Source: a virus (lineage: Duplodnaviria; Caudoviricetes). Taken from it: a stretch of 30,360 nucleotides of DNA. This document shows, one piece after another, positions 1-30,360 of this stretch. Numbering within the stretch: position 1 is the stretch's first letter; the number at the start of each line of letters is the position of its first letter. The stretch spans positions 1 through 30,360 of IMG/VR virus record IMGVR_UViG_3300032237_000074; one strand, given 5' to 3'. Position numbers and translations under genes: made by a program. Below the pieces are notes generated by a model. The model ran no database searches. It was not told where the DNA came from and saw only the letters and a list, made by a program, of their open reading frames with translations.

Positions 1-100
1 AGCCGTGGACTAGCGCCCCGATAAGCACAACGACCACAGAGCAAAGAGTGGCGGTCACCATCATGGTCACCCAGTAAATCAGCTTGTCTTTTGCATCCAT
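1..100 (-). CDS. Small membrane protein, holin-like (runs off window)
   Basis: Manual translation MDAKDKLIYWVTMMVTATLCSVVVVLIGALVHG...; TGATG coupling to upstream ORF; hydrophobic helix; not in ORF track. Confidence 0.6.
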   Translation of the reverse strand, partial: MDAKDKLIYWVTMMVTATLCSVVVVLIGALVHG

Positions 101-372
101 CATTTTGCCCTTTCGTACAGTTTTTCTATCTTTGAGCGAATCTTTACGCTATCAGCCGTGCCTAGGGTTTGCGCCAAATTGTTGTAAATGAGTCCAAGAC
201 TTTCTTTAGTGCAGTACGGGCCTGATTCATCAAGCCATTCAAGTATTCTTTCATATCGTTCCTTTGGGTCTGTTGTTGATGCAATGTTTACAAAATCAGA
301 AACGCTGCATTCATGCCGCACCGTTGCTGCTGCCATCAAGGACAACACAAACAAGGCGACAAACCATCTCAT
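100..372 (-). CDS. Hypothetical exported protein (signal peptide, two Cys)
   Basis: MRWFVALFVLSLMAAAT N-terminus; ATGA and TGATG overlaps with both neighbours. Confidence 0.7.
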   Translation of the reverse strand: MRWFVALFVLSLMAAATVRHECSVSDFVNIASTTDPKERYERILEWLDESGPYCTKESLGLIYNNLAQTLGTADSVKIRSKIEKLYERAK

Positions 373-539
373 TTAGCATGGGTCAACAATGAATAGATGA
401 TGCCCGCCATGCCGGTCAACATGGCCCCAGCAAACCAAATAATGACCTTTTCCAAGCGGTCAAGGCGCATTTGAATTTGCTCATAACGCTCCGCGCAAAC
501 GGCTTCGTGGCTGTTTAGTTTTGCAAGTGTTTCGTCCAC
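369..539 (-). CDS. XhlA/holin-like small membrane protein, 56 aa
   Basis: Manual translation from GTG: MDETLAKLNSHEAVCAERYEQIQMRLDRLEKVIIWFAGAMLTGMAGIIYSLLTHAK; coiled coil plus C-terminal TM helix; fills the gap exactly; not in ORF track. Confidence 0.75.
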   Translation of the reverse strand: MDETLAKLNSHEAVCAERYEQIQMRLDRLEKVIIWFAGAMLTGMAGIIYSLLTHAK

Positions 540-542
540 GAT

Positions 543-1085
543 TTATGACTTCTGAATAAACGCCAGGGCGTAGTAGGTTGGAAGATTTGTGCCGACGCTC
601 GATGTCACCGAACTGGTGAAGCCTCCGGTGTTGCCGACTGAGTAGGTGTTACCCGCACCAACAACGAAGGAATCTTTAAGGTTGGGCGTGCCGTTTGTCC
701 CGTCGCAAAGGTAGTAGCCCGATGGGATTGACCCAATAGACCCCGACCACATGATGATACCGCCCGATGGAACGGCGCTGACAGATGGGCTTGTTCCGAT
801 GATTCCATAAAGGTTATCGTAGGTTTGGATTGTGACATTGGCGCTAGTGGTGAGGACAAACTTGTAATTCGTGCCCGCGGTGAGCCATATCTCTTGCGGT
901 GGCCGACCATCCGTTCCAAGCTGGATAGGATTGGTGTTCGCAGTCGTTCCTGCCGATGTGGTGTAGGTTGCTGCAGGCGTAGTGCTACCGGCCACATAGG
1001 TGTAGATGTACCCACCCGTAAGCGGCAAGCCTGTCGTGGTGAAGAATTGAAACCCATTACCAATGGGTGAAAGATTGACGCTCAT
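543..1085 (-). CDS. Short tail protein: particle-binding N-domain plus tail-collar domain
   Basis: N-terminal G.PL.GG.IYTY.AG.TTP...TNPI.L...GR motif; C-terminal PSGGIIMWSG...IPSGYYLCDGTNGTPNL collar motif; occupies P22 gene 9 position. Confidence 0.75.
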   Translation of the reverse strand: MSVNLSPIGNGFQFFTTTGLPLTGGYIYTYVAGSTTPAATYTTSAGTTANTNPIQLGTDGRPPQEIWLTAGTNYKFVLTTSANVTIQTYDNLYGIIGTSPSVSAVPSGGIIMWSGSIGSIPSGYYLCDGTNGTPNLKDSFVVGAGNTYSVGNTGGFTSSVTSSVGTNLPTYYALAFIQKS

Positions 1086-1086
1086 G

Positions 1087-3711
1087 TTAGTCCTTGGTTA
1101 AACCGCCATGCGGATTTGTTGCTTCTCTCGCAAAACCTTCTTTGTTCAACTTGCCCATAAATTGCCTTGCAAGACCAAGAACAGGAATTGACATACCGCC
1201 AGTAGCGCCAGCAAGTTTAGCCTCTCCAGCCGTGAGCAATCCTTCTTTTGCCATGTCGCCCAACATACTGCTGTATGTGTTGGAATAGTTAAATGTTCCA
1301 GTTTTAGGCATACCAATTTTGCTTGTCAGCAAACCCAATTCGGTAACATCTTGCATTGCTTGTGGCGACAATGATTCTGTTAAAGCAGATTTGTTTTGCT
1401 TGTAAAACTTAGCAAATTGTTCAGGCGTGAGATTGCGCTCACTAGCATTGATGGCCGCATTTTTAGCGCGGCTCAATTCGCCAAATGTTATGGCTTGATG
1501 GGCAATGTCATCAGCAGGAATTTCTGCCTTCATGCGCCGAATAGACTCAGGCGTTGCGCTTGACACATATTTATTGTGAAACTTTGCTGCGTTTAGGCTT
1601 TCGCCTTGCGCCGATGCGTCGGCAGCGTCTGCTGCTTCTTTAACCGCTGCTTTATATGCAGGGTTGCCCTTAATCACGCCCATGCGCTCCGCATTAAGCC
1701 TGCGGGCATTGTCAGCCAATTCTTTAAGCCGCGCAGCCTGGGGCGTGCCTGCTTCTTCGCCAAAAATGGGCAAATTTTCAAGTTCTTGGCGCACGATGTA
1801 AGCAGCGCCTCGAGCATTGCCATTTGCACTTGAGCGCATTTCATTTGCCAAATTTGTCCGCAAAGCCTCATAGCTTTCAAATGTTGGATTTTTATAAAAA
1901 TCTTTCAAGTCAGCTTTAATACTGTCGGGAAGATGATTTAGCTTTAGCTTTTTAGACAATTCGGAATTGATGTTTTCATCTAGCTTTCCGATGTCAATAG
2001 GAAACTGGCCGCCGTTTTCATCTTCCAAGGCTTTGTAGGCGCTGCTGATTGCATCACGCCGAACTTGGTCTTTTGCGGCCAAGGCGTTGATTTCATGCTG
2101 TCCTAATTCGGATGCGTCAGCAGTCACCGAAATATCCGGTGCGTGTTTTTGTTTGGCTGTTTCAAATGCGGCTGAAATTTGAGCCGGTTGCTCATTGAAA
2201 TGGTTGCCCAATGTAGGCGTTTCGCTGCGACGATTCCATTCGTTTGCATATTGTTGCGTGTCGCCCGTACGTTGACCCACGGACAAATTAACGCCGTGTT
2301 TTTCTTCAAGCGACCGTGTTTCCAAAGCGGGCAAATGGATTGAATTGATGTTCTTTGAGCCAACAAATTGCTGTAGTTCAGGCGATGCGTTTGCAAGCGC
2401 AGCATCCACACTACCGCGCAATGACATTTCAGGCGACACACCAGCAGCACCAACAGAGGCAGGCATTTCTGCCGCAACAGGTTGGGCCTCTGCTGCCGCA
2501 ATGGGTTCCTCACCGAATGGGCCAGGCAATGCAAGCGGCGGCTTTTCACGATAAACACCAGTTTCGTCAGGGGTCAATTCAACCGGCGGCTTAAACAATG
2601 GAGGCTCTGCGGAAGCAGCATAAGCAGCACCAAAATCAGCGGGCCGTTCAGCAGCTTGGGCGGCGGGTTGTGCTTGAGCTTGTTTTGCAGCCCGAGCAGC
2701 AGCTTGTTTAGCAGCAAATTGTTGACGCAATTGGTCAGCAGCAGCGGCATTTGCTGCAGCGCGTTGTTCAGCTTGGGCAGTTGTTGTTTTTCCTGTTTTT
2801 ACAGTCGGCAATGCTGATGCTTCAGAAATATTTTTAGCCACAAACTTTGTAGCTTCGGGCAATGCCATTGTTCCAGCACCAACCAATAAACTTGCATCAA
2901 CAGGATTCATTCCCGTGACTTGCGAAATTTTATTTGCTGCGTATTCAAAAGGTGCAGCCACAGCACTTTGCAATCCTTGATATTGCGGGCTTTCCGTTGT
3001 TCCTGTAAGTCGCCCAAATGGATTAGCTGCAAAAGATGATATAGCCTGGCCAATTTTCTGAGATTTTTCCGGTGTTTCACCAGTTAAACGACCAGATGCT
3101 GTGCCAATAAGATTCAATATTGCAGATGGCGCATTTGCTACAACGTCAGCCGTAGATGCAAGAAATGCGGGCTTGTTGCTTCGTATGGTGTTAAACGCAT
3201 CCATAAAATGCTTTGCCACGGGCGATAGCGGTGGAGCTTGCTGGGCGATTGTTCCATTACCAGCAATCAACGCTCGAGTATCCATAGGCGCAACCCCTTG
3301 CGCAACCCCTTGCGCAATAGCGGGCGCAATAGCGGACGCAACCCCTTGCGCAGCAGGCATTGCGGTTGGCATGGCAATTGGTTGGCCGCCAATAGATTGG
3401 ATTTCTCGATTGAGTGCGCCTATTTGCGCGGCCACATTGGTCGCAGATGCCGTATCGCCTTTTTGTAGATGGCCTGCCATTTGTTGGGCAAGTGCTGTCG
3501 CTTGTTGGCGTTTGGATTCAGCAATTGCTCTTAAATCAGCAGCATTGTTTGCCTCAACTTCTGCCCTTTGTGCCGCTGTGGGCGTAGTTCGTTGAATTGT
3601 GGGAGCCGGTCTAACGGGAACAGGCGCAGGCGATGCAGCGGCTCTTGCAGCCGGTGCAACAGCCGACGCTTGTTCTTCGTCACCAGCAATAAGAGAACGA
3701 ATGTCGGCCAT
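1087..3711 (-). CDS. DNA ejection/internal virion protein (P22 gp16-like position)
   Basis: 874 aa, Ala/Gln-rich and helical; last and largest of three coupled genes after the tail hub. Confidence 0.65.
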   Translation of the reverse strand: MADIRSLIAGDEEQASAVAPAARAAASPAPVPVRPAPTIQRTTPTAAQRAEVEANNAADLRAIAESKRQQATALAQQMAGHLQKGDTASATNVAAQIGALNREIQSIGGQPIAMPTAMPAAQGVASAIAPAIAQGVAQGVAPMDTRALIAGNGTIAQQAPPLSPVAKHFMDAFNTIRSNKPAFLASTADVVANAPSAILNLIGTASGRLTGETPEKSQKIGQAISSFAANPFGRLTGTTESPQYQGLQSAVAAPFEYAANKISQVTGMNPVDASLLVGAGTMALPEATKFVAKNISEASALPTVKTGKTTTAQAEQRAAANAAAADQLRQQFAAKQAAARAAKQAQAQPAAQAAERPADFGAAYAASAEPPLFKPPVELTPDETGVYREKPPLALPGPFGEEPIAAAEAQPVAAEMPASVGAAGVSPEMSLRGSVDAALANASPELQQFVGSKNINSIHLPALETRSLEEKHGVNLSVGQRTGDTQQYANEWNRRSETPTLGNHFNEQPAQISAAFETAKQKHAPDISVTADASELGQHEINALAAKDQVRRDAISSAYKALEDENGGQFPIDIGKLDENINSELSKKLKLNHLPDSIKADLKDFYKNPTFESYEALRTNLANEMRSSANGNARGAAYIVRQELENLPIFGEEAGTPQAARLKELADNARRLNAERMGVIKGNPAYKAAVKEAADAADASAQGESLNAAKFHNKYVSSATPESIRRMKAEIPADDIAHQAITFGELSRAKNAAINASERNLTPEQFAKFYKQNKSALTESLSPQAMQDVTELGLLTSKIGMPKTGTFNYSNTYSSMLGDMAKEGLLTAGEAKLAGATGGMSIPVLGLARQFMGKLNKEGFAREATNPHGGLTKD
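3289..3352. repeat. 12-bp coding tandem repeat, about 5 units
   Basis: cgcaaccccttg x2, cgcaatagcggg, cgcaatagcgga, cgcaaccccttg; encodes AQGV/ASAI/APAI/AQGV/AQGV. Confidence 0.85.
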
Positions 3712-5255
3712 TAGTTTAGGCTCCCATTTTTAACTAGTTTTTGAATGTTGTCGTATTTTTCTAGGTACTCTTTGCGTTTTGCTTTGTCTGCGCCAAGCAA
3801 TGCGTCAATTTGCGCTTTTTGTTCTTTGGGGTCTTTTACTCTGTCAATGATGTTCATTACTTGGAACACTTTTGAATCTGAATTGTTAGACCATTCTTGA
3901 TTGAATTTTGCGTAATTTGCATCACCATATTTTTGTGCAAATGTTTGCATTGCAGGCGCTTTTAGCTGTAGTTCTTTTTGTGTTGCAGCGGTACGTTGAA
4001 CAATGTCCATCAGCACATCAGGGTTGTAAGTCTCATCACCCGAGGCCATAGCAAGCAAATGTTTGCCCGAATCGGTTTGCAATGATTGGCCTTGTGCTTG
4101 CAATTGAGCAATTTGCAAATTAGCAAGGTTTTTAGACAGTTCTTTGTAATCTGAACTACCAGCAAGATTTGCCACATTGCGGCGAATAGTTCCTGCAAGA
4201 CCGGATGAATACCATGCACCAGGGTCTAGTTTTGTGATTGACTTTAGCGATTCTTCTAAATTTCGATTCATTTGAGCCGAATTGTTTAGATTTGCAGTCA
4301 ATGCTTGGCGCATTTTTACGCCGGTAGCGCGGTCATCTTCTTCACCAACAGCCGGTGTGTATGTTCCAGCACCTTGACCAACGCGGATTGGATAAGTTGG
4401 TTTAATGGGTGCGCTAATGCCGACAACGCCCATTTGTGCAGGCTGAAGACCTTGAGGGGCGGCTTGCCCAACTGGTTGAGGCGCACCTTGTTCTGGCTGC
4501 ACATTACCTTGACCGCCGCCAGCCACGCCTTGAATAACTTTTGGCAAAGTTCCTGGAAATGCTGCTGGTTGTGTAATGAATGTTTTTCCTGCTTCCGTAG
4601 TTGTTGCGGTTGCAGCAGGAAAGCGTTTGTTCATTTGTTGTTCAGCCGTTAAGGACTGAAGGGAAAAATCTCTTAACGCATCTTGCAAAACCGTTTGGTC
4701 TTTTGTTACAGGAATGCTTTCTTTTGCTAATTTACGGGCTTCTGGAGACGCGCCAAAAAGGTCTAAATGTTTATCAAGTTCGTTAACAACGTCTTCATAA
4801 GTTAAATCTTTTTTGCCAATTAGCTGCAATGCTTTTTGTGCGCCTTGGCGGTAATAAGCACTTGTTAAATTAAGTTTAGCCAAGTCTGCTTGTGACAAAG
4901 CCTCTGCAGCGCCACTATATGCCTTGGAAACTGTTGGCGCTTGAGTTAATCGTGCTGTATCTAAATTTATTCCAGCCAATTTTGCTTGTGCTGCAATTTC
5001 AGCTGCTTTATCAGGATTTGTTGCTAACGCTTGACGATAACTTTCTTGCGCTTGTTGGACTAGCAATTGTTGATTTTGCAATTGCAAAGGATTCATTGCT
5101 TGCGCTTGTTGAATTTCCATTTGCTTGGCTTGCAGTGCCAACGGGTTCAATGCCTGCGCTTGCTTATATTGTTGCGCGGATGAGGCAAGGTTCATCATGT
5201 CCGCAAGGGACGTTTGCGGCAAAGCGTTTTGGTATCCGGTGAAAGTGTCGGCCAT
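3711..5255 (-). CDS. DNA ejection protein (P22 gp20-like position)
   Basis: 514 aa, Gln/Ala-rich N-terminus with repeated QAQA(L/M)NPL; synteny; TAATG coupling. Confidence 0.65.
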   Translation of the reverse strand: MADTFTGYQNALPQTSLADMMNLASSAQQYKQAQALNPLALQAKQMEIQQAQAMNPLQLQNQQLLVQQAQESYRQALATNPDKAAEIAAQAKLAGINLDTARLTQAPTVSKAYSGAAEALSQADLAKLNLTSAYYRQGAQKALQLIGKKDLTYEDVVNELDKHLDLFGASPEARKLAKESIPVTKDQTVLQDALRDFSLQSLTAEQQMNKRFPAATATTTEAGKTFITQPAAFPGTLPKVIQGVAGGGQGNVQPEQGAPQPVGQAAPQGLQPAQMGVVGISAPIKPTYPIRVGQGAGTYTPAVGEEDDRATGVKMRQALTANLNNSAQMNRNLEESLKSITKLDPGAWYSSGLAGTIRRNVANLAGSSDYKELSKNLANLQIAQLQAQGQSLQTDSGKHLLAMASGDETYNPDVLMDIVQRTAATQKELQLKAPAMQTFAQKYGDANYAKFNQEWSNNSDSKVFQVMNIIDRVKDPKEQKAQIDALLGADKAKRKEYLEKYDNIQKLVKNGSLN

Positions 5256-5265
5256 AATTTTTTAC

Positions 5266-6837
5266 CTATCCAAAAAGACCTTTAATGCCGTTGTATGCGC
5301 TACCAAGGCCGCTAGTCAATGACCCTAGTTTTGCAATGTCGCCCAAGCTAAATCCGCTTGATGACCCTGGCGTTGTTCCAGCAGTCGGCGTATTTTGTCC
5401 CAACAAGGTCGCCAAGAATGCCGTGTTAGCCGCGTTTGTAACGCCACCCGCGCCAACTTGAGCCTGGCCGAGAATATTGGCAGCTTGAGCGTTTGCAAGG
5501 CCGGTGTTAAGACCAACAGTTCCTTGACCGTAATTTGTGCCAGCAGTTCCCGCGCCCGTGTTAGCAGTCTGTCCAATGCCAGCAATGCCCGCCAAGTCGG
5601 AATAGATGTTTTGCCGTTGCGATTGGTAATTGTTAAATGCGTTCTGATACGCATTACCCGCGTAATTTTGTGTGTATTGATTGAGGCCGGTCAGCGCATT
5701 TCCACCTAGCGCACCACCGCCAACATTAGCCGCACGCTGATTGGCTTGCTGGCCCTGCTGCAGCATGAAGTCGTAGTTTGGAGCCAAGCCAGCTTGTAGG
5801 TCTGCCGCATTGAATTGATGCGTTAGATATGGGGTCATGCCCGCAAGCTGATTTACCGCACCAACGCCTGCTGCTTGATAGGGCGCTTGATAGCCAAGCT
5901 GTTGGTTGTAAATGTTGCCTAGCGTGTTTTGCGATGCTGCATTGGCAGCTTGTGTGGCTGCTATGGCCTGCTGCATTGCCTCGCGGGTCGCAGAGGCGTT
6001 GTATAGCCCTGCTGCGCCTGTTCCTAGCGCGGCAAGTTGAGTACCCGATAAGTCACCAATTGCGCTACCCGCTTTGCCAAGCAAACCAGTTAAACCGGAT
6101 GAACCTTGATTGAGTAAATCCGTCAATGAACTTGCATTTCCTGCTGTTGCCAAGTCATTAAGCGCGGAGCCTGCGCCAGTTGTGCCTGCAGCAGCGGCCA
6201 ATTGTTCGGCGGTTAATCCTGCGGCTCCGGTTGCGCCAGCAGCACCTGGCGACATTCCTGCGGCAACTGCTTGATTAGCCGAAATTCCAGCAGCCGGCAC
6301 AGCCGCCCCAACTGGCATAACAGAGCCGCCCATAGCTGCAATGGTTGGGTCAACCGCAGCCGTAGTACCACCAGCGCCCATTGTTCCAGCCATTGAGCCT
6401 ATATCGCCCAATGATGTGCCAGTAACAGTTGACGTAGCAACAGGGGCTGCAGTCGCGCCAACATTAGCAAGCGCGGTTGGTGCAGCGGCAGCTTGCGCTT
6501 GAGCAACGCTTTGGTCAATTGCGGCAGGCGACGATAAATCAATTGCATTAGGCGTTAACAGCTTGCCGCCGCCATACGACAAAACAAGCGTTTCTAGCCC
6601 TTTTTCAAGGTTGCCGCCGGTCTGAGATGTTTTGTTTGCCGCTAAGAATCCTGCGGTTACAGATGGAGGAATGTTGTATGCGGCAGCAATAGCCGTAATT
6701 GCAGCTTCTAAAGCTGGAGTGTTAGCAATGGTTTTACCTACGTCCGTAACGCCTTGATTGATTGCTTTCTCAATAGGCTGCAAAGCGCCCGTTAACGCAT
6801 TGCTAGTGCTTTGGATAACTTGATTTACTGCGCCCAT
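5266..6837 (-). CDS. DNA transfer/pilot protein (P22 gp7-like) with long N-terminal extension
   Basis: Gly/Ala-rich; C-terminal half has PYQAAG...PNYDFMLQQGQQA...GGNALTGL pattern typical of gp7-like proteins; synteny. Confidence 0.7.
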   Translation of the reverse strand: MGAVNQVIQSTSNALTGALQPIEKAINQGVTDVGKTIANTPALEAAITAIAAAYNIPPSVTAGFLAANKTSQTGGNLEKGLETLVLSYGGGKLLTPNAIDLSSPAAIDQSVAQAQAAAAPTALANVGATAAPVATSTVTGTSLGDIGSMAGTMGAGGTTAAVDPTIAAMGGSVMPVGAAVPAAGISANQAVAAGMSPGAAGATGAAGLTAEQLAAAAGTTGAGSALNDLATAGNASSLTDLLNQGSSGLTGLLGKAGSAIGDLSGTQLAALGTGAAGLYNASATREAMQQAIAATQAANAASQNTLGNIYNQQLGYQAPYQAAGVGAVNQLAGMTPYLTHQFNAADLQAGLAPNYDFMLQQGQQANQRAANVGGGALGGNALTGLNQYTQNYAGNAYQNAFNNYQSQRQNIYSDLAGIAGIGQTANTGAGTAGTNYGQGTVGLNTGLANAQAANILGQAQVGAGGVTNAANTAFLATLLGQNTPTAGTTPGSSSGFSLGDIAKLGSLTSGLGSAYNGIKGLFG

Positions 6838-7223
6838 TACAACCTCACTAAAAATTTATAGGTTCGATATTCCCCATCGTCAATCTTTTCTGACTCGTAA
6901 GGGTACTTGGAATGCACCAAAAGCGTCGTGATTTTGGGGTTGTCGTAATAGGTGACGGCGTACTTGTAACCCTTTTCTGACATTTTATCAAAGAACGCAT
7001 TGCAATTTTTGACCAAACTGTCGGCTTTGTCTCCATTCATGGCGTGGAATTCGACCCCATCGTCCACATCATGCGTAAGAAAAAGCGTGTTGTCCTCGCG
7101 GTACAACTTGTATTTCCCGCGCAGCGCATCCATCAGCCCGTCGTAGTATTGTTGGGCGGTGATGGCCTTCTTAGGGTAGTTCTTACCCAAGTCGGCAGCA
7201 AGGATTTCCTGAACGGTTTTCAT
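6837..7223 (-). CDS. Hypothetical virion-assembly protein (P22 gp14 position)
   Basis: 128 aa, coupled on both sides; assignment by synteny only. Confidence 0.6.
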   Translation of the reverse strand: MKTVQEILAADLGKNYPKKAITAQQYYDGLMDALRGKYKLYREDNTLFLTHDVDDGVEFHAMNGDKADSLVKNCNAFFDKMSEKGYKYAVTYYDNPKITTLLVHSKYPYESEKIDDGEYRTYKFLVRL

Positions 7224-7450
7224 ACGTTGTAGTACGGAATCTTGTACGCATTCCCGTTCACGGTCACATTGATGAACCCAACAGGGTTAGCTGGCAATGT
7301 GGCCGAGCCTGCGGTGGCCGTGGTAGCTGATGAATAATTAAGCAGATTGAGAAAAAACTGCTGCCAAGAACGGGTAGGCCGGTTGGTGGTCTTATCCAAG
7401 AACTCAGCTTGTGGATAAGGGTTGATTTGTTGGGTGTTTGAGAGTGCCAT
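7220..7450 (-). CDS. Small tail protein (gp26/needle position)
   Basis: 76 aa after the hub gene; PTRSWQQFF N-motif and GFINVTVNGNAYKIPYY C-motif. Confidence 0.6.
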   Translation of the reverse strand: MALSNTQQINPYPQAEFLDKTTNRPTRSWQQFFLNLLNYSSATTATAGSATLPANPVGFINVTVNGNAYKIPYYNV

Positions 7451-9435
7451 TAGTTTTCTCCTGCGCTCATTTTTAGGTTGGCAGAGATGATGACCGCATT
7501 CACAGGGTCGGTGATAGACACTTCAAAAACTCTGTCACGCGCCTGGCCTAAACGCCGCCAAATAGCGCGGTTGCGGTACTTGCCTAACTGTCCAATGGTG
7601 ACCCAATATTCTTTAGACCAAGTGGAGCCGCCATCATTAGACCAGCGCAACATAGCCTGTGGATAAGTCGTGGTCGTGGCGTTGTTAACAGTAGCTTGAA
7701 GCCCAAGAATATAAGTTTCAAGCGCACCAATGGTAAAGGTCGCATCAGGGTAAATGTAATACGGCGAATTAACGTAAATGCCGCCCGTCGGTGTGGATAG
7801 CCCTGTTGTGCCTACGCCTGGCTGGAATTGAATCTGCAATTCCTCAAAATACTGACGCTGTAGGTCTGTGGTCAGATGAGGAGCGCGACGTAGCCGACGG
7901 ACGTTTTGACCGTTGTCGGTGTAGTTCTTTTTGTCTAGTTCGTATATACAACCATTTGCATAGTCGCCGACCAAAACCATACCTTGGAAGACCGCGCAGC
8001 AGTTTCCACGATGGCGGCTGTATGAACCATCTGTATTTGTGTAAAGCCACTTGTGCCACATTTGCGTGGTGAAGTCATAAGCCCAAGTTAGCCCAATGGT
8101 CGGAAATGTGCAAACGTAGACTTCATGGCCTTCAAGCTGATACGTCCACGCAATCGCGTCATCAATGTATTGATTGGTGAGCGAATTCTCTACAGCGTGG
8201 GTAGAAATGCGTTGTGGGATGTACCCATTCATCTGCATCACTTGCGCCTGGCCGCGATTGTTCCGCGACACATAGGCAAACGATGGGCCAAGGCGGGCAA
8301 CAGAAAACTGCGCCGCAATGCCTTGTTGGGTAGACGTGCCTGGAATGCGCTGGAATGGAAACTGAACCGCGCCGACATCCGTCCACACTTCGGACGATGC
8401 TTCGCCCATCAAATAAACTTCGCGGTGGTCAACAATAAGTGCCACTAGCTTGTCAGGCGCACCGTCTTTTAGCGAATAGGATGTGTTGGAAGAAATGGGC
8501 GACAACAGATTTGATGCGCCCCAAAGCTGAGTGCCAGGGTCGTTGTAAACAAAATAATTGTCCACAATGTCAACAGAATTCGCACCGCTGAATGCGCCAT
8601 CGGTAGAAGGCAAAACGCTGAAGTTCAGCGCATACATGGTTTGACCAACCGCAATTGTTAGCGAATTGCTGATGGTGTAAGTGCCTGTTCCACCCGTTCC
8701 TGTTCCAAGCGCGGTAACGATTGTGTTTGCCGTAACGCTTGCGCCTTGGATTGTTTGCCCAAGATAAATCGTACCTGACGCGACTGCGCTGACAGTCATT
8801 GTTGTGCCAGCGACTGTAGCCGTGAATCGAGCGCCGACTGCGGTGCTGCTCAAAGACCGCGCTGAGACTGTTTGCGATGTGTTTAAGGTGTAAGTACCAA
8901 CGCCGCCAGTTCCCGTTCCCAAAGCCGTAATAACGGTCTCTGCGGTCACGCCCACACCGGTCAGACTTTGATTGGCCGTAATCGTGCCCGAACTCATGGC
9001 CGTAACGGTCAAAGTCGTGCCCGAAACAGAGCCGGTGAAAATGGCGTTAGATGGAGATGAAATGCGCCATGTGTACCGATAAGCCCCGTCCACAATGTAG
9101 GCGTTGATGCCGTTGTCGGTAATGCCAACGCGCCCTGTAGATGAGTTAAGCGTGCCGACAATGGTCGGGGTCAGATTAGACGTAAAGACGTAAACGTAAA
9201 CGCCGCAGACCGCAATCATTTGCGAACCGCCCGACAATGTGCGGAGACCGCGCACTTCGGCGTTGTTTAATACGGTTTGTAGGGTTAACCCTGGGGTTGG
9301 ATAAAGCGCAACAATGCCCCGCGTGCCAGGCTGCTTGAGTGGGTCAATCTCGGGAAAAAAATTGATGCACTCCTGCGATTCCTGATAAATCGACGGTGCT
9401 TCGTAGGATGGGCCAACAAATCCAAAATCGGGCAT
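7450..9435 (-). CDS. Tail hub / packaged-DNA stabilization protein (P22 gp10-like)
   Basis: LYPTPGL, SEVW.D.G...[39 protein letters not shown] and WRRLG motifs. Confidence 0.9.
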
Positions 9436-9443
9436 TTATGACC

Positions 9444-10415
9444 TCAACGGAAGAAGCCGCCCGAAAGTATCCAGCCCGCATCCTTGCTACGCCCAACCAG
9501 CAGTGCATCGGCGTATCGAGCAACAGGTGGCGGCTTCATGTTTGTGCGTTTGATTGTGGCTTTACCTTGTGCGGCAAACTTCATAATCATTGCGATTTGG
9601 GTCTGACTTGCCTTGCCGTACATGGGCATTAGGCGCTCTGCAAGACACCAGCGCAGCGCCATTGCGTAGCCTTGCGGCAGTGTGATGCTGTCGTACAGGC
9701 CGGTGTAGTTGCTGAAAATCGTGTCAGCAAAGATGTGCATCTCGCCTTGGCCTGGATTGGGCCATAGGAAAAGGTTGCCAAGTAATTCGGTCGGTTGATA
9801 GTAAAGCGCTTTGGGCCACGGGCCGTTAAGCGTCTTCAAACCAATCATTTCGTATTCTTCAACGTTCAGCACCGACACCGGATAGTCAAGACCGCCGCCG
9901 GTTATCGGCTGGCCGTTAGATGTCGTGTTAATTCGAACAAACGCTGAATTAATGACCAATGGCCGCTGATAGTAGGCGTTGATTGTGGTTGACGCTACAG
10001 TCTGCGAAATGTTGAGCGTGTACGTTCCAGCTTCATTGACGTTGCCACCGGCGCCGGTTTGGAATGCCAAAATCTTTGTACCATCCGTGATTCCTGTGCC
10101 ACTTAGGGTTTGCCCTATGGCGATTGCGCCTGATGTAATGGCCGTGACTGTTAGGGTTGTCCCTGATATAGAGCCGGTAAAGACTGCGCCGACTTGACCG
10201 CCTGGGCCGATGGTGTATTGCGTTTGACCTGACGTAACGGGAAAAATGATTTCCGTCTTGTAAAACGTCATCATGTCCTCATTCGACCATTGGTCGATAA
10301 GGTCATTGAGCATTTCAAACGCATCCTGCGCCGCCTCGGGCGTGGGTGTCTCACCGGCTTCTAAAGCGCCAATGTCCTTGAGTGCGCGAGAAATGATGTC
10401 AATAGGCGCTGTCAT
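9444..10415 (-). CDS. Head-tail adaptor (P22 gp4-like)
   Basis: [22 protein letters not shown]...LNDLIDQW N-terminus; [19 protein letters not shown]-terminus; start placed at MTAP (ATGA overlap). Confidence 0.8.
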
Positions 10416-10726
10416 GTCTGCTCCAGGGTAAACACTTGCGGTTTCCACGGAGGCACAACAGAATTCGACTTACGCGCCAGTTGTTCCTCTAGCCCCGATT
10501 TTATAACATTTATCCCGTCTTTGTAAGACTCGGCTTCAATCCAACCGGCCACCATGTCCTCGGTCACATCGGCAAACGGCGTTTTTAGGGTTGGCTCGTT
10601 GAAATACCAATTGCCCTCAGTCTCCACCGATTCGTTGTCTACTTGGGCTGTCACATGGTATTTTGCATGAGTAATCAGCCCATCTGTAGCGGAAATCTCA
10701 GGAATTTTCCATGTGAAATTTGCCAT
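10412..10726 (-). CDS. Small acidic tail-fibre-associated protein
   Basis: [14 protein letters not shown]...PPW motif; paralog of the adjacent gene. Confidence 0.7.
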
Positions 10727-11047
10727 TTACGCGCTCCAAGGTAATGCTTGTGATGTTGGAGAAACAGGAGGGTTAATCATGCTGTTGATTTGGCCTTGCA
10801 CGCACGCTTGGGCATTGCTCACGGTTTGCGGGTCAGCCCAGCTAACTACCTGGGCTTCTGTCAGGTCAGCGTAAGGCGTAAACGAACCGCCTTGCTGGAT
10901 GGTGAACTGCTGGCTAAAGCCAATGGCGGCGGTGTTTGCGCCGTCTACCCCAGTGACGAGGTAGTTGACGTTTACAACGACATCAGTCTGCCCTGATTCT
11001 TGGGGCAGCGTGTACATCTGAGTTACGGTAGTGGTAAATGTAGTCAT
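10727..11047 (-). CDS. Small tail-fibre-associated protein
   Basis: FTPYADLTEAQVVSW...LPW motif; directly follows the fibre gene. Confidence 0.7.
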   Translation of the reverse strand: MTTFTTTVTQMYTLPQESGQTDVVVNVNYLVTGVDGANTAAIGFSQQFTIQQGGSFTPYADLTEAQVVSWADPQTVSNAQACVQGQINSMINPPVSPTSQALPWSA

Positions 11048-11055
11048 GTTAGTCC

Positions 11056-12666
11056 TTATGGATGAGATGCTTTGTAAGCATCAAATTCTGCCTTGAGTTC
11101 TTGGATTGCTTTGACCAAGTAGGGAACAAGATTTTGGTTGATACCCATAACCCTGCCATCTTCATCAACCCATTGTTTTTCTGCTTCATTGGCAGCATGT
11201 GTGATAACTTGGCTAGGCAAAACTTGCTGGTATTCTTGGGCAATAAAGCCTACTTCATGCTTGTCGTTTTCCTTGTAGTCAAACTCAACAGGGCGCAGGG
11301 CAAGAATCTTGTCAAGGCCGCTTGCCACATCAACGATGTTTTTCTTGATACGCTGGTCAGAAGTGATTGACCAAACCGTTGAGTTGTTGGCTTGATAAGC
11401 ACCGCCGCCGCCGCCACAATTGATAAACGTGGTGTTGGTTCCCTTTCCTGCCACGTTCACGCCAATGACAATTGAACCAGTCTCAGCCGCCGCAGATGCT
11501 TGCGCAGCATAACCAACATAGATGTTGTTGCTACCAGTAGTAAGCGAGGTTCCGTCTGTACCAGCGGAAGTGCCTATAAATACGTTGTTGCCGCCAGTAG
11601 TAACAGATGCCCCAGCATTAAAGCCAACCGCACTATTGTTATCGCCTGTAGTTTTTGTTTGAAGAGCAATACGCCCAACAGCGGTGTTGTTTGTGCCTGT
11701 GTTGTTCTTTAGTGCAGATTCTCCAATAGCGGTATTGTTGGACGTTGTGGTTGTGCCATAAAGAGCCTGTAAGCCTAATGCGGTATTTCCACCGCCAGTT
11801 GTGTGGTTGTATCCTGCTTGGTAACCAATCGCGGTAAATGAAGCACCAGTAGTATTGCTATACCCAGCCTGATACCCCACAGCGGTGTTGTTGCTGGCGG
11901 TGGTGTTGGAGCGAAGTGCTGCTACGCCTAAAGCCGTGTTACTTGAACCAGTAGTGTTTAACACTAATGCTGTAAATCCAAAAGCGGAATTGTCTGCTCC
12001 CGTTGAGTTGGTAAACAAAGCCTGATAACCAGTGGCAGTATTGTCACTTGCAGTGCTGTTATTTTGTAACGCACTAGCACCAACAGCGGTGTTGTAGTTA
12101 CCAGATGAATTTACATTCAAAGTTCCAAATCCAAGCGCAGTAAGGCTTGTTCCAGTTTGAGAGCCTCCTGCCAACGCACTAGCGCCAAGCGTTGTATTTC
12201 CAGACACAGCACCAGCGCCGCGGCCTACGGTGAGTCCGTAGACAGTCAGGTCAGTACCTGAGTACAGCAAGTTAGCGGAGTCGGTCTCAAGCCCGCCGGT
12301 GGTGGAATAGACCACACGGCCCGAGGTCAGGCCGGTGTTGGTCAACGATGAAAACCTACCCGATGCAGCCGTTGTGCCGCCGATAGCGGGAGGCGAGGCA
12401 AGGTAAGTGCTAAAGCCTGTACCCGAAACCGTGCTAGATGCGCTCAATGTGGTGAATGCACCGGTATTAGCCGTTCCCGAGCCAATCGTGCCAGGCGTGT
12501 TGTACGCGCTTGCAGCAAGCATCGTATTGGTGACTGTCCCCGAGTCGCCGGTGGTGACCATTGTCCCCGTTGTGGCGGGCACAGCAATGTCAAATGTGGA
12601 CGCGGTGTTAGGGCCGTTCAGGTTGACCTGGCCGCCGAGCGTTGCTTGAAAGACTAATGAACCCAT
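11056..12666 (-). CDS. Tail fibre/spike with 14-aa NTAxG repeats and C-terminal intramolecular chaperone (peptidase S74-like)
   Basis: Many NTA(V/L/I)G..AL..N repeats; SDQRIKKNI...GFIAQE...LVKAIQEL autocleavage-chaperone signature. Confidence 0.88.
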   Translation of the reverse strand: MGSLVFQATLGGQVNLNGPNTASTFDIAVPATTGTMVTTGDSGTVTNTMLAASAYNTPGTIGSGTANTGAFTTLSASSTVSGTGFSTYLASPPAIGGTTAASGRFSSLTNTGLTSGRVVYSTTGGLETDSANLLYSGTDLTVYGLTVGRGAGAVSGNTTLGASALAGGSQTGTSLTALGFGTLNVNSSGNYNTAVGASALQNNSTASDNTATGYQALFTNSTGADNSAFGFTALVLNTTGSSNTALGVAALRSNTTASNNTAVGYQAGYSNTTGASFTAIGYQAGYNHTTGGGNTALGLQALYGTTTTSNNTAIGESALKNNTGTNNTAVGRIALQTKTTGDNNSAVGFNAGASVTTGGNNVFIGTSAGTDGTSLTTGSNNIYVGYAAQASAAAETGSIVIGVNVAGKGTNTTFINCGGGGGAYQANNSTVWSITSDQRIKKNIVDVASGLDKILALRPVEFDYKENDKHEVGFIAQEYQQVLPSQVITHAANEAEKQWVDEDGRVMGINQNLVPYLVKAIQELKAEFDAYKASHP

Positions 12667-12691
12667 GATTTAACTCCAATAAATTTATTGT

Positions 12692-13555
12692 TTAAGCCCA
12701 AGAACCTATGTTGGTATTGGCTCCTGCAGCACTTAACGGCGTTATTGAAAAATAACTACCTGCAAGAGTTGAATATGCTCCTCCAGGTGCTGCTGACAAT
12801 TTATATTGTGGTATAAAAGTTCCGCCAGCATTGATAGACACAGTGCCTTTTATTACACCGTAAAAATAAGCATTAGCACCTGTAATAGCGCCTGTGCTAA
12901 CTATTACTCCTGTTGTGTTGTAATAACTTGAAACAGCTCCAGTAGTTAATCCAGTTGGGTCAGAAGTTGGACTTGATGCATAATTTTCAAATATTTGCCA
13001 AATCAAATTATTTACTGTTGCCGTGCCACCAAACCCAAGAGATATTGTATGTGATGTAGTTCCAACAAGTTTATATAGTGAATACCAACCTTCAAATTGA
13101 TAAACAGTAGATGCAGCCAATGTTACCCCAACACTAAAAATACTTTGGACTGCTGATGAATTTGCACCGGCTAAATCTGAATTTAGCCTATATAATTGCG
13201 TTCCACTAGGCAATGAACCAGGTAGAGTTTGTGTTAAATACCACGTTGCACTTGATGCTTGGTAAATGTATGAAACCGTTGTTTTTGCAGGAAAAAACGT
13301 AATTAGGTTGTTTATTGTTTGTCCTGTGTTGGGGCTAATAGTTAATGTATTTATTTGACTAATTGTGTTAATTGTAATAGTCATGCCATCTGATGGGGCA
13401 GCAGGCATTATTACAGTTCCAGATGATAACGTGCTTGAAGACGTTATAACCATTACTTGAATTCCAGCAGGAAACGTATAGCTAAACCCCGAAGAATTAG
13501 CTAAAAAAACACACGATTGCAATAAACCGTTTGTTCCTGATATTGTTATGGCCAT
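12692..13555 (-). CDS. Putative secondary receptor-binding/fibre protein, AT-rich
   Basis: 287 aa Ser/Thr/Gly-rich beta protein between two fibre genes; visibly more AT-rich than flanks. Confidence 0.6.
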   Translation of the reverse strand: MAITISGTNGLLQSCVFLANSSGFSYTFPAGIQVMVITSSSTLSSGTVIMPAAPSDGMTITINTISQINTLTISPNTGQTINNLITFFPAKTTVSYIYQASSATWYLTQTLPGSLPSGTQLYRLNSDLAGANSSAVQSIFSVGVTLAASTVYQFEGWYSLYKLVGTTSHTISLGFGGTATVNNLIWQIFENYASSPTSDPTGLTTGAVSSYYNTTGVIVSTGAITGANAYFYGVIKGTVSINAGGTFIPQYKLSAAPGGAYSTLAGSYFSITPLSAAGANTNIGSWA

Positions 13556-13561
13556 GATTTT

Positions 13562-16123
13562 TTACACAACGTTCCAAACAGAACCGGAAGATATTGTAAC
13601 TGTCACCCCGCTTGCAACAGAAACAGGCCCAAAAGAACCACCGTTATAACCGGATGCAATAGTGTAATTTGCCGTTACGGTTGTTGCATTTACAAAAATT
13701 GCGTTATTTGCAGTTACTGTTTTAGCTTGTAATTCGCCCGTTGATGGCTTGTAAAGCAAATTTGCATTGCCAGTGTAAATTGTTGACGCTGTACCCGATG
13801 TAGCCGACAAAAATGTGGGGTATAGATTGCTGGCTGTGGAAGTGTCATTGCTAATCGTTAATGAACCGCCACCGCCACTTGCGTTAATCGTTACCGCACC
13901 TGTGCCGCCTGTTGGGGAAATCGTGACGTTTGTTCCCGCAATGATTTGCGTTACGCCGCCGGTCGCAGCAGCCCACGTTGCCGTTGTACCGTTTGATGTT
14001 AAAACATAGCCATTTGTGCCAATTCCTAGCCTAGTCGCGCTATTTGAGCCGTTCCCAATGATTAGGTCGCCGGTCGTTGTAATGGGCGACAAAGCGTTAA
14101 ATCCAGCCGCTGCCGTTGTTTGACCCGTGCCGCCATATCCAATTCCGACAGCAGTTCCATTCCACACGCCGCTAAATGTCGTCGCGCTTAATACGCCGGT
14201 GCTAGGCACAAAACTTAGCTTAGTGGACGATGTGGTTGCGCCAACATTTCCAGTTGTAGCAGATGAAATAACGGGGTAATACGTTGATACCGAACTTGTG
14301 TTATCGGTAATGGCAATGTTTGTGGCGTTTGTGGCCGTAGTCGCGGTGGTCGCGCTGCTTGCGTTGCCAGTCAACGCCCCGACGAATGTTGTGCTAGTGA
14401 CCGACGTTAATCCTGCAATCGTGGTGACCGTACCGCCCAAGCTGACCGCGGTTGAGCCGATGGTAATTGACGAATTGGTCAGCGCCGCATTAGGAATGTT
14501 GGTTAGACTTGCGCCCGAGCCGCTAAACGTGGTGGCGGCCAATAGTCCGCTGCTTGGCGTGTATTGCAGTTTGGTGGAACTGGTGTATTCGGTGGAAATG
14601 TTTCCGCTTGTTTGGTTGGCAAACAGGGGATAACGCACCGACGCGGTAGTCGTGTCATCGGTGACTGTTGCGTAAGCCGTGGGAGTTGACCATGTTGGCG
14701 TGCCTGAACCAGCTGAGGTTAAGACTTGCCCTGAAGTGCCTGCCGCAGTAAACGAATAAGCCGTGCCCGTGCCGAACGCCACCGCGCCCGCAGTCGGAGT
14801 CGTTGTAGCATTTGTGCCTCCGTTCGCAATAGCAAGTGTGCCGACCACGCTGCCAGCCAAGACATACGAATTGGATTGGCTAACGTAAATCGCCCCATTG
14901 GGGCTGTTGGCATACGCAACAACGCCAATCTTCACCGGATACCCTGTCGGCGGGTAGGTGTTCATTAGCTGACCAGCAGAGTACGGGCTTACATAAACCG
15001 TGTCCCCGACTGTCATGGAACCAATGCTTAGACCGTTAATTAGACCGGCAATGACTACATAACCGGCTGTTGCGTTAGGAATGTCCTGATTTGCCAAGCC
15101 AATAGCATTACCTGTGGTTTGCGTATTTGCTTGTGCTAACGCCACCAAAGGATAGGTAAACCCGCTAGAAGTTGACGTAATGTAGACCGGTGCGCCTTTG
15201 GAAATTGTGCTGCCGGTGTTGTTGTAAACCTTTAGCTGAGTTTCTTGGCCGACGTGGATTGTGTTGTTCGTTACATCGTTAAAGTACGACAGCGCCTTTT
15301 GCGTGGAGTCATACCAAAGCCGACCCTCTGCATAGCTTGGCGCAGACGTTGATGTAAACGCGCCGTAATTGCTGACGGTTGGGTTAGCCAGGGTAACTGC
15401 GGTCAGCGTGGAAGCTGTAGCGCCAAGCGCAATCGACGTGCTGCCAATGGTGATGCTTGAGTTAAGCAGGCCGCCATTAGGAATGCCTGTAATGTTTGTG
15501 CCGGTTAGTGTCGGGGTCGTTGTATAGCTTGGCGTTACACCACCAACAAGCACGCCTGTGCCCGTTCCAAGGAACGTCGTTGCCCCTGCGCTTGTCTGAT
15601 AGGGAATAGACCCTGCTGCGCCGCCTGCGAGGTTTGTGGCCGTTGTAGCGGTAGTGGCTGACCCTGCCGTAGTTGCTGACCCTGCGGTGGTTGCATAGGT
15701 CGCGGTGGCCGCATTGCCGTTAATTGAGCCGCTAATCGTGTTTGTGACCGACAGGCTGGTGGAACTGAGCGTGGTAAACGCGCCGGTGGATGGCGTGATA
15801 TTGCCAACCGGAGTGTTGTTTAGCGCGGTGATTGTGATGGAAACACCGGAAATTGACCCGCCGGTGATGTTGACGTTGTTGGACGCGAAATTGTTGAATG
15901 TCGCTAGTCCGGTGCTTGAGATTGTCGTGAAAACGCCCGTTGATGGGGTCGTTGAGCCGATTGGGGATGAGTCAATCGTGCTGCCGACAATCGTATCTGA
16001 ATTGATAGGAGGGGAGAAAAACTCCCCGCCTGGGCCTACTAAGCCGACACAAACGCCCGTCTCACTAAAGATGCCCTGCACGGGCACGATATTGATTGTT
16101 TGCGTAAGTGCGGCAGAGGTCAT
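13562..16123 (-). CDS. Long tail fibre protein with internal repeats
   Basis: 853 aa Thr/Ser/Gly-rich; three (T/S).DT.T....YP...T.G.......L.(Y/F).PS.G.L modules; two IPN..L.NSSITIGST modules. Confidence 0.85.
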   Translation of the reverse strand: MTSAALTQTINIVPVQGIFSETGVCVGLVGPGGEFFSPPINSDTIVGSTIDSSPIGSTTPSTGVFTTISSTGLATFNNFASNNVNITGGSISGVSITITALNNTPVGNITPSTGAFTTLSSTSLSVTNTISGSINGNAATATYATTAGSATTAGSATTATTATNLAGGAAGSIPYQTSAGATTFLGTGTGVLVGGVTPSYTTTPTLTGTNITGIPNGGLLNSSITIGSTSIALGATASTLTAVTLANPTVSNYGAFTSTSAPSYAEGRLWYDSTQKALSYFNDVTNNTIHVGQETQLKVYNNTGSTISKGAPVYITSTSSGFTYPLVALAQANTQTTGNAIGLANQDIPNATAGYVVIAGLINGLSIGSMTVGDTVYVSPYSAGQLMNTYPPTGYPVKIGVVAYANSPNGAIYVSQSNSYVLAGSVVGTLAIANGGTNATTTPTAGAVAFGTGTAYSFTAAGTSGQVLTSAGSGTPTWSTPTAYATVTDDTTTASVRYPLFANQTSGNISTEYTSSTKLQYTPSSGLLAATTFSGSGASLTNIPNAALTNSSITIGSTAVSLGGTVTTIAGLTSVTSTTFVGALTGNASSATTATTATNATNIAITDNTSSVSTYYPVISSATTGNVGATTSSTKLSFVPSTGVLSATTFSGVWNGTAVGIGYGGTGQTTAAAGFNALSPITTTGDLIIGNGSNSATRLGIGTNGYVLTSNGTTATWAAATGGVTQIIAGTNVTISPTGGTGAVTINASGGGGSLTISNDTSTASNLYPTFLSATSGTASTIYTGNANLLYKPSTGELQAKTVTANNAIFVNATTVTANYTIASGYNGGSFGPVSVASGVTVTISSGSVWNVV

Positions 16124-16148
16124 TTTTCAAGGGGCAAAGCCCCGCCCT

Positions 16149-16493
16149 TTACGATTGGTCTGCCACAGCAGTGACGTACACAAGAGATGGGCCAGCAGCC
16201 GCGCCGATTGCTCGGACATAAAACGGCGTGGTAGGCACAGCAAGAACAACAGGCGAAGTCATGCCCGCGGGCAACAAGAAATCACCATTTGTTCCGCTTA
16301 CGGGTAAAACAGCAGCGCCCACGTTAGCGTCGCCCCATTTAATGGCAACAGCAACCGCACCAATATTCAAAAAACTTGCGTAATTGATTTGGTCGTTTGT
16401 GTTGTCATCAATGAGAGTAGCCGCCGTGGACGAAGCCGTTACCGACAGGGCAACGGTTGGCCCTGCTGTACGGATAACGGATGTGCCTGCCAT
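16149..16493 (-). CDS. Small beta-rich virion protein
   Basis: Start moved to MAGTSVIRT to avoid overlap; located between head and fibre genes. Confidence 0.65.
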   Translation of the reverse strand: MAGTSVIRTAGPTVALSVTASSTAATLIDDNTNDQINYASFLNIGAVAVAIKWGDANVGAAVLPVSGTNGDFLLPAGMTSPVVLAVPTTPFYVRAIGAAAGPSLVYVTAVADQS

Positions 16494-16495
16494 GA

Positions 16496-16819
16496 TTAGA
16501 CTACGTTCGCAGGAAATGGCGAATCTTCGCAAGTCTTCACGCTTACCAACATGGTTGCGGCGGCCTGAGTAACAGATGCGCCGGTCAAGTTGAGTAAACG
16601 CACAATAATTGCGTTATCTGCATTCGTATAAGAATTGCCAATGCCAACGCCAACCGTCATTGCTGCATCAATTGACACTTGAATTAAATCCGTAGATTTA
16701 ACACCAGGGCAAGAAATAGTGACTTCGGTGCTAGTAGTGGAAAAAGTGGTGCTAGGTAATGTAAGCTGGCAAATGGTGTGCGCTATAACATTGCCGCGAC
16801 TAATGGTCGTTTTTGACAT
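16496..16819 (-). CDS. Small virion (decoration-like) protein
   Basis: 107 aa; AAGGA RBS; beta-rich. Confidence 0.65.
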   Translation of the reverse strand: MSKTTISRGNVIAHTICQLTLPSTTFSTTSTEVTISCPGVKSTDLIQVSIDAAMTVGVGIGNSYTNADNAIIVRLLNLTGASVTQAAATMLVSVKTCEDSPFPANVV

Positions 16820-16862
16820 GGTTTTCCTTTAGTAGAGGATGATTGAATTGTAGCCTAAAAGC

Positions 16863-16900
16863 AAAAAAGCCGCCTACCGAGAATATCCCAGCAGGCGGCT
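16863..16900 (-). terminator. Intrinsic terminator after the capsid/decoration genes
   Basis: Minus strand agccgcctgctggga-tat-tctcggtaggcggct (15-bp stem with G:U pairs) followed by T-run. Confidence 0.85.
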
Positions 16901-16912
16901 ATTCTTACCCGT

Positions 16913-17335
16913 TTAAGGCAGGAAAGAAAGGTCGTAGCCGTAGACGTAAACGTCCATCGTGGCAGCAGCGCCTTGGGCAGTACCGACGTTCACATACAGG
17001 TTTTGGCCTGTTTGTTGGGCGGTAGATGCCACGGTGCGTTGCGACACAACGGTTGAGCCGGTCATAGCGGACAGCGCGGCGTTAGACACGATTGCAGTAC
17101 CGCCTGCCGACGGAGCAGTGAACAAGCCTGCTGCTGCGGTGGTCAGGGATACGCTTGCATTCGTGAAAATCACGTTGCTAACGCTGTACGAAGACGTATT
17201 GTTAATGGGCAATACGGTGTCACCGGTTGCATTCACGTTCACGCCTTGGTAGCTTGCCAACAGACGGATTGCCTGATTGGAAGCCAAATTAGCGGGGTGA
17301 TTGGCAACGGTGGTTGCTGGGCCTGGATTTGCCAT
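16913..17335 (-). CDS. Putative capsid decoration protein
   Basis: 140 aa directly after the coat gene and before the terminator; AAGGAG RBS. Confidence 0.65.
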   Translation of the reverse strand: MANPGPATTVANHPANLASNQAIRLLASYQGVNVNATGDTVLPINNTSSYSVSNVIFTNASVSLTTAAAGLFTAPSAGGTAIVSNAALSAMTGSTVVSQRTVASTAQQTGQNLYVNVGTAQGAAATMDVYVYGYDLSFLP

Positions 17336-17353
17336 GATGTTTACTCCTTAAAG

Positions 17354-18601
17354 TTAAGCTGCAACGCGGCAAGCAAGTTCGGGGTACAGCGGTGCCCAGC
17401 CATACAACACGTCCAAGCGAGTCGGAATCGAATCGTTGTTGATGGTGTATTGGCGAACCACACGCATGGACAGACCGATTTCCTTGTCGGAAGCGCGGCC
17501 AGCGAAGTGAACGCCATCAGGCAGTTCCAAGTCAGCCACAGCCAAGGTAAACGCATTGCGGTGCATCACGATGTTCTGAGGAGACACGGTTCCGGTCTGA
17601 TTGAACGGGGTCACAGCAGCGGTCGAAGACGTAGCCGAAATGAACACGTTTTGGAACTGGCCTGCGGAGATGACAGCGGGGCTGACAGTCACCGAGGTAG
17701 TACCGGACGTGGCAACAGTCACAGCAGAGGTCACGACAAAGTTACGCAGCTTGTTAGAGCCGTAAGCCTGGCGGTTCTGTGGGTTAACTGCGTACACGTT
17801 TGCAATGGTGATAACGTCACCTTGTTGCAGCGATGCAGTTGCAGTCGTGGCGGTCAGCGCGATGGTGGACGAAGAAGCCCAGCCCGAAGTCAGAAAGCCA
17901 GTTGCGGTCGAGGTATTGCACGCCAAGGTAGCAGTGCTATACGAACCGAAAGTTTGGCTCACAACGTTCTGGTCAAGTTTCCAGTTCATGCCAGCGCTGT
18001 CCCGACCCATAAGCCCTTTGCGATATTGCTCGCCAATGGCTTCTTGAGGCACAAACAGACCCTTCAAGCTGTCAACGATAGTCGCAGCGGTGAAAGGCTC
18101 CACGATACACGAACGGCGGCCATCACGGGGTGCACCCTCGGCATCGAGGTAAGCGCCTGCGGTCAGGTAGGTAATCAAACCAGTTGGAGGCGTGCCAGCA
18201 GTACCGACAATATTGGCGGTATTGTTTTTTGCCATAACAAGACCATCACGGTCAATCTTATTGGCAATGGCGGCCACAGCGGGCTTGAGAACGCGGTCAC
18301 TGAACATATCCAGCGACAGGGCCAGGTCTTGAGTGGTGAACTGGGTATCAACGTGGAACTGGGTCGACAAAGTAACGGGAACCGAGGTCTCGTTAAAGTC
18401 TTCCACGTTCAACGCTGGGCCAGTCGTACCAATAAAGCGGCCAGGGCGACGGACGTTTACGGTGTTACCGATTTTCGCACCAACGACAGCGAACTGGTCG
18501 TCGTAGTTGCGGTCTGTCTCCGAGGTGAACGTCAACTCGTTTTCTAAAACCATCAATGCTTCATTGGTGATTTTAGAGATGGTAAGCAGATTGTTGCTCA
18601 T
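17354..18601 (-). CDS. Major capsid protein (P22 gp5-like)
   Basis: KIGNTVNVRRP; C-terminal RLDVLYG...YPELA; I-domain-like insertion; GGAG RBS; synteny. Confidence 0.95.
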   Translation of the reverse strand: MSNNLLTISKITNEALMVLENELTFTSETDRNYDDQFAVVGAKIGNTVNVRRPGRFIGTTGPALNVEDFNETSVPVTLSTQFHVDTQFTTQDLALSLDMFSDRVLKPAVAAIANKIDRDGLVMAKNNTANIVGTAGTPPTGLITYLTAGAYLDAEGAPRDGRRSCIVEPFTAATIVDSLKGLFVPQEAIGEQYRKGLMGRDSAGMNWKLDQNVVSQTFGSYSTATLACNTSTATGFLTSGWASSSTIALTATTATASLQQGDVITIANVYAVNPQNRQAYGSNKLRNFVVTSAVTVATSGTTSVTVSPAVISAGQFQNVFISATSSTAAVTPFNQTGTVSPQNIVMHRNAFTLAVADLELPDGVHFAGRASDKEIGLSMRVVRQYTINNDSIPTRLDVLYGWAPLYPELACRVAA

Positions 18602-18619
18602 TTACATACTCCTAAAATA

Positions 18620-19522
18620 CTAACGGATTCGACCAGCTTTTCTCGCTTCTTTCCAGGCTTGATAAGTTCCGTGGAATTGACCATCAGAGCCAATCGACAC
18701 ATCACTCATCTTGCCCGTTCCGCGAATAGGGCTAATCGGCGGTGGTGCTTTACTTTTACCGACAGGATTACTCGGCTTGGTTTCAGTTTGCTTCTCAAAC
18801 CGCGCCTCCAGTTTCCCAATCTCGCGTAGCGCTTGCGCTGGCGACATAGAAGTTAGACGCTTTGCAACGTCATCTTCTTTTGCAAGGTGATACAGGATTT
18901 GTGGGCCTACATCACTTTCCAATATTGCGTCCCGAATGTGGTCACCAACGACCACGCTGCTTGACGCAACCATGTCATCGAAATCGGGCATTTCTGCTTT
19001 CGCTGTTGCCACTTTGGTCGCCCAGGTAGATATTACCTTTTGGCGTTCCTCATCAGCCCTGCGATTAGCGTCTTCCCTATCTCGCTTTACCAATGCCTGC
19101 TCAGTCGACCATTCTGCTAGTGCCCTTGCATATTCAAAGGCATCAGTAAATTGGCTCGGCTGTGGCTCTGCGGCAGCTTGCTGCACCGGTTGGGGCGCTG
19201 CTTGCTGACGATAAGCCGCTAACTCAGTTTCCAGCTTTTGCCTAGCTTCACGTTCTTGCGCTGCTTCTTGTTTGGCAAGTTCGCGTTGCTTGGTTATCTC
19301 TGAAAACCGCTTTTCGAGTTTCGGATTCTGCTTCCGTTCTTCTGTCGGTTTGGCATCATCGTCTGCTGACTGTTCACTCTGTTTCGTATCCTCTAACGGC
19401 TCTGAGGGAGTATTCTCAACCCCAGCCTCGTCAGTATCACTAGCAGCTAAACCAAGTCGATTTGCATAAAAATCTGCCGAATTCTCACTGGTCAAAACAT
19501 GACCGGCTTCTTTGTCACTCAT
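18620..19522 (-). CDS. Scaffolding protein
   Basis: Charged coiled coil between portal and coat; GPQILYHLAK...EIGKLEA and SKAPPPISP motifs. Confidence 0.88.
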   Translation of the reverse strand: MSDKEAGHVLTSENSADFYANRLGLAASDTDEAGVENTPSEPLEDTKQSEQSADDDAKPTEERKQNPKLEKRFSEITKQRELAKQEAAQEREARQKLETELAAYRQQAAPQPVQQAAAEPQPSQFTDAFEYARALAEWSTEQALVKRDREDANRRADEERQKVISTWATKVATAKAEMPDFDDMVASSSVVVGDHIRDAILESDVGPQILYHLAKEDDVAKRLTSMSPAQALREIGKLEARFEKQTETKPSNPVGKSKAPPPISPIRGTGKMSDVSIGSDGQFHGTYQAWKEARKAGRIR

Positions 19523-19585
19523 AGGTTTCCCTAAGTATTTTCCCCATGAGCCTCACGGGTAAGGTTTGTGGTTTATACCACGAAT
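19523..19585 (-). promoter_or_regulatory. Scaffold leader with hairpins and possible extended -10
   Basis: Minus strand TGgTATAAA within gtggt-ataa-accac; hairpin cccgtga-ggc-tcatggg just before the start codon. Confidence 0.4.
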
Positions 19586-21667
19586 TTATATTGCACGCTC
19601 AGTTGTTTCCAACGATGCCGCGTGCGTCGATGCCTTGTCTAAATGAGCCAACAATAGTGCAATTTCGCCCTTCATGCGCTCAATTTCCAATTGCGTCTGA
19701 GTTTTAAGCACAGTATCGTGCGCCTGGGTGCTTGTCCGCATTTCCATGTCTTTATGGCGTTCTTCGTTCCGCAATTCAATATCGTGGGCGCGGTTGGTTT
19801 CCTTAATAAGCGTCCGCTTGGTTTCAGCATCTTGCTTAACTTGCTCAATGTCTTGGCGGGTTTTAATCATTTGCTGCATTTGCTGGATAGCCTGCTGCAT
19901 TTGCTGCATTTGCGCCTGATTTGCCTTGAGTTGCATCTGAACTTGCGGTGGCACAGGTGATTTCTCATCAATCTGCGCCATTGGGTTAACGGCGGCCAGC
20001 CGGTCAGCAATGATGTCCGCGCCAGGAAAGTCCATATTGCGGAAGATAAGGTCGCCAGCCTGCTGCATGAGTTGCGGGTCAACGTTCAGCATTTTGACCA
20101 TTGAATCTACGGCCTCTTGACGCTTGCTGTTGTAGCCTGGGCCAGTATCCATCACCACATCGTATTCGCCCACAGTCATGTCGTGCATGATTGTATATAC
20201 GCCCTGCGCGTCTTGTTTTGGCTCGTTGATGTTCACCAAGTCGGGCTTTCCATCGTCTCCAATAATCCGCATCACCCGCTGAGAATCGTAAATCTTGGGG
20301 ATAAGGTCAAGAATAATCGTGCCGGTTTGCGCGATGGATTTGGTCAGGTTGTCGTAGAAATCAAAGTTGGTCAGGTCAACTTGTTGCTGTTGGCCGTTCA
20401 GCGCCTTACCCGAAATGTTTCCAGGCAGTTGCTGGCTTGGGTCAAAAATGCCCATCAGCGTCGCAATGTCTTGGTTAATGCCTTGTGCAGCGGCCATCAC
20501 GCCGGTTGGAGGCGGCTCAGGCTGTAGGCGCTGTGGAGGCGGTGCGGGCTGCCCGTCAATGTCGGTTTGCTTGTAGCGCAGCAGCGGGAAAGACTTAATG
20601 TTGGCCGCTGCCCATTCGGTTTCGTGGCCTTCGTCTTGCCCTTCGGCCATCAACCACTTAGCTTTTGGCGCCAGCGCGACGCTTTCGGTAACCGTTGTTT
20701 GCCAAAAGTTATACATCCGCTGCGCGTCTTTAGCGTGGCGCACCATGCCAAACTTTTTGCGTTTGTCGCCGATGACGATGTGGCGGCCATAAACCGGCAC
20801 GACGGGAATGTAAGAGCCAGGCCAATCGCGTTCTTCAATAACCTCAATGGCGGTCAGTTTTTTCCACTTTATTACTTTTTTGTATGAATCACGCTCATCA
20901 ATCACGGTCAAACCGGATAAGGCCATGCGTTCTTTCATGTCTTTATCCATGAATCCCTGAGTGCCATCGGACAGTTTGACCAGTTTGGCAGGCTCCCGAC
21001 GGGTGTAGAAATACTCCGCAATGCGAATGTCTTCCTTGGTAATCCACTCGGATTGGCTGTCGCCCGTGCCGCGCTGGGTGAAGCTGCTGCCATCGTCGCA
21101 ATCGGGGTACAACTCGCGGAATTTGGCCTTGCTCATCATGGTTGTGATGAGACAGCGGTCAGCGTCTGAGCCGTTTACGGCCTCAGAATTGGGGTCAAAG
21201 TAGACGGTGAACGGGTTTTGGATAGCCTCAATAAAGATTTCTTGGTCGAAGCTGTCCTGCTTTACATAGTCGGTTGTAACGCGCCAATAACCCCAACCCA
21301 TCCGCACGGCGTGGTCAAAAGCGGTGTCATAGGCGTTGTCCGCATTGGAGTTAATCTCAATGTGGCGGCATATGCCTTCGATGATTTCGGCGGTTTTAAC
21401 GTCTGCTTGGGTGTTTGTCGGGTGTACCTTGATGCGTGGGCGCTGCTGGCGCTGCTGATTGGTCACCTGGCGGCAATACCCATCCAGCTTATTGATTGTC
21501 AGGACAGGGCGCGATTCAAGATTGCGGGAGTTTTGTAGGTCAACCGGCCATTGGTCGCCGCCTGAGACAAATTTAAGGTCTTCGAGCGCCTCTTGGCGGT
21601 TCATTGTGTCCGCGTCGTTGCAAAGTTTGAGAAAGTCCTTTGCTTCGTCAATGATTGATTCGTCCAT
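19586..21667 (-). CDS. Portal protein (P22 gp1-like)
   Basis: 693 aa; GDQWP...RPVLTINKL, KDAQRMYN, SGKA, G.YDV..DTGP.Y..KRQE motifs; Gln-rich C-terminal barrel coiled coil. Confidence 0.95.
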   Translation of the reverse strand: MDESIIDEAKDFLKLCNDADTMNRQEALEDLKFVSGGDQWPVDLQNSRNLESRPVLTINKLDGYCRQVTNQQRQQRPRIKVHPTNTQADVKTAEIIEGICRHIEINSNADNAYDTAFDHAVRMGWGYWRVTTDYVKQDSFDQEIFIEAIQNPFTVYFDPNSEAVNGSDADRCLITTMMSKAKFRELYPDCDDGSSFTQRGTGDSQSEWITKEDIRIAEYFYTRREPAKLVKLSDGTQGFMDKDMKERMALSGLTVIDERDSYKKVIKWKKLTAIEVIEERDWPGSYIPVVPVYGRHIVIGDKRKKFGMVRHAKDAQRMYNFWQTTVTESVALAPKAKWLMAEGQDEGHETEWAAANIKSFPLLRYKQTDIDGQPAPPPQRLQPEPPPTGVMAAAQGINQDIATLMGIFDPSQQLPGNISGKALNGQQQQVDLTNFDFYDNLTKSIAQTGTIILDLIPKIYDSQRVMRIIGDDGKPDLVNINEPKQDAQGVYTIMHDMTVGEYDVVMDTGPGYNSKRQEAVDSMVKMLNVDPQLMQQAGDLIFRNMDFPGADIIADRLAAVNPMAQIDEKSPVPPQVQMQLKANQAQMQQMQQAIQQMQQMIKTRQDIEQVKQDAETKRTLIKETNRAHDIELRNEERHKDMEMRTSTQAHDTVLKTQTQLEIERMKGEIALLLAHLDKASTHAASLETTERAI

Positions 21668-22951
21668 TTAGCCCATCCAATTCTGTGGTTGAACGAAAGT
21701 TGGCTTTGACACTCGTTTACGCGGCTCATTTACAACAAGGCCGAGCATCCGAAAAGCATCGGCTCCGTGCGAAAACTGGTCGTGCAGCGGGTTTTTGCTG
21801 AACATTTTGGTGTCGGGGTCAACCTCGTAGCGGTAATGCCGCAAGCATTGTAGCCCATCGTAACAGTTTTCCCTATCAAACCAGCAATTCCTAAACAGGG
21901 TACGCGCCGCGTTAATACTGTCCACAATTGGCGTTCTAGGAATGATTTTGGTCTTATAGCCTGCGCCTCTGACGATTTGGTCAATGCTTCGGCCTGCAGC
22001 GGCCAGCGTTTTGTTCTCAGCGTCATGCGGCAACCATAAGGTATCGTAAACGTAGCCGTAGGTTTGCATCTTAGCTAAGTAATCGGAGATGGTCTTTTGG
22101 TTGTCCTCATGGTAGCGGATAAGCCTGGTCTCCATGCCAATGAACTGGACAAACCATATCGCAGTCGCATCCGACCAGCCAAGGTCAAACACGGCGTGAA
22201 CCGGCTTCATGGGGTCATATCCTACCTTAGTGATGCGGCCATCCAACTCGGCCATCTGCATCTCGCGGGCAAAGATAGCGCCGTCCACAGTTTGGCGGCA
22301 GATTCCTTCCCATACGGTGTTATATGCCTCAATGTCGCGCATCTTGAGCGCGTCTTTCTCTAGCATCAACGTCTCGGGGAACCAGGGATTGTCCGACCAG
22401 TTAATTTTTTGGACGACGGAGTTCTCAGGTGGGTGCAGCACAAACCGCTGATAGGTCTCGTCTGTCTCCAACTCAGGGTTAAACGTGACCCATATTTCGC
22501 TGCCTTCTTTGCGGATGGTTGGAATCAGGATGTTCCACGATAGGCGGCTGGTGGTTTGCGCTTCCTCTACCCAGCAAATATCCACGCCTTCGTAGGATTT
22601 GACATTGGCGACATTGTTCTTTAGGCCGACAAAGGCGAACTCAGTCCCGTTTTTGCCCCGAATACTAGCCTGGGTGATTTCGTAGAAGCCCTCTAGCCCC
22701 AAGTCAATGATTTGGTCGCACAGCAGCTTGTGGACGGAATCTTTGATGGAAGTCTGAAACTCACGGGCGCAAAGGATACGCAAGCTGCGTTGTGCGCCTT
22801 TTATGAGCAATGCTCGAGCAACACCCCAAGACTTAGCCCCACCGCGGCCACCATGCAAGATTCGGTAGCGGCTTTTCTCAGGCTGAAACAGGCATTCCAG
22901 TTTGACCGGAAACTGTGCTTTTGCTACCGCTTCTTTAATTTGGCTTGACAA
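21668..22951 (-). CDS. terL: Terminase large subunit (PBSX-type)
   Basis: Walker A GGRGGAKS; CAREFQ.SI; Walker B WVEEA; TFNP; nuclease DLG.SD and SHGADAFR; TTG start uncertain. Confidence 0.96.
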   Translation of the reverse strand: MSSQIKEAVAKAQFPVKLECLFQPEKSRYRILHGGRGGAKSWGVARALLIKGAQRSLRILCAREFQTSIKDSVHKLLCDQIIDLGLEGFYEITQASIRGKNGTEFAFVGLKNNVANVKSYEGVDICWVEEAQTTSRLSWNILIPTIRKEGSEIWVTFNPELETDETYQRFVLHPPENSVVQKINWSDNPWFPETLMLEKDALKMRDIEAYNTVWEGICRQTVDGAIFAREMQMAELDGRITKVGYDPMKPVHAVFDLGWSDATAIWFVQFIGMETRLIRYHEDNQKTISDYLAKMQTYGYVYDTLWLPHDAENKTLAAAGRSIDQIVRGAGYKTKIIPRTPIVDSINAARTLFRNCWFDRENCYDGLQCLRHYRYEVDPDTKMFSKNPLHDQFSHGADAFRMLGLVVNEPRKRVSKPTFVQPQNWMG

Positions 22952-23336
22952 AGCTGACTTCGATGCCGGTTAATAAAGGTGCGCCATCTGCGCCTGTAAT
23001 CTCTTGTTTGACACTCTCGCGGTACTTCTTAGGGAATCGTGCAGCCATTGAACGTGACCACAATGATGCGTTCAGCTTCGGCCCTTGGTGTGTTTCAACC
23101 ATGTAAGCCTGCGCTTGGTCTTCCCACCATGTCTGTTCCAATTCCTTTGCATATTCCAAGGCGTGCAGAAACTGCTCGTGCTTATCACGCCAATCGAATA
23201 AGACCCTAGTAGAAACCCCTATATCGGCTGCTATTTGTTCAATAGACTTGCCAACTCTACCCAACTCAACTACGCGCTCACAGTATTCCTCTCTGTAGAG
23301 CGTTGGGCGGCCACCAGGGTGTTTAGCTTCGGTCAC
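22935..23336 (-). CDS. terS: Terminase small subunit
   Basis: GRPTLY + HTH; KQEITGADGAPL C-motif; directly upstream of terL. Confidence 0.88.
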   Translation of the reverse strand: MTEAKHPGGRPTLYREEYCERVVELGRVGKSIEQIAADIGVSTRVLFDWRDKHEQFLHALEYAKELEQTWWEDQAQAYMVETHQGPKLNASLWSRSMAARFPKKYRESVKQEITGADGAPLLTGIEVSFVKPN

Positions 23337-23470
23337 TTTTTCTTCTTCTCTGCTTCGCGCTTTACGGCGTAACCAATCGCAACCGCTTGCTTAGGCGGTT
23401 TGCCAGCCTTGATTTCGGCCTTAATGTTCTCATTCAGCGCTTTGGGTGTCGGTGATTTCTTTAGGGGCAT
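23333..23470 (-). CDS. Small Lys-rich protein, 45 aa
   Basis: Manual translation MPLKKSPTPKALNENIKAEIKAGKPPKQAVAIGYAVKREAEKKKK; GGAG RBS; GTGA overlap with terS; not in ORF track. Confidence 0.8.
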   Translation of the reverse strand: MPLKKSPTPKALNENIKAEIKAGKPPKQAVAIGYAVKREAEKKKK

Positions 23471-23600
23471 CTTGCTTCTCCAGTTCGGTTAGCGTCCATT
23501 GACATTGTTGCAGCGCACCATTGATTTGGTGAATCTGCGCTTCCAGTTCGCGGCCTTTAGCCATGAGGTCTTGGATTCTTGCGGTGATTAGGTCTTTCAT
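23430..23600 (-). CDS. Small coiled-coil protein
   Basis: Start at MKDLITARI (ATGA overlap); heptad pattern. Confidence 0.65.
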   Translation of the reverse strand: MKDLITARIQDLMAKGRELEAQIHQINGALQQCQWTLTELEKQDAPKEITDTQSAE

Positions 23601-23806
23601 GCTTTCTCTTTCGCTGCTTCTACATCTGTCCACAAAGCGCAAGGAATGTCGTTAATCTTTGTGATTTCGACTGCCCCGTGCGGCAAAACGATTTCTTTGT
23701 CAAAATGCACCCACAAATGAGTGTGTACGCCATACAAAGGGATGGCATATCCTTTGTCAAAAAACTCTTTTGTCGTGTTGTATTTGCCAATAAGTTCTTT
23801 AGTCAT
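23597..23806 (-). CDS. Hypothetical protein
   Basis: MTKELIGK...; TGATG and ATGA coupling. Confidence 0.6.
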   Translation of the reverse strand: MTKELIGKYNTTKEFFDKGYAIPLYGVHTHLWVHFDKEIVLPHGAVEITKINDIPCALWTDVEAAKEKA

Positions 23807-24075
23807 CAGCAATTCCAGTTTTTCAGTGACGCTTTGGCGCGTTCGGCTGGGCCTTTGGCGTTCTTAACCACACCTTCCATCCGCGCACAAAATGATGCTT
23901 TGCGGCCTTCGTCCTTCTTTGTCTTAGGATTTGGCGCAGGCGGCTTGAGGTTTGAGCCGTTCTTGGCGTTGTATTCAGCGCGGCCCTTAGCGGTCATGCC
24001 AGCGCCTTTGTCCGTCGGGTTGTAGGTCTTGCCCTTACCCGTCGTTTTATGCTCAATGGGCTTATCGTGCTTCAT
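23806..24075 (-). CDS. Small basic phage protein
   Basis: AGMTAKGRAEYN...LKPP...RKASFCARM...SLKNWNC pattern common in aquatic phages. Confidence 0.8.
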   Translation of the reverse strand: MKHDKPIEHKTTGKGKTYNPTDKGAGMTAKGRAEYNAKNGSNLKPPAPNPKTKKDEGRKASFCARMEGVVKNAKGPAERAKASLKNWNC

Positions 24076-24230
24076 TTCTTGGCCGTTTTAGCGGATTGCT
24101 TAAACGCCTCGGCGGTTGGTGCGCCCTTTGTGCCAGGTTTACGCATTTTTTCTACGGGTTTACCCGCAGCTTTTTCCTGCTTGATGCGTTCCTGCTTGGC
24201 GTGAATGTTGGCATAGAGTCCAGGTTTCAT
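24072..24230 (-). CDS. Small basic phage protein
   Basis: MKPGLYANIHAKQERIK...MRKPGTKGAPTAEAFKQSAKTAKK; GGAGG RBS; ATGA overlaps. Confidence 0.8.
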   Translation of the reverse strand: MKPGLYANIHAKQERIKQEKAAGKPVEKMRKPGTKGAPTAEAFKQSAKTAKK

Positions 24231-24508
24231 ACTTCCTCCACAAAACAAATGTCCTGCCAACTCATGCGGAGATGGCGCTGGTCGTCAATGGTAATGGTAT
24301 CAAATTTAAGGTATTCGTTTTGGTAGTCTTTAGCCAAAGTCCCAAAATAGACCTTATCGCCGACTTTTAAGCCTTCGGCTGCGGCTTCGTCACCTACCGC
24401 GGTAATGTAGCCAACGGTGTCCGCTTCTGCGGTTTTGACCCATAAATCGCTCTTGATGCGCGTTTCGGGCCTGACGATGATTTTGTCTCTAAGCGGCTTG
24501 AACATCAT
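24227..24508 (-). CDS. groES: GroES/Cpn10-like co-chaperonin
   Basis: KPLRDKIIVRP...G.ITAVG...LKVGDKVYF...QDI; 93 aa. Confidence 0.8.
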   Translation of the reverse strand: MMFKPLRDKIIVRPETRIKSDLWVKTAEADTVGYITAVGDEAAAEGLKVGDKVYFGTLAKDYQNEYLKFDTITIDDQRHLRMSWQDICFVEEV

Positions 24509-24683
24509 TGTCCTTTCGGAGTTTGAGTGTTTTTGTCTGCCGTTTGGCTACTGGCGGGTCTTTTCGAAACTCGCCGCACCATTCAGTTTCGTGTTTGGTT
24601 ACGAAACGCGGATAACGCCGACATTGACCAATTCGGTCAGTTTCAGCGAAATAGACGCATATCTTACAATTGCTCTCAGCCAT
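24489..24683 (-). CDS. Small Cys-rich metal-binding protein
   Basis: CxxC...GQCRRYP...WCGEF. Confidence 0.7.
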   Translation of the reverse strand: MAESNCKICVYFAETDRIGQCRRYPRFVTKHETEWCGEFRKDPPVAKRQTKTLKLRKDNDVQAA

Positions 24684-24705
24684 ATAGCCCTTTCTATGTG
24701 GTCAG

Positions 24706-24739
24706 GGAAACCGAGAAGTTACCGCTTCTCGGAGACCCG
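24706..24739. terminator. Intergenic hairpin (terminator or processing site)
   Basis: ccgagaag-ttaccg-cttctcgg perfect 8-bp stem with outer ggg/ccc; weak U-tract. Confidence 0.5.
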
Positions 24740-24740
24740 C

Positions 24741-25073
24741 TTATTTGTCTTGCTCGTGTTCCATGCGCTCGTGGGTGTAGCACTCGTGTTCACGGCTACC
24801 GCCCTTCATCTCACCCATTCGGCCATCGTGCATACCCATGTGCTTGGCTTCGCGCAGACCCAGGCCATCGGCCTTGCCCATGCCGACACCGCCTTCGATG
24901 GGCATCTTGCGCTCACCGGAAGTATCAGATGCGGTTGCGCCCTTGGGAGGGGTAGCGCCGGTCATGCTTTTTGCGCCGCCGTATTCGCGGTCAACTTTAG
25001 ACACACCGACCTTTTTCATGCCCGACATATCGGCTTTTCCGGCATTCGGAATGCTTTTAGCTTCGTATCCCAT
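24741..25073 (-). CDS. Gly/Met/Lys-rich, probably disordered protein
   Basis: 110 aa; AAGGA RBS; first gene after the candidate late promoter. Confidence 0.7.
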   Translation of the reverse strand: MGYEAKSIPNAGKADMSGMKKVGVSKVDREYGGAKSMTGATPPKGATASDTSGERKMPIEGGVGMGKADGLGLREAKHMGMHDGRMGEMKGGSREHECYTHERMEHEQDK

Positions 25074-25081
25074 AATTTTTT

Positions 25082-25152
25082 CCTTGCAAGGTTAAAATGT
25101 CATTGTGCCACAATGGGCATCTCATTATAGGAGTTTTTTGCTATGGCTACAA
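25082..25152 (-). promoter_or_regulatory. Candidate late promoter with palindromic sites
   Basis: Minus TTGTAG(25152-25147)-17 nt-TATAAT(25129-25124); palindromes cattgtg-c-cacaatg (25101-25115) and ccttgcaagg (25082-25091). Confidence 0.55.
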
Positions 25153-25358
25153 ATTTCAAATTTACGGCTGAAAAGGCCAAACACACCCAGCCTTCCAACT
25201 ACGTCATCGAGCGCGAATACAAAGCCGAGCGCCGCAAGGTCATGGAACTTGAGAAAGAACTTAAAACCCATGAGCGTACGGACGCGGCCCATGCCCATCC
25301 TATGCACCGTTCCCATGAAACTCAACCGGATGCCCCGCTGCCTTCAATGCGGAAATAG
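25143..25358 (+). CDS. His-rich small protein on the opposite strand
   Basis: AGGAG RBS; 71 aa; short coiled coil followed by HAHPMHRSH. Confidence 0.7.
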   Translation: MATNFKFTAEKAKHTQPSNYVIEREYKAERRKVMELEKELKTHERTDAAHAHPMHRSHETQPDAPLPSMRK

Positions 25359-25668
25359 TCCTCTCGTGGGCGGCTTGCCACATGGCTTGTCGCTCATGCT
25401 TTGACAAGGTAGCGCCCTGGTCTAAGTTAAAGTGACACCGAAAGCACAGGCTGGCGATTAAATCGTCGGATGCCTTAATTCCCCGTCCTTTGCCGCCGCC
25501 CCAATTTGTGTGTGCGGCCACCACAGTCCCGTCATCCAGCCCGCAATGCTGACACGGCAGGCTTCGCGCTGCTTTTAGCAGGCTTTTGCTTCTGACATAG
25601 GATTGTTTCGCCCGTCCAAAACCGGTGTTCGTTAGCGCATTCATAGCGTCGTTTTCTTGAGTTGTCAT
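25300..25668 (-). CDS. Zn-binding HNH-like nuclease (Ref/DUF1364-like)
   Basis: CQHCG...VVAAH...GRGIKASD...LCFRCH; start uncertain. Confidence 0.75.
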   Translation of the reverse strand: MTTQENDAMNALTNTGFGRAKQSYVRSKSLLKAARSLPCQHCGLDDGTVVAAHTNWGGGKGRGIKASDDLIASLCFRCHFNLDQGATLSKHERQAMWQAAHERTISALKAAGHPVEFHGNGA

Positions 25669-25723
25669 CTTTCAGTACCGTCTGTTTCACAAAAGTCCAT
25701 GACCCGCATACAGGGCATTTCAT
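25532..25723 (-). CDS. Zinc-ribbon protein (NrdR-N/Ogr-like)
   Basis: MKCPVCG...RRYECANEHRF.T.E; ATGA overlap. Confidence 0.7.
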   Translation of the reverse strand: MKCPVCGSWTFVKQTVLKDDNSRKRRYECANEHRFWTGETILCQKQKPAKSSAKPAVSALRAG

Positions 25724-26121
25724 ACGTCAATTCCTTTATTAGTTGCCCAGGCAATTAAAAATTCTATGAACTCGCTTGAATCCTCTACCGTGAATTTGTG
25801 AGACTGCAGGCCAAGCTGCACGACCCGTTCACCATCTAGGCTTGGCGCGACCTTGCCAATTTTGCGGCCAGTCTCATGCGCCCATTGGTCTATCAGCAGG
25901 CGTTTCCAATCGTCGGCAGTCCACGTTGACCCCGCGGTCGCCATTTGCTTGGCGATTTTCTCAATGATGCTGTGGAACATATCGTTTTGCTCGGTGCTGC
26001 GCCTGCTTTGCTTAATTTCCAAGCGCATTTTCTTGCCAAGCGCAAGCGATTCCTTGACCTTGGGCCATAGGTCTTTCATCACTGTGGTGGCCTGGGTAGG
26101 GCTATACAGGTGAACTATCAC
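25720..26121 (-). CDS. ninB: NinB-family recombination protein
   Basis: RSTEQN.MFH...W...DWK...VQLG....F......FIEFL.AW. Confidence 0.85.
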   Translation of the reverse strand: MIVHLYSPTQATTVMKDLWPKVKESLALGKKMRLEIKQSRRSTEQNDMFHSIIEKIAKQMATAGSTWTADDWKRLLIDQWAHETGRKIGKVAPSLDGERVVQLGLQSHKFTVEDSSEFIEFLIAWATNKGIDV

Positions 26122-26395
26122 TCATGTTCCTTATGAGGTTTTGCGCGGCTTCTACCGAGTCAATCAAGGCCACCGTCCCGCCATTCCAACCAGTCAGAAA
26201 AGCGCTTTGCTTAACATTTAACCCTTTTTTGCCGTAGGCGCTGGTCGGGTCTTTGACTTCGACTAGGGCCGTTTTTCCCGCGTAGCCTACCAAGAGGTCT
26301 ACCGGCAGCTTTAGAACGAATACAGAGGCTCCTGATGCCCTCAGCGCGGCAACTATCTCACCTTGATTCGCGTCAACCCTTGCGGCGTGTCTCAT
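26102..26395 (-). CDS. PD-(D/E)XK endonuclease (VRR-NUC/resolvase-like)
   Basis: AARVDANQ.EIV.ALR..G.SV...DLLVGY.G...LVEVKD...Q..F...W. Confidence 0.8.
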   Translation of the reverse strand: MRHAARVDANQGEIVAALRASGASVFVLKLPVDLLVGYAGKTALVEVKDPTSAYGKKGLNVKQSAFLTGWNGGTVALIDSVEAAQNLIRNMSDSSPV

Positions 26396-27666
26396 AACAA
26401 AGCATCAACCGCTTGAATTCTTTTGCCAATCCATGCCATCACAGGCACAGCCATTGAGTTGCCCAGCGCCTTGTACCTTGGCCCGTCAGGAGTTGCCTTG
26501 CCCTTGGGCTGGATGTCGGTGTATTTGTCAGGAAAACCTTGCAGGCGCTCACACTCCACAGGAGTCAGGCGGCGCACAGCCATTGCTTGTGCTACGGCCA
26601 TTGGATTTTTGGCTTCCAATGTTTGAGTCATGTCCACATCAGTCTGTGGGTTTGACATCTGCCCGCTGAATGCAATGGGTTGCAATATTGCCGTACCTCC
26701 TTGATGCATTTCTGGATTACTTGCCGATGCATCCAAAGTCTTTGATGCATGAGCATTTGTGACATGAATATCATTTTTCAATGCGCCTTTACCTGGAGAA
26801 ATGTTGTAAGCAATCGGCTGCGCCACCGTGTTATCAAATACGCCACCAGCAGCACAACGCAATGCGGTGACTGTTTCGGATGTTGTTTGGTTGTAAGCGT
26901 CAAATGCAATAAGTTGAGCTGGCACAAACATAGGACAACCGGCATTAACGTGCTGATTTTCTAAACCCATTTTTGTGCCAAATGTGGTGTCAAGAGTGCT
27001 ACTTATTTCAGCGGGCCATTGTTGAACTGCAACCATTGGATGTTCTACGTCAACGCCGCCTGTTCCAACGCTTGCCTTAATTGTTGGGGCAACTGTTTTC
27101 CCCTTTTCTCGGCTCGGCGCAAGATGCCCTTGCAAGCTATGGCGCTCAAAAAGTACCGCTGCGGCAGGTCGCCAGTCTCCAAGGTATCCGACAACGAACA
27201 CACGTTTGCGTCGCTGTGCCAGTCCGAAATATTGAGCGTCAAGCACCCTGTATGCGAACCCATACCCGAGGATTGCCAACCCTCCGAGGAAGGAACCAAA
27301 GTCCCGTCCATCAGCGGAGGACAAAACGCCGGGGACGTTCTCCCAGACCAACCAGTTGGGGCGATATCGTTTAGCAATGGCAAGATAGGTAAGCATGAGG
27401 TTGCCACGAGGGTCATCCAATCCTTTTCTGAGTCCTGCGACTGAGAAAGATTGGCATGGTGTTCCTCCAACGAAAACATCGACATCTGCATCAGGCCACT
27501 CCTTAAATTTGGTCATGTCGCCCAAATTGGGCACTACTGGGTAATGGTGTTGTAGCACCTTGCAAGGGAATGGCTCAATCTCTGAATATGCTACCGATTC
27601 CCAACCCAATGGATGCCAGGCAACACTTGCCGCCTCAATTCCGCTGCAAACAGAAAGAAATTTCAT
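26392..27666 (-). CDS. DNA (cytosine-5) methyltransferase
   Basis: Motif I SVCSGI; IV GGTPCQSFS; VI WENVPG; VIII QRRKRVF; IX RRLTPVECERLQGFP; X YKALGNS. Confidence 0.95.
   Translation of the reverse strand: MKFLSVCSGIEAASVAWHPLGWESVAYSEIEPFPCKVLQHHYPVVPNLGDMTKFKEWPDADVDVFVGGTPCQSFSVAGLRKGLDDPRGNLMLTYLAIAKRYRPNWLVWENVPGVLSSADGRDFGSFLGGLAILGYGFAYRVLDAQYFGLAQRRKRVFVVGYLGDWRPAAAVLFERHSLQGHLAPSREKGKTVAPTIKASVGTGGVDVEHPMVAVQQWPAEISSTLDTTFGTKMGLENQHVNAGCPMFVPAQLIAFDAYNQTTSETVTALRCAAGGVFDNTVAQPIAYNISPGKGALKNDIHVTNAHASKTLDASASNPEMHQGGTAILQPIAFSGQMSNPQTDVDMTQTLEAKNPMAVAQAMAVRRLTPVECERLQGFPDKYTDIQPKGKATPDGPRYKALGNSMAVPVMAWIGKRIQAVDALL
27045..27491 (-). CDS. Overprinted alternative-frame protein inside the MTase (M.EcoHK31I beta-like)
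   Basis: 148 aa, +1 frame; AAGGAG (27499-27504) 7 nt before ATG; C-terminal SLSDTLE...RYFLS..ACKGILRRAEKRGKQLP. Confidence 0.7.
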   Translation of the reverse strand: MQMSMFSLEEHHANLSQSQDSEKDWMTLVATSCLPILPLLNDIAPTGWSGRTSPAFCPPLMDGTLVPSSEGWQSSGMGSHTGCLTLNISDWHSDANVCSLSDTLETGDLPQRYFLSAIACKGILRRAEKRGKQLPQQLRQALEQAALT

Positions 27667-27827
27667 TTCTTCATTTCTTTCAAAACGTGGGCTTTAATGC
27701 CCGCAAACAAGTCATCTTCATCCATGCGCTGCACTTCGCGCCAGGCCCATTCTTTCCAAGCTGGTAGATGGCATAAGCGCACCATGTCAGCAAAGACGCG
27801 CTCACGGATTGCAATAGGGTCATACAC
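27663..27827 (-). CDS. Hypothetical protein, 54 aa
   Basis: Manual translation from GTG: MYDPIAIRERVFADMVRLCHLPAWKEWAWREVQRMDEDDLFAGIKAHVLKEMKK; ATGA overlap with MTase; not in ORF track. Confidence 0.6.
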   Translation of the reverse strand: MYDPIAIRERVFADMVRLCHLPAWKEWAWREVQRMDEDDLFAGIKAHVLKEMKK

Positions 27828-28185
27828 GGCGAATTCGCAATTCGTTCAAGCGTTCACGAATGTGGCTAGGCATGGGTGCGGCTTTTTTGTCATCTTCATA
27901 AATCTTTTGCAGCGCTAAATCCACCCGTTTTTTGTCAGGCATATCAGGCACTTCAGCCCCGTCCCAGCGTTGTTGGTTAAGGTAGACAAGAGGCGCGGGA
28001 ATAAATGCGCCATCTGATTTAAGCCATTGTTCGGTGGTCTTCATCCATTCAATGTGCTTGATGATTTGGTCGGCCTGAGTCTCGCAGTAAAACTTGACCC
28101 ATTTTTTTTTACATTCAGACTTTGCGCCCTTGCGCGGAGTCTTTGGGTAAGCAGTCCAAAACTTATCGAATCCTGATTCAAACAT
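27820..28185 (-). CDS. Replication-initiator-like protein, C-terminal domain only
   Basis: FDKFW.AYPK..RK..K....KKW...FIPAP..YLNQQRW, as in C-termini of phage replisome organizers; AAGGAG RBS. Confidence 0.7.
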   Translation of the reverse strand: MFESGFDKFWTAYPKTPRKGAKSECKKKWVKFYCETQADQIIKHIEWMKTTEQWLKSDGAFIPAPLVYLNQQRWDGAEVPDMPDKKRVDLALQKIYEDDKKAAPMPSHIRERLNELRIRRV

Positions 28186-28199
28186 CTGCTATCTCCTTA

Positions 28200-28425
28200 A
28201 TTGCTTTTTGGTGAATGTTGGAGCAAAGCACAGCCTTACCGTGGTCAAAACCAAAGTTCGCTCTGTGCCGTGACTTGCTTTTCGGAGCCATGTCATCGCA
28301 TCGCACTGGACAGACTATTTCAACCACCGCGCTCTATCCTTAGCCCACGCTCCCTGTCTTGGCTTGCTCGTGCAACAGGGTATCTCAGACGCAACCACCG
28401 ACGTACCGCATTGCGTTGTCCAAAA
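28200..28425 (-). ncRNA. Candidate multibranch structured RNA (or hairpin-rich origin)
   Basis: Stems tggaca/tgtcca, acgcaa/ttgcgt, ccctgt/acaggg, tgac..gct/agc..gtca, gcacag/ctgtgc; no convincing ORF; by-eye folding only. Confidence 0.4.
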
Positions 28426-28427
28426 GC

Positions 28428-28546
28428 AAAAACCCCGCAAGATGCTCTGTGGTCTTGGCTCTTGGCGAGAGCAACAGCAAGGCGATTGAAGCAACTCAAA
28501 AGTCTCGCTTGCCGTACGACAAGACCACACAGTACCCTGCGGGGTT
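28428..28546 (-). ncRNA. c4/CI-like antisense RNA (three-way junction)
   Basis: Closing stems 28431-28439/28538-28546 and 28448-28457/28520-28529; two inner hairpins complementary to upstream sites at 28552-28580; U-run at the 3' end. Confidence 0.7.
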
Positions 28547-28589
28547 CATTGGTTGCTTCATCGCCTAGATGCCACTCTAGACGGGTTGG

Positions 28590-28619
28590 ATTATACATAA
28601 ATTTAAGTCATTGTGTAAA
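28590..28619 (-). promoter_or_regulatory. Sigma70-type promoter for the ncRNA/replication operon
   Basis: Minus TTTACA(28619-28614)-18 nt-TATAAT(28595-28590). Confidence 0.7.
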
Positions 28620-28703
28620 ACAGGTACAAAAGAAATGCCCATGCCCACCAAGGCGCGTGCCCAAAGATGCAAGCTACAAGCACCAAACAAAAGAAAAACA
28701 GTC

Positions 28704-28856
28704 TTAAAGAAACCATTCGGGCCTCATAGCTTTTAGCTGCCACAGCCTGGCTTTGGGGATTGCTTTCCATTGGGAAATTGCTGCGCTGCTGATGCCTAGA
28801 ATTCGGGCCAGTTCGCTGGCTGTGCCTGCACGTTTGATTGCTTCTGCTTTGTCCAT
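28704..28856 (-). CDS. cro: Cro-like HTH regulator, 50 aa
   Basis: Manual translation MDKAEAIKRAGTASELARILGISSAAISQWKAIPKARLWQLKAMRPEWFL; HTH ending SQW...IP; not in ORF track. Confidence 0.88.
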   Translation of the reverse strand: MDKAEAIKRAGTASELARILGISSAAISQWKAIPKARLWQLKAMRPEWFL

Positions 28857-28865
28857 CCTTTGATT

Positions 28866-28956
28866 GTAAGCTGGCTTACGATGATTTGGCTATTAGGGTT
28901 TGCCCTATAGCATTTCGCAACTTTAATTGATGAATTGCTGTTAATCTAGCTTAACA
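28866..28956. promoter_or_regulatory. Divergent control region with two related operator palindromes
   Basis: gtaagc-tg-gcttac (28866-28879) and tgttaatctagcttaaca (28939-28956) share TAA.CT.GCTTA; tagggtttgcccta lies between them. Confidence 0.7.
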
Positions 28957-29002
28957 TTCAGTCATCGCAACAACGCGATGTTTTGACCCTAGAAAGGTTT
29001 TT

Positions 29003-29257
29003 ATGACTTATAAAAAATTTGATTCAACTTTAATCACAGCCATTTATTTGGCAGAACAAGCTGAAAATGAGAAGGCAGCAGAGTACTCAATCAGCATAGC
29101 CGCCGAGTTGCGCCGCTTGCATAAATTGAATGGTGAGCTGTTGGAAGCATTGAAAGTGTGCCAACGCGCACTTCGCCAGTTGTCATTTAAAGATGTCGTT
29201 AGAAATCAGGCGACTGAGCGCGCATTTGAAGTTATTGCAAAAGCAGAAGGAAATTAA
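29003..29257 (+). CDS. Hypothetical early protein
   Basis: AAELRRLH...ELLEALK...IAKAEG motifs common in phage early genes. Confidence 0.75.
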   Translation: MTYKKFDSTLITAIYLAEQAENEKAAEYSISIAAELRRLHKLNGELLEALKVCQRALRQLSFKDVVRNQATERAFEVIAKAEGN

Positions 29258-29259
29258 AC

Positions 29260-29352
29260 ATGACTAAAGAAACATGGGATTCCATCATCACAACGGCAGC
29301 CATTGCCATCATTGCCTACACCATCGGCTACTTTGTCGGAGGTGGCGTATGA
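29260..29352 (+). CDS. 30-aa single-pass membrane peptide
   Basis: MTKETWDSIITTAAIAIIAYTIGYFVGGGV; AAGGA RBS; ATGA overlap; not in ORF track. Confidence 0.65.
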   Translation: MTKETWDSIITTAAIAIIAYTIGYFVGGGV

Positions 29353-29543
29353 ATGAAACTCAATTCACATACGAAGGTGCGGTCTTTGACATTGAATATG
29401 ACATCAACCGCCTGGATGAGCCTGCCGAAACATGGACAAGCATTTGGTCTATTAAGCACCAAGGCGTTGAATTTATCGATATTTTGAGCAAAGACTTGCT
29501 GAAGTGGATTGAAGAACAACTCAACAAAACGCTGGAGGACTAA
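29349..29543 (+). CDS. Hypothetical acidic early protein
   Basis: Start at MNETQF with GGAGG RBS. Confidence 0.7.
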   Translation: MNETQFTYEGAVFDIEYDINRLDEPAETWTSIWSIKHQGVEFIDILSKDLLKWIEEQLNKTLED

Positions 29544-29729
29544 ATGGCTATTCATTCTTTTATGGAAGTTGAATGGGATTTAAAAGACAACGGCGAATAT
29601 GCCAAGTTGTTGGTTGGCTATGAACGTAACAAAGACACTTTGACTGTTTTTTCAGTTATGCAAGACGGATTAGAGTGGATTGACTACCTTAACGGCCGCA
29701 CTCGCGCTTACCTTATCAAATACATCTAA
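29544..29729 (+). CDS. Hypothetical early protein
   Basis: GGAGG RBS; resembles the preceding gene. Confidence 0.7.
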   Translation: MAIHSFMEVEWDLKDNGEYAKLLVGYERNKDTLTVFSVMQDGLEWIDYLNGRTRAYLIKYI

Positions 29730-29743
29730 GAAAGGCTTTACAA

Positions 29744-29953
29744 ATGAACGCAGCTACCCGTGCAGCCATCATCATTATCCAATGCGATGAAGCGGCCATA
29801 AATTACAGCGCTGACCCCAATGACCGCTTGGCTTACGAAGTTGGATGCTTACGCGCTCAGATTCGTGAATTGTGTGCTGAAGCTGAATTTGCAAAAGACG
29901 AACTCAAACAAGTCCAGGCCGAACTGATGTGGGAACAAAAACATGGTCACTAG
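29744..29953 (+). CDS. Hypothetical helical early protein
   Basis: 69 aa; operon context. Confidence 0.7.
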   Translation: MNAATRAAIIIIQCDEAAINYSADPNDRLAYEVGCLRAQIRELCAEAEFAKDELKQVQAELMWEQKHGH

Positions 29954-30122
29954 CAATAACGCCGATGAAATCATTGCCGACTGCAAAACCAAGCTAGACC
30001 CCGCGGGTTGTTTAGAAATTTATGTCCGTTACTTGTGTGACCAATTGGAGTTAAAAGATGAACGAATCAGATTCAGAGACGAACAAATTAAGTGGCTCCA
30101 CGCTCAATTCCCCAAAGCGTGA
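29943..30122 (+). CDS. Hypothetical early protein, 59 aa
   Basis: Manual translation MVTSNNADEIIADCKTKLDPAGCLEIYVRYLCDQLELKDERIRFRDEQIKWLHAQFPKA; not in ORF track. Confidence 0.6.
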   Translation: MVTSNNADEIIADCKTKLDPAGCLEIYVRYLCDQLELKDERIRFRDEQIKWLHAQFPKA

Positions 30123-30249
30123 AGACTACGAATGCCCTGAGTGTGGGCGTGACTGTGGCGACTTAACCCGCCACGCTTTTGACGATGTGACTGTGCTTTG
30201 GTACTTCACTTGTGAACATTGTGGAATTGATTTTGGAGGTGACCTATGA
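30058..30249 (+). CDS. Zinc-finger protein
   Basis: CPECG...CEHCG; ATGA overlap with erf; start uncertain. Confidence 0.6.
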   Translation: MNESDSETNKLSGSTLNSPKREDYECPECGRDCGDLTRHAFDDVTVLWYFTCEHCGIDFGGDL

Positions 30250-30360
30250 AAGTTTACAAAGCAATCAACAACGTCCAGGCTGACTTGTCTGTGCTTGGCA
30301 TTACGAAAGACCGCCGCAATATGCAAGGCAGCGGCTACAACTTTCGGGGCATTGATGATG
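30246..30360 (+). CDS. erf: ERF-family single-strand annealing protein (partial)
   Basis: MKVYKAINNVQADL...ITKDRRN....YNFRGIDD; GGAGG RBS. Confidence 0.8.
   Translation, partial: MKVYKAINNVQADLSVLGITKDRRNMQGSGYNFRGIDD

What the first reader, a model, noticed from the sequence alone, without database searches (positions are those of the whole stretch)
27820..28425. Structured ~225-nt non-coding element directly upstream of a Rep-like protein lacking its DNA-binding domain
Seen: the 121-aa protein begins, with its own AAGGAG RBS, right at the FDKFWxAYPK domain. The upstream space is occupied by nested stems: tggaca 28307-12/tgtcca 28417-22 encloses acgcaa/ttgcgt and ccctgt/acaggg; next is a tgac..gct-tttcgg-agc..gtca hairpin; then gcacag 28228-33/ctgtgc 28263-68, with a competing gagcgaa/tttgctc pairing near the RBS. 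A 9-bp direct repeat caaccaccg occurs at 28321 and 28392. Known: lambdoid initiators and replisome organizers normally have an N-terminal wHTH and iterons within the gene. Inference: an RNA or folded ssDNA may replace the origin-binding domain (an RNA-assisted initiation system), or the element is a cis-switch controlling Rep translation.
Basis: partly seen in the sequence, partly recalled or inferred. Interest (0 to 1): 0.8.

Follow-up and report, generated by a model that had tools for sequence, protein, structure and literature searches.

The report
Self-guiding knotted RNA, candidate phage origin
Many small uncultured phages carry a conserved, knotted 230-base non-coding element with an internal copy of its own end, which likely lets its RNA re-pair with the phage DNA and probably starts DNA replication without a DNA-binding initiator protein.

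Summary
It is the second half of a ~400-nt unit on the minus strand: sigma70 promoter, 160-nt terminator leader, then a 230-nt module. Alone it folds no better than shuffles. In 57 relatives, 21 of 36 pairs show compensatory changes, including a pseudoknot. It is non-coding and has no Rfam match. Its 3' end is repeated 74 nt upstream. The two copies change together (7.2 of 8 letters, 4.2 permuted) and differ almost only G-upstream/A-downstream, as expected if the RNA pairs with the template strand, like ColE1 RNA II. It is not a Rep translation switch: Rep is adjacent in only 15 of 76. All 80 loci of the headless Rep carry this module or an alternative one; 10 of 10 near-complete genomes tested lack a DnaB helicase. 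Against a simple replacement, five larger phages keep the module beside their own helicase, four with a full-length Rep. Best reading: a self-guided R-loop origin (0.45); main rival: transcription read-through control (0.3). Neither is tested. The scan noted this RNA before on another genome (e1-6316322).

The parts
28590..28619 (-). sigma70-type promoter, TTTACA-18-TATAAT (11 of 12)
   Evidence: a -10-like hexamer from a loose list lies 100-230 nt upstream of 56 of 72 type A elements
28424..28584 (-). Leader RNA: 5' hairpin (loop GUGGCA, 28570-28575), long terminator-type stem (arms 28520-28546 and 28431-28457) enclosing an inner loop CGCCAA (28462-28467) complementary to the 5' loop, then a U-tract
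   Evidence: z -6.84; inverted repeat; 5'-to-inner complementarity 6.16 nt vs 4.83 permuted (max 5.23) over 87 distinct leaders, 50 distinct pairing words; U-tract just before 70 of 72 type A elements
28389..28416 (-). Module helix P1 with near-invariant 14-nt loop (28396-28409)
   Evidence: 6 of 7 pairs compensatory, U-G closing pair in 57 of 57; the loop was the search pattern, so its invariance is partly by selection
28352..28380 (-). Module helix P2 with conserved 15-nt loop
   Evidence: 5 of 7 pairs compensatory, 95% of cells paired
28308..28350 (-). H-type pseudoknot: 28347-28350 with 28329-28332, and 28333-28339 with 28308-28314; optional hairpins insert in its long loop
   Evidence: 100% and 92% of cells paired, compensatory pairs in both helices; strongest mutual-information pair of the alignment; 12 of 17 long inserts capped by GNRA loops, 10 of them in one clade
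28275..28306 (-). Upstream copy of the imperfect direct repeat (candidate internal guide; core 28275-28293)
28227..28269 (-). 3' hairpin (28263-28269 with 28227-28233) with an inner stem-loop 28242-28253; the linker 5' of it holds a DnaA box in 14 of 76 relatives, not in the window
28201..28231 (-). Downstream copy of the direct repeat at the module's 3' end (candidate DNA target; core 28201-28218)
27820..28198 (-). RBS (28193-28198) and 121-aa stand-alone C-terminal domain of DUF1376-type phage initiators
   Evidence: fused forms P0122-P0124 and the G013 Rep, 40% identical over 87 aa; no informative fold match
28704..28856 (-). Cro-like gene upstream of the promoter (context)
   Evidence: P22_Cro, E 4e-11

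Best explanation
The 230-nt module is a conserved, pseudoknotted non-coding element behind a promoter and terminator leader, and it likely acts as an RNA whose internal copy of its own 3' end pairs with the template DNA strand, which would nucleate a persistent R-loop that probably serves as a ColE1-like replication origin. Shown: structure by covariation, non-coding status, the covarying direct repeat and its one-way G/A bias, one copy per genome, and linkage to the headless initiator. Inferred steps: (1) a minority of transcripts read through the leader terminator, possibly tuned by the loop-loop pairing of the leader; (2) the module folds and presents the upstream repeat; (3) when polymerase passes the downstream repeat, the RNA pairs with the template there and blocks rewinding; (4) the hybrid primes DNA synthesis (RNase H and Pol I) or opens the duplex; (5) host DnaB is loaded with help from the headless initiator domain, DnaA boxes or PriA. 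In larger phages with their own Rep and helicase it would be a second origin.
For: Repeat identity 7.2 of 8 vs 4.25 permuted (max 4.80 in 5000) in 51 unique pairs with 32 distinct 7-mers; left block 3.33 of 4 vs 2.83 (71 of 76 sequences parsed). No sequence-specific third partner on the same strand upstream (p 0.13) or downstream (p 0.54) in 41 loci. Differences between the copies are wobble-compatible with upstream RNA on downstream template in 22 cases vs 2 the other way (41 of 54 pairs, invariant first position left out). Precedent: rG stretch of RNA II pairs with the template dC stretch (PMC4412123, passages); ColE1 has the two G6 tracts at 928 and 1175. Perfect DnaA boxes lie within 75 nt after the 3' repeat in 3 elements (0.19 expected, p 0.001), in the linker in 14 of 76 (1-2 gains) and just after 3 of 49 type B elements. 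ColE1 has a DnaA box near its pas (PMC3640518, passage; position 1271). 10 of 10 near-complete headless-Rep genomes have no DnaB_C hit. The module stays beside the headless gene when the order is reversed (L143, L174, MW202484). A similar podophage with a fused, repeat-containing Rep and helicase has no A or B module in 4.2 kb (MW202481). In G004 and G007 the module heads a short early block and the structural genes lie on the other strand. The alternative module B begins with a 17-nt motif also found in ColE1 between rop and bom (E 0.039).
Against: Type A also occurs in 39-63 kb phages with their own helicase (G011, G013; G012, G014, G016). Four of them have a full-length Rep 9-14 kb away, and there the module sits near the terminase genes like a late promoter leader. 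No Q antiterminator (PF06530) was found in 5 of 5 genomes tested, so an RNA-based read-through device is needed or at least unexcluded. GC skew shows no informative switch. In 7 of 51 pairs, the window among them, the repeat is also complementary to the leader's terminator tail, and 16 of 41 best duplex sites fall there. Type B shows no such free direct repeat: its identity signal has a complementary third site. Counts are not phylogenetically independent and the tree-based test could not be run. The DnaA-box window was chosen after seeing the data. The ColE1 motif match is weak at database scale (E about 2), and its identity as ssiB/pas-BH is recalled. Type A has no significant sequence similarity to RNA II. 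No antisense RNA I equivalent was found.
Confidence: 0.45

Rival explanations
1. The module is a cis-acting RNA that controls transcription of the gene block behind it, like HK022 put or a P4/IsrK-type leader. After read-through of the leader terminator it would modify RNA polymerase or, through the same RNA-template pairing, set pausing or antitermination, replacing N and Q.
For: It follows a U-tract in 70 of 72 cases and heads varied gene blocks: rep, HNH or other inserts, terminase, cargo. It is kept in phages that have a complete replication module. No Q in 5 of 5. The window has one strong leftward promoter and a strong terminator at 16868-16900 inside a long same-strand gene run.
Against: put is about 70 nt with two stem-loops and lies ahead of the terminators it suppresses (PMC9378689, passages); this module lies behind the first terminator. 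It does not explain the DnaA boxes, the linkage to the headless initiator in either order, or G004 and G007, where only a short block follows and no second copy heads the late genes.
Confidence: 0.3
2. The structure works as folded single-stranded DNA on the non-template strand (a primosome-assembly or single-strand-initiation site). It would be exposed when the terminated leader RNA primes strand displacement; the repeat would form a slipped DNA structure.
For: The B and D modules start with a motif shared with the ColE1 rop-bom stretch and followed by ACCC(A/G) in 88 of 91 distinct cases, ColE1 included (6% background). RNA and ssDNA structures are hard to tell apart computationally (PMC5737381, passage).
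Against: Invariant U-G pairs, a pseudoknot and GNRA-capped inserts, plus C(UNCG)G loops in type B, are RNA-typical. Type A lacks the ColE1 motif.
Confidence: 0.1
3. One reading: the RNA binds the 121-aa protein and delivers it to the DNA, directly replacing the lost DNA-binding domain (an RNA-protein initiator).
For: 80 of 80 headless-Rep loci carry module A or B; types C and D also precede the headless gene.
Against: Nearly the same protein is paired with at least four unrelated modules, and type A occurs without it. No RNA-binding fold was identified.
Confidence: 0.1
4. A cis-switch that controls translation of the Rep-like gene.
For: In the window the module ends 3 nt before the RBS.
Against: Rep is adjacent in only 15 of 76; other genes or nothing related follow in the rest. 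The conserved helices do not include the RBS.
Confidence: 0.03

Closest known systems
ColE1 RNA II pre-primer (PMC5043065, PMC4412123; passages read)
   Same: Promoter-driven structured non-coding RNA; a short direct repeat whose upstream RNA copy can pair with the template at the downstream copy; DnaA boxes near the 3' side in some members; reliance on host helicase in the small genomes.
   Different: About 230 nt instead of 550; no significant sequence similarity; the repeat is a freely varying two-block sequence, not a G tract; a terminator precedes it; no antisense RNA I found; it lies in phages, beside a headless initiator gene.
T4 oriF/oriG R-loop origins (PMC4412123, passage)
   Same: Phage origin made of a promoter and a transcript that forms a persistent hybrid; can coexist with other replication modes.
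   Different: T4 uses a DNA unwinding element, not a conserved pseudoknotted RNA with an internal guide.
P4 SeqA/CI RNA and Gifsy-1 IsrK (PMC4825925, passages)
   Same: Promoter, short terminated RNA, read-through into a second structured RNA, ahead of replication or lytic genes; intramolecular complementarity in the leader.
   Different: CI pairs with seqA and seqC. Here 50 different leader pairing words go with near-invariant module loops, and one leader type goes with four module types, so no module-leader pairing is seen. No integrase or repressor was recognised in G005.
HK022 put RNA (PMC9378689, passages)
   Same: Cis RNA near a phage promoter in genomes without a recognised antiterminator protein.
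   Different: Three times longer, pseudoknotted, behind a terminator, single copy, with a self-repeat.
ARRPOF, PAGEV, GEBRO plasmid motifs (PMC5737381, passage)
   Same: 223-349 nt structured motifs tied to replication regions, RNA or ssDNA unresolved.
   Different: No Rfam match for type A or for representatives of the other modules; found in phages, not in PLSDB plasmids.
DUF1376 (YdaU-type) phage initiators
   Same: The 121-aa protein is homologous to their C-terminal domain.
   Different: It lacks the DUF1376 domain and the repeat-bearing middle part of the gene.

Membership tests
ColE1-type RNA II replicon | Sequence homology to RNA II | tested here: not met
   Profile and local alignment against ColE1 and CloDF13 not clearly above shuffles and not at RNA II; covariance model no hit
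ColE1-type RNA II replicon | Antisense RNA I overlapping the 5' end | tested here: not met
   RNAI model hits ColE1 only; no plus-strand promoter-like site in 27600-29300
ColE1-type RNA II replicon | Upstream RNA stretch able to pair with the template strand near the origin | tested here: met
   Met at sequence level only: covarying direct repeat with one-way wobble bias
ColE1-type RNA II replicon | Persistent hybrid, RNase H cleavage, Pol I extension | not testable with these tools
   Needs bench work
ColE1-type RNA II replicon | Helicase-loading signal (pas or DnaA box) downstream | tested here: inconclusive
   DnaA boxes enriched but present in a minority and absent from the window's element
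P4 CI / c4 antisense immunity RNA | RNA loops complementary to an upstream (seqA) and a downstream (seqC) site | tested here: not met
   For the module's variable repeat no specific partner upstream or downstream; module loops stay fixed while leader words vary; no Rfam hit
P4 SeqA / IsrK-type leader | Short terminated RNA with read-through, acting in trans | tested here: inconclusive
   Architecture present; transcripts and trans action not testable
HK022 put antiterminator | About 70 nt, two stem-loops, ahead of the terminators it suppresses | tested here: not met
   230 nt, pseudoknot, behind the first terminator
HK022 put antiterminator | Binding to the beta-prime zinc-binding domain and antitermination | not testable with these tools
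   Needs bench work
DUF1376-type initiator | N-terminal DUF1376 domain | tested here: not met
   No Pfam hit for the 121-aa protein; no coding remnant upstream
DUF1376-type initiator | C-terminal domain | tested here: met
   40% identity over 87 aa to a DUF1376 protein
DnaT / DnaD-like ssDNA-binding domain | Fold or profile match | tested here: inconclusive
   Model pLDDT 76.5; best Z 5.4 to an unrelated design; no PDB sequence hit

The most novel reading that the evidence does not exclude
Small phages have given up the DNA-binding half of their initiator and their helicase, and use a family of interchangeable, knotted RNA origins instead. Type A carries a freely re-programmable internal guide that recognises its own DNA by base-pairing to the template strand, so origin specificity is written in RNA, and the headless protein recruits the host helicase to the opened site.
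Probability: 0.3. Interest if true: 0.92.

Novelty: new variant of a known kind. Interest (0 to 1): 0.78.

Why it matters
If the origin reading holds, RNA-primed ColE1-like initiation is not a plasmid speciality but a common strategy of small uncultured phages. It would explain how they replicate with no recognised helicase or full initiator. The variable, self-matching guide gives a direct compensatory-mutation test of how persistent R-loops are nucleated, a trigger that PMC5043065 calls still speculative. If the rival holds, it is a new class of cis RNA for phage transcription control.

Tried and rejected
Coding remnant: element lengths fall 29/22/20 over the three frames, only 23 of 76 have a stop-free frame, and the N-terminal parts of three fused homologs give no tblastn hit below E 1. 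Resemblance of type A to RNA II, first noticed from memory: not significant. GC skew in the window and at four-fold sites of 9 genomes: no usable switch. Expression: 24 runs listed, 6 different runs laid in two calls, all as contigs. Contigs of RNA libraries cover the element, but the runs were found with it and relatives map best to conserved DNA, so this is no evidence of transcription. Rfam: nothing at gathering score in the window or 19 phage loci; only sub-threshold hits by E-value. INPHARED phages and PLSDB plasmids: no DNA match to 28190-28620. GTDB pattern scan: 3 stretches, 2 true (phage-like contigs in MAGs) and 1 chance, so no host. 46 of 119 loci from the P1-loop pattern had no profile hit. 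Fold searches were uninformative; the Atlas gave only unnamed clusters, with PF09524 as a weak lead. The first pair count used a mis-registered structure and was replaced. Not obtained: the profile search over representatives, a complex prediction of the domain with a helicase, and a tree-based count of co-changes in the repeat; these three questions stay open. Literature: nine searches answered besides one sequence-string search found no description of this element. Six supplementary files of PMC10690425 held no match, but files 1, 2 and 4 were not searched, so it may be among that paper's unannotated candidates.

Full report
Setting. The window is most of a P22-like podophage genome (portal, coat, terminase). 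On the minus strand a cro-like gene is followed by a strong sigma70-type promoter at 28590-28619, 400 non-coding bases, the 121-aa ORF, a C5 methylase, NinB and the structural genes. The host is unknown.

Observation. The strongly folded part is upstream: a 160-nt leader ending in a long stem and U-tract (z -6.84). I therefore turned to homologs. A protein-anchored scan gave 511 relatives, of which the best 80 were kept. Two element-anchored scans added 119 loci each. A profile collected 186 type A hits, 76 after removing sequences at least 95% alike.

Structure. I aligned 57 of the 76, leaving out 19 mainly for long inserts or divergence. A 36-pair structure has 91.8% of cells paired and 21 compensatory pairs. 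Its covariation score is 0.396, against 0.142 for shuffles and at most 0.094 for slid partners. The structure was derived from these sequences, so the slide control is lenient; the unbiased mutual-information scan ranks the same pairs first. It comprises P1, P2, an H-type pseudoknot and a 3' hairpin. Rfam has no match.

The self-repeat. Positions 74-75 nt apart covary by identity. The 8 letters after GGCTCC match those after TCACC at 7.2 of 8, against 4.25 when permuted, over 51 unique pairs and 32 different words; a 4-letter block to the left covaries too. No sequence-specific complement was found upstream or downstream on the same strand. In 7 of 51 pairs, including the window, the repeat also matches the terminator tail, which does not change with it. 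Where the copies differ, the upstream copy has G and the downstream copy A in 22 cases, against 2 of the reverse type. That is the direction tolerated if the upstream RNA pairs with the template strand of the downstream copy. These counts are not independent events, and the tree-based test could not be run. The known precedent is ColE1, where the rG stretch of RNA II pairs with the template dC stretch to make the persistent hybrid (PMC4412123, passages); the two G6 tracts are at 928 and 1175 of ColE1.

The slot. All 80 protein-anchored loci carry either type A (36) or an unrelated, equally covarying type B (44); some loci are near-duplicates. The leader-anchored scan showed types C and D before the same headless gene. 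The leader itself is conserved in shape: its 5' loop is complementary to an inner loop of the terminator, with 50 different words in 87 leaders. This resembles the P4 SeqA and Gifsy-1 IsrK layout (PMC4825925, passages), but the module does not behave like CI RNA. Type B and many other modules start with a 17-nt motif followed by ACCC(A/G) in 88 of 91 distinct cases. The same motif pair lies in ColE1 at 1532-1548 on the minus strand (E 0.039 in 33 kb, about 2 in PLSDB). That this ColE1 stretch is ssiB/pas-BH is recalled; PMC3167613 (passages) says only that ssiB lies further downstream than ssiA.

The protein. It is the C-terminal domain of DUF1376-type initiators. Its fold found no informative match. 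It is adjacent to type A in 15 of 76 cases, separated by an inserted gene in 19, upstream in 2, absent in 21 with at least 1.5 kb of flank, and undetermined in 19. A translation switch is therefore unlikely.

For an origin. Ten of 10 near-complete headless-Rep genomes lack DnaB_C. In G005, 48 ORFs scanned by NCBIfam and 17 by PHROGs gave no helicase, polymerase or integrase; the only primase-family hit was the methylase domain. Each of 9 genomes read in full has one module. The module stays beside the headless gene when the order is flipped. MW202481 has a fused Rep with four TGCTAGCA repeats and a helicase at this place, and no A or B module in the 4.2 kb read; three other fused loci also lack one within 2.5 kb. 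Perfect DnaA boxes are enriched at the 3' side: 3 within 75 nt against 0.19 expected, 14 of 76 in the linker from 1-2 gains, and 3 of 49 after type B. ColE1 has a DnaA box near its pas (PMC3640518, passage).

Against. Type A is also present in larger phages with their own helicase: G011 and G013, and G012, G014 and G016 of five more tested (G015 and G017, both incomplete, had none). G011 to G014 have a full-length Rep 9-14 kb away, and in G011 and G013 the module lies near the terminase genes. No Q was found in 5 of 5 genomes. So the module is not merely a stand-in for a lost domain, and a role in transcription read-through stays open. put RNA differs in size, shape and position (PMC9378689, passages). 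In G004 and G007 the late genes are on the other strand without a second copy, which fits an origin better. Skew and RNA contigs were uninformative.

Verdict. This is a real, uncatalogued structured RNA class with an unusual self-matching guide. It probably works like ColE1 RNA II (0.45) but is not a member of that family. Transcription control (0.3), ssDNA signal (0.1) and RNA-protein initiator (0.1) are the rivals. I found no description in ten literature searches; three supplements of PMC10690425 were not searchable. An earlier agent of this scan described the same RNA and its self-copy on another genome; I had reached both points before reading that note.

Noticed in passing
L064:2721-2978, L222, L258, L269, L324-L443: At least three other structured modules (B, C, D) and many further variants fill the same slot. 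Many start with one 17-nt motif that also occurs in ColE1; several D-like ones end in a GGGGTAGGGGG-type tract with G runs upstream.
   Followed up: partly
window 28424-28584: Leader RNA class of 100-170 nt with covarying 5'-loop/inner-loop pairing (87 distinct leaders); no Rfam match; deserves its own study.
   Followed up: partly
L021:2697-3005, L024, L083: HNH-type genes inserted directly behind the module (Pfam HNH confirmed for L021).
   Followed up: partly
L404:554-617, L269 about 280-340 nt after the leader: int-alpA-like motif just behind a module (sub-threshold Rfam hit, E 0.22, for L404; seen by eye in L269).
   Followed up: no
L365, L377: The 17-nt motif with its downstream stem is tandemly duplicated 71 nt apart.
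   Followed up: no
window 24227-24508: Phage-encoded GroES-like co-chaperonin (Cpn10, E 1e-4).
   Followed up: no
window 27045-27491 and 26392-27666: A 148-aa ORF overlaps the C5 methylase gene in another frame on the same strand; similar overlapping ORFs occur in many relatives.
   Followed up: no
window 16868-16900: Strong intrinsic terminator-like site inside the leftward run of structural genes.
   Followed up: no
promoters of types A and B, 100-200 nt upstream of the module: A DnaA-box consensus overlaps the -10 region in 14 of 76 type A and 7 of 49 type B loci; this may only reflect the extended -10 sequence.
   Followed up: no
L458:12509-14761 (G011): Terminase large subunit with an intein signature.
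   Followed up: no
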